Shown one piece after another: positions 1 to 64,000 of a stretch of 64,000 nt of DNA. The notes below the pieces were generated by a model. That model searched no databases. It was given only the letters and a program-made list of their open reading frames with translations, and was not told the origin of the DNA. Position 1 is the stretch's first letter. The number at the start of each line of letters is the position of its first letter. A program made the translations under genes and the position numbers. This DNA is from Desulfosudaceae bacterium (GTDB lineage: Bacteria > Desulfobacterota > Desulfobacteria > Desulfobacterales > Desulfosudaceae), in contig CAXXDV010000001.1 of the NCBI GenBank assembly GCA_963674745.2, positions 1,632,001 to 1,696,000 on the forward strand, given 5' to 3'.

Positions 1-734
1 TTTCGGGTGGCCGGGTCAAGCACATCCACCACTACCAGGCCTTCTGATTTGGACAACGCCAGTTCCAGAGAATCGGCCAGGCGCTTTTCCACGCCGGGTT
101 TGACATGCAGGCGGTCGCAGATCACTTCAATGGTATGTTTTTTGTTTTTTGCCAGCCTGGGGGCCGATTCCAGGTCATATTGTTCGCCATCCACCCTGAC
201 ACGGGCAAAGCCTTCTTTTCTCAAGCGGGCGAACAGCTTTTCATGGGCACCTTTCTGACCCGTGATCAGCGGTGACAGGATGACAATGGCAGCGCCTTCG
301 GGCAGGGACAGGACATGATCCGTTATCTGGTCAATCGTCTGGGAGGCGATGGGGTCGCCGCACTGGTAGCAGTGGGGGCGGCCGCAACGCGCGAACAACA
401 GGCGAAGGTAGTCGTAAATCTCGGTGACCGTGCCCACCGTAGAGCGGGGGTTGTGGCTGGCTGTCTTCTGTTCGATGGCGATGGCCGGAGACAGCCCTTC
501 GATGACATCCACGTCCGGCTTGTCCATGCGGCCCAGAAACTGACGGGCGTAGGTGGAAAGGGATTCCACGTAACGGCGCTGTCCTTCGGCGTAGAGCGTG
601 TCAAAGGCCAGTGAAGATTTACCGGACCCGGACAGGCCGGTGATGACCACTAGCTGGTTTCTCGGCAGGGTGACATCGATATTTTTAAGGTTATGCTGCC
701 GGGCGCCTTTGATGATGATGGCATTGGCCGTCAT
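1..734 (-). CDS. uvrA: Excinuclease ABC subunit A, 5' part (runs off window start)
   Basis: Manual minus-strand translation from ATG at 734: [67 protein letters not shown], the UvrA N-terminus with Walker A. Start overlaps the pdxA stop (ATGA). Absent from the ORF track because it is truncated. Confidence 0.97.
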
Positions 735-1753
735 GTTTTTTTGACTCCAGCAACAGATTGATTTGATTGAAGAACCGCCATGCGAATCGCCGCTTTGAGG
801 CTGGCGCAGCCGGCCCGGCCGGTGCCGGCGATATCATAGGCCGTACCGTGGTCCACGGAGGTGCGGATAATGGGAAGCCCCAGCGTCGTGTTAACACCGT
901 CGTCAAAATGCAGCAGCTTAAGCGGGATTAATCCCTGATCATGATACATGCAGACCACCGCATCAAAGCGGCCTTCCGCCGCGGCCACAAATACCGTGTC
1001 CGGCGGAAAAGGGCCTTCAATGGCGGCTGAAGTGGCGTCGGCGGCCGCTTCCATGGCCGGTATGATCGTTTGCGTTTCTTCATCCCCGAACAGGCCGCTT
1101 TCACCGGCGTGGGGGTTTAGCCCGGCCACGGCAATACGGGGAGCGGGAATGCCGAATCGCGAAATGAGGCTTTCAGCGGTTATTTCCAGGGTGGTCCGGA
1201 CTTTTTCCCGGGTCAGCGCTTGGTGTACTTTTTTCAAGGGGATATGAATCGTCACCAGGACCACCCGCAGCCGGTCCCCGGCCAGCATCATGGCATAGCG
1301 GCTGCATCCGACCCGTTCGGCAATCAGTTCCGTGTGACCGGTATAACGGCTGCCGCCCATTCTCAGGGCTTCCTTGTTGATGGGCGCGGTCACCATGGCG
1401 GTGGTCTTTCCCGCTACGGCCAGATCAACGGCGGTGGTAATGTATGTTTCCATGTGACGGCCGGTCTCGGGCGTGGGTCGCCCCCAGTTTATCGGCTCGG
1501 AAAAAGGCCCGGCAGGATCGAGCACGTCAACGGAACCGGTAACGAACTTTCCCTGATCCGGATCGTCTACCGGATGAAAATCAGGTGACTGCCCAACGAT
1601 TGTTGCCGCTTTTTTTAAGATTTCCACGTTGCCGATGATCAGCGGTCGGCATTGGTCGTAAATAGGGTTGTCGGCCAGGGCCTTGACGATGATCTCGGGG
1701 CCGATGCCGACCGGGTCTCCCATGGTGATGCCGATCAAGGGGCGGGTTGTCAT
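731..1753 (-). CDS. pdxA: 4-hydroxythreonine-4-phosphate dehydrogenase (PdxA family)
   Basis: Motifs [46 protein letters not shown]. Confidence 0.95.
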
Positions 1754-1797
1754 ATCCAGCTTCCAATATTGAGGATTAGGTTCAAATTTTTATTCTA

Positions 1798-2703
1798 CTA
1801 TCGGGAATCTTCTTTTTCAAACAGAAAAGACACGGCTTCCGGTCCGGAAAATTGAGCCCCTTCGATCAACGGGACCTTTCCCAGGACAAGGCGGCAGAGA
1901 TCGTCTAAGGCCGTAATCTTCTGAAATAATTTTGAAACATCAGCTGAAAGGCCGATGCGGCTGCCCTGCATCATCAACGTCTCCAGGTTGTTTTTGGCCA
2001 GCTGTTCCGTCAGCTTGAGACTGGTTTCAACCTGTTTCAGGCAGTGTTGCTTTTCCTGGAGAAAGGCATTGAAAATATCGTTCTCCCGGTTGTACCGGCA
2101 GGACAGGTCCAGTATGAAATCAAGATCAATAAACCATTTGTCTTTATCGATCCGGTCAAAAAAAGGAATAAATTGCAGCAGAAATACCGCCCACGCCCGG
2201 GACATGATCCGTCGTGAATGGCGGATTTTCGCCAGGGCCGTTAACCTGTCCTTTTCCCGGGGAAGAAGACGTTCGATCGCGATACGGATGTCCGCATCGA
2301 TTGGCCGCGTCAGGTTTAACTGGGATAAAAACCGTTGCCGGCAGGCAAATGGTACAACAAAGCGAACCGGTTTGGTGATACCCTCAATGCGGATGCAAGT
2401 GGGCATTTCATCCGGCAACAATGAACTTATCCGCGTTACGTCCGCCTGGCACAAGGCCATATGCGACAGGAGCGCCTCTATTTTCAAATATACGGTTAAA
2501 TCCGGTGAGAGGATCAGGTCGATCAGGCCTTCCCGGTCACAATTGTCGACATCGTTTAAAACGGCTTGCAATGCCTGATGGTCAGGATGATCAAGCGTGG
2601 AGTTGATAAAATGCAGGGTGGCCGTGTCTGCCTCAAACCCGGCTGAAAACAGGGCCTGTATGGTTTGCGCCAGTTCCCGGCAGGAATCATTTTTGCTGGT
2701 CAT
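1798..2703 (-). CDS. Hypothetical protein
   Basis: About 300-aa ORF co-oriented with pdxA-uvrA; no recognisable motif; start uncertain (2703 or 2739). Confidence 0.65.
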   Translation of the reverse strand: MTSKNDSCRELAQTIQALFSAGFEADTATLHFINSTLDHPDHQALQAVLNDVDNCDREGLIDLILSPDLTVYLKIEALLSHMALCQADVTRISSLLPDEMPTCIRIEGITKPVRFVVPFACRQRFLSQLNLTRPIDADIRIAIERLLPREKDRLTALAKIRHSRRIMSRAWAVFLLQFIPFFDRIDKDKWFIDLDFILDLSCRYNRENDIFNAFLQEKQHCLKQVETSLKLTEQLAKNNLETLMMQGSRIGLSADVSKLFQKITALDDLCRLVLGKVPLIEGAQFSGPEAVSFLFEKEDSR

Positions 2704-2829
2704 AAAAGCCGCCTTTGCGGTAAACAAACTATAAAACACGGGGACACGGTCCGGTGTTTATGTTAGAATATTCGCCGTGATTGAGTCAATAACGGTTTGC
2801 AGAACCCCAGGATGAATGAAAGCAGCCTC

Positions 2830-3792
2830 ATGAATCAACGAAACGTGTTTCCGGGCCTGTGTATCGCCCTGATGATAATTTGTCTGTATCATATACCCCT
2901 CCGGTCCGTTGCCGCGGATACGGCAGAAAGTAAAACGATCTACACGCAAGCCGAACAGGTGGGGATGATCGTCACCCCGGAAATCAGCGAAGCATCCGGC
3001 CTGGCCTCGTCCGCACGTGATGCAAACCTTTTTTGGGTCATCAATGACAGCGGTAATTCCGCCACCCTGTTTGCGATTGCGGTCGAAGGGCAAATCAGGG
3101 CAAGATATACCATTGCCGATACACCCAATTATGATTGGGAAGACCTGGCCGGTTTTTCCCTGGACAATCAACCCTACCTGCTGATTGCCGATGTCGGTGA
3201 CAACCGGGCCGAACGGTCCGGTTGCAGCCTGTATATTGTCGAGGAGCCCGTGGTGCCTGATAAACCGTCAACAGAAACGGCCTTGCTGCCGGTAAAGTGG
3301 CGGATCAGCTTCCGGTATCCGGAAGGCCCCCGCGATTGTGAGGCCGTTGCGGTTGACGCCCGGCAAAAACGGGTTCTGCTGCTCAGTAAACGGGATACGC
3401 CTCCGGTTTTATATGAGGTTCCCCTGATGCCGGTTTCCGGGACGGTGATGGCCAAGCCCATCGGTCCGATGACGACCATACCCCCGCCCACGTTAGAGGA
3501 ACTCGATCAGCCCTACGGCTTTAGTTGGTCGCGTCCCACGGCCATGGATCTGACGAATGACGGCAACCGCCTGATCGTTCTGACATACAAGAATGCTTAT
3601 GCCTTTATCCGGCAGCCGGGCCAGTCCTGGCCAGCCGTGATAACGGCGCCGCCCGTGTCAATAGCCCTGCCCCATCCCACTACCGGGTTGTTGCCGATCC
3701 GCGAAGCGCTTTGCGTTCAGCCCAGGACAGGCACCCTGTTCATCACCGGAGAAAGGCCCCCGGCCCCGGTTTTTCGATTGATGCCGCTTTAA
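2830..3792 (+). CDS. Secreted protein, probable beta-propeller
   Basis: N-terminal hydrophobic signal; repeated blade-like motifs EASGL, WVINDSGN, DWEDLA, IADVGDN, DCEAVAVD, PTAMD; start uncertain (2797/2812/2830). Confidence 0.7.
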   Translation: MNQRNVFPGLCIALMIICLYHIPLRSVAADTAESKTIYTQAEQVGMIVTPEISEASGLASSARDANLFWVINDSGNSATLFAIAVEGQIRARYTIADTPNYDWEDLAGFSLDNQPYLLIADVGDNRAERSGCSLYIVEEPVVPDKPSTETALLPVKWRISFRYPEGPRDCEAVAVDARQKRVLLLSKRDTPPVLYEVPLMPVSGTVMAKPIGPMTTIPPPTLEELDQPYGFSWSRPTAMDLTNDGNRLIVLTYKNAYAFIRQPGQSWPAVITAPPVSIALPHPTTGLLPIREALCVQPRTGTLFITGERPPAPVFRLMPL

Positions 3793-4149
3793 CCCGGATG
3801 TTTCATGAAATTTTCGGGTTAAAAGTCGGGTGGCACCAGATTAAACAGGTCTTTGTGCAGCAGCATACTTCTGTTCAAACGGCCTGAATCAAGCATGTCA
3901 AGGGCGATCCTTTGAGGACCGACATTTCAGGTTTTGATCCGTTTTTTTCAGACACAGGCCAACCAGGGTGTGGCATCCCCTGGCTTATTGCGGAAAGACT
4001 GTTGCAATAATTAGTTGTCTCGGATATTTTAAAAAAGTTGAAACATGGTGATAAAATAATTTTTGGTATGGTTGACTGACGGTTTTCTCGCCGAAAAAGT
4101 TCCAGGAAAAAAATCCGCCGACTATTTTCCATATAGAAAGGAGCGCCTG

Positions 4150-5040
4150 ATGCCTTTACGAAACTGTGTGTTGCTGCTGATAATCGTTTTATTGTTCCTT
4201 GGTAATCCGGTTGCCAGGGCCGATGTCACGCCGGGTACGTTTGTATTCAGTCCGTACACCGATGAAAACACTTATAACAACTGGGCGGAAGCCGGTTTCG
4301 TGCTCAAAAAAGTATATACGGACTATTACAACAATAAAACCATCGACATGGTTTATTATTATACGTTTGACGACGCCAACAAGCTGAAAAAGCTTGAAAT
4401 TGATTACGATAATGACAAGGTGATGGATTCTGTAGACCATTACACATACAACGATGCCGGAAAAATTTCCCGAATCGATATTGATGGTGATGTCGATGGC
4501 GGAATAGATGCGGTGGTATATTATTTTTTCAATGATGATAATACCATCAGCTATCAGGAGATTGATCTGGACAATGACGGCGTAAAGGATGAAAAAACAA
4601 CCTTTGTGCATGATCAAGGTGTACTTGTTCAGAAACAGTATGATGAAAACAATGACGGCGAAACCGACAGTGTGTCCAATTTTACGTATGCGGCTGGCTT
4701 CTGGGCAACCATGCAGGTCGACTCCGATAACGACGGCATCGGTGATTACAAGGAGGGGTATTTATACAATAATTCCTCCGGCAATATCAGCCTGATTGAA
4801 GTTGATGATGATTATGACGGTGTCGATGATTATGCCAGTGGATACTTCTACCGAGATGATGGATTCCTCGATACCCGCAAGACAGATTATGATAACGACG
4901 GCACGTTTGATGTTGTGGAAACATATGTCTGGGCCTCCGATGACCCCAACAATGATCCGGGCAACAACCAGGGTAACGGTGATGCTGATGACGGCTCCTC
5001 GTCCAGCGCATCCTGCTTTTTAGACTGTCTGATGCGATGA
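4150..5040 (+). CDS. Secreted acidic repeat protein with about eight 27-aa DxDxDG-type repeats and a C-terminal Ser-linker-CF motif
   Basis: SD AAGGAG before ATG 4150; signal peptide ending ARA; repeats such as IDYDNDKVMD, IDLDNDGVKD, VDSDNDGIGD, TDYDNDGTFD; ends SSSSASCFLDCLMR. Confidence 0.8.
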   Translation: MPLRNCVLLLIIVLLFLGNPVARADVTPGTFVFSPYTDENTYNNWAEAGFVLKKVYTDYYNNKTIDMVYYYTFDDANKLKKLEIDYDNDKVMDSVDHYTYNDAGKISRIDIDGDVDGGIDAVVYYFFNDDNTISYQEIDLDNDGVKDEKTTFVHDQGVLVQKQYDENNDGETDSVSNFTYAAGFWATMQVDSDNDGIGDYKEGYLYNNSSGNISLIEVDDDYDGVDDYASGYFYRDDGFLDTRKTDYDNDGTFDVVETYVWASDDPNNDPGNNQGNGDADDGSSSSASCFLDCLMR

Positions 5041-5103
5041 CCGTTAAACTTGAAACAGGATAAAGCCGGTTGATTTTTCGTAAAACAGGCGGGTAGAACA
5101 TTC

Positions 5104-7227
5104 ATGATAAAGCCGTTGATTCGGTCGTTCTCCGCAATAACGCCGACGATGCTTGTTCTCGCCGTTGTCGGCTGGTTTTTGTATGCCCCCGCTTTCCATG
5201 CGCCGTTCGTATTTGACGATCTGCCCCAGATCATTGAAAACCCCCATATCCGAATAACCGGATATTCATCGGATATTCCGGCACGATTGATGAACTGCCG
5301 CAATCCCAACCGGTTTCTGGCCTATGCCACTTTTGCCCTGAACTATTATGTTCATCAATACGACGTAGCCGGATACCGTGTCGTCAACGTCGTTATCCAT
5401 ATCATTACGGCTTTCCTTGTTTTTCTGACCGCCAGACTGACCTTGGACCCGGGTGGCCGCAAGCGGTCCGTGTTATTGCCGCTTCTGGCCGCCGCCCTGT
5501 GGCTGGTCAACCCGGTTCATACCCAGTCGGTAACCTATATCGTTCAGCGCATGAACGCCATGGCCGCCATGTTTACCCTTCTGGCGCTCTGCTGCTTTGT
5601 CCGGGCAAGATTAATGCAGCGGTCCGGCAAGCACGGCCTCAAACCGATCCTGCTTTATGCCGGGGTCGGGTTTTCCGGTCTGTGCGGCCTGGCCGCCAAG
5701 GAAACTGCCGCCATCCTGCCGGTCGTGATGCTGCTTTACGAGTGGTATTTTTTCCAGGACCTGGATCACAACTGGATGAAAAAACAGCTGGCCTGGATAA
5801 GCGCCGTACTGGTATTGCTGGTCATCATCAGCCTGGTGTACATGGGCGGACATCCCGTTGACAAGCTGACAGGCATGTATGGATCTCAGGACTTCACCCC
5901 GGGCCAGCGCCTGCTGACCGAGCCGCGGGTGGTCCTGTACTACCTGACCCTGCTTTTTTTCCCTCATCCGACCCGGCTCAACCTGGATTATAACTTCCCC
6001 CTGTCCCTGTCCCTGCTCAATCCGGCCACGACCCTGCCGGCCATCCTGGCCCTGCTGGGCCTGGTCGTTGCCGCCGCCTACACGGCCAAAAAGCACCGGC
6101 TGTGTTCATTTGCCATTGCCTGGTTTCTGGTTACCCTGGTCATTGAATCATCGTTTATCGGGCTGGCCCTTGTTTTTGAGCACCGCACCTACCTGCCATC
6201 CGTGTTCCCGGTCATAGCCGTCACCTGTTTTCTCGTCCGCCGGGTCAAACCGCTCCCGGTGGGCGTCATGATCGTTATCGCGGCCATCATTTTATGCGGT
6301 TACAACACCTACCAGCGAAACCGTGTCTGGGATAATGCCCTGGCTTTCTGGCAGGACAATGTCAGAAAATCGCCAGACAAGGCGCTTTCCAATAATAACC
6401 TGGGGCTTGTTTACAAGGAGATTGGTGCACTTGACAAAGCCATGTTTTATTCAAAAAAGGCCCTGATGCTTAAAACAGCGGAATTCGGTGAAACTCATCC
6501 GGAAGTTGCCGACAGTTTGAGTAATGTCGGCCTGGTTTATTACCGGCAGGGGGAATATGACAAGGCCCTTTCCTGTCATTTGAAAGCATTGGCCATACAG
6601 AAAGCGGCTTTTGGACAGTATGACCACCGCCTTTTGGAGATATACAGCAATATCGGTATCGCCTATGACGGCAAAGGTGATTTTGACAAGGCCATTCACT
6701 ACTATCGACTGGCATTGGATTTGGAGCGCGGTCTTTCAGAAATGGAAAATCTGAGAAGCGCTTCAATTTACAACAACCTTGGCTCCGTCTGGTACAACAA
6801 GGGAAACCATGAAAAAGCAATCGCCGGTTTCAAACAGTCCCTGGCGATCCGGAAAAAAGTGCTGGGCGACCGCTGCCGGGAAGTTGCAGAAAGCTACAAC
6901 AACCTGGGCCTTGCCCATGCCGGCATGGGCGATTACAGGACTGCCCTCAGCTATTATCAACAGGCACTGGACATTGAACTGGAGGTGCTGGGGGTCCATC
7001 ATTACAGTACAACAACCACATTTTTTAATCTCGGCCTGACCTGTTATGCCCGGGAAGATTACGACAAGGCCGCCTTCTATATGCAGAAAGTCCTGGTCCT
7101 TTACCGTGAAACGCTGGGGCGGAACCACCCCTGGATTTTAACCGCTCAATCCATTTTGGATAAAGCGCTCATGAAAAGTAACCGGCAACCGTCTTCCGGT
7201 GGTCCAAGTGCTGAAACAGATGGGTGA
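5104..7227 (+). CDS. TMTC-like GT-C membrane glycosyltransferase with C-terminal TPR repeats
   Basis: FVFDD in the first loop after TM1; NPVHTQSVTYIVQR, AKETA and EHRTYLPS motifs; many TM segments; multiple TPRs (NNLGLVY, SNVGLVY, SNIGIAY, NNLGSVW, NNLGLAH). Confidence 0.8.
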   Translation: MIKPLIRSFSAITPTMLVLAVVGWFLYAPAFHAPFVFDDLPQIIENPHIRITGYSSDIPARLMNCRNPNRFLAYATFALNYYVHQYDVAGYRVVNVVIHIITAFLVFLTARLTLDPGGRKRSVLLPLLAAALWLVNPVHTQSVTYIVQRMNAMAAMFTLLALCCFVRARLMQRSGKHGLKPILLYAGVGFSGLCGLAAKETAAILPVVMLLYEWYFFQDLDHNWMKKQLAWISAVLVLLVIISLVYMGGHPVDKLTGMYGSQDFTPGQRLLTEPRVVLYYLTLLFFPHPTRLNLDYNFPLSLSLLNPATTLPAILALLGLVVAAAYTAKKHRLCSFAIAWFLVTLVIESSFIGLALVFEHRTYLPSVFPVIAVTCFLVRRVKPLPVGVMIVIAAIILCGYNTYQRNRVWDNALAFWQDNVRKSPDKALSNNNLGLVYKEIGALDKAMFYSKKALMLKTAEFGETHPEVADSLSNVGLVYYRQGEYDKALSCHLKALAIQKAAFGQYDHRLLEIYSNIGIAYDGKGDFDKAIHYYRLALDLERGLSEMENLRSASIYNNLGSVWYNKGNHEKAIAGFKQSLAIRKKVLGDRCREVAESYNNLGLAHAGMGDYRTALSYYQQALDIELEVLGVHHYSTTTTFFNLGLTCYAREDYDKAAFYMQKVLVLYRETLGRNHPWILTAQSILDKALMKSNRQPSSGGPSAETDG

Positions 7228-7254
7228 AGAAACCGGGTAGCAAAAAAATCCTTT

Positions 7255-8685
7255 TTACCGGGTTTTGTCGGTCATCTTCGTTGCACCGCCACCCAGAACC
7301 GCGTAAAGGCGGACCTGGTTGGCCTGATTCGCCAGTTCAATGGCAATGAGCCCCTGCTGCGCGGCGTACAAAGATCGTTGCGCATCCAGAACGGTCAAGT
7401 AAATATCGGTTCCTTTTTCATATCTGATGCCCGATAGCCGGAAGGCTTCAGCGGCGGCTTCCACCAGCGATTGCTGCGCGGCCTTCTGATCCCCGAGCGT
7501 TCCTTTTTGGGCCAGTGTGTCGGCCACATCTCTGAAGGCGGCTTGAACCGTCCCTTCATATCGGGTCAGCGCGATTTCTCGTTCAACCTTGCGGACCTTC
7601 AGGGCCGACCATGTGCGCGGATCGAATATGGGCAGACTGATCTGCGGCGTAAACAACCAGGTCCGTGACCCGGACTCAAAAAGCCCGGACAGCTCAGCAC
7701 TGGCGGTGCCGTAGGCGGTTGTCAGTGTAATACGTGGAAACAACATGGCCCGGGCCGCGCCGATATTGGCATAAGCAGCCTTAAGCGCGTTCTCAGCCCC
7801 ACGGATATCCGGTCGCTGCAGGAGTACTTCCGACGGCGTTCCGACAAAAAAATTCTCCATGGGGGCGACGTTGGCCAGAGAATCAGGGTAAATATCCGCG
7901 GGCACCGTTTCCCCGGCCAGAAAATCAAGGGCGTTTTTGTCCCGGGCGACCTGCCCGGTAAACCGGGCGACCGCCACTCTGGCTGAATCCACGCTTGTTT
8001 GGGCCTGGCAGAGATCCAGTTTTGTTGCCAGGCCAACCTCATAACGACGTTGAATCAGGTTGTAGGCGGCCTGCTGGGTGGCCAGGGTTGATCGGGCCAG
8101 TTTAAGATTGTCAAAATCTGCAGCCAGTGCCAGCCAGGCATTGGCTATTTCGGAAATCAGCAGGATCTGCGTCCCCCGCCGTGCTTCGGTCGTGGCAAAA
8201 TAGTCTTCCAAAGCCCGTTGCTTGAGACTGCGGATCCGTCCGAAAAAATCCGGTTCCCAGGCGGCGATCCCCAGTTCCACCCGGTACTCTTCCGCGATGG
8301 TGGATTCACCGGAACTGGAAAGATCAGCCGGAATTCTCTGCTTGTAACTGCTTCCGGTTGCCCCTGCCGTGGGCAGAAGTTCACTGCGTTGAATGCGGTA
8401 CATGGCCCTGGCCCGTTCCACATTCAGGGCAGCGACCCGCAGGTCCCGGTTGTTTTCCAGGGCTGTCCGGATAAGCGCCTGAAGCCGCGGATCGGTAAAA
8501 AAAGATTGCCAGGCCATTTCCGGTGCCGGAACGGCTTCCGCGTTGCTCCCTGTCCCCTTGTAGGCCGGTTCATCCGGCCAGGCTTGAGGTGTCGGTGATT
8601 GGGGCCGGTTATATTCGGGGATCATGGTGCAGCCGGCAAAAAAGATGCTGGTTATAATCAGTAGAAAAAGTCTGTTTTTTATCAT
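7255..8685 (-). CDS. RND efflux outer membrane lipoprotein (OprM/NodT family)
   Basis: Lipobox FAGC; ALENNRDLRVA, WEPDFFGRIRS, QRPDI, LYAVLGGG. Confidence 0.93.
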   Translation of the reverse strand: MIKNRLFLLIITSIFFAGCTMIPEYNRPQSPTPQAWPDEPAYKGTGSNAEAVPAPEMAWQSFFTDPRLQALIRTALENNRDLRVAALNVERARAMYRIQRSELLPTAGATGSSYKQRIPADLSSSGESTIAEEYRVELGIAAWEPDFFGRIRSLKQRALEDYFATTEARRGTQILLISEIANAWLALAADFDNLKLARSTLATQQAAYNLIQRRYEVGLATKLDLCQAQTSVDSARVAVARFTGQVARDKNALDFLAGETVPADIYPDSLANVAPMENFFVGTPSEVLLQRPDIRGAENALKAAYANIGAARAMLFPRITLTTAYGTASAELSGLFESGSRTWLFTPQISLPIFDPRTWSALKVRKVEREIALTRYEGTVQAAFRDVADTLAQKGTLGDQKAAQQSLVEAAAEAFRLSGIRYEKGTDIYLTVLDAQRSLYAAQQGLIAIELANQANQVRLYAVLGGGATKMTDKTR

Positions 8686-8687
8686 AA

Positions 8688-11600
8688 CTACCGTGCCTCC
8701 GCAGAAATTCCGGCTTCCGGAACAGACATTTGAGTCGATTTCTTTTTTCCGAAAAGCTTCACCACCGTTACATAAAAAAGCGGGATAAAGAAAATCGCCA
8801 GAAAGGTTGCCGTCAGCATACCACCCAGAACACCGGTGCCGATGGCGGTTTGCGCGCCGGCACCGGCGCCGGTGGCCATCGCCAGCGGCAGGACACCGAA
8901 ACCAAAGGCCATGGATGTCATGACTATGGGCCGTAGTCTCAATCTGGCGCCTTCCAGTGTCGCTTCCACCAGCCCCATACCGGATTTGACCCGATGCATG
9001 GCGAACTGGACGATCAGGATGGCGTTTTTGGTGGTCAACCCCAGAACCGTCAGCATACCGATTTGAAAATAGACATCATTGGGAAAGCCCCTGATCATGG
9101 ATGCCGCTACCCCGCCGATGACCCCCAGCGGCAGGGCCAGCATGATGGAGATAGGGACGGTCCAGCTTTCATACAGGGCCGCCAGGCAGAGAAAAATGAC
9201 GATCATGGAAAAAGCGTACAGCAAACCGGTCTGGGACTTGGCCATACGCTCCTGGTAGGAAATACCGCTCCAGTCATAACCGATGTCTTTAGGCAGCCTG
9301 GAAACAAAGTCCTCCATAATGGCCATGGCCTCACCGGTGCTTCTGCCCGGGGCGGCTTCACCCTGGATGTTCATGGATGGAAAGGAGTTGAATCGTTCCA
9401 GTCGCGGGGAGCCGTAGCTCCAGGACCCGGATGCAAAGGCCGTAAACGGCGTCATCTCTCCGGCTGTATTGCGCACATAAAGACGGTCGATGTCCGAGGG
9501 CAGCATGCGTTTGGGGGCGTCGGCCTGGACAAAAACTTTTTTGACCCGGCCGCCCTGGATAAAATCATTGACATAAGATCCGCCAAAGGCGGCGGAAATG
9601 GTATGGTTTATGGCGTCGATGGGCACGCCCAGCACACCGGCCCGCTCCCAGTCCACGTTCACCCGGTATTCGGGTACATCGGCCATACCGTTGGGCCGGA
9701 CCCGCGTCAGCCGTTTGTCGGCCCATGCCATGCCCAGCAGCTGGTTGCGGGCGTTCATCAGGGCGGCATGACCCAGACCGCCGCGGTCTTGAAGCTGGAA
9801 ATCAAAGCCATTGGCCATGCCCAGTTCCACCACCGCCGGCGGGGCAAACGCAAAAATCCGGGCATTCCGGATTTGCGCAAAGCGGCCCATGGCCCGCTCA
9901 ACCAGGGCTTTGACTTTGAGTTCCGGGCGATCCCGCAAATCCCAGTCCTTTAACCGGATAAATCCCAGTCCCATGTTCTGGGCCACTCCTGCAAAACCTC
10001 GCCCCACCAGGGTAAGGGCAGAGTCTACGGCCTCTTTTTCATCCTCCATCAGGTAGGCGCGAATTTCGTCCATCACCTTTTCGGTCTGCTCCATCGTTGA
10101 ACCGGTGGGCAGTTCGGCCTGAATCATCATCATGCCCTGGTCCTCGTCCGGCAGGTAGGCCGTGGGCATTTTCCCGAACAGGTAAAACAGCCCGCCGACA
10201 ATCAGCAGATAAATGATGAAAAAACTGATTTTATGGTTCAGGATGCCGCCGACCATGTTCCGGTAACCATCCCGGATCCGGTTAAAATTCCGGTTAAACC
10301 ATCTGAAAAAGGGCTGGAACATCCGGAACCCGACATCCGAAACAGCATGCCCTTTGCCCACGGGTTTGAGCAGGGAGGCGCACAGCACCGGCGTCAGAAT
10401 CAGCGCCACCAGCACCGAAAGCAGCATGGCCGAAATCAGGGTAACGGAAAACTGGCGGTAGATCACACCGGTAGAACCCCCGAAAAACGCCATAGGACCG
10501 AATACCGCCGCCAGCACCAGTCCGATACCGATCAGGGCGCTGGTAATTTCTTCCATGGATTTTGCGGTGGCCTCTCGGGGGCCAAGCCCTTCGTCCTGCA
10601 TGACCCGCTCCACGTTTTCCACCACCACGATGGCGTCATCCACCAGCAGGCCGATGGCCAGTACCATGGCGAACATGGTCAGCATATTGATGGAGTAATT
10701 AAAAAGTCCCAGAACGGCAAAAGTGCCCAAAATAACCACCGGCACCGCCAGGGTGGGGATCAGGGTGGCCCGGAAATTCCCCAGGAAAAGAAACATCACC
10801 AGAAACACCAGGATGATGGCTTCAAAAAGGGTCTTGACCACTTCCTCGATGGCCACCCGCACAAAAGGGGTGGTGTCATAAGGATAGATAACCTTCATGC
10901 CGGGGGGAAAGTAATTGGACAGCTCAACCATTTTTTCCCGGACCGCGTCCGCTGTTTTTAAAGCATTGGCGCCGGCGGCCAGGCGAACGGCCATGGCTGC
11001 CGTGGGGTTTCCGTTATTTAACGCGTCGGTATCGTACCGCTCGGCCCCAAGCTCGGTCCATCCCACGTCTTTTACACGGATAATGGAACCGTCGGGGCGG
11101 ATGCGGATGGGAACTTCGGCAAATTCTTCAGGTGTTTCCAGCATATTCTGGACGATGATGGTGGTGTTCAGGCGCTGGCCCTCAACCGCGGGCAAACCGC
11201 CGAACTGGCCGGCCGAAACCTCGGCATTATAACGCTTCAGGCTGGAGATAACATCGGAGATCGTGAGTTGGTAATCGGTGAGTTTGTCCGGATCCAGCCA
11301 GATGCGCATGGCATACTGAGTACCGAAGCTGTTTACCTCTCCCACCCCGGGGACCCGGGCCAGAACTGTTTCCAGCTTGGACTGGGCGTAATCCCGCAGG
11401 TCGTCTCCGTTCATGCTGCCGTCTTCCGAGATCAGGCCCACGATCATCAGCCAGTTACGGGTGGACTTGCTTACTTTGACACCCTGGCGCTGGATCACAT
11501 CCGGCAGGCTGGACATGGCCAGATTCAGTTTGTTTTGCACCTCGGTCCAGGCTTGGTCCGGGTCGGTGCCCGGCGCAAAGGTGAGTTCCAGGCGCCCGGC

Positions 11601-11864
11601 ACCCGAAGAATCGCTGACGGCGGTCATATACAAAAGCTTGTCAAAACCCGTCATTTTTTGTTCGATGATCTGGACGACGCTGTTTTCTACCGTTTCCGCT
11701 GAAGCGCCGGGGTAAAAGGCGTCAATCGCAATGGTCGGCGGGGCGATCGGCGGGTACTGCGAGATCGGCAGGTTGTAAATGGCCAATGCCCCCACGATCA
11801 TCATGATAATGGCGATTACCCAGGCAAAAACCGGACGGTCGAGAAAAAATTTTGAAAGCATCAC
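8688..11864 (-). CDS. RND efflux permease (HAE1, AcrB/MexB family)
   Basis: 1058 aa; FFLDRPVFAWVIAI, ISQYPPIAPP, GLLVDDAIVVVENVER, KNAILIV, RLRPIVMTSMAF. Confidence 0.96.
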   Translation of the reverse strand: MMLSKFFLDRPVFAWVIAIIMMIVGALAIYNLPISQYPPIAPPTIAIDAFYPGASAETVENSVVQIIEQKMTGFDKLLYMTAVSDSSGAGRLELTFAPGTDPDQAWTEVQNKLNLAMSSLPDVIQRQGVKVSKSTRNWLMIVGLISEDGSMNGDDLRDYAQSKLETVLARVPGVGEVNSFGTQYAMRIWLDPDKLTDYQLTISDVISSLKRYNAEVSAGQFGGLPAVEGQRLNTTIIVQNMLETPEEFAEVPIRIRPDGSIIRVKDVGWTELGAERYDTDALNNGNPTAAMAVRLAAGANALKTADAVREKMVELSNYFPPGMKVIYPYDTTPFVRVAIEEVVKTLFEAIILVFLVMFLFLGNFRATLIPTLAVPVVILGTFAVLGLFNYSINMLTMFAMVLAIGLLVDDAIVVVENVERVMQDEGLGPREATAKSMEEITSALIGIGLVLAAVFGPMAFFGGSTGVIYRQFSVTLISAMLLSVLVALILTPVLCASLLKPVGKGHAVSDVGFRMFQPFFRWFNRNFNRIRDGYRNMVGGILNHKISFFIIYLLIVGGLFYLFGKMPTAYLPDEDQGMMMIQAELPTGSTMEQTEKVMDEIRAYLMEDEKEAVDSALTLVGRGFAGVAQNMGLGFIRLKDWDLRDRPELKVKALVERAMGRFAQIRNARIFAFAPPAVVELGMANGFDFQLQDRGGLGHAALMNARNQLLGMAWADKRLTRVRPNGMADVPEYRVNVDWERAGVLGVPIDAINHTISAAFGGSYVNDFIQGGRVKKVFVQADAPKRMLPSDIDRLYVRNTAGEMTPFTAFASGSWSYGSPRLERFNSFPSMNIQGEAAPGRSTGEAMAIMEDFVSRLPKDIGYDWSGISYQERMAKSQTGLLYAFSMIVIFLCLAALYESWTVPISIMLALPLGVIGGVAASMIRGFPNDVYFQIGMLTVLGLTTKNAILIVQFAMHRVKSGMGLVEATLEGARLRLRPIVMTSMAFGFGVLPLAMATGAGAGAQTAIGTGVLGGMLTATFLAIFFIPLFYVTVVKLFGKKKSTQMSVPEAGISAEAR

Positions 11865-13063
11865 TCGCCTCCGTCTTCGGCTTTTTCAGGTGCCGGCGCG
11901 GCGGACCCCATGGGAACGGCCTTGACCTGAGCCCCCGGTCTGAGATTCAGCCGGCCTTCCACAATGACCCGGTCTCCGGCGGACAGGCCATCCATGACCA
12001 GCCACCGGTCTCCCAGCGCCCGATCCAGTTTCAGGAGCCGTTGTTGAACCGTGCCGGTTTCATCCACCACCAGGGCGAATGCTTCGCCCTTGGGGTTGCG
12101 GCTGACGCCTTCCTGGGGCGCCAGAATGGCGTCGGTAAGAAGGCCTTCTGAGATCACCGCCCGGGCGTACATGCCGGGCAAAAGAAGTAAGTCCGGGTTC
12201 GGCACCACGATGCGCATGGTGTAGGAACCGGTGGCCGGGTCGACGGTCACATCCCGGAATTGCAGCTTGCCTTCAATCGGATAGGGGGTTCCGTCTTCCA
12301 GAATTATGGCTGCCTTTTTGGCGTCCTGGCTGTCCGGGCTGATGCGGCCGGTTTCCAGCCCCCGTTTTAGACGAAGCAGTTCGGCCGAAGACTGGGTGAC
12401 ATCCACATAAATCGGATCCAGCTGCTGGATGGTCGCCAGGGCCATGGGCTGATAAGCCGTTACCATTGCCCCGTCGGTCACGCTGGATTTGCCGATACGG
12501 CCGGAAATCGGTGCCGTGACCCGGGTGTACGCCAGGTTGATACGAGCGGTTTCCACCACCGCCTGCCAATACTGAATCTGGGCCAGCGCCTTGCTAACGG
12601 CCGCGGCCGCGTCATCATAGTCCTGCTGGCTGACAGCCTTGTCGTCAAGCAGTTCCCGGTATCGTTCGGCACGGGCCTTTGTAGACGGCAGGTTGGCTTC
12701 GGCTACGGCCAGAGACGCCAGGGCGGAATCCAGGGCCGCCTGAAACTGGGCCGGGTCGATCTGATAAAGTGGCTGGCCGGCTTTGACCTCCGAGCCTTCC
12801 CGGAACTGTCGTTTGAGTATGATTCCGCTTACCTGTGGTCTGACTTCCGCTATCAGGTAAGCGGATGTGCGGCCCGGCAGTTCACTGGTCAATTCAACCT
12901 TTTGCGAGGCGATGGTCTCGACACCCACTTCCGGAACACGTGCGGCCGCCATATCCTGTTTTTCGCTCTCTTTCTGGCAGCCGGTCAGCCCTGATAAAGC
13001 GGCCAGAATCACCAGAGGCCATATCCACTTGAAGGGTTTAAGGTCATTTTTATTAAAGCGCAT
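11861..13063 (-). CDS. RND periplasmic adaptor subunit (AcrA/MexA family)
   Basis: Lipobox LTGC; ELPGRTSAYLIAEVRPQVSGII; APISGRIGKS; SD GGGAGA before ATG 13063. Confidence 0.93.
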   Translation of the reverse strand: MRFNKNDLKPFKWIWPLVILAALSGLTGCQKESEKQDMAAARVPEVGVETIASQKVELTSELPGRTSAYLIAEVRPQVSGIILKRQFREGSEVKAGQPLYQIDPAQFQAALDSALASLAVAEANLPSTKARAERYRELLDDKAVSQQDYDDAAAAVSKALAQIQYWQAVVETARINLAYTRVTAPISGRIGKSSVTDGAMVTAYQPMALATIQQLDPIYVDVTQSSAELLRLKRGLETGRISPDSQDAKKAAIILEDGTPYPIEGKLQFRDVTVDPATGSYTMRIVVPNPDLLLLPGMYARAVISEGLLTDAILAPQEGVSRNPKGEAFALVVDETGTVQQRLLKLDRALGDRWLVMDGLSAGDRVIVEGRLNLRPGAQVKAVPMGSAAPAPEKAEDGGE

Positions 13064-13114
13064 CAAAATCTCCCACATTACGATAATAAATGTTGTCCAT
13101 GTCAGTCGCATGAT

Positions 13115-13747
13115 TTATTGCGGGCTGAGCAGGGGGTTTAAAAATATATCCAGAATAACGTCCGGGTCCTCGGGAAAAGGGTTGCGTTCAGGTGACTCAA
13201 GCCAGCGCAGCAGAAAGCCGTCAATAACGCTGTCCAGGGCCACGGCCAGGGCATGCGGGTCGGCAATTTTTTGAAACAGACCGCTTTTTATCCCGTTTCC
13301 AAAAACAAGTGCCAATTGCTCCAGAAATGCGTCCATCCGCTTTCGTAAGGCGTCATCCAGACCGGCCTTGGAATTGTAGCTCGCCCCTTTGCTTTCGGCC
13401 AGAAAGAGGCGGACAAAGGGCAGATTGCTCCGGAACATATCGACGTGGAGACGAACAAAATTTCTTAGTTTTTCGATTTCGTCACCGGGCCCTTCCAAAG
13501 CATCCAGAAAAGCCGCTTCAAAACGGTCGCACTGCTCAATCACCAGGTCTCTATACAGACATTCCTTGTTCTGGAAAAACTTATACAGGGTGCCGATGGC
13601 AAATTCCGAAGCCTCGGCGATTTCCTGCATGGATACACTGTGGTATCCTTTTTCAGAAAAAAGACTCAGTGCGGCTTCGAGTATCTCCTGTCGCTGCCTC
13701 AGTTTTTCTCTTTCCCGTCTTGAAGGCTTTTCGGTTTTCGTTGTCAC
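13115..13747 (-). CDS. TetR/AcrR family transcriptional regulator
   Basis: HTH ILEAALSLFSEKGYHSVSMQEIAEASEFAIGTLYKFFQNKE; GTG start at 13747 after GGAGAGG and downstream of the predicted promoter. Confidence 0.9.
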   Translation of the reverse strand: MTTKTEKPSRREREKLRQRQEILEAALSLFSEKGYHSVSMQEIAEASEFAIGTLYKFFQNKECLYRDLVIEQCDRFEAAFLDALEGPGDEIEKLRNFVRLHVDMFRSNLPFVRLFLAESKGASYNSKAGLDDALRKRMDAFLEQLALVFGNGIKSGLFQKIADPHALAVALDSVIDGFLLRWLESPERNPFPEDPDVILDIFLNPLLSPQ

Positions 13748-13790
13748 AGGGCCTCTCCGGCCGGCGCCTTGGATGCTGTCCGGCTGGATG

Positions 13791-13853
13791 TGAATATTGG
13801 ATTCAAAAAATGAATAAAAATTCAAATTATAAAATCGTTCTTCATAAAGTCAA
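13791..13853 (-). promoter_or_regulatory. Sigma70 promoter of the tetR-RND operon with two candidate TetR operators
   Basis: Minus-strand TTGACT (13853-13848), 16-nt spacer, TATAAT (13831-13826); palindromes TGAAT-N4-ATTCA (13811-13824) and TGAAT-N5-ATTCA (13791-13805) just downstream. Confidence 0.6.
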
Positions 13854-14058
13854 GGAGAAACTATCCGGCCTTCTTTGCCGTTGCTTTTGAACCAAAACTT
13901 GCTCAACCCCTGTCGTTTCCTGTCGGATCTGGAAGCGCCTGTCGGAAGTGGCAATTATTAACGAATCATAATTTCCTATGGTTAGAGAAAAATAACGCTG
14001 TCGCAAGGGCATCGACCGGGGGCTGGCTGCTAAATTCTACTTATACACTATGGAAATC

Positions 14059-14087
14059 TTGACGATTGTTAAAGTTAAACGTATAAT
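14059..14087 (+). promoter_or_regulatory. Near-consensus sigma70 promoter upstream of the candidate selenoprotein gene
   Basis: TTGACG, 17-nt spacer, TATAAT. Confidence 0.7.
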
Positions 14088-14225
14088 ATAAAAATTTGTT
14101 GTTCCGGCTTTGGGCAGGCCTTCAGGATTACATAAATGTTTGTATGTAATCGGATGTTGACATCATGAGTGTAGCAAGGTTTAATCCTCGCCGGTGCCAA
14201 GTTACTTAACAGAGGAGGAAAATAC

Positions 14226-15245
14226 ATGTCTGTAAAACGTTTTCTGCAAACCCATCTGAAACATTTCGCCTGTTACACGATTCTGCTTCTGGCATGCGCC
14301 TTGTTGGTTATGCCGGACTCTGCAAAGGCTGCTTGAGGAAACCCTAGGCTGACCGTGAATGTCAGCCCGGCCGAAGGCGGTGATGTTACCTCACCGCAAT
14401 TCGATACTCCTGATGGATATCCGGTTAATTTTACTTGCAGTGTTGATTATGTCCTTACAGCAGAACCAGAGGCCGCTTACGTGTTTAAAAATTGGGTCAT
14501 TAATGGTATGACGTCAACCGTGAACCCCTTATCAATAACTGTTGCCGACGGTGAAAAATCCGTAACAGCGGTTTTCCGAATTCCGGGAACCGAAAATAAC
14601 CCGCCGACGGCGGATGCGGGGGCTGATCAAACCGTCATCGAAAAGCAAGAGGTAACACTGGATGGCTCTGGTTCTTTTGATCCGGATGGTAAAATTAGCA
14701 GCTATCTCTGGGAGCAGATCGGCGGCGCCATTGTTAGTTTGTCCAATGACAAAGCTGTTTCGCCGAAGTTTACAGCCATGGAAATCCTCTCTGATACAGA
14801 AACCGAGGTTCTGACATTTAGATTGACGGTTGAAGATTTTGACGGCGCAACCGATATTGATACGGTTACGATTACTGTCAGAGACTCCGGCAATGATCCG
14901 CCGGTGGCCGATGCCGGGGAGGACCAGACGGTTATTCAGCGATATGTCGTGACGCTGGATGGGTCCGGGTCGACAGACCCAAACGGAGTAGATGATATCG
15001 CCAGTTATTTTTGGGAGCAGACAGAAGGTATTGCCGTCGCCTTGTCCGATACGACTGCGGTCAAACCGACCTTTACGGCTCCGGATGTTTTTGATTCCGA
15101 CCAACCGGAAAAATTGGTGTTTATGCTGACAGTGGGGGATACCGCAGACGACACTTCGGAGGATTATGTTACCATAACCGTCGAGCGCGGTCCTATCGGC
15201 GGTGACAGCAGCAACGCCGGATGTTTCGTTGGAACCATGAGGTGA
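14226..15245 (+). CDS. Probable secreted selenoprotein: signal peptide, Sec37, InlB-B-repeat-like domain, two PKD/K319L-like domains, C-terminal GCF motif
   Basis: SD AGAGGAGG; MSVKRFLQTHLKHFACYTILLLACALLVMPDSAKAA-[TGA 14334-14336]-GNPRLTVNVSPAEGGDVTSPQF is in frame with ORF 14355..15245; the TGA aligns with Cys36 of the paralog; read-through length 339 aa equals the paralog; SECIS-like hairpin follows. Confidence 0.8.
14337..14367 (+). promoter_or_regulatory. Candidate bacterial SECIS element
   Basis: Starts 10 nt after the UGA: perfect 7-bp stem GGCTGAC (14347-14353)/GTCAGCC (14361-14367), loop CGTGAAT with G in second position; apical loop 17 nt from the UGA. Confidence 0.7.
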
Positions 15246-15436
15246 GGATTTTATCTTTTTTTGCCGTTTATGGCCTGACTTCAGGGATATCTCCGGCCTG
15301 TGACGGGATCGTCACGGGCCGGTCAATCCTTGTGGCCTTTTTTCACAAACCGGTTTCGGCCGGGATGCCCTTCCTCGGTTTTTTTCGCGGTCTGATACGC
15401 GTCCATTATTTTTTTTCAAAAAAAACACAATGGTAT

Positions 15437-15465
15437 TTGCAATCCTGGGTAACGTGCGATAGAAT
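15437..15465 (+). promoter_or_regulatory. Putative sigma70 promoter of the Cys paralog
   Basis: TTGCAA, 17-nt spacer, TAGAAT. Confidence 0.5.
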
Positions 15466-15572
15466 TTTTTGACACACATCTCCTGCCGGGCCGGTAATTT
15501 TTTGCCTGCCGCCAGAGGTGGAAAAAGGGGAGCGCAACACAACGAAAGACGTCGGCAAGAGGAGGGAAAGAT

Positions 15573-16592
15573 ATGGGCCATAAACCTTTTTTGATAAGCA
15601 GCCTGGGGTTTTTTCAATGCGTTTTTGTGCTTCTGGCCGGACTTGTTTTGATGCTGCCCGGCCATGCTGAAGCAGCTTGTCAATGTGAACTTCACGTCAG
15701 GGTCAACCCTGCAGGAAGCGGAAATATTACCTCCCCCCAGTTTCCGACCAACCCGACCAGATATCCGTCAGTTTTTGTCTCAAGTAACCAGTACAGGCTA
15801 ACAGCTGTTCCGCAGGAAGGGTATGTGTTCGTAAATTGGGAGGTGAATTACACGACCAACCCCAACAACCCGATTAATGTATCAATAGAAACTGAAGGGC
15901 AAAAAACCGTTACGGCTTTTTTTCAAAGAGCTGAGGAAATTCCGAACCTTCCTCCAACCGCTGACGCCGGTCAGGACCAATCCGTCATTGAAGGTGAGTT
16001 GGCAACACTGGACGGCTCCGGTTCTGTTGATCCGGATGACGGTATAAGCAGTTATTTCTGGCAGCAGATTGCAGGCGTTGACGTGACGCTTTCCGACCCA
16101 TCAGCCATAAACCCCGGGTTCACGGCTCCGCCGGTATCGTCGAATCCGTTAACATTAAAATTTCGCCTGACCGTTGAAGACAATAGCGGTGCGGTTGATA
16201 TTGATGATGTTACCGTTACCGCTTTAGAGGCAGACAATGTGCCGCCGACTGCTGATGCGGGTGACAATCAGACCGTTACCCAGAGAAGCATGGTAACATT
16301 GGATGCTTCCGGTTCTTTTGATGCCAATGGAAACGATGATATAAAAACGTATTTTTGGGAACAAACCATGGGCACCAGGGTGCCCCTGTCAGACAACACG
16401 GCCGTTAAGCCGACTTTCAGGGCGCCTGAAATATCCTTTGGGGACACCCTGTCACTGGAATTTCGGCTGACATTGGAGGATGCTCTCGGCACTAAGGCTC
16501 AAGACAGGGTCCAGGTCGTTGTCGTTCCAGACGCCGTCAGTGGCGGCAGTGGAGGCAGTTCGGGTTGTTTTATTTCCAGTGTCGTCCATTAA
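15573..16592 (+). CDS. Secreted PKD/K319L-domain protein, Cys-containing paralog of 14226..15245
   Basis: SD GAGGAGG; signal peptide ending AEA then ACQC; two PPTADAG.DQ.V...TLD.SGS.D domains; ends GGSGGSSGCFISSVVH. Confidence 0.88.
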   Translation: MGHKPFLISSLGFFQCVFVLLAGLVLMLPGHAEAACQCELHVRVNPAGSGNITSPQFPTNPTRYPSVFVSSNQYRLTAVPQEGYVFVNWEVNYTTNPNNPINVSIETEGQKTVTAFFQRAEEIPNLPPTADAGQDQSVIEGELATLDGSGSVDPDDGISSYFWQQIAGVDVTLSDPSAINPGFTAPPVSSNPLTLKFRLTVEDNSGAVDIDDVTVTALEADNVPPTADAGDNQTVTQRSMVTLDASGSFDANGNDDIKTYFWEQTMGTRVPLSDNTAVKPTFRAPEISFGDTLSLEFRLTLEDALGTKAQDRVQVVVVPDAVSGGSGGSSGCFISSVVH

Positions 16593-16729
16593 GACAACGG
16601 GTTACCCCGTATCACCGGCTAATTAATGTCGACCTGTTTGTAAAATAGCCGCTCGATTTATCCCAAAAACGGAAGTAAAAGGGGACGGTTAATCAAAGCT
16701 GTCTGAATGGCTGTTTTTTCAAAAGATTT

Positions 16730-18085
16730 TTGTCCATGAAAAAAACCGTAAAAACCCGCCCGGCCATAATAGCGCGCAGCAAAAGTTTTATTGAAACAGA
16801 GATCTGGAGACTCCGCCTCAAGGATATAGAGGGGAAAAAAGGGGCGTCGGTCAAAAGTTTAAGAATTCTGCTCATCGCGATAAAAGAGTTTATTGCTGAT
16901 CAATGCGCTTTGCGTGCGTCCGCACTGACGTTATATTCGCTTCTTTCCATTGTTCCGGTTATCGCTATGGCCTTTGCCATCGCCAAGGGCTTCGGGGTCC
17001 AGAATATGCTGGAAAAAGAACTGCTGGGGCAATTTGCCGGACAGGAGGAGGTGCTTAACAAAATAATCGAATATGCCCGCACGCTTCTGGAGCAGACCAA
17101 GGGCGGATTGTTGGCCGGCATCGGTGCCGCCACCCTGCTATGGTCGGTGCTCAAAGTAATGACCAATATCGAAAAATGTTTTAATGTGGTCTGGGCCAAC
17201 ACCACCCCCCGCGCGCTGGGAAAAAAGTTCAGTGACTATCTCTCCATTATTCTGGTAACCCCGCTGTTGCTGATTATGTCCGGCAGTGCCACGGTTCTGG
17301 TCGTCAGCGAAGTCACTACGATAACGGAAAAAATCGCGGTTTTGGGCTTTTTCAGCCCGATTATAATGTTGTTTTTAAAATTACTGCCTTACGTTGTTAT
17401 CTGGGTATTATTCACTTTTGTCTACGTGTTTATGCCCAACACCAAAGTTGCGGTCAAATCCGGCTTGATCGGTGGTATTATCGCCGGCACGGCCTTCAAA
17501 TTATTGCAATGGCTTTATATCTATTTTCAGGTCGGGGTGTCCCGCTACAATGCCATATACGGCAGTTTTGCCGCCCTGCCGCTGTTTTTGATCTGGTTGC
17601 AGCTGAGCTGGCTGATCGTCCTGTTCGGGGCCGAGCTGTCGTTCGCCCATCAGAATGTGGATGAATACGAACTGGAACCGGACAGCAGGAAAATCAGTGG
17701 CTTCCTAAGGAAGGTGATCAGTATGTCTGTTGCTCACCTTCTGGTTAAAACATTTCAGCAAGGCGAGAAACCGTTGAGCGGGGATCAGGTATCGGAAATC
17801 CTGGATATTCCGATCCGTCTGATAAAAGAGGTCCTTGATGCGCTTTCCGAAAGCGGCTTGATCACCCGAACAATTGATGAACAAGGAAAGGCCATCACCT
17901 GGCAACCGGCCAGGGACATCAACACGATCACCGTTGCCTCGGTTATTGAGACGCTGGAAAAGAGCGGCGTAAATGAGCTGCCGGTAGAACAAACACGGGA
18001 ATTCCGTCTTCTTTCTGATACCGTAACGGCCTGTTATGATGCCATTAGAACATCTCCGTCCAACATGGCGTTAAAAGACATCTGA
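16730..18085 (+). CDS. YihY/BrkB family membrane protein with C-terminal HTH-like domain
   Basis: RASALTLYSLLSIVP, YVFMPNTKV, YNAIYGSFAALPLFLIWLQLSWLIVLFGAE. Confidence 0.9.
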   Translation: MSMKKTVKTRPAIIARSKSFIETEIWRLRLKDIEGKKGASVKSLRILLIAIKEFIADQCALRASALTLYSLLSIVPVIAMAFAIAKGFGVQNMLEKELLGQFAGQEEVLNKIIEYARTLLEQTKGGLLAGIGAATLLWSVLKVMTNIEKCFNVVWANTTPRALGKKFSDYLSIILVTPLLLIMSGSATVLVVSEVTTITEKIAVLGFFSPIIMLFLKLLPYVVIWVLFTFVYVFMPNTKVAVKSGLIGGIIAGTAFKLLQWLYIYFQVGVSRYNAIYGSFAALPLFLIWLQLSWLIVLFGAELSFAHQNVDEYELEPDSRKISGFLRKVISMSVAHLLVKTFQQGEKPLSGDQVSEILDIPIRLIKEVLDALSESGLITRTIDEQGKAITWQPARDINTITVASVIETLEKSGVNELPVEQTREFRLLSDTVTACYDAIRTSPSNMALKDI

Positions 18086-18201
18086 AAAAACACTCCCCCC
18101 TCTTGACACCGTTTTCCTGATTATTATTATTTTTAATAAAGAAACCGGTGAACTTATAAGGCACCATTATAATAACTAAAAAGGAAAAAGGGGGTATTAC
18201 C

Positions 18202-18645
18202 ATGATTACTTTTCCGACTTTTGATCTGCGAAGTTCATTTGATGAACTTGACAGCGTGCGCCGGAGATTGGACACCCTTCTCGGCGCTGTTAAGCAGGGC
18301 GGCTACCGCCTTGCAGGAAGCGGCGTGTTTCCGTTAATCAATCTTACCGAAGATAAAGACAATTATTACTTAAGAGCGGAACTGCCCGGTGTTAAGGCGG
18401 ATGACCTGGATATTCATACCACACAGAATGATATCGTTCTTGCCGGTGAACGCAAACAGGCGGAACAGGGGGAAAACGTCCGCTTTCATCGGCGTGAACG
18501 GGATATGGGGCAGTTCTCCCGGGTTGTTAAACTGCCCGGTGAGATTGATAATGATAAAATTGAGGCCCAACTGGCTTTGGGTGTGTTGACCGTTACCATA
18601 CCCAAATCCGAGGTTGCCAAGCCCCGTCAGATTCAAATCAAATAA
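18202..18645 (+). CDS. Hsp20 small heat shock protein
   Basis: FPLINLTED, AELPGV, FHRRERDMGQFSR, GVLTVTIPKSEVAKPRQIQIK. Confidence 0.93.
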   Translation: MITFPTFDLRSSFDELDSVRRRLDTLLGAVKQGGYRLAGSGVFPLINLTEDKDNYYLRAELPGVKADDLDIHTTQNDIVLAGERKQAEQGENVRFHRRERDMGQFSRVVKLPGEIDNDKIEAQLALGVLTVTIPKSEVAKPRQIQIK

Positions 18646-18680
18646 ATTTTTGATTTTTAAAAGGAAAGGAGGCGGTTATC

Positions 18681-19088
18681 ATGTCAGTTGATAAAAGTAA
18701 GGAAATGCAGGTCAAGGAAAAGCAGGAAGTCGCTTCTCCGGAGCAGACAACACCGGGCCCTTACTACACGCCGACAGTGGATATTTTCGAAACCGATAGT
18801 GCCATAACCCTGCTGGCGGATTTACCCGGGGTAAAACCCGAGGGCCTGACAATTGATCTTCGGGATAACGTGTTGACCCTGACCGGGGAAATTGCGCCGT
18901 TTGAAAACGCGAATGAGGAAGACCTGATCATTGAATATGAGGTGGGCAAATATTTTCGCCAGTTTACGATATCCAATATCATTGATCAGGAGAAAATCCA
19001 GGCGAATCTGAATGACGGTGTTTTAAACCTGATGCTGCCCAAAGCGGATAAAGCCCAACCCAGAAAAATAGCTGTAAAAAGTGCATAA
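18681..19088 (+). CDS. Hsp20 small heat shock protein
   Basis: PTVDIFET, ADLPGV, YFRQFTI, DGVLNLMLPK...QPRKIAV. Confidence 0.93.
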   Translation: MSVDKSKEMQVKEKQEVASPEQTTPGPYYTPTVDIFETDSAITLLADLPGVKPEGLTIDLRDNVLTLTGEIAPFENANEEDLIIEYEVGKYFRQFTISNIIDQEKIQANLNDGVLNLMLPKADKAQPRKIAVKSA

Positions 19089-19100
19089 CAGGTGAAATAT

Positions 19101-19143
19101 AAAAACGGGCGCAGTCGGCAACGCTGTCTGCGCCCGTTTTTTT
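19101..19143. terminator. Bidirectional intrinsic terminator
   Basis: AAAAACGGGCGCAG...CTGCGCCCGTTTTT between convergent hsp20 and PilZ genes. Confidence 0.85.
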
Positions 19144-19186
19144 GATCTGTTTAACAGGTTCGGATAAAGTGGTTTTCTCCGGCTGT

Positions 19187-19609
19187 TCAGTCTGTCAGGT
19201 GCCGGTACAGGATTTTATGGTCATCGCCGTAAATGTCCATAAACTCAACACCGATTTCATAAGCGCCTTCTTCATTGCCGGCTTTACACCAGACGACCTG
19301 AACATCGGCACGGACGGGAATCGAAGAGGCCATGAGGTACATGGGCGTGCGTCCGGCCTCGTCTTTAACCTCGGAAATTCGAATCGTGACGGTCAGGACC
19401 GTACCCGGCTCATAGGCAATATCGCTGTAAAAACACAATCCGCCCCGGCTGATGTCCTTGCCGGCCACTTCTTTTGACGTGTTGTCAGAGCCGGCACTTT
19501 CTTTTGCCCTTTTTGACACCCGGTGAGACCGGTTTTTGATATGAATTGAAAGTTGTTTGTTATACCGGGGGGCCTGCCTGCGGTCGCGGTCCTTTGAAAA
19601 GAGCCCCAT
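19187..19609 (-). CDS. PilZ domain protein
   Basis: RRQAPR and DISRGG motifs, YEIGVEF; SD GGAGA before ATG 19609. Confidence 0.88.
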   Translation of the reverse strand: MGLFSKDRDRRQAPRYNKQLSIHIKNRSHRVSKRAKESAGSDNTSKEVAGKDISRGGLCFYSDIAYEPGTVLTVTIRISEVKDEAGRTPMYLMASSIPVRADVQVVWCKAGNEEGAYEIGVEFMDIYGDDHKILYRHLTD

Positions 19610-19990
19610 GGTCTGTCTCCTGCAGATTAATGCCTCAGGTAAAAGATATGTCCTGCCTGACATAACAGTAGGCCACAGGCGGTGTTTTGAGTCAAGTTTA
19701 TAACGGGCACCTCTAAAATGTGAAGGATTCTTTACCGGTAACAATTCATAAATGTTTGTCATGTTTTTTTAAGACGATAGTGTCTCATATTTTTTATAGA
19801 ACGGGATCATTTCGACGGGTCATCGTCCGTCCCTGGCGGTTATTTTATTGCAGGCAACTGATTTTAATGATAAAACAAAAACAATCGAAAAATATCCGCT
19901 TTTTTTTCAGACTGGTACGAATTTTGATTAGATTATTTAATTATCCGTTATTTTCCCCTGTAATAGACACTGCATAAGGAGGTGAATATT

Positions 19991-20623
19991 ATGAATTTCA
20001 AAGAGGTTATGGATGGACGGCGGGCAATTAATTTTTTTGATTCCGAAACCGATGTGCCGGACAACCTGATTCGGGAGATGGTTGGGCTTGCTTCTAAAAC
20101 CCCGTCGGGTTTCAATCTTCAGCCCTGGAGCTTGATGATTCTGCGCGACCAAGCCCAAAAAGAACGCTTGAAAGCCCATGCCTGGAATCAGGAAAAAATA
20201 ACCGATGCGCCGGTGACCATGATTGTTCTGGCGGATACGCAAGGGTGGACTTTTGAAAATTCTTTCGTGGAAAAAACGTTCAGCGAACTGGTAACATCCG
20301 GTGAAATGGCTGAATCGCAACGGGACTGGTTTGCCAATGCCGCCGCAACGTTATATGGCGCCAGTGAGACACGTAAAGTGGCCTTTGCCTGTAAAAATGC
20401 CGGATTTTTTGCCATGTCCCTGATGCTGGCTGCCAAAAGCCTGGGACTTGAAACACACCCCATGGACGGTTTTGATATTGACGGCGTCCGGAAAGAATTC
20501 AGCATTCCGGACAACTACTGGATCATGATGCTGCTGGCAGTGGGTTATTTAAAGCCCGGTGTCACCATCAACCCGCCCAAATGGCGCAAATCCTTTGATG
20601 AGATCGTGGTGGATTTTTCATAA
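19991..20623 (+). CDS. Nitroreductase family protein
   Basis: RRAINFFD, TPSGFNLQPW, LMLAAKSLGLETHPMDGFD; SD AAGGAGG. Confidence 0.92.
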   Translation: MNFKEVMDGRRAINFFDSETDVPDNLIREMVGLASKTPSGFNLQPWSLMILRDQAQKERLKAHAWNQEKITDAPVTMIVLADTQGWTFENSFVEKTFSELVTSGEMAESQRDWFANAAATLYGASETRKVAFACKNAGFFAMSLMLAAKSLGLETHPMDGFDIDGVRKEFSIPDNYWIMMLLAVGYLKPGVTINPPKWRKSFDEIVVDFS

Positions 20624-20641
20624 AATTTTGGAGGAGATATT

Positions 20642-21607
20642 ATGCTGGCATTAGGCCTCATGGGCAGCCCCCGGAAAAACGGCAACAGCAATTTTTTACT
20701 GAAAACCTTTATGGCGGAACTGGAGAAAAAGGGGGCCAGAATTACCCTGGTCAATGTGCCGGAGAAAGACATTAACCCCTGCCAGGGTTGTGTTTTCTGT
20801 GAGAAAAAAGGCTACTGCCGCCAACAGGATGATGACATGACCCGGGAGATATATCCGCTGCTGCGCCGGGCGGAAATTATCGTGCCTGCTTCACCCATGT
20901 ATTTTTACAGTGTGACCGCACAATTAAAAGCCCTGATCGACCGTTCACAAGCCCTGTGGTCCAGAAGATACCGGCTGAAGCTGACCGATCCCCTGGCCGG
21001 CACCCGGGCGGGCGTTATGCTGTCTGTGGGGGCCACCAGGGGTAAAAATTTATTTGAGGGCACGCATTTAACCGCCAAATATTTTTTTGATGCCCTGTCG
21101 GCGAATTTTGTTGGAGAAATGGGGTATCGGCGTGTGGAAAATCCCGGCGATATGGAGAAACTGCCGGACGTTTTAACGGAAGTCCGAACAGAAGCCGCCA
21201 AGCTGGACCCGCTTTTCAACCGGGAAAAGATTCTGTTCCTGTGTGTGGGAAATACCTGTCGCAGCAAAATGGCCGCCGCTTTTGCCCGGCAGCTGGCCGG
21301 TGACCGGGTTGAAGCTTCAAGTGCCGGAAGTGCGCCGGCAGCCGCCCCTAACCCGGTCATGATCGAAGCCATGGCGGAAAAAGGCCTGGACATGTTTCTG
21401 GACAATCCACAATCCATCGAGGCGGCCTTGACTGAAATCAAACCGGACAAAATTGTTACCATGGGTTGTGAAGAAAACTGCCCTGTCGTCCCGGGGGCGG
21501 AGATGATTTCCTGGGACATCGAAGATCCGGCCGGGCAGGGGCCTGACGTCATGCGGCAGATCCGGGATGAGATTGAACAGAAGGTGAGGGGGTTGGTCGG
21601 TGCCTAG
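20642..21607 (+). CDS. Iron-sulfur flavoprotein/flavodoxin domain fused to an ArsC/LMW-PTP domain
   Basis: N-terminal GSPRKNGNS, CQGCVFC...C, ASPMYFY, LKALIDR; C-terminal LFLCVGNTCRSKMA, MGCEENCP, WDIEDPAG. Confidence 0.85.
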   Translation: MLALGLMGSPRKNGNSNFLLKTFMAELEKKGARITLVNVPEKDINPCQGCVFCEKKGYCRQQDDDMTREIYPLLRRAEIIVPASPMYFYSVTAQLKALIDRSQALWSRRYRLKLTDPLAGTRAGVMLSVGATRGKNLFEGTHLTAKYFFDALSANFVGEMGYRRVENPGDMEKLPDVLTEVRTEAAKLDPLFNREKILFLCVGNTCRSKMAAAFARQLAGDRVEASSAGSAPAAAPNPVMIEAMAEKGLDMFLDNPQSIEAALTEIKPDKIVTMGCEENCPVVPGAEMISWDIEDPAGQGPDVMRQIRDEIEQKVRGLVGA

Positions 21608-21699
21608 GGCGTTCTGTCTCTTCCCTTGACCCCTGTGAGCGTTTGTCCTTTTGAAAGACGATAACACGAACTTCATAGAAAGAAAAAAGGAGGCTCCAA

Positions 21700-22299
21700 A
21701 TGGCCCGTATTACACTCAAAGACAATCCTGTAAATACCTGCGGAAATTTGCCGGAGGTCGGCACAAAAGCCCCCGATTTTCTGCTGACCCGGGTGGACCT
21801 GAGCGATTTTTCCCTGGCCGATATGGCCGGTAAAATGGTGATCATGAATATTTTCCCCAGTATTGACACCTCCGTCTGCGCTTTGTCCGTTCGCACATTC
21901 AACAAACAAATTGTGGAATTTCCCAATACGGTCCTGCTGGCTGTCTCCCTGGATCTGCCGTTCGCGCATCAGCGATTCTGCGAAACGGCAGGGATTGAAA
22001 ATGTTGTGTCCGCTTCAGAGTTGAGAAACCGCAACTTCGGTGATGCTTACGGTTTGCGGATGATAGACGGGCCGTTGGCCGGTCTGTTGGCCAGGGCCGT
22101 GATTGTTCTGGATGAGACCGGAACGGTTCGTTACACCCAACTGGTGCCGGAGATTGCCCAGGAACCTGATTATAATGCGGTTTTTGGCGCTCTGAAAAAC
22201 GCCATGGCGGAAACGGATGCCTGCCTGCAAAGCGAAACCGCGGAACAGGCCCGGGCCGCATCAACGGATGAACCGTGTGATGACGGTCGTGCGGGTTGA
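21700..22299 (+). CDS. tpx: Thiol peroxidase Tpx with a C-terminal two-Cys extension
   Basis: NIFPSIDTSVC, SLDLPFAHQRFC, QLVPEIAQEPDY; extra tail ETDACLQ...EPCDDGRAG. Confidence 0.93.
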   Translation: MARITLKDNPVNTCGNLPEVGTKAPDFLLTRVDLSDFSLADMAGKMVIMNIFPSIDTSVCALSVRTFNKQIVEFPNTVLLAVSLDLPFAHQRFCETAGIENVVSASELRNRNFGDAYGLRMIDGPLAGLLARAVIVLDETGTVRYTQLVPEIAQEPDYNAVFGALKNAMAETDACLQSETAEQARAASTDEPCDDGRAG

Positions 22300-22357
22300 T
22301 TTTCCGCCCGAAAAAGTCAGTGCAAAAAAGGTGTCTGTAATTATAATGGAGAGCAAT

Positions 22358-22564
22358 ATGTCCAAATGCCCGATATGCGGCTGTCAGTGTTTTTACATCA
22401 AAGACCCTGAAGATGAATATGAAACGTTCGAATTTTCCGTGAGCGATGGTAGGGTAACCTTCTCCGAGATCGGCAACAATAGCCAGCCGGTTGACGGACA
22501 AACCCGCATCCATTGCAATGACTGTTCCTGGAAAGGGTGTTTTGAGGATATTGCGGAGAACTAG
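22358..22564 (+). CDS. Small zinc-ribbon-like protein (68 aa)
   Basis: SD GGAGAG; CPICG...HCNDCSW pairs. Confidence 0.65.
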   Translation: MSKCPICGCQCFYIKDPEDEYETFEFSVSDGRVTFSEIGNNSQPVDGQTRIHCNDCSWKGCFEDIAEN

Positions 22565-22577
22565 CCCGGTTATTTCA

Positions 22578-22675
22578 CGAGTCGAGTTTGCCGCAGATGC
22601 GAGGCGCAGCATGCGAAGCTGTAGTGAACTACTGCGAGTATGCTGCAACAAAGCAGGTGCGGTGAAATCGGCTCG
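22578..22675. repeat. Long imperfect palindrome (REP/MITE-like or structured RNA)
   Basis: Nested stems CGAGTCGA/TCGGCTCG, TTTGCCGCA/TGCGGTGAA, GCAGCATGC/GTATGCTGC, GTAGT/ACTAC, with several G-U pairs. Confidence 0.55.
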
Positions 22676-22838
22676 CCCGGAGGGTGATATTTTTTGATAC
22701 AAATTGACCGGATTTCTTCAAAAAAACAATTACAGTTTGTATTTTGTCAAAACGGATAAAATATATCATAACAGATTGGAATGTAATCATAATAAATTCA
22801 ATATCAAAAAATTTCATGAAATATTCGGGTTAGGACTC

Positions 22839-23045
22839 ATGCCATTTGTAACGATCCCCGGTCTAAAAGGACAGCTTTACGTTCCGGAACAAAAGCCGGA
22901 CACAAAAAAAAAGCATCCTTGTCCGGACTGTTTTTCCTGTCAGCAGTGCAGTGAGTCCCGTTGTCACGTTTGTCGCAACCAGAAAAGGCGCGCTGGCAGA
23001 AAATCCATTCAGATTCAAGACGCGATGGAAAAAAATCATGAGTGA
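22839..23045 (+). CDS. Small Cys-rich protein (68 aa)
   Basis: [17 protein letters not shown]...[24 protein letters not shown]; stop overlaps the trxC start. Confidence 0.6.
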
Positions 23046-23490
23046 AAAACAGATGATCATCCCCTGTTCCCGGTGCCGTTCTAAAAACCGGGTTGCGCTG
23101 GACAGGGTGAATCAGAAGCCCAAATGCGGTAAATGCGGCGCGGCGCTTTCAATGCCGGTTTTTGATAAACCGGTGGCCATTACGGATGCAACCTTTGACC
23201 AGGAAGTCTTTGCGTCCCCCTTGCCGGTGCTGGTCGACTGCTGGGCGCCCTGGTGCGGTCCCTGCAAGATGATCGGTCCTGTCCTTGATGAATTGGCGCA
23301 GGCCTATCGGGGAAAGCTGAAAATCGTCAAGCTGAATGTGGATGAAAATCCGCAGACGGCATCGGCTTATAACATCAGGAGCATCCCGACCCTGTTGTTC
23401 GTCAAAAACGGGAAAATCGTGGATACCCAGGTGGGTGCCCCCTCAAAAAATGCACTGACACAGCGGATAGCGCAGCTGTTTGCCTTATGA
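23038..23490 (+). CDS. trxC: Thioredoxin 2 with N-terminal zinc finger
   Basis: CSRC...NRV...PKCGKC followed by WAPWCGPC and IRSIPTL. Confidence 0.92.
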
Positions 23491-24561
23491 TGCAGGCGGT
23501 GTCGGCGTCTGAGCCGGTTCCTGTGACGGGGCCGGCGTAACCGTTTCTTCGCCCCTGTCCCACAGGTGTCGGGCGTATTTCAAATATCCCTGGACGTTAC
23601 GGAGCCGGACGTCCTCACCCGGGTCAGGCATGATGATCTGTCCGTTCAACAGCGGTTTCATGTATCCGGCCAGTTCTTTGCTGCCGCCACCGGTAATGAT
23701 CATGGCGTCCATATCCCAGTCATCCGCCCAGGCCTGGTTGACCTCGTTGGCAATGACTTCGGCTGTCTGCTTGTAAACCTGCTCCCTGGTTTTTTCCAGG
23801 TTGTATTCCTGGCCTTTTAACTTGATGGTGCCGACTTCCACCGGGTCGTACAGGCGGTAAAGTTCAATGCTGAGGCCGCTTTTCTGGCGGATTTTTTCCG
23901 CGATCTGGCGGAAACAGTCAGAAACCCCCAACTTGACGGTCTTTGACCCGCGGTTGATATAGTGGAGCTTGTCAAACAGGATGTAGTCGGTGGTATTAAA
24001 CCCGATGTCCACTACCCCGACTTTCTGCCTGGACAGATCCCGGTTGGCGACTTTCCCCCGATCGTTCAGGATAAGGTTGAGCATGCTGCCGAAAGGCTGG
24101 GGAATCAGTTGTACTTTACCGATGTTCAACCGCCGCTGTATTTCCGTCCCATCGGATTGATGGTAGGTGACTTCGTGATGCCCCTGCAGGACCTGTTTGA
24201 ATTTATCTCTGTATTCGCGGAAATACATTACCGGCAGACCGGACACGATTTGAAGGGGAACATATCTTTCGGTCAGCAAACCGATTGACGTCAAGGCCAG
24301 TACCTGCAGAAAATCCGTGATCAGTTTTTCCTGCTCAAGGGTGTAATGACGAACGGTACTTTGTTTTTCAGCGTAATCTCCGACAAAATAATCCTGGCCG
24401 TTTACCGTAACGTGCAGACTGTCCGTCGGCGACGACATGGCGAAATCCGACATGAACTGAATTTCTTCGGCATCACCGATCAGAGATTTAAACATCAGGC
24501 TTTCTTTGCCGTTGGTGGCCTTTGTAAATCCAAAACCGATATCCAGACCGAGAACTTCCAT
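23485..24561 (-). CDS. ParM/StbA-family actin-like ATPase
   Basis: Phosphate 1 [21 protein letters not shown]; phosphate 2 [29 protein letters not shown]. Confidence 0.88.
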
Positions 24562-24778
24562 TTTCACCTCCGCAGCACAGCGCAACTTTGAGTTTGCGTC
24601 CGGGACAGACCGGCCGCGTAATGTTTAAGACAGAACCCCCAAAAATCAAGTAATGACTTGCATTTATTGTTGTTATCTATAACAAGGGCGCAATTTTGTG
24701 TCAACGTTTTTTCTGGCGCATGTATTCACCTGAATCGGATACCTGCGGGTTGATTTAGACCCGGGTCGTGTGCACATT

Positions 24779-24836
24779 GTAGGGGCAGGCCCCCGTGCCT
24801 GCCCGGTTTAGGGCAACCACAGGGGGTTGCCCCTAC
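24779..24836. repeat. GTAG-type REP doublet
   Basis: GTAGGGGCAGGCCCCCGTGCCTGCCC...GGGCAACCACAGGGGGTTGCCCCTAC. Confidence 0.85.
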
Positions 24837-24863
24837 GGTTCGAGGTGAGAGCTCATGCATAAT

Positions 24864-24909
24864 GTAGGGGCAGGCCCCCGTGCCTGCCCGCTTATGGGGT
24901 TCCCCCTAC
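24864..24909. repeat. GTAG-type REP doublet with a degenerate right half
   Basis: GTAGGGGCAGGCCCCCGTGCCTGCCC...GGGGTTCCCCCTAC. Confidence 0.8.
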
Positions 24910-24926
24910 ATCATAAAACATTCGGG

Positions 24927-25631
24927 TTAAACAAGGGACATGACCGAGCGCCAGCGGTCGAGTTCAGTTTCAACCGGCAGGCCGCGCGCTTTTAAAATCG
25001 CGATAAGCGGTTCGGTGTTGAAACGGAGGGTGGGGTTGATCTGATATTCCCGGGCCAGCGTGGAGCGGACCAGATCCGGTGAATAGGTTTTTAAGAAGTC
25101 ATCAATGGCCGGGTTGTCCGGCTCGATCTGCCGGGCGGTTTCCATGTATTCGAGGACATAATCATGCCCCCCGTAAATCATGGTGGTGTCCGGAAAGGCC
25201 ATGATCAGCTTGATGGACTCGAAATAACGATCCAGATCACCGGTAAAACACCGGCCGACTTTGCCGGTAAAGAGGGTGTCACCGGTTATCAGGTCCGATC
25301 CGACGCGAAGAATCACCGAATCCTGTGAATGCCCCGGGGTATGATAAACATCAATTCGTTCCCCCTCAAGGTTGATCATTGGGTTGCTGATCAGCGCGTT
25401 CATCTCGATTATCCCGGCGCCGGTCTTGCTCCCCATGGCGTCATTGCCGATGGTATGATCCGGATGAGTGTGGGTATTCACGATGGCTTGCAGCGTCAGG
25501 CCGTTCCCGGCAAGAAACGACACCATTTCTTCCACCGCCCCGGGATCAACGGCAATGGCCGATTTTTCGCCGTAAATCAAATAACCCAGGTTGTCATCCA
25601 CGTCGTACCGGAATTGTTTGATGTTCAGCAT
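24927..25631 (-). CDS. MBL-fold metallo-hydrolase, glyoxalase II-like
   Basis: THTHPDHTIGN, TPGHS, TGDTLF, YGGHDY, INPTLR; SD GGAGG before ATG 25631. Confidence 0.88.
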   Translation of the reverse strand: MLNIKQFRYDVDDNLGYLIYGEKSAIAVDPGAVEEMVSFLAGNGLTLQAIVNTHTHPDHTIGNDAMGSKTGAGIIEMNALISNPMINLEGERIDVYHTPGHSQDSVILRVGSDLITGDTLFTGKVGRCFTGDLDRYFESIKLIMAFPDTTMIYGGHDYVLEYMETARQIEPDNPAIDDFLKTYSPDLVRSTLAREYQINPTLRFNTEPLIAILKARGLPVETELDRWRSVMSLV

Positions 25632-25664
25632 GTCTTTGGCCTCCGGGCACATTTTCATTGTCGT

Positions 25665-25722
25665 GTAGGGGCAGGCCCCCGTGCCTGCCCGGTAAAGGGC
25701 AACCACTGGGGGTTGCCCCTAC
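25665..25722. repeat. GTAG-type REP doublet
   Basis: GTAGGGGCAGGCCCCCGTGCCTGCCC...GGGCAACCACTGGGGGTTGCCCCTAC, near-identical to 24779..24836. Confidence 0.85.
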
Positions 25723-25753
25723 ATTATGCGTCAAAGAAAAGAACACATAAAAT

Positions 25754-27217
25754 CTACTCAAGGCACCCCTTGGAAACGCCCTCATCAACCGGGACCGGAT
25801 AACATCCGTCAAAACAGGCCTTGCAAAAGGTCTCCCGGTCATTCTGGTTGCCGCTGATGGTTGATTCAATCAGGCCTTCCAAGGATAGGTAGTGAAGAGA
25901 ATCCAGTCCGATATATTCCTGGAGTTCTTTTAACGACATGGAAGCGGCGATCAGCTCTCCCCGGGTGGAAAAATCAATGCCGTAAAAACAGGGGAAGCGG
26001 TGGGGCGGGCAACTGACACGCATATGGACTTTTTTAACGCCTAGTTCACGCAGGGCCTTGATCCGGGTGCGGGCGGTCGTCCCACGGATAATGGAGTCCT
26101 CGATGATGATAATTTCTTTTCCCCTGAGCAATTCCCGGACGGGATTCAGTTTGACCCGCACCCCGAAATCGCGCATGTTCTGGGTCGGCTGGATAAAGGT
26201 GCGGCCGATATAGTGGTTGCGGATCATGGCGATTTCAAATGGAAGGCCTGACTCTTCGCAATAACCCAGGGCGGCGTAATTGCCGGAGTCGGGAAAAGGC
26301 ATCACCAGGTCGGCGTCGACCGGTGCTTCCCGGGCCAGTTGACGGCCCTGGGCTTTACGGGTGAGATAAACATTATGCCCGTAAATGGTGCTGTCGGGCC
26401 GGGCAAAATAGATATACTCAAAGATGCAGAATGTCTGCTTCCGAGGTTGCGGACAGAACAGGCTGCGGATCCCTTTTTTGTCGATAATGACGATTTCGCC
26501 GGGTTCCAGTTCGCGGATAAAATCGGCCTGCAACAGGTCAAGGGCGCAGGATTCCGAGGCCAGGACGTAGTGACCGTTTAATTTTCCCAGGCACAAGGGC
26601 CTTAACCCGTTGGGGTCCTTGATGCCGACGACTTCGCCCTTTCCGGTAAGCAGCACAAAAGAGTAAGCGCCCTTGAGTTTTTCAACCATGTTGAGCAGGG
26701 CCGGTTCAAAACCGTGCTTGAGATTTTTAATGAAAATATGAAGGGCCAGTTCGCTGTCCATGGTGGTTTGAAAAATGGAGCCTTCCTGCTCCAGTTCCTG
26801 CTTCAGCACATGGGCGTTGACCAGGTTTCCGTTATGGGCCAGGGCATAGGAATAACCCATGTGATGCACGGCAAACGGTTGGGCGTTGACCAGTGTGGAA
26901 CTGCCGGTGGTGGAATAGCGCACATGACCGATGGCACTGCCGCCGTTTAATGTTTCTAAGTGCCGCATTTTGAACACGTCGGACACCAGGCCCATGCCGT
27001 TATGGGTGGTGATGCGCCGGTCCTTGGCAACGGCTATGCCGGCACTTTCCTGGCCCCGGTGCTGCAGGGCGTACAGGCCAAAATAGCTAATCTTGGCGGC
27101 TTCGGGGTGGTCATAAATACCGAACACGCCGCAGGCTTCGCGTGGCTTGTCCGGGGCATCCAGGTCTGAAAAACATAAGGAATCGGGTTCTGGTATCAAC
27201 AAGATATACTCCGCCAT
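25754..27217 (-). CDS. purF: Amidophosphoribosyltransferase (propeptide, Fe-S type)
   Basis: PREACGVFG, LQHRGQESAG, GHVRYST, HNGNL, CIFEYIYFARPDS, EDSIIRGTT, CFYGIDF, CKACFDG; true start may be a TTG a few codons downstream. Confidence 0.95.
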   Translation of the reverse strand: MAEYILLIPEPDSLCFSDLDAPDKPREACGVFGIYDHPEAAKISYFGLYALQHRGQESAGIAVAKDRRITTHNGMGLVSDVFKMRHLETLNGGSAIGHVRYSTTGSSTLVNAQPFAVHHMGYSYALAHNGNLVNAHVLKQELEQEGSIFQTTMDSELALHIFIKNLKHGFEPALLNMVEKLKGAYSFVLLTGKGEVVGIKDPNGLRPLCLGKLNGHYVLASESCALDLLQADFIRELEPGEIVIIDKKGIRSLFCPQPRKQTFCIFEYIYFARPDSTIYGHNVYLTRKAQGRQLAREAPVDADLVMPFPDSGNYAALGYCEESGLPFEIAMIRNHYIGRTFIQPTQNMRDFGVRVKLNPVRELLRGKEIIIIEDSIIRGTTARTRIKALRELGVKKVHMRVSCPPHRFPCFYGIDFSTRGELIAASMSLKELQEYIGLDSLHYLSLEGLIESTISGNQNDRETFCKACFDGCYPVPVDEGVSKGCLE

Positions 27218-27240
27218 TCAGGGATTATAGAAAAGATAAA

Positions 27241-29604
27241 TCAGTTATCAAAGGGGGTATTCTCCACAAGGTTCCAGATCCCGCAGGGACAGGCACCGGC
27301 ACAGAAACCACACCCGATACACAGATTATCGTCGACGACATATTCAAAACCGGTTTCGTCCGCTTTTTCCTTTCTGGCAATCGCTGCCCGGGGGCAAACG
27401 GCAATACAGATGCCGCAATCCCGGCAGGTGCCGCATGAGGCGCACTGGGAGCCGCACTGGTCGGTATCGACAAAGCTGGTCAGACGCGGATCAAAATAAG
27501 CCAGGTGGACCCGGCCTTTATCTATCACCGGCCGGTCATCAAACACCGGTATCTGCTGGTTGGACAAAAGCGCCCTGATGGCTTCCGCCGCACGTCGTCC
27601 GGCGCCGATGGCATCGGTCAGCAATCCCGGCTTGACAAGATCACCGATAGCGAAAATTTTTGGATCCGAAGTCTGGAAACAATGGTCGACCCTGACAAAG
27701 CCTCTGTCCAGATTGACTGAGTCAGGCAGAAAGCCGGTATCCGGCGCGTCACCGATGGATATGACCACGGTGTCAGCCGGCAGCAGTTCCCCGGAATCAA
27801 GGACCACACCTTTGGCGGTGACCTTTTTGGTAAAGCAGGGCCAGCGGAATTTAGCGCCAATGGCTTCGGCCTCTTCACGCTCCTTGCCGAACGAGGCCGG
27901 TTCCTGGACATCAATCAGGGTAATGTTCTTCGCGCCCAGTCGATGGGCTTCGGTGGCCACATCACAACCCACGTTCCCGGCACCGATGATAACAACGTTT
28001 TTACCGGGTTTGATATCGTCAATCTTGGCTTTGGCCAGAAAATCCAGGGCCATCACCAGCCGTTCATTGCCGGGAACCGGCAGCGAGCGCGGTTTCCAGG
28101 CGCCTGTTGCCAGTACCACGTAATTATATTCGTTTTTTATCTGTTCAATCTCTTTTTTCTTCAGCTTCTGCTGGAGATGAACCTGGGGGATGACCTTTTG
28201 AATCCGTTCCAGTTCGGCGGACAAGACTTCACGGGGGATACGGCTTTCCGGAATGACGGCCGCCATTTTCCCGCCCAGTGTTTTTTCCGTGTCATAAACA
28301 ACCGCCTCATGACCGTCGCGGGTCAACTGCCAGGCCACGGAAATACCGGCAGCCCCGCCGCCGATGACGGCGATTTTTCGGCCGCTTTTTTTAACCGGTT
28401 CAGGGGTCGGGGCGTTGATGCTGGCTCGCCCCAGCATGGATACATCCACCGGCTGCATTAAAGACCCTTTCCTGGTACATCCTTCCATGCACAGGTTGGG
28501 GCAGAGATAGCCGCATACCGAGGCGGGGAAAGGTGTGAAATCGAGCGCCATTTCCACGGCTTCGTCAACCAGGCCGTCGCGGATCAGCCGCCACCGTTCC
28601 TGGACCGGAATGCCGGCCGGGCATGACGCCTGGCAGGGGGCTTTATACTTTTTGTTTTCCCAGGCAGGCACAAATCGTCTCAGGTTACCGGTGGTAATCA
28701 GCGGTATGGGGCTGCGATCAAGGTCGGTCAGGTCACCGATCATACCGCCCTTACCCAGTTCCTGGTCCCAGGCACGGGCGCGGAAGGCGGCCATGGAGCG
28801 CCGCAGGGTTTTTCCTTTTTCATGGGGTGCGCGGGCCACCAGTAACTGCCACTCTTCGCGAACCGTTAATTTTGTTTCAAGCTCCGGAAAGCCGATGTGA
28901 GACAGGTAAGCGGGCATGTTTTCCCGAAGCCAGGCCCAGTCTTCATCCGTGATAGGCATCATTTTGGCATCGGTCGTGCTGTATCCCTGGTGGGGACCGC
29001 GAAAATAAACTTTTCCGCCGACCATGCCGACCAGGGGGCGGTATCCCAGCACGTTGTCGGGTGTCTGGGGATCAATGCCGCAGACAACGGCAATGCCGCC
29101 GGCCATGAATTCACCGAAATAATCTCCCACCGAACCCAGCACCCATAATTCCGGCGGCGCGAAACGGGGGTTAAACTTGGTCATGGTCATGCCGCGGGCG
29201 CCGATGTTGCCGTCCACGTAAATTTTGCCCTGGGCCATGGCGTTGGCTACGCCGTTGCCGGCATGGCCGTGAACCACGATGGTGGCACCGGCATTTAACC
29301 AGCCCACGTCATCCGATGCAGGCCCCATGATCTCAATAAAGGTGTTGGGAAAGCCCATGGAACCTGCCCGCTGACCGGCCTGGCCATTGATTTTGACAAA
29401 AACAGGCTTATCGCCGGCTTTCCATAACCGTCCGCCGATGCCATGCTGGCCAAAAGCGTCGACCTCAATATACCGATGGCCTTTTTCAACCGCTTTTTGC
29501 AGCCGTTCTTCCATAACCCGGGATTCAATGCGAATCCCGTTCTCTTTTCCCGCAATTTGATGAAAGGTCTGACCGTTCATTCGTTTCTCCACCATGTCAG
29601 CCAT
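27241..29604 (-). CDS. Glutamate synthase GXGXG (GltB3) domain fused to a GltD-like FAD/NAD(P)H oxidoreductase and a ferredoxin domain
   Basis: GQHGIGG, GDYFGEFMAGG; APCQASCP, CGYLCPNLCMEGC, IGGGAAG, IGAGNVGCD; C-terminal CxxCxxCxxxC motifs. Confidence 0.88.
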   Translation of the reverse strand: MADMVEKRMNGQTFHQIAGKENGIRIESRVMEERLQKAVEKGHRYIEVDAFGQHGIGGRLWKAGDKPVFVKINGQAGQRAGSMGFPNTFIEIMGPASDDVGWLNAGATIVVHGHAGNGVANAMAQGKIYVDGNIGARGMTMTKFNPRFAPPELWVLGSVGDYFGEFMAGGIAVVCGIDPQTPDNVLGYRPLVGMVGGKVYFRGPHQGYSTTDAKMMPITDEDWAWLRENMPAYLSHIGFPELETKLTVREEWQLLVARAPHEKGKTLRRSMAAFRARAWDQELGKGGMIGDLTDLDRSPIPLITTGNLRRFVPAWENKKYKAPCQASCPAGIPVQERWRLIRDGLVDEAVEMALDFTPFPASVCGYLCPNLCMEGCTRKGSLMQPVDVSMLGRASINAPTPEPVKKSGRKIAVIGGGAAGISVAWQLTRDGHEAVVYDTEKTLGGKMAAVIPESRIPREVLSAELERIQKVIPQVHLQQKLKKKEIEQIKNEYNYVVLATGAWKPRSLPVPGNERLVMALDFLAKAKIDDIKPGKNVVIIGAGNVGCDVATEAHRLGAKNITLIDVQEPASFGKEREEAEAIGAKFRWPCFTKKVTAKGVVLDSGELLPADTVVISIGDAPDTGFLPDSVNLDRGFVRVDHCFQTSDPKIFAIGDLVKPGLLTDAIGAGRRAAEAIRALLSNQQIPVFDDRPVIDKGRVHLAYFDPRLTSFVDTDQCGSQCASCGTCRDCGICIAVCPRAAIARKEKADETGFEYVVDDNLCIGCGFCAGACPCGIWNLVENTPFDN

Positions 29605-31239
29605 TTAAACAACGTATTTGATTTGTAAACGATCCGCGGCCGCCTTGTCGTCAATACCCAGGGCGTCGGACATGCCGATGGGCAGAGACGTTGATCGGCC
29701 CAGGGGCGCGAATATTTTTTTCAACTCAACATCAAAACTGACGAACATGTCGACGATGCGCTCGGCCACCTGCTCCTGATCCAGCCGACGGTAAAGCCGG
29801 GGGTCCTGGGAGGTGATGCCCTTGGGGCAGAGGCCCACGTTGCAGATATTGCAACGGTCGGACTCCGAGCCGAGACAGCCGGCGGCCGCCTGCATGACAT
29901 ATTTTCCGGTCTGAACGCCACTGGCACCCAGCATGATCAGGGCCGCGGCATTGGCCGCCAGGTTTCCGGACTTGCCGACACCGCCGCCCGCAAAAAGGGG
30001 CAGTTCGTTCTGCATGCCCAGCTTGACCAGGTTTTGGTAGCAGTCCCGGAGGTTGCTGGCAATGGGATGGCCCATGGTGTTTAACGAGACATTGTAAGCC
30101 GCGCCGGTTCCACCATCTTCACCGTCAATGGCCAGTCCGGCCGCATAGCTGTTTCGGGTCAGGTTGTTGAGTACCGCCAGAGAAGTTGAGGTGGCCGAAA
30201 TTTTCGGGTATACCGGCACCCGGAACCCCCAGGCCATGTACATGGACTGGATCATTTTGGCTACGGCCTCTTCAATGGAATACTTTGTCTGGTGTGTGGG
30301 CGGGCTGGGCAGGCTGACGCCCTCGGGCACACCCCGGATGGCGGCAATCAATTTGTTGACCTTGTTCCACATGAGCAGACCGCCGTCGCCCGGTTTGGCA
30401 CCCTGACCATACTTGATTTCTATCGCACAGGGATCGACTTTCATTTCCGGGATGGCGTGAATGATTTCGTCCCACCCGAAATAGCCACTGGCGATCTGCA
30501 GGATAACGTACTGCAGAAAACGGCTTCGCAGCAGTCGGGGCGGGCAGCCGCCCTCACCGGTACACATACGCACCGGCATGTTCAGCTCTTCGTTCAGGTA
30601 GGCCACACCCATTTGCAGGCCTTCCCACATGGGCGGTGAAAGTGCGCCGAACGACATACCGCCGATGATCAGGGGATAAATTTCCCGGACCGGCGGAATC
30701 CAGCCATTTTCTTTTAAATGCTGCAGGTTGTCTTCCGGTGACAGCACCCGTCCCAGCAATGTGCGAAACTCAAACTCATGACGTCCGGCATCCAGGGCAG
30801 GGTCGGTCAGCATGGAAATACGGATGAACTTGATGCGATCCAGAATGCCGCCCGGTACGTTGCGCCGCCCGCCGCGACGGCGGGGCGCGCCGCCCTGGTT
30901 GATGTGAAAAACCAGCTTGTCGGCCTCATCGTTGCGAACCGCCATAATGGCGTCATTGGGGCAGACCATGCTGCACATGCCGCAGCCGATGCAGGCGTTT
31001 TCCGGTATCATTTTCTGCCGGATGCCGTGATAGACACTGAAATTGCTGGTCGAGGACTGATTGATGTCGATATTGGCCGCAATGGTCCGTTTTTGAAAGA
31101 CACCCAGTTCCAGTGCCCGGACAGGGCAGACAGCCGTGCAGCTGCCGCACAGGGTGCATTTGTCCTTGTCCCATACAATCTGCCAGGGCAGATCCCTGAC
31201 GTTTAATTGAGAAACGGCAATTCGTCCGTCTGTCGCCAT
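29605..31239 (-). CDS. Glutamate synthase FMN-binding subunit (GltB2) with N-terminal ferredoxin
   Basis: CTLCGSCTAVCP, CIGCGMCSMVCP, MSFGALS, TGEGG, EIKYGQGAKPGDGG, DGGTGAA, CNICNVGLCPKGITSQDP. Confidence 0.92.
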   Translation of the reverse strand: MATDGRIAVSQLNVRDLPWQIVWDKDKCTLCGSCTAVCPVRALELGVFQKRTIAANIDINQSSTSNFSVYHGIRQKMIPENACIGCGMCSMVCPNDAIMAVRNDEADKLVFHINQGGAPRRRGGRRNVPGGILDRIKFIRISMLTDPALDAGRHEFEFRTLLGRVLSPEDNLQHLKENGWIPPVREIYPLIIGGMSFGALSPPMWEGLQMGVAYLNEELNMPVRMCTGEGGCPPRLLRSRFLQYVILQIASGYFGWDEIIHAIPEMKVDPCAIEIKYGQGAKPGDGGLLMWNKVNKLIAAIRGVPEGVSLPSPPTHQTKYSIEEAVAKMIQSMYMAWGFRVPVYPKISATSTSLAVLNNLTRNSYAAGLAIDGEDGGTGAAYNVSLNTMGHPIASNLRDCYQNLVKLGMQNELPLFAGGGVGKSGNLAANAAALIMLGASGVQTGKYVMQAAAGCLGSESDRCNICNVGLCPKGITSQDPRLYRRLDQEQVAERIVDMFVSFDVELKKIFAPLGRSTSLPIGMSDALGIDDKAAADRLQIKYVV

Positions 31240-32333
31240 ATCTGAATCTCCTTACGATCCGGTCCCACATAAGCGGTGTCCAGATGCATGGGTTGAATGT
31301 CCTTGGTTTTGTCCCGGTCCGGAATAACGGCATCCAGCCCGCAGATTTCAGAGGAAAAGGCGTATCTGCCGGGATGTCCGCCCACCACGCCCGGACGCAG
31401 TTTCTTTCTGTCCTGGGCCATGAACATGGAATGGTCCGGCAAACAGCCGATGGTGCAGTTGGGGCCGTCGATAATCAGCCGGCGGCAACTGTGCTTCAAA
31501 TGTTTCAACAGTTCGCCATTGGGATGTCCGGCAATGGCGTCGTCCTGGAGCGGGGTAATGATGTGTTTGTAGGCGGCGATGCCCAGGCCGAGTCTTTCCA
31601 TAGTATAATGAAGAATATGGGTAAACACTTCCGAGTCGGAATAAAACCCGGTGTATCCGTCAAATCCTCTTGATTTGAGGTATTCCATGATCGGGACAAA
31701 AGCGGTGTTTTCGCCGTTGGTCATGGTGGAAAAACCATGCAGGAAAAAAGGGTGACAGGCATAGAGGTTAATGGCGTAGTTGGTGTTCTGTCGTCCCTGG
31801 GCCATGATTACCCGGGCGTATAATTCATCCCGATCCAGGTCCAGGTATCGGGCCACCGTCAGGGGGTCGCCGATTTCCTTTAACATAATCACGTCCGGCC
31901 AGAAGGAAAAAACAACCATGTCGCCCTTTTCTTTACCCATTTCAATCAATTGCAGGCGGATTCGGGTCAACCGGCTTTTGCGTTCATCCCAGCTGAGCCC
32001 GTCCCATTCCTCCGGGTACTCATAGGCCCGGATCAGGTAAACATCACGCTTGGGAATGCCCTTGGGCTGGGTTTTGGGGATTTTGATGGATATTTTATGC
32101 TTGGTCAAAAAGCCGATATCCATCATAAAGTGATCCAGGCGGCGTAAACCGTCACTGCTAAAAATACCCGACAGGACCGGTGAATCCTTTATTTTTTCAA
32201 ACGGTCCGCCAAGATCCCGTAAAAAAAGGCCGACACCAGACCCGTCATGGCCTTCCCGCATGACATCCAGCGCCTCCAGGGCAACCATTGGAGACAGCGG
32301 GCTCTCACTGGTGATGGCAAATAAGCGGCACAT
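31203..32333 (-). CDS. Class II glutamine amidotransferase (GltB1-like glutamate synthase subunit)
   Basis: N-terminal MCRL nucleophile, DGSGVG, QGRQNTN, CHPF, NGEN, SDSEVF, LRP, SSE. Confidence 0.9.
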   Translation of the reverse strand: MCRLFAITSESPLSPMVALEALDVMREGHDGSGVGLFLRDLGGPFEKIKDSPVLSGIFSSDGLRRLDHFMMDIGFLTKHKISIKIPKTQPKGIPKRDVYLIRAYEYPEEWDGLSWDERKSRLTRIRLQLIEMGKEKGDMVVFSFWPDVIMLKEIGDPLTVARYLDLDRDELYARVIMAQGRQNTNYAINLYACHPFFLHGFSTMTNGENTAFVPIMEYLKSRGFDGYTGFYSDSEVFTHILHYTMERLGLGIAAYKHIITPLQDDAIAGHPNGELLKHLKHSCRRLIIDGPNCTIGCLPDHSMFMAQDRKKLRPGVVGGHPGRYAFSSEICGLDAVIPDRDKTKDIQPMHLDTAYVGPDRKEIQIWRQTDELPFLN

Positions 32334-32435
32334 GGTTTTCTCCCCAGACCAGTTTTATAAACGGTCTTAATCTTTTATTAAGTATCTTAATGTATTGTCT
32401 TTTAAGTTTGCTTCAGCGTCCTTGTAAAGCGCATA

Positions 32436-32475
32436 AGGGGCAACGGTTGATCGATGGAACCTAACCGTTGCCCCT
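32436..32475. terminator. Strong hairpin downstream of glnA (terminator or processing site)
   Basis: AGGGGCAACGGTT-N14-AACCGTTGCCCCT; no clear U-tract. Confidence 0.55.
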
Positions 32476-32526
32476 ATATACTACCGCAAAAGCTATTGCA
32501 ACCGCATTAATAGATGTTAATACGGA

Positions 32527-33861
32527 TTACAGTTTCGGCAGATATTCCTCGATCTCAAACTGGCTGACGTGGGTCCGATATTTATCCCATTCAACTTTTT
32601 TGTTTTCGATAAATTTGTCAAATATGTGGTCGCCCAGAATCCTTTTTACCAGTTCGCTTTTTTCCGTTTCCTGGATAGCGGCATACAGGTTGCCGGGAAG
32701 TTCGGTAATCCCTTTTTGTGACCGTTCGGCCGGTGTCATTTCAAAAATATCTTCTTCAATGGGATCGGGCAGTTCATATTTCTTTTCGATACCTTCGAGG
32801 CCCGCGCCCAGCATCACGGCAAAGGCCAGGTAGGGGTTGCAGGAAGGATCGGGGGCCCGGAATTCCATTCTGGTAGCCGCTTCTTTTCCGGGTTTGTACA
32901 TGGGAACCCGGATCATGGCCGATCGGTTGCGATTGGCCCAGGATACATAAACCGGCGCTTCATAACCGGGTACCAGCCGCTTGTAGGAATTGACCCACTG
33001 GTTGGTGATGGAAATTATTTCCGGCGCGTGCTTCAGGATGCCCGCGATATAGTGTTTGGCTAAATCAGAGAGGTTGAACTCGGCATCCTTGTTATAGAAG
33101 GCGTTTTTGCCGTCTTTGAACAGAGACTGATGAACATGCATGCCGCTTCCGTTTTCGCCGAACAACGGTTTGGGCATAAACGTGGCATAAATGCCGTTCT
33201 TGTTGGCAATCTCTTTTACTACCGTGCGGTAGGTCATGGTAATGTCGGCCATGGTCATACCTTCGGCATAACGAAGGTCGATTTCGTGCTGGCTGGGCGC
33301 GACTTCATGATGGCTGTACTCGACCTGGATGCCCATGGACTGGAGGGCGAAAATGGTCTGGCGCCGTAAATCTCCCGCCATGTCCACCGGACGGGCGTCA
33401 AAATATCCGCCTTTGTCGAGGATCTGGGTGCCGGCGTCATTCGCGAAATAGAAGTATTCCAGCTCAGGGCCGATATAAAATGTGTATCCTTGCTCCGCTA
33501 CCCGGCCAAGCAGTCGTTTGAAGACATAACGCGGATCGCCTTCATAGGGTTCCCCTTGAGGTGTCAATATATCACAGATCATTCGCGCCACCGGACGCTC
33601 ATCCTCACCCCGCCAGGGCACGAACTGAAAAGTGGTGGGGTCGGGCCTGGCAATCATGTCACTTTCATGAATGCGGCAGAAACCCTCGATGGATGATCCG
33701 TCAAAACCCATTCCTTCTACAATACCCTCTTCCAGCTCGTCCGGTGTAATGGCAAAGCTTTTCAACCGTCCCAGTACGTCGGTGAACCAGAACTGAATAA
33801 AGCTGACGTTTTTTTCCTTGACGATTTTTTTGACATCTTCGGCATCCTTGCAAATAACCAT
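32527..33861 (-). CDS. glnA: Glutamine synthetase type I
   Basis: GFDGSSIEGF, GPELEYF, HHEVAPSQHEI, FMPKP..GENGSGMHVHQSL, NSYKRLVPGYEAP, NRSAMIRVP, EFRAPDPSCNPYLA. Confidence 0.97.
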   Translation of the reverse strand: MVICKDAEDVKKIVKEKNVSFIQFWFTDVLGRLKSFAITPDELEEGIVEGMGFDGSSIEGFCRIHESDMIARPDPTTFQFVPWRGEDERPVARMICDILTPQGEPYEGDPRYVFKRLLGRVAEQGYTFYIGPELEYFYFANDAGTQILDKGGYFDARPVDMAGDLRRQTIFALQSMGIQVEYSHHEVAPSQHEIDLRYAEGMTMADITMTYRTVVKEIANKNGIYATFMPKPLFGENGSGMHVHQSLFKDGKNAFYNKDAEFNLSDLAKHYIAGILKHAPEIISITNQWVNSYKRLVPGYEAPVYVSWANRNRSAMIRVPMYKPGKEAATRMEFRAPDPSCNPYLAFAVMLGAGLEGIEKKYELPDPIEEDIFEMTPAERSQKGITELPGNLYAAIQETEKSELVKRILGDHIFDKFIENKKVEWDKYRTHVSQFEIEEYLPKL

Positions 33862-33929
33862 GACGTCCTCCTGCTTTTTGAATGCATACGGCTATTAAAA
33901 AATATAGCTGTTCTTTTTAAGCCTATTGA

Positions 33930-33945
33930 GCAACATGCGTGCCAG
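33930..33945 (-). promoter_or_regulatory. Sigma54 -24/-12 promoter of glnA
   Basis: Minus strand CTGGCACGCATGTTGC. Confidence 0.88.
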
Positions 33946-34020
33946 AAAAACAACTATCCATAATTATTAAGTTTTTATTGTTTCCGAAAAAAAGTTGCGA
34001 TCCGGTTGTAAAAAAGAATG

Positions 34021-34061
34021 ACAGTTTTGTATGGTTTTTCAAAAAATAATTACAAATATGT
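34021..34061. promoter_or_regulatory. Paired ACA-N4-TGT candidate enhancer boxes (glnA)
   Basis: ACAGTTTTGT 34021-34030; ACAAATATGT 34052-34061. Confidence 0.65.
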
Positions 34062-34206
34062 AGTTTTCAGCGGACGCTTTTTATCAATAGCAGTGAAGAT
34101 TTATTTTTTTATCATTATTGTCTGAATAACACAATTTTTTTCTGTCGTTCATTCGAAATAATTCGAGGAAAATGATTTTTCGATAGGGCCGGGCCCCGGA
34201 CAAAGA

Positions 34207-34243
34207 AAAGGCCTGCCGGCGACAATTTGTCGCCGACAGGCCG
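34207..34243 (-). terminator. Intrinsic terminator after amt (34280)
   Basis: GGCCTG.CGGCGACAA/TTGTCGCCG.CAGGCC hairpin with a U-tract on the minus strand. Confidence 0.7.
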
Positions 34244-34279
34244 GGGGGTGGGGGTGGGCAAGTTAGTAAAGCGTCCGGC

Positions 34280-35611
34280 TTACTGCTGGCTGTAGGCCGA
34301 GGTGGCAAAATCCGGATAAGCGTTGTTGCCGTGCTCAATGGAATCCAATCCTTCGGCTTCTTCTTCCGGGGATACCCGCAGGCCGATGACCATATCGATT
34401 ACCTTGAACATGATAAAGGCTGTGACAAATGTCCAGACAAAGCAAACGCCGATACCCAGCAGCTGGACGCCGATGATTTTGCCTGTAGTGCCGCCGATAT
34501 TGAAGATTCCGGCTGCCAGGGTGCCCCAGGCACCGTTGATGCCATGTACTGAAATGGCGCCGACCGGGTCATCTACTTTTATTTTATCAAAGAACAGTAC
34601 GGCAAATACAACCAGCACACCGGCGATGGCACCGATAATAATGGAACTGGTCGGGGAGACATTGGCACAACCGGCCGTAATGGCCACCAAACCGGCCAGG
34701 GCGCCGTTTAGGCTCATGCTGACTTCCGGTTTTCCGAATTTTATCCAGGAAACAATCATGGCGACAACGCAGCCGGTGGCGGCCGCCAGGTTGGTGTTGA
34801 CGAAAATCATGGCAATGCTTTTGTCGGCCGTGGTCGTGGAGCCGGGGTTGAACCCGAACCAGCCCAGCCAGAGGATGAAGACGCCAAGCGCGGCCAGGGG
34901 TATATTGTGACCCAGGATGGGGCGGATTTTTCCGTCACTGGTGTATTTGCCCAAACGGGGGCCGAGGACCAGTGTTCCGGCCAGGGCGGCCCAGCCACCG
35001 ACAGAGTGGACCACGGTGGATCCGGCAAAGTCGATAAACCCGAGGCCTTCCAGCCAGCCGCTGCCGTGAAACAGGCTGCCCCAGGCCCAGGAGCCGAATA
35101 TCGGGTAAATTATGGCGCTGATAAAAACGCTGTAGACCAGATAGCCGATGAATTTAGTCCGTTCAGCCATGGCGCCGGAAACAATGGTGGCGGCTGTGGC
35201 GGCAAAAACCACCTGGAACATCCAGAATGCCAGGACCCAGGGGTCTCCGTCCGGTGAAAAATCGCTTAAAAAGAAGCCGCTGGTGCCGAACCATCCGGTT
35301 TTGGACGCTCCGAACATGAGGCCGAACCCGATTGCCCAGAAAGCCAGGGAGCCCATGGAAAAATCCATCAGGTTTTTCATCATAATGTTGACAGCGTTCT
35401 TGGCGCGCGTGAAGCCGCACTCGACCATGGCGAACCCGGCCTGCATGAAGAAAACCAGGGCGGCGGCCACCAGGGTCCACATGTAGTTGGCATGGGTCTG
35501 AACCAGCGCGATGGCGTCGGCGTTCGTTAGCGGGGTGACTTTTTCGTCTCCCGCCCAGGCGCTGAGGGCGCATAATGAAATAATAATTGTAGCGGATAGT
35601 ATACGTTTCAT
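34280..35611 (-). CDS. amt: Ammonium transporter 1
   Basis: LVFFMQAGF, IVSGAMAER, DFAGSTVVH, WFGFN, NGALAGLVAITAG, DDPVGAISVHG; SD AAGGAG before ATG 35611. Confidence 0.95.
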   Translation of the reverse strand: MKRILSATIIISLCALSAWAGDEKVTPLTNADAIALVQTHANYMWTLVAAALVFFMQAGFAMVECGFTRAKNAVNIMMKNLMDFSMGSLAFWAIGFGLMFGASKTGWFGTSGFFLSDFSPDGDPWVLAFWMFQVVFAATAATIVSGAMAERTKFIGYLVYSVFISAIIYPIFGSWAWGSLFHGSGWLEGLGFIDFAGSTVVHSVGGWAALAGTLVLGPRLGKYTSDGKIRPILGHNIPLAALGVFILWLGWFGFNPGSTTTADKSIAMIFVNTNLAAATGCVVAMIVSWIKFGKPEVSMSLNGALAGLVAITAGCANVSPTSSIIIGAIAGVLVVFAVLFFDKIKVDDPVGAISVHGINGAWGTLAAGIFNIGGTTGKIIGVQLLGIGVCFVWTFVTAFIMFKVIDMVIGLRVSPEEEAEGLDSIEHGNNAYPDFATSAYSQQ

Positions 35612-35633
35612 GGTGACAAACTCCTTTCTTTTG

Positions 35634-36005
<372 letters not shown>

Positions 36006-36041
36006 TTACACCTTTTGTTAACGTTGTTGTTTTTATAAAAA

Positions 36042-36056
36042 GCAAGGGGTGTGCCA
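36042..36056 (-). promoter_or_regulatory. Sigma54 promoter of glnK1-amt1
   Basis: Minus strand TGGCACACCCCTTGC. Confidence 0.88.
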
Positions 36057-36146
36057 AGAGTCAAAAAGCAGTTTTGAATTTAAAATAATAAATTAATTTC
36101 AATATGTTAAAAGAAAACGCCTTTCTGAACGAAAAAAATAAATAAT

Positions 36147-36186
36147 ACAATTTTGTTGCTAAGAAATCAAAATATTACATTTATGT
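36147..36186. promoter_or_regulatory. Paired ACA-N4-TGT candidate enhancer boxes (glnK1)
   Basis: ACAATTTTGT 36147-36156; ACATTTATGT 36177-36186. Confidence 0.65.
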
Positions 36187-36318
36187 ATATAGCGTGGGCG
36201 GGTCAATTATAGAAAAGCCATGACGCATTTTTGCATCCGTCGGATGCGAGGGGGGGGCACAAAAACCAATTTTTTCGGGAGAAGGCCGGGTGTCTGTTCA
36301 GGGGAAATTAAGGATAAG

Positions 36319-36356
36319 AAAAAAGCGGGAGACAATTAATTGTCTCCCGCTTTTTT
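36319..36356. terminator. Intrinsic terminator after glnK2
   Basis: AAAAAAGCGGGAGACAA-TTAA-TTGTCTCCCGCTTTTTT. Confidence 0.88.
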
Positions 36357-36404
36357 CTGTTGGTGGTGAATTTTACCGGTTTCAAATCAAAGATGCCCTC
36401 AAGG

Positions 36405-36755
<351 letters not shown>

Positions 36756-36758
36756 TTA

Positions 36759-38048
36759 TTAGTCTAATTCAAAAGCTCTTTCACCGTGGAGGGCGCTGTC
36801 AAGTCCCATCATCTCATCGTCCCGGCTAACCCGTAAACCGCCGGTGATCAATCGTGTGATCAGGATGATGATCAGCGTTCCCAGGGCTGAAAACCCGATT
36901 GTGGCCACGATAGAAACGGCCTGTATAACTACCTGGTAAGCGTTTCCATAAAACAGTCCCCTGGTGCCTTCGGCAATAGCCGGGCTGGCGAACAGCCCGG
37001 TAGCAAGGGCGCCCCAGATGCCGCAGATGCCGTGAACACCAAAGGCGTCCAGAGAATCGTCGTAGCCCAGCTTGTGCTTGATAACGGAAACGCTGTAAAA
37101 TCCCAGCAGGCCGGCTACCAGCCCGATGATCAGGGATGCCGGCAGGTTGACAAATCCGGCCGCCGGTGTAATGGCGACCAGGCCGGCCACGACACCGGAA
37201 GCAAGTCCCAGCAGCGTGGGCTTTTTGGAGACAACCCATTCGGCGAACATCCAGGCCATGGCCGCCATGGCGGCGGAGGAGTTGGTGACCAGAAAGGCGG
37301 AGCCGGCCAGCCCGTTGGCTGCCAGGGCGCTGCCGGCATTGAAGCCGAACCAGCCGAACCACAACAATGCCGCGCCCAGGGCGGTCAGAGTGACGCTGGA
37401 GGGAAACATGGCGTCTTTGCCGTAGCCTTCCCGTTTGCCCAGCACCAGGGCCAGTACCAGTCCGGCTATACCGGCATTAATATGGACCACGTTGCCGCCG
37501 GCAAAATCCAGTGCGCCCATTTCCGCCATCCAGCCGCCGCCCCAGACCCAGTGTGCCACCGGAGCGTATACAAAGGTCAGCCAGAGAACGGAAAAAACGA
37601 TCCAGGACGAGAATTTCATACGATCAACAACCGAGCCCAGTACCAGCGCCACGGTAATCGCGGCAAAGGTCAGCTGAAACAATACAAAAACATTGGTTGG
37701 AATAGAACCGAAAAGGCTTTCAGGCGTAATGGATTTTAAAAACAGAAAATCCAATCCGCCGATTAGCCCACCCTTGTCCGGCCCAAAAGCCAGGGTGTAT
37801 CCCCAGCTGACCCACACCAGGCTGCCCAGGCAGTAGGCGGCGAACGTCATGGCATAGGTGTTTAACAGGTTTTTGTGCCTGGACATGCCGCCATAAAAAA
37901 GCGCCAGGCCGGCCGGCGTCATCATCATGACCAGGGCTGTGGCGACAATGATCCAGGCCGTGTCCCCGGTATCCATACCGGTTTCCCCTGCAAAAGCAGG
38001 TGTCAGAGGGATCAGCAGTCCGAACAGTAATAAAAGAATGCGTTTCAT
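36759..38048 (-). CDS. amtB: Ammonium transporter 2 (AmtB-like)
   Basis: GLALFYGG, FQLTFA, AHWVWGGG, DFAGGNVVH, WFGWFGFNAGS, YDDSLDAFGVHG, LHGE. Confidence 0.94.
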   Translation of the reverse strand: MKRILLLLFGLLIPLTPAFAGETGMDTGDTAWIIVATALVMMMTPAGLALFYGGMSRHKNLLNTYAMTFAAYCLGSLVWVSWGYTLAFGPDKGGLIGGLDFLFLKSITPESLFGSIPTNVFVLFQLTFAAITVALVLGSVVDRMKFSSWIVFSVLWLTFVYAPVAHWVWGGGWMAEMGALDFAGGNVVHINAGIAGLVLALVLGKREGYGKDAMFPSSVTLTALGAALLWFGWFGFNAGSALAANGLAGSAFLVTNSSAAMAAMAWMFAEWVVSKKPTLLGLASGVVAGLVAITPAAGFVNLPASLIIGLVAGLLGFYSVSVIKHKLGYDDSLDAFGVHGICGIWGALATGLFASPAIAEGTRGLFYGNAYQVVIQAVSIVATIGFSALGTLIIILITRLITGGLRVSRDDEMMGLDSALHGERAFELD

Positions 38049-38105
38049 AATCGTTTCCTTTCTTTATTTTTATTTCAGGTTTGGCGTTTGTTGTATATGT
38101 TCACT

Positions 38106-38120
38106 GCAAGGGGTGTGCCA
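38106..38120 (-). promoter_or_regulatory. Sigma54 promoter of amt2-glnK2
   Basis: Minus strand TGGCACACCCCTTGC, identical to the glnK1 promoter core. Confidence 0.88.
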
Positions 38121-38207
38121 ATGGTTTAGTCGGGGCTCGAAAACGAAAACTAATTGTATTTATTGCGGTTTTCAACTTACAAAAATATTTTCCTAAAAAC
38201 TAAAAGT

Positions 38208-38238
38208 ACAGAATTGTAATATAATAAAACATTAATGT
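38208..38238. promoter_or_regulatory. Paired ACA-N4-TGT candidate enhancer boxes (amt2)
   Basis: ACAGAATTGT 38208-38217; ACATTAATGT 38229-38238. Confidence 0.65.
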
Positions 38239-38300
38239 GATTTTGTCGGTATGGGCGGTGGCTCTTAATGGTCGGGTCAGCGGAAGATTGTGGAGAAAAT

Positions 38301-38345
38301 AAAAAAACGGCCGGACAGAAAACGTCGTTCTGTCCGGCCGTTTTT
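38301..38345. terminator. Intrinsic terminator after glnK3
   Basis: AAAAAAACGGCCGGACAGAA...TTCTGTCCGGCCGTTTTT. Confidence 0.88.
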
Positions 38346-38467
38346 AAAGTCAAATGACCTTATAGGTAACAACAGTATAGGGGCCCTGTTCCTTTAAAAC
38401 CTTTACCCACAGCACGGCTCCTGTTAACTGCCGGTTTCGTTGCGGGCCATGTCCGGTTGGATGCTGA

Positions 38468-38821
<354 letters not shown>

Positions 38822-40156
38822 TTATTTGACAAAATCAGAATGAATCAGGCCGTATCCGTTCTCTCCATGCAGGGACTGGTCAAGACCATCCACTTCACCC
38901 TGCTCGTCAATTCTGAACCCGACTGTTTTTTCTACCAGAAAATATATTATCAAGGTACCCACCACGGCAAGAAGAATAGTTACACCAATACCCAGCAGTT
39001 GAATCGTTAACTGGTTCCAGACACTCCAGGAGCCGCCGGCCGCGGTCGCGGCGCTTTTCATCCAGCTGTCCCGGATAAAGAAGCTCAGCAGCAATACGCC
39101 GAGGCCGCTGCCGATACCATGAATCCCGAAACAGTCGAGGCTGTCATCGTAGCCCAATTTTGTTTTTGCCACCAGGGCATAGTAACAGGCAACAGCCGAG
39201 CAGGCGCCGAGAATAATGGCGCCGGAAGGCTGCACCACGCCCGCGGCCGGTGTAATAACCACCAGGCCGGCTAAAATACCTGATACAAAACCCAGCGAGG
39301 TCGCCTTCCGGTAAATCAGTGCTTCTATAATCATCCATGTCAAAGCACCGCTGGCTGCGGAGACCTGCGTCATGGTCAGTGCCCGGGCCGTATCCAGTCC
39401 GCTTTGCACGGTTGAACCGGCGTTGAAACCGAACCAGCCCACCCACAGCAGGCCGGCACCCATCATGGTCATGACCATGTTGTTCGGAATCATCGGCGTT
39501 TTCGGATATCCCTTGCGGCTGCCGAGCAGCAGGGCGATGACCAGGGCGCTGATACCGGCTGAAACGTGAATCACCGTGCCGCCGGCCAGGTCGATAACAC
39601 CGGCCGCCCCGGCATTGAACAGCCAGCCGTCGGACGCCCAGACCCAGTGGCAAAGCGGGCAGTATACCAGCAGAAACCAGAGGGTGATAAACAGTGTGTA
39701 GCCACGGAAATAGACCCGCTCGGCCAGCGCGCCGCTGATGAGGGCCGGCGTAATGATGGCGAATTTGCCCTGAAACATGGCCAGCACGTATTCCGGTACG
39801 CCGTTAACAATACTTTCATCAATGCCGTTTAATAAAAGATAGTCCGGGTTCCAGCCGATAAAACCGCCCAGAACACTTTTGCCAAACGTCAAAGAATAGC
39901 CGACCACGACCCATAGTACGCCGATAACAGCCATGGCCACGAAGCTGTGCATCATGGTGCCGAGCACATTTTTTGTTCGAACCAGACCGCCATAAAACAT
40001 GGCCAGTCCCGGTACCATGAGCAGCACCAGAGCGGTTGACGTCAGCATCCAGCAGGTTGTCCCGGTATCAATGTCGCCTTCCGCGGCAAAGACGAACTCA
40101 GGCAATACCAGCACCAAAAAGAATCCCCATACCGGTAGACTCAGCTTAAACTTCAT
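38822..40156 (-). CDS. amt: Ammonium transporter 3
   Basis: PGLAMFYGG, FQGKFAIITPALISGALAER, DLAGGTVIH, WFGFNAGS, YDDSLDCFGIHG. Confidence 0.94.
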   Translation of the reverse strand: MKFKLSLPVWGFFLVLVLPEFVFAAEGDIDTGTTCWMLTSTALVLLMVPGLAMFYGGLVRTKNVLGTMMHSFVAMAVIGVLWVVVGYSLTFGKSVLGGFIGWNPDYLLLNGIDESIVNGVPEYVLAMFQGKFAIITPALISGALAERVYFRGYTLFITLWFLLVYCPLCHWVWASDGWLFNAGAAGVIDLAGGTVIHVSAGISALVIALLLGSRKGYPKTPMIPNNMVMTMMGAGLLWVGWFGFNAGSTVQSGLDTARALTMTQVSAASGALTWMIIEALIYRKATSLGFVSGILAGLVVITPAAGVVQPSGAIILGACSAVACYYALVAKTKLGYDDSLDCFGIHGIGSGLGVLLLSFFIRDSWMKSAATAAGGSWSVWNQLTIQLLGIGVTILLAVVGTLIIYFLVEKTVGFRIDEQGEVDGLDQSLHGENGYGLIHSDFVK

Positions 40157-40252
40157 TTTTTACCTCCTCACCCCAATTTTTAAATTACACGATTATCCTC
40201 CACACCTGTGACCTAAGGGCACCTTTAAATGTCGTGCCGGTGCTGAATCATC

Positions 40253-42910
40253 TCAGTTGTTGTTAACAGGATTTATTTTAGAAAAAAGGTCGTTTAAAAC
40301 ATTTTTGATGGCTTTTTCCAGGGCTTCGATTTGCTCCGGCGCGTCAAGCCGCTGGCCGTCCCTGTCACGCACATAAAAGACGTCAACGACCTGGTCGACT
40401 TTAGTGCCGATTTTGGCAACCCATACATCCAGACCGTATCGGAATAAAGTGTCGGTGATATGGAACAGCAGTCCCGGGCAATCATTGGTGAATACTTCAA
40501 TGATGGTAAAAAATCCGGATGTATCATTGTCAATGACTACACGGTGGGGCCGATTGGCAACACAACCATAGCGTTTCAAGTCGATTTGCTTCTCAGATAA
40601 TGTCTGCGTGAGATCCAGTTCATTGTTCAGAATCGACCGCAGTTGTTCCGCTGTTTTTTTCCAGTACAGATCCTCGTAAATCTGATCCGCTGGCGGCCGG
40701 AGCGTGAAAATGTCCAGCGCGATATCATTTTTCCAGGTGTAAATTTCAGCTTCCAGGATATCAATATTATTGATTGTAAAAGCGCCGGCTATTTTGGAAA
40801 AAAGGCCGGGCTGGTCCTTGGCGCAGATCGTTACCGTACGGGTCTGGGTGTTGCTGCCATGGCTGATTTTCCAGACAAACGGTTGTTCTTTTAATTGTTG
40901 TGCAAGCCTCATATGGTCGATGATGGCCTGTTCTTCCATATAGAGAAAATATCGCGGTGAAAGGACTTTCAGGTGAGCCTCAAGCAGGTCTTTCTCCTGG
41001 CCGGTGCCGGCTGATGCCAGCAGCAGCTGTTTTTTCTGCTCGACCGTTTCAACCGCCTGCTGAGAGGCCAGCTCGCCTTTTTCAAGAATATGAAGCACTT
41101 TAAAAAACAGGTCCCGCAGCAGTTGGGCCGTCCAGTCATTCCAGGCCTTGGGGCCGGTCGCCATGGAGTCGGCCACTGTCAGCAGGTAAAGCATTTTCAG
41201 TCGTTTAATATCCTTGATTTTCCGGGCGCAGAAGATGGCGGTTTCTTCATCGTTGGTATCCCGCCGGGTAGCGATTTTTACCAGAAAAAGATGGTTTTTG
41301 ATGAGAAACTTTACGGTGTCGACCTGTTCCGCGGAATAACCCATATTCTTTAGAATACGGGCGGCCATTCGCGCGCCCCTTTCCGAATGACCGCCGCCGG
41401 ACTTCCCCTTGCCGATATCATGCAGCAGTGTCGCCCAGAGCAGAATCGGTTTCAGTTTGCCGATTTCCCGGAACAGGTCCGCCAGTAAGGGGTTGGGGCC
41501 GGTTTTTCCGGAAAATGTTTTCATTATCCGGACGGTACGGAGGGAGTGCCGGTCAATGGGATAAAGATGGTATCCGTCAAACTGGATGCGGTTTTTGATT
41601 GATTTTACGGCCGGTATAAACCGTTCCAGAAATCCGGTCTGCAGCATTTCATTGAGCACATTAAATGTCGTGGCCGGGGTTTTTAAAATCTGTTCGAAAA
41701 CTTTTACGTTGTCCGGATTTGCCCGGAAATGTTTGTCGATCAGGTATGAAAATTCCTTTATCACCCTTCGGGCTTCCCAGCTTAAAGTCAGCTTCAATTT
41801 TGCGCTTTCATGGAAAATTTTCAGCAGTAAATCCGGCTGTCGTGGAATATACTCCGTGGCAGCAAATCCGATCTGATTGCCCTCAATTTGCAAACCTTTT
41901 ACTTCCGTGGATTTGCGATAGGCAATTTTCAGTAAAGATGGACGGGAAGCGGTCGCATCAGCAAGAAAAACCAGGTTGGTCTGTTTAATATAGGCCATTT
42001 CCGAGTGCAGTTTTCCCAGAAAACGTTCCACTGCCGGTTGTTCGCTGGTATCGCTGAACTTGAGCTGTGAAGCCAGTGTTTGTTGATGCTCAAAATAAAG
42101 CTGGTCAAATTTCCGTCGGGTCAGATGGTGAAGATGATTTCTGACGTTCCAGATAAACGATAACGCCTTGTTCAACTGTTCAAACTCGTCGCAGGACAGA
42201 TAGCCGAGGAATTCCAGGTCGCGGGGCTGAATGATTTTAGACTGAACCCGGGCAATCCATAAAATGGTATGATAATCCCTCAGTCCGCCCTGGCCGTCTT
42301 TGAGGTTCGGTTCCAGGAGATAACTGGAGTCGCCGAACTTGGCATGACGGTCGTGACTGCTCTGGATCAGCGCGTTCACAACTTTACGGGCCCGTCCACC
42401 GGTCAGGTTCTGGTTCAGCCGCTCCCGGAGCTGGGCGTAAAGCATGGACATGCCACATAAAAAACGGGCATCCAGCAGAGCGGTCATGACGTCGATATCA
42501 TCGGCTGCCAGTCGCAAACAATCTTTTATGGATCGGGTGGCGTGACCGACCTCAAACCCCATATCCCATAAAGGATAGAGGATTTCCCGAATCAACTGTT
42601 CCGCCTCTGTTGGGACCGTTTTTTCAAACAGCAGAAGAATATCGATGTCTGAATGAAGGCATTGCTCCTGTCGTCCGTAACCGCCCAGGGCGATCATGGC
42701 ATATGGCTGCTTGTGAAACTGCATTTGCGGACCGATTTGGCTGCTTTCAAAGCTGTCGATAAAATACTGGTCCAGAAGAGCCGTATGTTTGAGCAGAAAA
42801 TCGGATGTCTTCCCCTTGTCAAAAAAACCGGAGAAAAGACGGTTCCTTTCTTCCGCCAGGCGGATAGATGCATCGCTTCTGTTGATGGTGCTTTTAGCGG
42901 GTTCAGTCAT
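40253..42910 (-). CDS. glnD: PII uridylyltransferase/uridylyl-removing enzyme
   Basis: ALGGYGR...HSDIDIL, LEPNLKDGQGGLRD, LLHDIGKG...HS (HD domain), two ACT domains (DQPGLF, DCPGLL, VVDVFYV); start set at ATG 42910, downstream of the sigma54 promoter. Confidence 0.95.
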   Translation of the reverse strand: MTEPAKSTINRSDASIRLAEERNRLFSGFFDKGKTSDFLLKHTALLDQYFIDSFESSQIGPQMQFHKQPYAMIALGGYGRQEQCLHSDIDILLLFEKTVPTEAEQLIREILYPLWDMGFEVGHATRSIKDCLRLAADDIDVMTALLDARFLCGMSMLYAQLRERLNQNLTGGRARKVVNALIQSSHDRHAKFGDSSYLLEPNLKDGQGGLRDYHTILWIARVQSKIIQPRDLEFLGYLSCDEFEQLNKALSFIWNVRNHLHHLTRRKFDQLYFEHQQTLASQLKFSDTSEQPAVERFLGKLHSEMAYIKQTNLVFLADATASRPSLLKIAYRKSTEVKGLQIEGNQIGFAATEYIPRQPDLLLKIFHESAKLKLTLSWEARRVIKEFSYLIDKHFRANPDNVKVFEQILKTPATTFNVLNEMLQTGFLERFIPAVKSIKNRIQFDGYHLYPIDRHSLRTVRIMKTFSGKTGPNPLLADLFREIGKLKPILLWATLLHDIGKGKSGGGHSERGARMAARILKNMGYSAEQVDTVKFLIKNHLFLVKIATRRDTNDEETAIFCARKIKDIKRLKMLYLLTVADSMATGPKAWNDWTAQLLRDLFFKVLHILEKGELASQQAVETVEQKKQLLLASAGTGQEKDLLEAHLKVLSPRYFLYMEEQAIIDHMRLAQQLKEQPFVWKISHGSNTQTRTVTICAKDQPGLFSKIAGAFTINNIDILEAEIYTWKNDIALDIFTLRPPADQIYEDLYWKKTAEQLRSILNNELDLTQTLSEKQIDLKRYGCVANRPHRVVIDNDTSGFFTIIEVFTNDCPGLLFHITDTLFRYGLDVWVAKIGTKVDQVVDVFYVRDRDGQRLDAPEQIEALEKAIKNVLNDLFSKINPVNNN

Positions 42911-42922
42911 ACCGAAACTTTT

Positions 42923-42937
42923 GCAACAGATGTGCCA
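42923..42937 (-). promoter_or_regulatory. Sigma54 promoter of glnD(-amt3-glnK3)
   Basis: Minus strand TGGCACATCTGTTGC. Confidence 0.85.
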
Positions 42938-43013
42938 ACGATATAACCATATAAAATTATGAATTAAATTATGGCAATGGGGTCGGGGTCGATGAATTCT
43001 ATGTGAAAAAAAA

Positions 43014-43112
43014 ACAATTTTGTCCTTTTTTAAGAAAACATTCAAGTTTGATTGCATTTTTACGGCAAAACCGCTAAGAATACAAAAATGAATGCTTTTA
43101 TCACAAATTTGT
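43014..43112. promoter_or_regulatory. ACA-N4-TGT boxes in the glnD/activator divergent region
   Basis: ACAATTTTGT 43014-43023; ACAAATTTGT 43103-43112; variants at 43038 and 43082. Confidence 0.6.
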
Positions 43113-43129
43113 AGATTTCGGGAACGGTT

Positions 43130-44659
43130 ATGAAAATGAAAGAAATAGAAAAAATTACCCTTTTCTATGATATCAGCAAGGCGCTCAATGAACATCTGGA
43201 TCTGGAGAAACCGTTATATAGCGTGATGGCTATCCTGGCCGACCAGATGGACATGGTGCACGGCACCATCGCCATTTTGAATCCCTTGCGGGATGAAATC
43301 AGCATGGAAGTGGCTCACGGCATATCCAAAAGCGCCATGCAAAAAGGGAAATATAAATTAGGTGAAGGCATTATCGGCGAGGTCATTCGGACCGGCAAGC
43401 CGGTCGAGGTGGCTAAAATAAGTGAAGAGCCCCGTTTTCTTAATCGTACCCAGGCCCGCCAGGGTAAAGAACAACAGGAAGTTTCGTTTATCTGTGTTCC
43501 CATCAAAAAAGGGCGGCAGGTGATCGGCGCCTTAAGCGTTGATAAGCCATACAACCCCAAATATTCGCTGGCTGAAGGCGTTAAGCTGCTTTCGGTGGTG
43601 GCCACCATGATCGCCCAGCATGTGGTCAACCTGGAAAATATCCGGGCTGAAAAAGAGCGGCTGGAGGATGAAAATAAACGGCTGCGGGATGAACTGGAAC
43701 GCAAATACAGTTTTTCCAGTATTATCGGTAACAGCAATAAAATGCGGGAAGTCTTTCAGATGGTGTCCCGGGTGTGCCGGAGCAATGCCACCGTGATTTT
43801 AAGAGGTGAAAGCGGCACCGGCAAGGAACTGGTGGCCAGCGCGATTCATTATAACAGCGAGCGGGCCGATCGGCCGTTTGTCAAGGTCAACTGTGCCGCC
43901 ATCCCCGAGAATCTGCTGGAAAGCGAGCTGTTCGGTCATGAAAAAGGGGCTTTTACCGGCGCTGTCCGCCAGGTTCAGGGAAAGTTCGAAGTCGCCCATA
44001 AGGGGACGCTGTTTTTAGATGAGATCGGGTCCATGAACCTGGATGCCCAGGCCAAACTGTTGCGGGTGCTTCAGGAAAGGGAGTTCGAGCGGGTGGGCAG
44101 TCATCGGACCATTAAAATCGATGTACGGGTGATCGCGGCCACCAACAAGAACCTGGAGGCGGCGGTCGAGGAAAACACCTTCCGGGCCGACCTGTACTAC
44201 CGGCTGTGTGTCTTTCCCGTCTACCTCCCCCCCCTGCGGGAACGGAAAACCGATATCTCACTGCTTGCCGAGTTTTTTCTGGAGAAATACGCCGGCGAGA
44301 ACAAAAAGAAAATAAAACGATTGTCAACACCAGCCATTGATATGCTCATGAGTTATCACTGGCCCGGCAATGTCCGGGAACTGGAAAACTGTATTGAGCG
44401 GGCGGTATTGATGTGTGACGGCGGGGTAATCCACAGTTACCACCTGCCGCCGACCCTGCAGACCGGCGAACAGTCCAATACCCTGCCTAACCGGACGTTG
44501 GAAGATGCGGTTGCCACGGTGGAACAGGAAATGATTATCGATGCCCTAAAGCATACCCGGGGCAATGCCCTGCGGGCGGCCGAGATGCTGGGCACAACCG
44601 TGCGTAAATTTTCCTACAAAGCCAAAAAATACAGTGTCAATTATAAAAATTACAGGTAG
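43130..44659 (+). CDS. NifA-like sigma54-dependent activator (GAF, AAA+, HTH)
   Basis: GAF ([14 protein letters not shown]), [43 protein letters not shown]-terminal Fis-type HTH; no receiver domain. Confidence 0.93.
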
Positions 44660-44691
44660 CCGGGTTGATGAGGGGCAGGATGTTCCATCAA

Positions 44692-46071
44692 TCAGGTTGA
44701 TGTTAACCGTAATCTTGTGGTGTTTGCCTCCTGGCGCCTCCTGGTGTTCACCTTTTCGTTCAGCATCCTGGCGTTGTCCATGAGCACCTGGGCCATTTTC
44801 CCCAGTTCCCGGGCAACCGAGGAGTTGCCTTCGGTGTTTGCGCTGAGCTGCTCCATGCGGGTGTCGATCTCTTGAATTCCCCGGTTCTGTTCATGAGAGG
44901 CGCTGTAGATTTCCTGGACCAGCTCGGCTGTTTTTTTCGCGTTTGGAATGATTTCCATGAAGAGTTCTCCGGAGGCGTCGGCTATTTTAGTGCTTTCCGA
45001 TGCCAGGGCATTGATCTCTTGAGATGCGCTTCGTGTTTTTTCGGCCAGCTGTCGCACCTCGCCGGCCACCACTGCAAACCCCTTGCCGTGCTCCCCGGCA
45101 CGGGCCGCCTCAATAGCGGCATTTAAAGCCAGCAGGTTGGTCTGGTTGGCAATGCCGTCGATGATGCTGATTTTTTTGCTTATGCGGCGCAGCGCTTCCA
45201 TGGTTTCCTGAAAGACGACACCACCTTCATCTGTTCGTTGGGCCGTTTGGTTTGCGATGCGTTCGGTCTGTCGGGCGTTGTCTGCGTTTGTGGATACGGC
45301 TGAGCGGATCTCTTCTATAAACAATGACACCTCTTCCACGCTGGCTGCCTGGCGGGCAGTGCCGTCCCGCAGATCGTTGGCTGTCTTCATGAGCTCCCCG
45401 GCCGACCGGGTCAATCCCTGGGCCACCTGTTCGATGGACTGAAGGATGTCGGTCAGAACATCTTTCTGCCGTCGGTCTTTTTCCGCTTCACGTTTCATAT
45501 TCTTTAAGGAGCTGCTGGAAATGGCGATGATGGCGTTGGAAATAACATAGATGAGCACCAGTGTGATCAGAAAATAGCTGGTGGTCTTGGTAACGTAAAA
45601 AATCAGGTCCGGGTCCAACAGCGGCCTGGTTCTGGAAAAATATACCAGCCACCCGGTGATGAAAAAGCCGGTAATGATGGTCAGTACGGTCCGGGTGGCA
45701 AACAGGGCCGCCATGACAATTACCAGGTAGGTAAAATGCAGAATCCCGGCAAACATATCGATGCTGCCGGGAGCCCGGTGGATGTAGAAAAGAATGAGCA
45801 GTGTCAGGAAAATTACCAGGAAGTGGGCCGCGAAAAAATAATTGCCGGTCCGCATGATGAACAGCACGATACAGAAAGCGCTGATCGCGACGATATAAGC
45901 GATCAGGGACGCCAACGGATCTTGACTAAGGCCCAAGGGCAGTGTGACGGTCGCGATCAGGAAAAACAACACCACAAAGGTTATGGCAACGTACATCAGG
46001 GCCGTTGCTTTTTGTCGCATAAGATAGGATGCGTCGTCATACCTGCTTAAGAAAAAGGTTTTATAATCCAT
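44692..46071 (-). CDS. Methyl-accepting chemotaxis protein with a multi-TM sensor region
   Basis: [38 protein letters not shown]; about six N-terminal TM helices. Confidence 0.93.
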
Positions 46072-46237
46072 TCCAAGCCTCCGCGGTTATTTGCAAATAC
46101 TTAAATGATAGCACATGAAAGGATACCTGCAACAGGAAAGCGGGAATCGGCCCGTCAATATTTTTATCCCGGATCGGGAAGTGATGCGCGGGCCGGGTCA
46201 GACCGTCTATCATCGATGTTGATGCTTTATGGAACCG

Positions 46238-47821
46238 TTATTTAACGGCGGCGATAGCCTCCGCCAAGGGCGCGTACTCTTTACCCAGGGTTTGTAAAAT
46301 TTTCCGGGTTTCGGCCGTTAATCCCGGCCAGGCGGCTTTAATGGTCATCAGGTCGATGTATGGCAGGGCGGCCAGTATTTGACGCTTTTCTATCTTTCCG
46401 ATCAGCCGGTTGAGGGCCTGTGGCTTCATAGCGCCGGCAACATGGGCCATGGCTTCCGGTGAAAGATGGCGGGAAATGCGGATCATTTTTTCATTATCGG
46501 CCTTTTCCATGATGCGGGCGATGGCTTCAGGGGGATAATGGGCGGCCAGGCGGGCGGCCTTCTCCGGATCAAGGCGGTTGAGCATGCTGAGCTGTCGGTC
46601 CACATCCATTCCCCTGCCCACAACAGCGGCCAGTTCATAATCATTGCTGTCGGAAAGCAGGCCCATGAAATCAAGCAGGTAATCATCGGAAAGAGCCATG
46701 GCCGTGTTGACGATTTTTTCTTTGTGCTTCATGTGTCTTGCGATTTCAATCAGGCTGGCCGGGGCATTGATTTTTTCTGCCATCGCTTTAAGCGTTTCAA
46801 CGTCCAGTGCGTCTGAAAATTCGGCAACTACTTGATACTGTTTGTTTTTGATTAAAATATGGCTGACATCCAGTAGCTGTTGTTCCGAAATGCCGGCAAT
46901 GGTTTCATCCATGGTGTCGCCCATAATGCGGGCGATGGTTCCAGGCGGGTAATGGGCAGCCAGGCGGGCGGCTTTTTCCGGTTCAAGGCGGTTGAGCATC
47001 CGGACCTGACGGCTCACTTCCAGTTCCGCCCCTACTGCCGCCGCCAGCTGATAATCATCATCACTGGAAAGCAGGTTCAAAAAACCGAACAGGTAATCAT
47101 CAGAAAGCCCTATGGCGGTTTGAACGGCATTGTCGCGATTTTTCATTTTACGGGCGATGGCAATCAGGGTGGCCGGATCATCGATTTTTTCAGATACGTC
47201 TCTCAGCTTTTCAACGCTCAGGCCATCGGAAAACTTGGCCACCACCCGGTACTCTTCCCTGGAAAACAGGATGCGGGTAATTTCGACCAGATCTTTGTCC
47301 GGCAACCCCTCCACGACAGCGATGACCTTATCCGGATCCTGGTAAACCGCAACATCTGCCAGAAAAGCCGGTTCCAGGTGTTTGGCAATGGCAATCGCTT
47401 TTTTTACGGATACTTTGTCGGAAATCCGGGCCACGGTAGCCGGTTCCAATTTATCTGCAAACTGGGCGCTGATAAAGGCCGGTACAAAACCGGAAACAAT
47501 GGCCATAATGGAGACCGTAACGCCGGCTTCGTCATCCACCCGTTGTTTGATCATTCTGGCCAGTTCCCGCTGTTCGTTCGGGGTCAGCCGGGAGAGAAAC
47601 GCATAGCGCGACCGATCGTTTACCGCCAGGATGCTTTCCAGGTCCGGATCAAAATAAAGCGTGCCCGACTTTTCTTCCGTATTTAATGATTTGTCCGGTG
47701 TGATGCGTTCTGTTCCAACCGAAAAGGCTTCCTGTTCGGTATCGTCGGCATAAGCGGCAGAGATAAAGAAGGAAAGAAAAAGAAGTAAAAAAATACAGAC
47801 AAATTGTGTGTCACGTCGCAT
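46238..47821 (-). CDS. Secreted alpha-helical protein with an internal duplication of about 135 aa
   Basis: Signal peptide ending AYA; two copies of FSD.L.VE.L...LSDDYL..F..LLS...DY.LAA.VG...MLNRL.PEKAARLAAHYPP..IARIM. Confidence 0.75.
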   Translation of the reverse strand: MRRDTQFVCIFLLLFLSFFISAAYADDTEQEAFSVGTERITPDKSLNTEEKSGTLYFDPDLESILAVNDRSRYAFLSRLTPNEQRELARMIKQRVDDEAGVTVSIMAIVSGFVPAFISAQFADKLEPATVARISDKVSVKKAIAIAKHLEPAFLADVAVYQDPDKVIAVVEGLPDKDLVEITRILFSREEYRVVAKFSDGLSVEKLRDVSEKIDDPATLIAIARKMKNRDNAVQTAIGLSDDYLFGFLNLLSSDDDYQLAAAVGAELEVSRQVRMLNRLEPEKAARLAAHYPPGTIARIMGDTMDETIAGISEQQLLDVSHILIKNKQYQVVAEFSDALDVETLKAMAEKINAPASLIEIARHMKHKEKIVNTAMALSDDYLLDFMGLLSDSNDYELAAVVGRGMDVDRQLSMLNRLDPEKAARLAAHYPPEAIARIMEKADNEKMIRISRHLSPEAMAHVAGAMKPQALNRLIGKIEKRQILAALPYIDLMTIKAAWPGLTAETRKILQTLGKEYAPLAEAIAAVK

Positions 47822-48015
47822 GGGAATCTCCTTTTCTCTTAAAAGTCGGATATGTAAAAAGCTGATACAGCAGCATAAACGATCGTTTTCTTGTTAACGG
47901 GGAGTGGGGCATGATGGCATGTATTAAGAAGGAATGCCGGTTACTTGTCAATGTTTTTGTACAGTTGTTTGAAAAAACAGCGTCGTTTATAATTAATGAA
48001 AAATTTAAAAAAGCC

Positions 48016-48065
48016 TTGCAATTAATTTTTTTGGCTCCATAATTGGTATGATGGTAGTACCAATT
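48016..48065 (+). promoter_or_regulatory. Sigma70 promoter with an overlapping FadR-family operator
   Basis: TTGCAA, 16-nt spacer, CATAAT; AATTGGTA-N9-TACCAATT (48041-48065) containing TGGTAGTACCA, matching TGGT-N3-ACCA. Confidence 0.72.
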
Positions 48066-48169
48066 TTAAGCAGGTTTAATTTTAACCGCTATTTCATGAT
48101 AGCGATATCACCCGCGGTTCCGGTGTCAAATAACGCCGGGCAGCGGGATTAAAAAGATAAGGAACTGCA

Positions 48170-48889
48170 ATGACACCCAAACTGATACCGGTTGAAAAAC
48201 GAAAGGCGCCCGAGCAGATAGCGGAAATGTTGATGAAATATATATTGCAGGGTGGTGTTCGGCCCGGTGATAAATTGCCCGCGGAAAGAACCCTGTCGGC
48301 ACAGCTGAATGTTACCCGGGCCACGCTGCGGGAAGCGCTCAAAAAGTTGGAACAATTGAAATTGATAACCATTCACCAGGGCAAAGGCATTATCGTCCAG
48401 GATTTTCATAAAGCCTCCATCGATTTGATTTTTTCGTTAATGGTGATCGACGGTGAGATCGACCTGAACATTCTTGAAAATATCATGGAGGCCAGGAAAC
48501 TTTTCGGCAGCCATGTGGCCAGGCTGGCGGCCAGGCGGGCCGAGGAAAAAGATAAAAGTAAAATGCGGGCGCTGATGAAAAAAATGGAAAAGACAAGTGA
48601 TCCTAAGGCACTGCAGCAACTTGACATGGAGTTTTTTCATCTGCTCGCGGAAGCCAGTAAAAACATGGTTTTTATCCTTTTGATGAATACTATAAAAACC
48701 ATTCATAACAGTTATCTCGATCTTTTTCTGCCGCTTTCCGCGCATTCGAGCACAAATTTGAAGCAGGAAATATTACAAGCCGTTTTAAATGGTGATGAGG
48801 ATAAAGCCGCCAAACGAGCTGGTGAATTCCTTCAGTCCGGCCTGGATTTGCTTGACACACTCAAGTTTGATGAACTGAAAAACGCTTAA
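48170..48889 (+). CDS. GntR family regulator, FadR subfamily
   Basis: PGDKLPAERTLSAQLNVTRATLREALKKL, HQGKG; FCD domain DMEFFHLLAEASKN. Confidence 0.93.
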   Translation: MTPKLIPVEKRKAPEQIAEMLMKYILQGGVRPGDKLPAERTLSAQLNVTRATLREALKKLEQLKLITIHQGKGIIVQDFHKASIDLIFSLMVIDGEIDLNILENIMEARKLFGSHVARLAARRAEEKDKSKMRALMKKMEKTSDPKALQQLDMEFFHLLAEASKNMVFILLMNTIKTIHNSYLDLFLPLSAHSSTNLKQEILQAVLNGDEDKAAKRAGEFLQSGLDLLDTLKFDELKNA

Positions 48890-48961
48890 CCCGAGCTTCG
48901 CTGACCGGTTTGTTAATTATTTCGTTATTTGTAAAACAACCAAAGTAAAAGGATTTAAAAA

Positions 48962-51900
48962 ATGCTGGAGATGAACACTCAAACGGCTCAAACAATAAGT
49001 GACTATACTGTTGAAACAGGACCAAAAGACCGGTTAAAGGTTTTAAATATCCAACGTACCTGCGTTTATGACGGCCCCGGAATCCGGACAACCATTTTTT
49101 TTCAGGGTTGTGCCTTGCGATGTTTATGGTGCCAGAATCCGGAATCGCTTTCAATAAATCCTGATAAAGCCCCTGAAAAAAATTACGATACAGCCGAAAT
49201 CATGGAGGTAGTGTTACGGGATAAGGATTACTATGACGCAACCGGCGGCGGCGTCACATTAAGTGGCGGGGATCCGTTATTGCAGGATTCGGACAGTTTG
49301 ATCGAATTGATGACATTGTTGAAAAAAGAGCAGATTCTTGTCGCCGTTGAAACCGCGCTGCATGTCCCTGCCGCAAATATCGAAAAGATTGCCCCTTATG
49401 CCGACCTGTTCCTGGTCGATCTGAAAATTGTCGGAAATGATGATTTGCATAAAAAGTTAACAAAACAGGACAGCCGGCTGATTCACGACAATATTAAGCG
49501 ATTGCTCGACTTGAAAGCCAACGTGAAATTCCGCATGGTCATCGTACCGGGTTATAACGACGGTCAGGACCATATCCGGGCGGCAGCGGATTTCCTTAAG
49601 TCCATCGGGTATGACACCATTGAATTGTTGAAATATCACAATATGTATGAAGATAAGGCCAGGCGTCTGGGTCTGGTGCGCGAAGCCTTGAATATTACGG
49701 CCGAACAGAGCCTGGATGCGGTCAAGTCAGCGGTGGCTTTGTTCACCAGTCTGGGTATCCGGGCCGAATGCCTGGACCTGGCAGATTCACGGCATCAGGC
49801 GACGTTCACCTCGCGCGTGCATGAAATTCAGGATGCCATTCGAACCAGCGATCATCATTTATGCCTTGAAGTATCCCGATTGAAAACCGCATTTTACAAA
49901 AAAAACGGGTTTAAGAAACCGGCCCCCATCCATCGGGCCGAACGACTGTCGCATGTGTTGAACAACAAGCAGGTGATCGTTTATCCCCGGGAACTGCTGG
50001 TCGGCAACTTTACCTCGAAAAGAAAAGGCGGCCAGGTCTGGGAAGAGCATTACGGTATCCTCTTTACCTCGATTATCCACCAGATTCATCGCCAGAAACC
50101 GGTTTCCTTTCAGTGCTCTTTTCGCGACAAGCTGGATTTTTATTTTACAATATTTCCTTTCTGGGCCAAACGGTCCCTGATGGCCAAAGTCAACCGCAAG
50201 TTTTCCGACCTGATGCTGATGGTGGCGCGCTGTTCGGAAATGAATACCGGGTTTAACAACAATATGGCGGCCATCGCGCATTTTATCGTCAATTTCGACC
50301 GTCTCCTGGAACTGGGCACCGACGGCATCATTAAAGAAATTGAAGCCGTGCGCAACGAAAACCCCGATAAGGATCAGGACTTTTATGACGGTGCGATTAT
50401 CGCCTTGCGGGCGGTCGAGGATTTCGCGGCCCGTTATGCCGAGGCCCTTTCCGCTCAAAGCAGAGAAGAGGCGGACCCGGAACGCAGAAAAGAACTCGAA
50501 GAAATGGCCGAAATCTGCCGCTATGTCCCCAAAAATCCGGCCCGCACCTTTCATGAAGCCCTTCAGTCCATGACGTTTCTGCAGATTGCACTGTGCATCG
50601 AGTCCTATGAAAACGCGGTCTCCCATGGCCGCCTGGATCAGATTTTGTATCCCTACTACCAGCAGGACCTGGCCGACGGCCGGATTACCTACGAAAAGGC
50701 CAAAGAACTGCTGGCCCTGTACATTCTCAAAATGGATGAAGCCATCCTGGTTAATGACGGCGACACTTATCTTAGAATCGGCCGGCTGTTTGAAACCATG
50801 TCCACCGATCAGACGGTAACGGCCGGCGGGCTCGGCCGGGACGGCAAGGACGCCACCAACGATCTTACTTATATGCTGCTGGATATCTGTGAACTGCAAC
50901 CCTATGCCGTTAACATGACGGCCCGGATCCACGAGGACAGTCCGCCCGAATACCTGGAGCGGCTGGCGGAAGTATATATTAACGGTGCGCCCATGCCGGC
51001 CCTTTATAATGACGAACTGTATGTCGATACCCTGACAAAGCATTACGACACCACCGTGGAAGAAGCCAGGAACTACTCGATCATCGGCTGCGTGGAACCC
51101 AATGCCTCGGACAACCATTTCGGCAATACCGACTGTGCCAACATGAACCTGGCCCTGCCCTTTCTGCAGGCACTGAAAGGCGAGGAAAACGATTTGTGGA
51201 ATTTCGGGTTCGCCGAGCAGATGGATAGGCTGATCGCCAAGTTCATCGAATACACCTTTCGGGGAAACAACCGTTTTTCCCGGTTTGTCTCTTCAACACA
51301 CGCCAAGGCCCGCATCAACCGGAAAAAGAAACGCGCCCTGTCGTCACTGAATCCTCCGGCTGACATGGAAGATCTGCTGGAGCGCTTTCAGACCCGTTTG
51401 AATCATCTGGCATCGTCCATCCTGGCCGATCATCAGCATATCGAAGCTGTTATCCGCAAAAGTTTTCCCACGCCCCTGACCTCGGCCATGTTTAAAAGCT
51501 GTATCGAAAACGGAAAAGACGCCAACGACGGCGGCACGACGCTTAACAGCAGCGGTATCCAGGGGGTCGGGATTACGGATGTGGCGGATTCGCTTTTTGC
51601 CATTGATGAGGTGGTGTTTAAAAAACGGATGTATACCATTGACGACGTCATTCATGCCATTGAAAATGACTTTGAAGGAGAAAAAAACCGGGAGGTCCGG
51701 GAGGCATTGCTGGCCGTGAGAAAATTCGGCCACGATGATTCTGCGCAGGCCGTCGAGTGGGTCAACAAAACCCTTCAGATTTACATTAACGCATTAAACC
51801 AGGTGCCCGGCTGCCCGCGCAACGGCATTTACACCGCCGGCTACTATGCCCTGAACGTTAACGATGTTTACGGCGCCAAAACACCGGCCCTGCCTTCAGG

Positions 51901-52291
51901 CAGAAAAAGAGGCGTTTCGCTTGCAAACAGCATCACGCCGCATTATGGTATGGAATCAACGGATCTGCTGTCGTCCCTGAATTCCGTTGCCGGCGTGGAT
52001 TTTGTAAAATACGCGCCCAATGGCACGTCGACAACGTTTACGATTGATTCGGCACTGTTCCAGGGCCATGCCGGTGTTAAAAATTTGGCCGGCATATTCA
52101 GCACGTATTTCCGGAAAGGCGGGATGCAGTTTCAACCCAACGTGATCGACAAAAAGATTTTGCTGGAAGCCTATGAGAACCCGGAAAAACACAAGTACCT
52201 TCTGGTTCGCGTGGCCGGTTACTGCGCTTATTTTAATGACCTTTCCGACGAGTTGAAGCAGATTATTATCAACAGGACCTGCTACTCATAA
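48962..52291 (+). CDS. Fused glycyl-radical activating enzyme (radical SAM) and glycyl radical enzyme (PFL-like)
   Basis: Residues about 20-275: [43 protein letters not shown]. Residues about 280-1109: [25 protein letters not shown] (C710), [27 protein letters not shown] (G1086). One uninterrupted frame. Confidence 0.93.
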   Translation: [1109 protein letters not shown]

Positions 52292-52302
52292 CAGCATCAA
52301 AA

Positions 52303-53004
52303 ATGAATAACGTGAATTTTCCCGGATTCGGGCCGGTTCCCACGCGGGCGCAATTCTGTCTGGCCGTGCTTGTCCGGGGAGGGGAATTCCGCAGCGCGGA
52401 TTTTGTCATCCCCATCCCGGACGGTGGTTTTTCAATCAGCGGCGGTGTCGCGGACAACCTGTTCGTCGCGCCCGAAGATGACAGCCACGGCATTTACGGC
52501 CATCCCCTGACCGTTCCGGGCGGCGTCACCGGTGTCGGTAAATTGTCCCGCGCCCTGGGGAACATGGGCACCGTCACGGCCCGGGTTCAGGCCGTAAAAC
52601 CCATGATCATTCATGATCTGCTGGCCTTTGATCTCACCCTTTTTTTACGTATTCAGGTTCGAAATACCTTTGTCGGCGGAGAATGCTTTATCGGTACGCC
52701 TGAAGAGCCCCTCTCGATTGGGGTTTACCGGGCTGATTGGGACCGGTATGTCCCCAAATTGAGTCGGGACGGCCTGCCGGATCATGTGATGGCCATTGGC
52801 AATATCCATCTGGCCGCTTCCAAATTCAAGGTGCCCGCCGCCACCGGTGCCGGGCCCAAGGGGGCCTTTAACACCCTTGTCAATTCCCGGGCCGGCCTGC
52901 CCAACAAAGGATCGACAACTTCCCTCAGGATCCAGGTCGAGGCTTTTCTGGCGCACAACCCGGATTACAGGGGAAAACCGTCGCCCGCGGCCGAAGACGG
53001 CTGA
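52303..53004 (+). CDS. Hypothetical beta-rich protein, probably co-transcribed with the GRE fusion
   Basis: 233-aa ORF starting 11 nt after the GRE stop; Gly/Pro-rich; no signal peptide. Confidence 0.7.
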   Translation: MNNVNFPGFGPVPTRAQFCLAVLVRGGEFRSADFVIPIPDGGFSISGGVADNLFVAPEDDSHGIYGHPLTVPGGVTGVGKLSRALGNMGTVTARVQAVKPMIIHDLLAFDLTLFLRIQVRNTFVGGECFIGTPEEPLSIGVYRADWDRYVPKLSRDGLPDHVMAIGNIHLAASKFKVPAATGAGPKGAFNTLVNSRAGLPNKGSTTSLRIQVEAFLAHNPDYRGKPSPAAEDG

Positions 53005-53197
53005 CAAAAAATAATCATTAAGATTTTTTTGATTCAAACGCTCCCAGAATTTTTACTGGGTTTGGTCTAGGGGACATGTTTTTTTATACGTTTTATGGCG
53101 GATAAAAGATTATTTCAGGGATGGGATAATGTTTCGAAGACCGGCTAAAGGCGCTTTCCTGTAGAGTGCTTTTTTCCGGCAGCATCACCCCGGACAA

Positions 53198-54169
53198 TTA
53201 TTTGTCACCGGTTTTTTCGATTCCCGGACTTTCTGTTCCCCGTGTATCCAGAAGCATTTTTATATCACTGATTTTATTTCTAGCGGCAATATAGCCTTCT
53301 TCGATAGCGTGTTCTACTTGATCATAGTCGAGCATTTTCAGGTCACCCAGGCGGGGTTCAATAAGAATGTCAGCCGGGTTGACGGCGAAATTGACCCGGG
53401 TGATTCTGTCCTGCATGATTTCTATGGCGGCGTGGATCACCTGGCGTGTACCGGGTGTTGATTGTCTGCTCTTTTTCTGGCTTTCCAGCCGCTCCCGGAT
53501 CATTTTTTCCGCAGCCTCATAGCGTGTGGCCAGGGTTTTTAGAAATTCGTTACGAGGTCGAGGCGGTTTTATTTCAACAGCGGTCTTGGCCGGTCGATGG
53601 CGCTTTCGGGAGACCAGTCCGGAATTTAAGTTGACGGCGATCACAATGTCAGCGCCCATGGCCCGAGCCACACCGACAGGTACCGGGTCAACCAGGCCGC
53701 CGTCAAGGAGCCATCCGCCCTTGTGGTTTACCGGTGCAAAAAGGCCGGGATAAGACATGGACGCCCGCAGTGCCTTGAGCAAATCCCCGGAATCAAGAAC
53801 CACCTGTCCGCCGGAGTACATGTCCGTGGCCGTGACCTTCAGGGGGAGATCCAGTTCGGAAAAATTCTTTTTATCGCTGTGCATGCAAAAGAGTTCCCGA
53901 AGCTTTTTGTCGCCATCGATCAGCCCCGAACGTAACAGCGTCAGGTCTGAAAAGGAAAACATGCTTTCGCCGTCCATATGGATGACATATTCTTTTAATC
54001 GTTCCAGGCCGCCGCTGGCAAAAACCGCCCCCACAAAAGCGCCGACACTGCATCCGGCTACGCAGTGAATGGGTATGTCCGCCTCCTGCAGGGCCTCAAT
54101 GGCCCCGATATGCGCCCAGCCGCGGGATGAACCGCTTCCCAGGACAAGCCCTGTTGTGGTTTTATTCAT
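53198..54169 (-). CDS. Patatin-like phospholipase (RssA/NTE family)
   Basis: GSGSSRGWAHIG, GCSVG nucleophile, DGG motif. Confidence 0.92.
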   Translation of the reverse strand: MNKTTTGLVLGSGSSRGWAHIGAIEALQEADIPIHCVAGCSVGAFVGAVFASGGLERLKEYVIHMDGESMFSFSDLTLLRSGLIDGDKKLRELFCMHSDKKNFSELDLPLKVTATDMYSGGQVVLDSGDLLKALRASMSYPGLFAPVNHKGGWLLDGGLVDPVPVGVARAMGADIVIAVNLNSGLVSRKRHRPAKTAVEIKPPRPRNEFLKTLATRYEAAEKMIRERLESQKKSRQSTPGTRQVIHAAIEIMQDRITRVNFAVNPADILIEPRLGDLKMLDYDQVEHAIEEGYIAARNKISDIKMLLDTRGTESPGIEKTGDK

Positions 54170-54236
54170 AGTTGTTTCTCCTGATCAATTGGAAAGACGG
54201 CGTTTATGTTTGTTTTGAATATCATTATAACACCGC

Positions 54237-56615
54237 TTATTCTTTTTTTTCCGTCAGGCCCCCTATAGCCATCAGGTTCTCCCGGAAGACGTCAAAAATG
54301 TTGTTCATTCCTCCGGCCGCCGCAAAGCGTAGAACGCCGTTTGTGTCGACAACGTATGTGCTGGGCAGTTTTCGTGTAGAAAAGACACCCATGGAAATCT
54401 GATCCCTGTCGATATGGATCGGCCCCTTAAAAGGCAGGTTGTCAGCCAGTGCTTTTGATGAATCTTTGTCCCTGTCAACGATGAACACCATAAACTCAAA
54501 ACCCCGGTCCCCGAATTCTTCCTTCAGCTGTTGCAGGCTTTGCAGTTCAAAATCCACCACAAGGTTATTTGACTTGCACAGGGTAATTACGGTTATGTTC
54601 CTGGAGATGCTTTGCCTGGTAATTTCCTGTCCATTCTGGTCGGTGAATGAAAAATTCATTACAGGCATCCCCACCGTGCCGCCAAGCGGGATGTTCTCAA
54701 CTTCCTCCGGAGAAACCCGCGGGGCCTGTACCGGCCCGTCAGAACAGCATCGAAAGCCGGTTACTTCATTTCTGACACCCGGCCCGAGGCCGTCTACGGC
54801 GAAACGACAGGAAGATTTCGGCCCCAGATAAAAATGCCCGCCAAGAAGAACAGGTGTCCCCTTTGCGGATACCGCCCATTCCGATAAATTCCCCGTAAGG
54901 TCGTAAACACCCTGGGCGGAAACACAACCCGGGTAAGCGCCTGTAACATCGATACTACCTTCTTCCTTTGACTCCGAATCATGACATCGACCGCCCATGT
55001 AATACGGTCCATAAGGAAACATCCAGCCTTCTATATCATCGTCGGTAAAATTTCCGTTTCCGTTATTATCCACGGCCGGGACTCCCGTACAGGCCGTCAC
55101 CCACTCCTCTTCGCTACAAAGTCGCTTGCCGGCTTTTTGACAGGCTTTTTGGGCCATTTTCCAGGAGGCATAAGCTGGCATGACATCCGGCAGGCTGACC
55201 GCGCGGCCCTGCCTGTCAATAGCCGCTTCGAAGGTGTCGATACGGAAGGGCTTTTCTGCCGTTCTCAATGGTATGTCGGCCGGCGTATGTTCGGTCGGGA
55301 CCACCGGGACCGTCATGGCAGCGCTTGTATCCGAAGCCCGGGCGAGGGCTTTTTGAATATAATATTCAAGGATCTCCACCCCCACGTTTCCGGAAATAAG
55401 ATACCCGTTAATATATGTTCTTGGTGTGCCGTTAATCTGTACCCGGTAGCCATCCAGGACGTCTGCGGCGATTTTTTTATCCGGCCTGTCGCTGTTCAGG
55501 CAGGCATTAAACTGTTCCCGGTCCAGGCCCAGGACGTCTACCATACTCGCCAGGTCCTTATCGCTGTGTCTGGAGGAAGACCCGCTAAAAAGATAATTGT
55601 GCGCTTCCCAGAATTTGCCCTGTTCCGAAGCGCAGACGGCCGCCTTGGAAGCCTTGCAGGCATTGGGGTGTGTTGTCCTGAACCGCGGATTGCATTCCTG
55701 GTCAAGTGGGAAGTGCTTGAAAACCCATCGGATGCGGCCTTCATATTTTTTTTCAAGAGGAGCGATTTCCCGGAAAAGCGACCTACAGTGGCTGCAATTA
55801 AAATCAGCAAATTGAACAATGGTTACAGGCGCATTCTCCGGGCCTTTTACATGATCTTTATCCGTTATGGAAAAATTCATGAAAGACATGCCATGGCCGG
55901 TTTTAACGGGAACGATGTCCGTTTCGGCCGTGGCTGTCTTTGTTTCTTTTGGCGCGATCTTCGTTTCCCGGGGCCCCTCGTGCTTTGGTGACGAAGGTCG
56001 TTTCGTCTGCGCCTCGGTTTTTTTTATATATTCTGCGATCATCCCGGATTTTATCCCGGCATAAAGTGTGTATACACCGCTGAACGAAACCCAGAAAGAA
56101 ACGATTATGGCTGTCAGCACCGGCCACGACCTAAAAATCCCGAGATATGTCGCCGGTTTTGAAACGGAACGCAAGGGCCGGGGCAGAGACAGGAACGCCG
56201 TGATGGTTACGGAAAAATTGACGACGTACATCAGTATGCAATAGGTACAGACCGCCTTGATCACAACAATCGAAATATATGCCAGGTAGACCGAATAAGC
56301 ACATGTTGCCAGGCCGATGCAGAAAAGGGCGGACAGGGCCTTCTCCCGTTGCCTGCTGACCGCCGCAGCCAGAACAGCCAGAAATATCATCGAGACATAG
56401 GTGGCAATTCCGAAAAGTGTTATCGGTATGCCCATTAATTCAGACTGATCGGATGTCTGAACCATGTCACAGTTGACCTGCGCACTGTAATTGCATCCGC
56501 TGATATAGTCCGGATGATATTGAAGCTGAAGCTTAACCATGGTGAGGTACCAGGCTGCTCCGATTCCTGCGACAAGCAAAACAATGACAATGCTGAGTGA
56601 TCGTATCTTCTTCAA
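54237..56615 (-). CDS. Multidomain protein: VKOR, DsbA-like thioredoxin, FGE-sulfatase-like domain, degenerate TlpA-like domain
   Basis: VKOR loop Cys pair and CTYC; FADFNCSHC...KHFPL...GTP; ACQKAGKRLCSEEEWVTAC, YDLTGNLSEW, TGFRCC; C-terminal LPSTYVVDTNGVLRF without CxxC; TTG start. Confidence 0.85.
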   Translation of the reverse strand: MKKIRSLSIVIVLLVAGIGAAWYLTMVKLQLQYHPDYISGCNYSAQVNCDMVQTSDQSELMGIPITLFGIATYVSMIFLAVLAAAVSRQREKALSALFCIGLATCAYSVYLAYISIVVIKAVCTYCILMYVVNFSVTITAFLSLPRPLRSVSKPATYLGIFRSWPVLTAIIVSFWVSFSGVYTLYAGIKSGMIAEYIKKTEAQTKRPSSPKHEGPRETKIAPKETKTATAETDIVPVKTGHGMSFMNFSITDKDHVKGPENAPVTIVQFADFNCSHCRSLFREIAPLEKKYEGRIRWVFKHFPLDQECNPRFRTTHPNACKASKAAVCASEQGKFWEAHNYLFSGSSSRHSDKDLASMVDVLGLDREQFNACLNSDRPDKKIAADVLDGYRVQINGTPRTYINGYLISGNVGVEILEYYIQKALARASDTSAAMTVPVVPTEHTPADIPLRTAEKPFRIDTFEAAIDRQGRAVSLPDVMPAYASWKMAQKACQKAGKRLCSEEEWVTACTGVPAVDNNGNGNFTDDDIEGWMFPYGPYYMGGRCHDSESKEEGSIDVTGAYPGCVSAQGVYDLTGNLSEWAVSAKGTPVLLGGHFYLGPKSSCRFAVDGLGPGVRNEVTGFRCCSDGPVQAPRVSPEEVENIPLGGTVGMPVMNFSFTDQNGQEITRQSISRNITVITLCKSNNLVVDFELQSLQQLKEEFGDRGFEFMVFIVDRDKDSSKALADNLPFKGPIHIDRDQISMGVFSTRKLPSTYVVDTNGVLRFAAAGGMNNIFDVFRENLMAIGGLTEKKE

Positions 56616-56678
56616 CTTTGAAATTAACCTTATCTTTTTTTATTCCGGAATAAGTCGTTTTGTCCGGTACTATATCAT

Positions 56679-57506
56679 TTAAAGCTTTTCACCACATCCC
56701 CGGCAGAACCCGGCATCAACCGGATGTCCTGTCAGGCCGCAGGCGGCGCACGAACGTGCTTCCGCGTCACTGTTGGCGGTGCGGGAAAGCTCGACCGTGA
56801 CAATCCCGGTCGGTACCGCGATAATGCCGTAACCCACAATCATTAAGAATGATGCCAGCGCTTTACCCAGGGGCGTCTGCGGGGATATGTCACCGTAACC
56901 GACGGTGGTCAGGGTCACAATGGCCCAGTATATACTGGTGGGAATATCGTTAAACCCGCTTTTTTCGCCTTCCAGAACATACATGACGGATCCGCAGATA
57001 ACGACAATGATCAGCACTGTAAAAATAAAGACGCCGATTTTTCGCCCGCTGGACCGCAAGGCGCCGATCAGCAGCCGGGCTTCCCGGGTATAAATGGTCA
57101 GCTTGAATACCCGGAAAACGCGCAGCAGGCGGAGTGTGCGGATGGTCAGCAGGGACTGGCTGCCGGGAATAAAGATGCTCAAATAGGTCGGCAGGATGGC
57201 CAGCAGATCAACCAGGCCGAAAAAACTGGTGGCATAAACCAGCGGTCGCCTGACGCTGACCAGTCGCAGGATGTATTCAATGGTGAACAGAACCGTAAAA
57301 AACCATTCAGCACCGTAAAGCAGTTCCCCGTAAACGGCGCGGACGGGCTGAACGCTTTCCAGGATGACGCAGGCCACGCTGATCACAATACTGCCGATCA
57401 GGATAACATCAAAGGTTTTGCCGGCCGGCGTGTCCGTGCCGAAAATGACTTCGTAAAGGTTTTCCCGCCAGGGCTGCTTAACCGGTCTGCGTGGCTTGTC
57501 AACCAT
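56679..57506 (-). CDS. Voltage-gated-type potassium channel (ion transporter)
   Basis: S4 RTLRLLRVFRVFKL; selectivity filter TTVGYGD. Confidence 0.93.
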   Translation of the reverse strand: MVDKPRRPVKQPWRENLYEVIFGTDTPAGKTFDVILIGSIVISVACVILESVQPVRAVYGELLYGAEWFFTVLFTIEYILRLVSVRRPLVYATSFFGLVDLLAILPTYLSIFIPGSQSLLTIRTLRLLRVFRVFKLTIYTREARLLIGALRSSGRKIGVFIFTVLIIVVICGSVMYVLEGEKSGFNDIPTSIYWAIVTLTTVGYGDISPQTPLGKALASFLMIVGYGIIAVPTGIVTVELSRTANSDAEARSCAACGLTGHPVDAGFCRGCGEKL

Positions 57507-57774
57507 TCTTCATTGCTCCTGACACGCTTTGAATTGTGTCGCGATCTGGTCGTATATACTCATTTATCGTTATTTTTCGAAATTTTTTCATGATCAGGCA
57601 ATAATGTCAAAGAATCAGGGCAAAATACCGATATTTTTCGGAGCGAAAAGCGCCCGTAAAAAATACTTGCTTTTTTTTCAAATTTCGAGATAAAATACTC
57701 TGTGCTTTCTGTTTTATGTTGTTAATTGGAGTTCCAGCAAATGCCGGCTGGACACATCAGTAAGAGGAGGGGGG

Positions 57775-58347
57775 ATGTCGTCCAAGAAATCATCACAGGA
57801 AGATTTTATTGATTTTTCAGACCTTGGTCTTGAATTGGACCAAGAGGTTGAAGATGTCGAAGAAGACCTGCTTGAAATCCAGGCTTTCCAGGCGGCCTCT
57901 GCCGATAGCGCCGAAGATCCCTTTATTATTTCCCCCAAGCCTCGCAATGAGCGGCGCAACTGGAAGCGATTTGCCATAGACGGCGCCTTTGCCATGGTCG
58001 TAAAGCCGCCCAAGCTCTCTTTTTTAAAACCCGTATATATCAAGCTCGGGCCGGTCAAGGATATCGGCATGAAAGGCCTGGCCATCCATTATGTGGAAAA
58101 AAGAATCGATGAGGAACCCAAATTTAAAAAAGCCCCTTATCTCTCTATTGTGCAAGCCGGAGGCCAGGTTATTGTTGATAAAATCCCTTTTACAATCGTG
58201 AACACCTTCAAGGTGGCCGATCTTCCGGGAGACAAGGAAATCTGGAACCTCTGTGTTTCGTTTAAAAAACTGCTTCCCATGCAGCGGGTTCAGATCGAAA
58301 AGTTTATCGAAAGGTATGGCGACGAGGTTAAAGCCAAATTGCCCTGA
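57775..58347 (+). CDS. PilZ-like domain protein with an acidic N-terminus
   Basis: ERRNWKRF and DIGMKGL motifs; SD GAGGAGG. Confidence 0.7.
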   Translation: MSSKKSSQEDFIDFSDLGLELDQEVEDVEEDLLEIQAFQAASADSAEDPFIISPKPRNERRNWKRFAIDGAFAMVVKPPKLSFLKPVYIKLGPVKDIGMKGLAIHYVEKRIDEEPKFKKAPYLSIVQAGGQVIVDKIPFTIVNTFKVADLPGDKEIWNLCVSFKKLLPMQRVQIEKFIERYGDEVKAKLP

Positions 58348-58428
58348 AAAAGCATCCGCATTTGATCCATCCCGTTAAACCGGTTTGCCCGCAGCTTTTT
58401 GCCATCATTAAAAATTGATAGTATACCT

Positions 58429-58673
58429 CGTCACCCCGGGCACCGGAGACTGTGTCGCAATTCAAAACAAGCCGGAAAAAGAGTGTTTTCCGGAATGGTT
58501 TTACCATTAAAATTCAAAGAAAGTTCGTTATACGACAAATTAGGAAGTCGCTTTTTTTGAATAAACAATTGTGACACAGTCTCACCGACCCGGGGTCCAG
58601 AAAAAATGAATCATATCAATTTTATACTGGATTCCGGCTCACGCTCCGCTTCGCTCCACTGGCCGGAATGACG
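58429..58673. repeat. CGTC-type REP doublet whose left hairpin is interrupted by a MITE
   Basis: CGTCACCCCGGGC[insertion]ACCCGGGGTCCAG ... CTGGATTCCGGC...GCCGGAATGACG. Confidence 0.7.
58446..58583. mobile_element. 138-bp MITE with 17-bp terminal inverted repeats and a 4-bp target duplication
   Basis: GAGACTGTGTCGCAATT ... AATTGTGACACAGTCTC (16/17 match); ACCG duplicated at 58442-58445 and 58584-58587; no ORF inside. Confidence 0.85.
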
Positions 58674-58752
58674 AGTTTTTGTAGTACAGGCTGTGAAGCT
58701 TTCCGCCACATACTGTTCGACCGAAGGTAAATTTTTCGATCTGGATGTGTCC

Positions 58753-59985
58753 TTAATAAAAAAACAGATAAGACATGGTAATGGCGGCAATGATACCGGC
58801 ACAATCCGCAATCAGGCCGCAGGTAACGGCATAACGGGTATTTTTGATGCCTACCGAACCGAAATATACAGCGATGATGTAAAAGGTTGTGTCGGTTGCC
58901 CCCTGAACGGTTGAGGCCACCCGGCCCACAAAAGAGTCGGCCCCGTAAGTGGTCATGGCCTCGACCATCATGCCGCGGGCGCCGCTGCCGCTCAAGGGCT
59001 TCATCATGGCGGTCGGCAGGGCGCCGGCAAAATCAGTGTTCAGGTGCAATAAACCCAGCAGGCGGCTGATGCCGTTCACCAAAAAGTCCATGGCGCCCGA
59101 AGCGCGAAACACACCGATGGCCACCAGGATGGCGATCAGGTAAGGAATGATGGTGACGGCTGTTTTGAACCCGTCTTTGGCACCTTCGATAAACGCCTCG
59201 TAAACATTGACCCTGCGGCAGGCTGCCAGCGTGATAAAACTGATGATAATGGAAAGCAGGATGAAGTTGCTGGCAACCGAACTGTATAACTGGATCTGTT
59301 CCTGGGTCAGGGTGCTCAGATAGGCAATCAGGAGCAGGATAACGGCTGTTATGCCGAACAGATAAGCGAAAATGACACGGTCAAACAGATTGATGCGCTG
59401 ATAGATGGATACGCTGATAACACCGGCCAGGGTCGAGAAAAAGGTCGCCAGCAGAATGGGAATAAAAATATCGGACGGATCGGCCGCACCCAGCTGCGCC
59501 CGGTAAACCATAATGCTGATGGGAATCAGGGTCAGGCCGCTGGTATTAAGCACCAGAAACATGATCATGGCATTGGTGGCCGTGTCTTTTTCCGGGTTGT
59601 CCTCTTGAAGTTCCTTCATGGCTTTCAGGCCGACAGGTGTGGCGGCATTGTCCAGCCCCAGCATGTTGGCGGCCACATTCATCATCATGGCGCCGATGGC
59701 CGGGTGGTCCTTGCGTAACTCGGGGAAAAGTTTATGGAAAAACGGTCCAATAACCCGGCTCATGAGTTTGATTACCCCGCCTTTTTCGCCCACTTTCATG
59801 ATGCCCAGCCAGAGCGTCAAGACCCCGGTCAGGCCCAGTGATATTTCAAAACCGGTTTTGGCCATGTCAAAGGAGGCGTTTACCAGGTGGGAGAATACAT
59901 CGTAATCACCACCGACAAAAAATTGCATAATAGATGCAATAAATGCCGTGAAAAAAAAGGCGATAAAGATATAGTTTAATGCCAT
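58753..59985 (-). CDS. SpmA/SpmB fused nucleoside-recognition (gate) domain membrane protein
   Basis: ANMLGLDNAATPVGLKAMKELQ, FLVLNTS, FIEGAKDGF, KPLSGSGA, TDTTFYIIAVYFGSVGI; TAATG overlap with the upstream gene. Confidence 0.9.
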   Translation of the reverse strand: MALNYIFIAFFFTAFIASIMQFFVGGDYDVFSHLVNASFDMAKTGFEISLGLTGVLTLWLGIMKVGEKGGVIKLMSRVIGPFFHKLFPELRKDHPAIGAMMMNVAANMLGLDNAATPVGLKAMKELQEDNPEKDTATNAMIMFLVLNTSGLTLIPISIMVYRAQLGAADPSDIFIPILLATFFSTLAGVISVSIYQRINLFDRVIFAYLFGITAVILLLIAYLSTLTQEQIQLYSSVASNFILLSIIISFITLAACRRVNVYEAFIEGAKDGFKTAVTIIPYLIAILVAIGVFRASGAMDFLVNGISRLLGLLHLNTDFAGALPTAMMKPLSGSGARGMMVEAMTTYGADSFVGRVASTVQGATDTTFYIIAVYFGSVGIKNTRYAVTCGLIADCAGIIAAITMSYLFFY

Positions 59986-60848
59986 TACGGCTTTTTCCCC
60001 ATTCCCAGCTTGTCCGCCAGATAAAAGACGACCCAGGCCCCGCACAGATCACAATCCGCGTCATTGCCGTAACAGCAGAAGGGGGTTACAAAATGATCGC
60101 CTTCCAGGTAGAGTGGCAAAACAAACTGTTTGGCCGGACAATTGTCGGTAATGGCCTTGGCATTTTCAGACCGGGTCAACGCCAGTGTCCGGTCGGAGTT
60201 CCATATAAATTCAGGGTATTTATTCTTTAACCGGATGGCTTCGGAAACGGCTTTGTCCCTGCGCTCCAGCGACCCCCAGGTAAGATCTGAATGGTCTTCC
60301 CTGTTGGGGACATAAAAAGAAAAGGTCATGCCTTCAAGTCGTGTTGGCAACAACAGCTCGACCAACTCTTCAAGGTAATCCTCGTTTGCCCTGGTGACCA
60401 CGCACTGGCACATGATCGTTGACCCGAAATTTTCCGGCACCCGGGAAAGTGTGCGCATGATTTTGTCAAAAGTCCCCTTTCCCCGGATGTCGTCGTTAAT
60501 TTCAGGCGGACCGTCAATGGAAATGACATAGATACAGCCGGGAAAATCGATCAGGTCAAGGGTGCCGTTGGTGGTGATGTGGTTTTTATTAAAGAATTTA
60601 ACGCCCTCCCGAAGCACATCCGGGCGCAGCAGTGGCTCGCCACCCATCCAGAGCATGGTGTGAATATAATGTTTCTGCTGCAGGGCCTTGAGGGTTTCCA
60701 GCATGGTGGCCGTGTCCATTTCGTTTTTCTGATCGTTGGGGTTTCCGTCTCGAAAAACAAAACAGTGCCGGCAGCGCAACGTGCATTTGTTGGTGATATT
60801 GACCATTGCCGCCGGAAAGAACTGTTGTGCGGAATCTTGCGTATCCAT
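59985..60848 (-). CDS. Radical SAM protein with a C-terminal Cys cluster
   Basis: CTLRCRHC, GGEPLLR, TNGT, ISIDG; C-terminal CP...CCYG...CDLC. Confidence 0.9.
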   Translation of the reverse strand: MDTQDSAQQFFPAAMVNITNKCTLRCRHCFVFRDGNPNDQKNEMDTATMLETLKALQQKHYIHTMLWMGGEPLLRPDVLREGVKFFNKNHITTNGTLDLIDFPGCIYVISIDGPPEINDDIRGKGTFDKIMRTLSRVPENFGSTIMCQCVVTRANEDYLEELVELLLPTRLEGMTFSFYVPNREDHSDLTWGSLERRDKAVSEAIRLKNKYPEFIWNSDRTLALTRSENAKAITDNCPAKQFVLPLYLEGDHFVTPFCCYGNDADCDLCGAWVVFYLADKLGMGKKP

Positions 60849-60863
60849 TGCCGACTCCCTTAT

Positions 60864-61790
60864 CTATCCTTTGAAGGTGCTGCTGCCATAATCCCCATAC
60901 GGCTCGTCCCTTTCCCGTACCGCCTGTTTAAAACCGGCTTCGACCGACCGCTGCTGGAAAGCGTATCCTTCTTTGGTATGTCGGGCGATCCCGTCAAACA
61001 CGGTACCCAGGATCTGGGTCGGGCCCAGTCCGGCTGCCTGAACGGTCTGGTTGATCAGCAGTTTCATCATCATCAGCTGATTGACAGGCATGCGGGCGAT
61101 CCGTTTCAGCAGCGTTTCAAATCGCTCATCAAGCTTGTCCGCGGGTGCGGATTCAATGGCCAGTCCCCATTCAACCGCTTCTTTGCCGTTCAGGCAGTCA
61201 CCGGTAAACAACAGACGCTTGGCTTTTTCAATTCCGATACGAAATGCCCAGATACTGGTTGTGGGTGACCCCCAGACCCGGGCGGGCGGGTAACCGATTT
61301 TGGCCTTTTCTTCAATAACCAGCAGGTCCGAGCACAGCGCCATGTCCGTTCCACCGGCCACACAGAACCCGTGGACCTTACAGACCACGGGTTTATTGGC
61401 GTTAAACAGGCTCATGAATCCTTTGACGTTGCGGCTCATCATCTGGTAGTCCACCATGGGATCCCATGTCTCGGCCGGTATGTGGTTGGTAAACATCGTC
61501 AGCGGATCCAGGGCCGAACCTTTGGGTGCATCCCACTGCAGCACATCGGTTTCATCCTGGTCGATAGCGCCTTCGGCAAAGGCCATCAGATCATAGCCGC
61601 CGCAAAACCCTTTCCCGCTTCCGGACAGGGCCATGACATGCACCGCCGGATCAAGGTCCGCCTGTTCAACGCACCAGGTCAGTTCCCGTGGGGTTTCCAG
61701 GGTAATGGCGTTGCCCCGGTCAGGCCTGTTAAAGGTAATCCAGGCAACCCTGTCCTTTACCTCGTAAGTCATGGTTTTTAACGTTTTCAT
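60864..61790 (-). CDS. Enoyl-CoA hydratase/crotonase family protein
   Basis: ITFNRPDRGNAI, FCGGYDL, KVHGFCVAGGTD, IGYPP, LLFTGD. Confidence 0.92.
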   Translation of the reverse strand: MKTLKTMTYEVKDRVAWITFNRPDRGNAITLETPRELTWCVEQADLDPAVHVMALSGSGKGFCGGYDLMAFAEGAIDQDETDVLQWDAPKGSALDPLTMFTNHIPAETWDPMVDYQMMSRNVKGFMSLFNANKPVVCKVHGFCVAGGTDMALCSDLLVIEEKAKIGYPPARVWGSPTTSIWAFRIGIEKAKRLLFTGDCLNGKEAVEWGLAIESAPADKLDERFETLLKRIARMPVNQLMMMKLLINQTVQAAGLGPTQILGTVFDGIARHTKEGYAFQQRSVEAGFKQAVRERDEPYGDYGSSTFKG

Positions 61791-61810
61791 TATTCCCTTT
61801 CGAATGTTGA

Positions 61811-63067
61811 TTACACCGTCGCCCGGGCCCGCTGGGCGTCGATACTTTCCAGCAGGGCTTCCAGCCGGACATACACATTCTCCTGGCTGAATTTTCTTAC
61901 ATCAGCATGGTCCACATCGATCATGACGGCCGGAATGCCGAACTCTTCCTTGACGCGCCGTTCCTCGTCCATCTGCATGATGGAAAACACCTTGCAGCTG
62001 CGGTTGCTGGCAAAAACCACGCCGTCGATACCGAGTTGTTCAATAACCGGCTTCATGGCTTTTAATCGCAGGTCCATGCCCATGGGACAGACCGAGTGGT
62101 TCTGCACCCGGGCCATGTACCAGAGGGGATCGAGGCTTTCGTCATACTGGACCAGGTCAAAGCTGCCTTCCACAGAGCCGATACAGGAGGTGTACGGCGC
62201 GGCCACGATGTTGGCACCCATTTCGGCCAGGCGGTTTGACATTTTCCGTAACTGATGCCAGGGGGCGATGTTGTCCCACATCAACCGGTATTTTTCGTTC
62301 GGCACCGGAAAAATTCCCTGCCGGACGTTTTCTTCCGTCTCGTCGGCCAGGATTTTATAATGGTCGGCGAATTCTTTTGTCCCCCGGGCGACGAGGAACG
62401 GCGCCATCTGGACAAACGAATCAAACACGGTGATCCCGGACGGCCGATGGGCGGCACAGGCCATAAAACGCTTCCAGTCCGAAACCGCGGCCGCGGTATA
62501 AATCGCCGCTTCATGAAACTTGTCCGGATTAAAGGTCTCTCCGGACAGGTCCTCGACCATCTTAATCAGGTCTTTGAACTGGGTCAGTATATATTCCCGG
62601 TCTTTTTCCTGTTGCGGTCCATAGCAGAAGGGAACGTCGAGAATAAAATGGGGAATGTTCAGCTCGCGATGGTGGACATCAAACCATTTTGTCAGCAGGG
62701 AGCAGTTATTGGTATCGGAAACCAGCAGGTGTGGTTTGGGCAGCCCCATGGTAGGCGATGTCGCGCCGTTGTCGGCCATGCAGCCGATATCGATGCGGGC
62801 ATAGGAGCAAAGGTCCATGGAATAGCCCAGGGATTCGGCACGGAGGCACTGGTCCGCACCCACCCCTTTGGCGGCACAAAGCGCGGCATGACTTTCCGGC
62901 AGGCAGAAAACCACGTTGTCAAAACCCTGGAAAATTTCGGCCGGGACAATGATCGCCCCCCAGACCACAAATGCATCGTTGGCCGCCCGGGAATGCATGC
63001 CCATGTAAGCGTTGGTCAGCAGTTCCGTCAGGTTTCGGCCGGCTTGTGTCTTTTCGTTGATTTCCAT
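61811..63067 (-). CDS. 2-hydroxyacyl-CoA dehydratase subunit (HgdA/FldB/BcrB family)
   Basis: PESHAALC, GYSMDLCSYAR, GLPKP, NNCSLLTKWF, DGVVFASNRSCK, DVDHAD, RLEALLE. Confidence 0.9.
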   Translation of the reverse strand: MEINEKTQAGRNLTELLTNAYMGMHSRAANDAFVVWGAIIVPAEIFQGFDNVVFCLPESHAALCAAKGVGADQCLRAESLGYSMDLCSYARIDIGCMADNGATSPTMGLPKPHLLVSDTNNCSLLTKWFDVHHRELNIPHFILDVPFCYGPQQEKDREYILTQFKDLIKMVEDLSGETFNPDKFHEAAIYTAAAVSDWKRFMACAAHRPSGITVFDSFVQMAPFLVARGTKEFADHYKILADETEENVRQGIFPVPNEKYRLMWDNIAPWHQLRKMSNRLAEMGANIVAAPYTSCIGSVEGSFDLVQYDESLDPLWYMARVQNHSVCPMGMDLRLKAMKPVIEQLGIDGVVFASNRSCKVFSIMQMDEERRVKEEFGIPAVMIDVDHADVRKFSQENVYVRLEALLESIDAQRARATV

Positions 63068-63080
63068 GTCGGGCCCTCTT

Positions 63081-64000
63081 TTATTTTTCGATCAGTTCCC
63101 TGAATGCTTCCAGGCGTGTGCGAAAGGTCTCGGCGCCGATATTGTCGTCCATGGATATTTCAAGGGACAAGACCGGTACCCCCTGGTCCTTGAGATTTTT
63201 TTCAAGGCTGGGAAGTTCAAAATATTCATATTCACAGAACTTTTCACCGACAAACACAAAACCCCGGGCGGAGTTTTCCAGAACCCGCCGGACGACCGCC
63301 TCCAGTCGGCTGTCGGAAGAATACAGCAGGGTGGTGCAGGGAAAATGTTCCCTGTAAAAGCGGACATAAAAGTCCAGGACGTCGTCCCATGTGTCCGGGG
63401 TGCGGGCGTAGGAACGGTGCATGAAAGCGATATCATTACCGGCCACGATCAGTCCGGCCTGGTCCATTATGTCACATATTTCCGTTGGCGGCGGCAGAAT
63501 ACCGCTGACCAGTACCCGGGCGGAATCATCTCCGGACAAGGGTTTTTCAGGGAGCCTGGAAAGCACTGCTTCCAGAAGGGCGATTTGTTTGTTGACTTCC
63601 ATAAAATTGGCATTGGTAAGCACCCGGCAAAAGTCGGCAAAAGGCAGCCTGCCCCGGGATACCGCATTTTCCAGCTGTCGGCAGAGTTCCCGCATGCGGT
63701 CATACAGTCCCACACTGTCGGCAAAGCGCTCCTCGGAAAATTTAACCCCGTAAAAATCCTCGAGGTTATTGATAAGGCGTTCAAATTCTTTTTTAAGATA
63801 ATCAGAAGCATCCGCTTGTTCCGGAGATGTCATGGGCAAATGAAAGCTGAAATGCGGGTGCAGCATGCCGCCGTTTGTCACCACCCCTTCGCGCAGAATT
63901 TCAGGCAGGTTGCGCAGGGTGTCACCGGCGTTATAGAACAGCAGCCCGTCTAAGAGTTCTTCCCATTCACTGATGACAAACTGGGTCAACCGGCGGGCGA
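63081..64000 (-). CDS. 2-hydroxyacyl-CoA dehydratase subunit (HgdB/FldC family), 5' end outside the window
   Basis: CDTLRN-like GDTLRN, RVLVSG, KFCEYEYFE, GVPVLSLE, RTRLEAFRE; frame open to the window end. Confidence 0.85.
   Translation of the reverse strand, partial: ARRLTQFVISEWEELLDGLLFYNAGDTLRNLPEILREGVVTNGGMLHPHFSFHLPMTSPEQADASDYLKKEFERLINNLEDFYGVKFSEERFADSVGLYDRMRELCRQLENAVSRGRLPFADFCRVLTNANFMEVNKQIALLEAVLSRLPEKPLSGDDSARVLVSGILPPPTEICDIMDQAGLIVAGNDIAFMHRSYARTPDTWDDVLDFYVRFYREHFPCTTLLYSSDSRLEAVVRRVLENSARGFVFVGEKFCEYEYFELPSLEKNLKDQGVPVLSLEISMDDNIGAETFRTRLEAFRELIEK

Follow-up and report, generated by a model that had tools for sequence, protein, structure and literature searches.

An in-frame TGA in a Desulfosudaceae bacterium is almost certainly a selenocysteine codon, placed at the start of a secreted repeat protein that is anchored to the cell surface

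In a 64,000-nucleotide stretch of DNA from a Desulfosudaceae bacterium ("the window"; contig CAXXDV010000001.1), an in-frame TGA separates a signal peptide from the surface protein that it seems to belong to. Is this TGA a stop, a mutation or sequencing error, or a codon for selenocysteine (Sec)? Judging from this sequence and its relatives, the last of these is almost certainly correct, and Sec would stand at the beginning of a secreted repeat protein that is anchored to the cell surface. To the whole explanation (Sec is inserted at the UGA by the SelB route, a nearby hairpin is the SECIS, and the product is an exported surface protein of an unlisted family) we assign a probability of about 0.88.

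The gene (14226..15245 of the window, on the + strand, as are all of the features below) is 1020 nt long and would encode 339 amino acids with UGA37 as Sec. It is preceded by a sigma-70-like promoter (TTGACG-17 nt-TATAAT, 14059..14087; a consensus match only, at 11/12 positions) and by a Shine-Dalgarno sequence that was read from the sequence (GGAGG, 14214..14218, 7 nt 5' of the ATG at 14226). The translation and a comparison of family leaders indicate a signal peptide of 36 residues (14226..14333), with a basic n-region, a hydrophobic core (the top 10-residue Kyte-Doolittle mean is 3.38), and the ending AKA-A. The TGA follows at 14334..14336, and the frame then remains open up to the terminal TGA at 15243..15245. 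A tandem paralog (15573..16592) is also 1020 nt long but is one continuous ORF: it has no SECIS stem, and its Cys36 (codon TGT, 15678..15680) aligns to the TGA. The first-pass annotation had described the promoter, the start, the AKAA leader, the TGA, and the open PKD frame, as well as the Cys column and the equal lengths of the two genes, and the sequence and the alignment confirm all of these. Downstream of the gene is a terminator-like hairpin and then a T run (15321..15337), again a consensus match only. We also considered read-through of the terminal TGA, but the hydrophobic stretch beyond it (GFYLFLPFMA) has no counterpart in the paralogs, so none was assigned.

Ten nucleotides past the in-frame TGA begins a hairpin (GGCTGAC / CGTGAAT / GTCAGCC, or GGCUGAC-CGUGAAU-GUCAGCC as RNA; 14347..14367), with a perfect 7-bp stem and a conserved 6-bp core (14348-14366). 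Its isolated fold has an energy of −10.3 kcal/mol, and relative to shuffled sequences the 76-nt hairpin context has z = −3.3. The first-pass description of this element holds. The stem is short throughout the family: it has 6-7 bp and an energy of −7 to −10.3 kcal/mol. The geometry (a stem of 6-7 bp, a loop of 7 nt whose positions 2 and 4 are G, and a start 11-20 nt past the UGA) fits the published description of bacterial SECIS elements. A comparable small G-loop hairpin lies 15 nt downstream of the Sec codon of selD in the same genome. An Rfam scan of 14200-14500 gave no family match and only one sRNA match, at chance level.

The first-pass annotation named selA, selB, selC, and selD as the genes to look for, and all four are accounted for in the genome: SelA (527 bits), SelB (369.8 bits, cut-off 242), SelD (whose gene holds one in-frame TGA), and a tRNA-Sec (75 bits, anticodon TCA). 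SelA was also found in all 10 of the tested genomes that carry the TGA form, including three Dehalococcoidales MAGs. The genome encodes a second full-length SelB-like protein as well (239.9 bits). The idea of a dedicated second SelB was rejected: a paralog (E ≤ 1e-40) is present in 1/5 other carriers as compared to 2/5 non-carriers.

Similar genes recur in other genomes. In total, 44 distinct Sec genes were gathered; their genomes are Desulfobacterales-type or Dehalococcoidales, which represent two bacterial phyla, and hold up to five copies each. The first-pass annotation did not see this multi-copy family. The genome under study has 12 matches, five of which have one TGA at the equivalent column (that is, four further TGA paralogs), and so do five of the six matches in a congener, where there is also a Cys copy in tandem. 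When the homologs were compared as the first-pass annotation had suggested, the TGA and the hairpin were kept in all 10 TGA genes of the two congeners and at 14/14 inspected loci in other genomes of the order. A pattern scan yielded 23 further loci with both, some of which are identical to ones counted above. In an unbiased profile search that covered 401 genomes of the order, 32 matches extended into the leader (query start ≤ 20), and 27 of these have one TGA. The consensus of the 44 genes is a signal peptide and then [A/G]-U-G..LTVxVSP, and all 44 leaders are Met-initiated, hydrophobic, and 29-57 residues long. Within the [A/G]-U-G motif, position −1 is A in 21 genes and G in 20, and position +1 is G in 32.

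Cys at the Sec column was seen in only two genes, the tandem paralog and a congener paralog (L037). This scarcity of Cys homologs (44 Sec to 2 Cys forms) is unusual for selenoprotein families. An exhaustive profile search with the 45-sequence module was swamped by giant multi-repeat proteins (82,442 matches) and was uninformative for Cys forms.

The hairpin is conserved at synonymous sites, beyond what coding requires. All 44 distinct Sec genes have the GCUGAC-CGUGNNN-GUCAGC hairpin, one of them as a compensatory variant. It is carried by 24/24 aligned Sec genes. The exception in the family is L072, whose form (cUUUGAC-CGUGUCC-GUCAAAg) has two compensatory double changes and is the only compensatory variant that we saw. 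The spacing from the UGA to the stem is 11, 14, 17, or 20 nt (in 28, 9, 6, and 1 genes, respectively). As all of these spacings are 3n+2, the frame is continuous in all 44 genes. Because the hairpin and a conserved peptide share nucleotides, constraint on the protein accounts for part of this conservation. Among loci chosen by protein profile, a perfect 6-bp stem is present at 25/25 L[TS]VxV[SK] sites that are preceded by TGA and at 0/6 of those without TGA. Similarly, the genome under study has nine LTVxVS sites, and the five with the hairpin codons are exactly the five TGA genes. The hairpin pattern occurs at 30 sites in 18 of the 401 genomes of the order, as compared to none for a reversed control pattern. 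Because it recurs in 44 distinct genes, the combination of TGA and hairpin is far beyond chance.

How else could the TGA be explained? One base separates it from the TGT of the paralog, as would be the case for a nonsense pseudogene or a sequencing error for TGY. But the TGA is shared by 44 distinct genes from many genomes, and the frame downstream is intact, with conservation at the level of domains. Also, the assembly contigs of two runs (X1 and X2) show no difference over the stretch, which answers the first-pass concern about a sequencing error. A contig from a sediment metagenome of another study (X4, ~92% identical) has 36 differences over 14150-14632, and none of the 33 that are listed falls at 14334-14336 or 14348-14367. 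We consider this explanation to be effectively refuted.

Another possibility is that the UGA is a true stop. The 36 codons upstream would then be a leader peptide or a small ORF of their own, translation of the surface protein would start from a GTG at 14355, and the hairpin would have a role in regulation or coupling. This is how automatic ORF calling treats the locus (an ORF of 296 aa at 14355-15245, with the signal peptide left out), and the only match of residues 1-125 in a word-indexed protein search was the locus's own database protein, which is a truncated call of 254 aa. However, no Shine-Dalgarno sequence lies upstream of this GTG, and the downstream ORF would encode a surface protein that has PKD domains and a sorting tail yet lacks a signal peptide. 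The supposed leader is a canonical signal peptide in 44/44 genes, the frame is continuous in all of them, and the Cys paralog joins both parts in a single ORF of identical length. A true stop thus seems very improbable. We are scarcely more inclined to believe that the UGA is read through without Sec, whether by near-cognate suppression (Trp, Cys, or Arg) that the hairpin stimulates or by recoding that is independent of SelB. The shortness of the stem and the lack of a matching Rfam model would be compatible with this. On the other hand, SelA is encoded in all 10 tested carrier genomes, the paralog has Cys at the site, and the geometry of the stem-loop is SECIS-like and resembles that of the selD hairpin.

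We therefore return to selenocysteine and propose that the UGA at 14334-14336 is decoded via the ordinary bacterial SelB route, with the hairpin at 14347-14367 serving as the SECIS while also encoding the first beta-strand (L-T-V-N-V-S). The product would be exported, and signal peptidase I would most likely cut after AKA, which would make Sec the second residue of the mature chain; elsewhere in the family, it would be the first or the second. The first-pass placement of Sec at about +2 is in line with this, as either +1 or +2 agrees with the AxA rule. A lipobox has the consensus [LVI][ASTVI][GAS] directly before Cys or Sec. We rejected a lipoprotein reading of the [A/G]-U junction because position −3 is L or V in just 6/44 genes and is E, K, or D in 15/44; an AxA signal-peptidase-I site fits the junction instead.

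After the signal peptide and Sec, the protein comprises a divergent InlB B-repeat domain, two PKD domains, and a sorting tail that resembles the CFI-box. The protein indeed has a non-enzyme, Ig-like or adhesin-like character, but the first-pass annotation placed Sec on a PKD domain; according to Pfam, the Sec-bearing domain is the InlB B-repeat (Flg_new_2, residues 43-118, 14352..14579; 33.8 bits, cut-off 23.6). Flg_new_2 (PF18998) is also above its cut-off in 17/24 relatives, and the only Pfam matches of our proteins are PF18998, PF22352, and PF18911. The first K319L-like PKD domain spans residues 131-218 (14616..14879; PF22352, E 1.3e-36, in two stretches). The second lies at approximately 14895..15170, with limits placed by the repeat register. 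The AF2 model of residues 35-128 has a pLDDT of 93.3, and its first ten residues average 88. A Foldseek search of the PDB gave no match at E ≤ 0.001 (best E 0.029), and 2y5p_A was at rank 25 (TM 0.55 over the target).

At the C terminus are a Gly/Ser-rich linker and the tail GCFVGTMR (15207..15242; the codon for Cys333 is 15222-15224). Nine complete family members end in the same tail. It visibly shares the G-rich linker and the GCF[ILV]x5-7 pattern of CFI-box proteins (NF041763), but the scores for the gene (10.9 bits), its paralog (14.6 bits), and family member L004 (8.2 bits) are all under the cut-off of 15.9. We found no paper on the CFI-box motif, and the NF041763 model is silent on the Sec module. 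The putative CFI-box tail may sort the product to the cell surface. In combination, export, the InlB B-repeat and PKD domains, and the tail point to a protein of the cell surface whose free N-terminus presents a selenol.

The Sec module also contains a cysteine that the first-pass annotation did not mention. Exactly one other Cys is present in 42/45 modules, at mutually exclusive columns. In this gene it is Cys71 (TGC, 14436..14438), and the lone other Cys is in this column in 21/45 modules. In L103, L117, L145, L061, and L062, the mature protein contains no Cys other than the partner, whose position is taken by D or S in the internal repeats of L103 and L117. L155 has no partner Cys, and neither does the congener's Cys paralog. 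By counting cysteines alone, we infer that Sec and the lone Cys may form an intradomain selenenylsulfide or a two-chalcogen site.

As the first-pass annotation suspected, we found no description of this family. It is absent from the 119-family inventory of prokaryotic selenoproteins of 2026 (PMC13188914 Table 1), from BSepDB, and from NCBIfam. In NCBIfam, the PKD region matched M36 peptidase models only, with no selenoprotein model among the matches, and the N-terminal 65 residues matched nothing at E up to 10. Two models of known hypothetical selenoproteins, NF049953 (DG) and NF049942 (DF), did not match the family loci. Thus, the family that is defined by a signal peptide, [A/G]-U-G-x-P-x-LTVxVSP, and variable surface domains was previously unlisted.

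The family resembles genes with SelB and SECIS of the fdhF and selD type in its in-frame UGA, in a coding stem-loop within 11-20 nt with G in the apical loop, in the Cys paralog at the Sec column, and in the full SelABCD machinery of the genome. It differs in that Sec would be residue 1-2 of an exported non-enzyme domain that is processed by signal peptidase, that the SECIS is almost invariant over two phyla and doubles as the codons of the first beta-strand, and that Cys homologs are rare. Ordinary InlB B-repeat/Flg_new_2 proteins (PDB 2Y5P) belong to the same domain family (82,442 representative proteins match the module profile) but lack Sec, lack the SECIS stem (0/6), and usually lack Cys at the partner positions. 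The top weak Foldseek matches (best E 0.029) are Ig-like domains of Gram-positive pilins and adhesins with intramolecular isopeptide bonds. That covalent cross-link within a domain is only an analogy for the proposed Sec-Cys clamp: the chemistry differs, and we claim no membership.

DUF1573 is a small beta-sandwich domain. Its "UGC" selenoprotein (PF07610; PMC13188914 Table 1, which has further non-thioredoxin entries) is similarly predicted, has a non-thioredoxin fold, and has Sec next to Gly/Cys, but PF07610 is distinct from the Pfam families found here (PF18998, PF22352, and PF18911). Rhodanese-like selenoproteins of forms 1-5, like our family, come from selenoprotein-rich Deltaproteobacteria, and their Sec motifs (UxxS, UxxG, CxU, and UxxxxU) are filed under the rhodanese domain (PMC13188914 Table 1; PMC1976440). 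A rhodanese domain lies directly behind the Sec module in 10/24 scanned relatives, although the gene at 14226-15245 has none, and the Sec of our family is ~90 residues upstream of that domain rather than within a rhodanese motif. Of the six of these ten domains whose loop was located by pattern, four have Asp at the catalytic position, one has Gly, and one has Cys.

What might the Sec-Cys site do? It could be a clamp of the N-terminus that resists reducing, sulfidic surroundings, or it could be an extracellular site for the exchange of sulfur, selenium, or thiophilic metals. More speculatively, and with the odds well against it, the N-terminal Sec-Cys pair would be an obligatorily selenium-dependent extracellular centre that captures or relays sulfur, selenium, or thiophilic metals, often together with a Cys-less rhodanese. 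The excess of Sec forms over Cys forms (44 versus 2) points toward obligatory selenium dependence. If this were true, then selenoprotein-rich anaerobes of sulfidic sediments might scavenge selenium or handle polysulfide outside of the cell, and the family would be the first selenoprotein class in which adhesin-like surface proteins expose a "selenol tip" at the N-terminus.

The usual view of bacterial selenoproteins is that most are redox enzymes that act inside the cell or in the periplasm. In this family, Sec would instead stand at the N-terminus left by processing, on repeat proteins that are exported and anchored at the surface. The family was probably overlooked because the open frame after the TGA has no signal peptide and because the sole database entry for the locus is truncated. 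Also, predictors that are based on Cys pairs miss families with few Cys homologs, according to their authors. A rule that combines a signal peptide, a TGA, and the invariant 19-nt stem-loop would correct such calls and would enlarge several of the largest known selenoproteomes. The family may also provide a compact natural SECIS and a test case for the extracellular role of selenium in sulfidic habitats. The neighbourhoods of the other four copies in the genome under study have no partner gene in common; one copy is 1.3-4.9 kb from ORFs that, by eye, look like znuABC-zur, which is an anecdotal observation.

The window gene (14226..15245, plus strand), which encodes a PKD-domain surface protein, is almost certainly a genuine selenoprotein gene that has been misrecorded as a truncated open reading frame. 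The first-pass annotation had described a promoter, a Shine-Dalgarno sequence, a start codon, a leader, an in-frame TGA, a hairpin and an open frame, and when we re-read the sequence we recovered each of them in place. On the plus strand, a near-consensus promoter (14059-14087, 11 of 12 positions match) is followed by GGAGG (14214-14218) and by the ATG at 14226. A 36-residue signal peptide that ends in AKAA runs directly into the TGA (14334-14336), and the frame then stays open to a second TGA (15243-15245), which gives 339 amino acids if the first TGA is read through. The hairpin (GGCUGAC/CGUGAAU/GUCAGCC, 14347-14367) lies 3' of the TGA; it folds at −10.3 kcal/mol on its own, and its 76-nt context has z = −3.3 relative to shuffled sequences. 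The tandem paralog (15573-16592) is indeed equal in length to the window gene and, in the alignment, has TGT at the column of the TGA.

The source genome (5.55 Mb in 3 contigs, 99.96% complete) encodes the machinery that selenocysteine (Sec) insertion calls for: SelA (527 bits), SelB (369.8 bits against a cut-off of 242), SelD, and a tRNA-Sec (75 bits, anticodon TCA). All 10 of the carrier genomes that we tested for SelA were positive. The selD gene (contig C1:326061-326981) likewise encodes a selenoprotein (VAGAG-U-ASK) by way of one in-frame TGA, and 15 nt after that UGA lies a small hairpin (CCAGG-GGA-CCUGG), G-rich in its loop and comparable to the hairpin of the new family. The genome also contains a second full-length SelB-like gene (C3:1795409-1797292), which scores slightly below the cut-off of 242 (239.9 bits). 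Paralogs similar to this second copy occur in some relatives, both with and without the new family.

The TGA is conserved and is no accident, as a comparison of homologs indicates: it is kept at the same column in the source genome, in a second species of the genus (the congener), and in other members of the order. When the read-through protein was searched against the source genome in six frames, 12 matches resulted, five of which have one TGA, in translation always at the same column between a signal peptide and G-x-P-x-LTV[ND]VSP. The congener had six matches: five with TGA at that column and one Cys copy, which is in tandem with a PKD-type Sec copy, as in the window. In a profile search of 401 genomes of the order, which was blind to the hairpin, one TGA was present in 27 of the 32 matches that cover the leader (query start no later than 20). 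Four of the five without TGA were characterized (the one left out is in genome G214): two are the Cys paralogs, and in the other two (loci L054 and L059) the repeat directly follows the signal peptide, with neither Cys nor Sec. Elsewhere in the order, each of the 14 translated loci reads signal peptide-[A/G]-U-G.

The hairpin behaves as a SECIS, to judge from its conservation. GCUGAC-CGUGNNN-GUCAGC is present in all 24 aligned Sec genes with a sole variant, locus L072 (cUUUGAC-CGUGUCC-GUCAAAg), in which compensatory changes preserve each of the two altered pairs and the encoded peptide is LTVSVK. The UGA and the stem are 11, 14, 17 or 20 nt apart (28, 9, 6 and 1 of 44 genes, respectively), and neither of the two Cys paralogs has the stem. 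Since the stem region also encodes a conserved peptide (Leu-Thr-Val-x-Val-Ser, as CUG ACC GUG nnn GUC AGC), we ran two controls for coding constraint. Among long open reading frames of the source genome, LTVxVS occurs nine times, and the hairpin codons are used in five, which are precisely the five TGA genes. At loci chosen by profile, a perfect 6-bp stem was found at 25 of 25 sites preceded by TGA versus 0 of 6 others (two extra matches were the opposite strand of the palindrome).

Three other readings of the TGA would dispense with Sec. That the gene is a pseudogene or that the TGA is a sequencing error has next to no probability. Contigs from two sequencing runs, probably of the source sample, agree with the TGA and show zero differences over the stretch. 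Also, a sediment-metagenome contig from another study (~92% identical) has 36 differences over 14150-14632, and none of the 33 that were listed falls within the TGA or the 6-bp stem-loop. If the TGA were a real stop, the surface protein would have to be made from a downstream GTG start; all 44 distinct TGA-bearing genes have a Met-initiated leader (29-57 residues, basic at its start and hydrophobic in its core), and we consider this reading highly improbable. Finally, the UGA could be read through without inserting Sec. SelA in every carrier genome tested, the Cys of the paralog at this site and the comparable hairpin of selD speak against this reading, and we judge it very unlikely.

A pattern scan of one genome per species found at least 118 loci, at least 27 of which have an in-frame TGA at most 12 codons upstream. 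At least 23 of these were judged genuine, by leader and motif, among the matches listed; four others were judged to be chance matches in high-GC DNA. The titles of the genuine records among the matches listed name Desulfobacteraceae, Desulfococcaceae, Desulfosalsimonadaceae, Desulfobacterales, Syntrophaceae and "Deltaproteobacteria," and three listed records are Dehalococcoidales MAGs. Removing duplicates left at least 44 distinct Sec genes. Of the 401 genomes sampled within the order, 18 have the hairpin (30 sites in all; 13 of 174 genera), and a reversed control pattern gave 0.

This selenoprotein family is absent from the current lists that we consulted. In the portions covered, a 2026 review of the prokaryotic selenoproteome has 119 families and none with an InlB-repeat or PKD architecture (PMC13188914); the BSepDB paper and one supplement lack PF18998, PF22352, PKD, InlB, "repeat" and "surface" (PMC13326102); the deep-Sep paper does not mention the family, and its authors allow that a selenoprotein lacking Cys homologs may escape detection (PMC12013277); and a preprint by Haft & Gwadz describes other families. 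No NCBIfam model (release 20) covers the Sec module, and the open full-text literature that was searched contained nothing that joins selenocysteine with the InlB B-repeat or selenoprotein with the Listeria-Bacteroides repeat. The position of Sec, at the start of the mature exported chain, is unusual among selenoproteins.

Of the 44 genes, 21 have Ala and 20 have Gly at position −1 relative to Sec, and 32 have Gly at position +1. In 15 of 44, position −3 is charged, with a perfect AxA one residue upstream. By the −3/−1 rule, the mature chain would thus have Sec as its first or second residue; in the window gene, it is most likely the second, as predicted from the leader. We also considered a lipoprotein junction at Sec and rejected it as a misfit to the lipobox. 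The Sec-bearing domain is a divergent InlB B-repeat (PF18998), and its AF2 model has a pLDDT of 93.3 (mean of 88 for the first ten residues).

In an alignment of 45 modules (44 Sec forms and the window's Cys paralog), exactly one other Cys is present in 42, more in two, and none in one (L155). Its sites are mutually exclusive: the "TC" column (Cys71 in the window gene, 21 sequences), the turn preceding the last strand (14), an insertion (3), a nearby turn (1), or 1-3 residues from Sec (5, including the Cys paralog). In five members it is the sole Cys of the whole mature protein, and in L103 and L117 its place is taken by Asp or Ser in the internal repeats. In the AF2 model, short hairpins connect the strands between 4 and 8, and this strand order would therefore put the three loop positions of the partner Cys at one pole of the domain. 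If the first and last strands are parallel, as we presume for this fold, then the N-terminus would lie at the same pole. We infer that Sec is paired with the lone Cys, whether as a selenenylsulfide or as a two-chalcogen site.

Downstream of the module the proteins vary. The window gene continues into two PKD domains and a Gly-rich tail with GCF, as do one paralog and the ortholog in the congener. In three tandem paralogs (C1:2629575-2634744), the module is fused to a four-fold repeat of ~430 amino acids ("YFPHV..SPWxTEI.IINT", "IYISHIASN..FWTG") to which Pfam gave no assignment and only a weak DUF5719 match; this architecture recurs in the congener and several MAGs (L039, L041, L043, L045, L144, L155, L172, L180). 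In 10 of 24 scanned relatives, the module is followed immediately by a rhodanese domain and then by PKD repeats; other relatives have SdrD-B, fn3 or more InlB repeats. A pattern located six of the 10 rhodanese active-site loops (L046, L047, L137, L154, L073 and L050), with Asp at the catalytic position in four (YDQxG), Gly in L073, and Cys in L050 alone (CRSGNRS).

Nine complete Desulfobacterales-type members end in GCF[ILV]x5-7, which matches the CFI-box putative sorting motif of NCBIfam (NF041763) slightly under its cut-off, and in the three Dehalococcoidales members the C-terminus is a transmembrane helix plus basic residues. These termini mark the family members as predicted anchored surface proteins whose distal tip carries Sec. 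We found no paper on the CFI-box motif, and we know of no sorting enzyme for it. About 11 large proteins of the source genome combine a Gly/Ser-rich linker with GCF[ILV]x5-6-stop (15 pattern matches, 4 judged chance), at 15207-15242 and 16550-16589 of the window and at nine more sites.

In sequence terms, then, the window gene carries SelB-type recoding signals, its product carries export and anchoring signals, and a Sec and one Cys are placed at a predicted exposed N-terminus. The Sec-Cys pair might act as a clamp on the N-terminal segment that resists reduction better than a disulfide does, which would be an advantage in the sulfidic, reducing sediment outside the cell. Alternatively, the pair might be a reactive site for the exchange of sulfur, selenium or thiophilic metals. 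The scarcity of Cys forms (2 versus 44 Sec forms) and the frequent rhodanese neighbors lean toward a chemistry that requires selenium.

One Sec paralog (C3:1352038-1353066) lies 1.3-4.9 kb from what by eye are a znuA/znuC/znuB-like ABC transporter and a Fur/Zur-like regulator (ORFs at C3:1347144-1350151; two others intervene). The association was seen just once and may be coincidental. The neighbors of the window gene pair have no evident functional link to it. By eye, upstream on the minus strand (11861-13825) are an ORF like an RND-type efflux membrane-fusion protein and a TetR-like regulator, and downstream (within 16730-19088) are a 451-aa YihY/BrkB-like membrane protein and, beyond it, two small Hsp20-like ORFs. 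A homolog of the 451-aa protein is likewise downstream in the congener.
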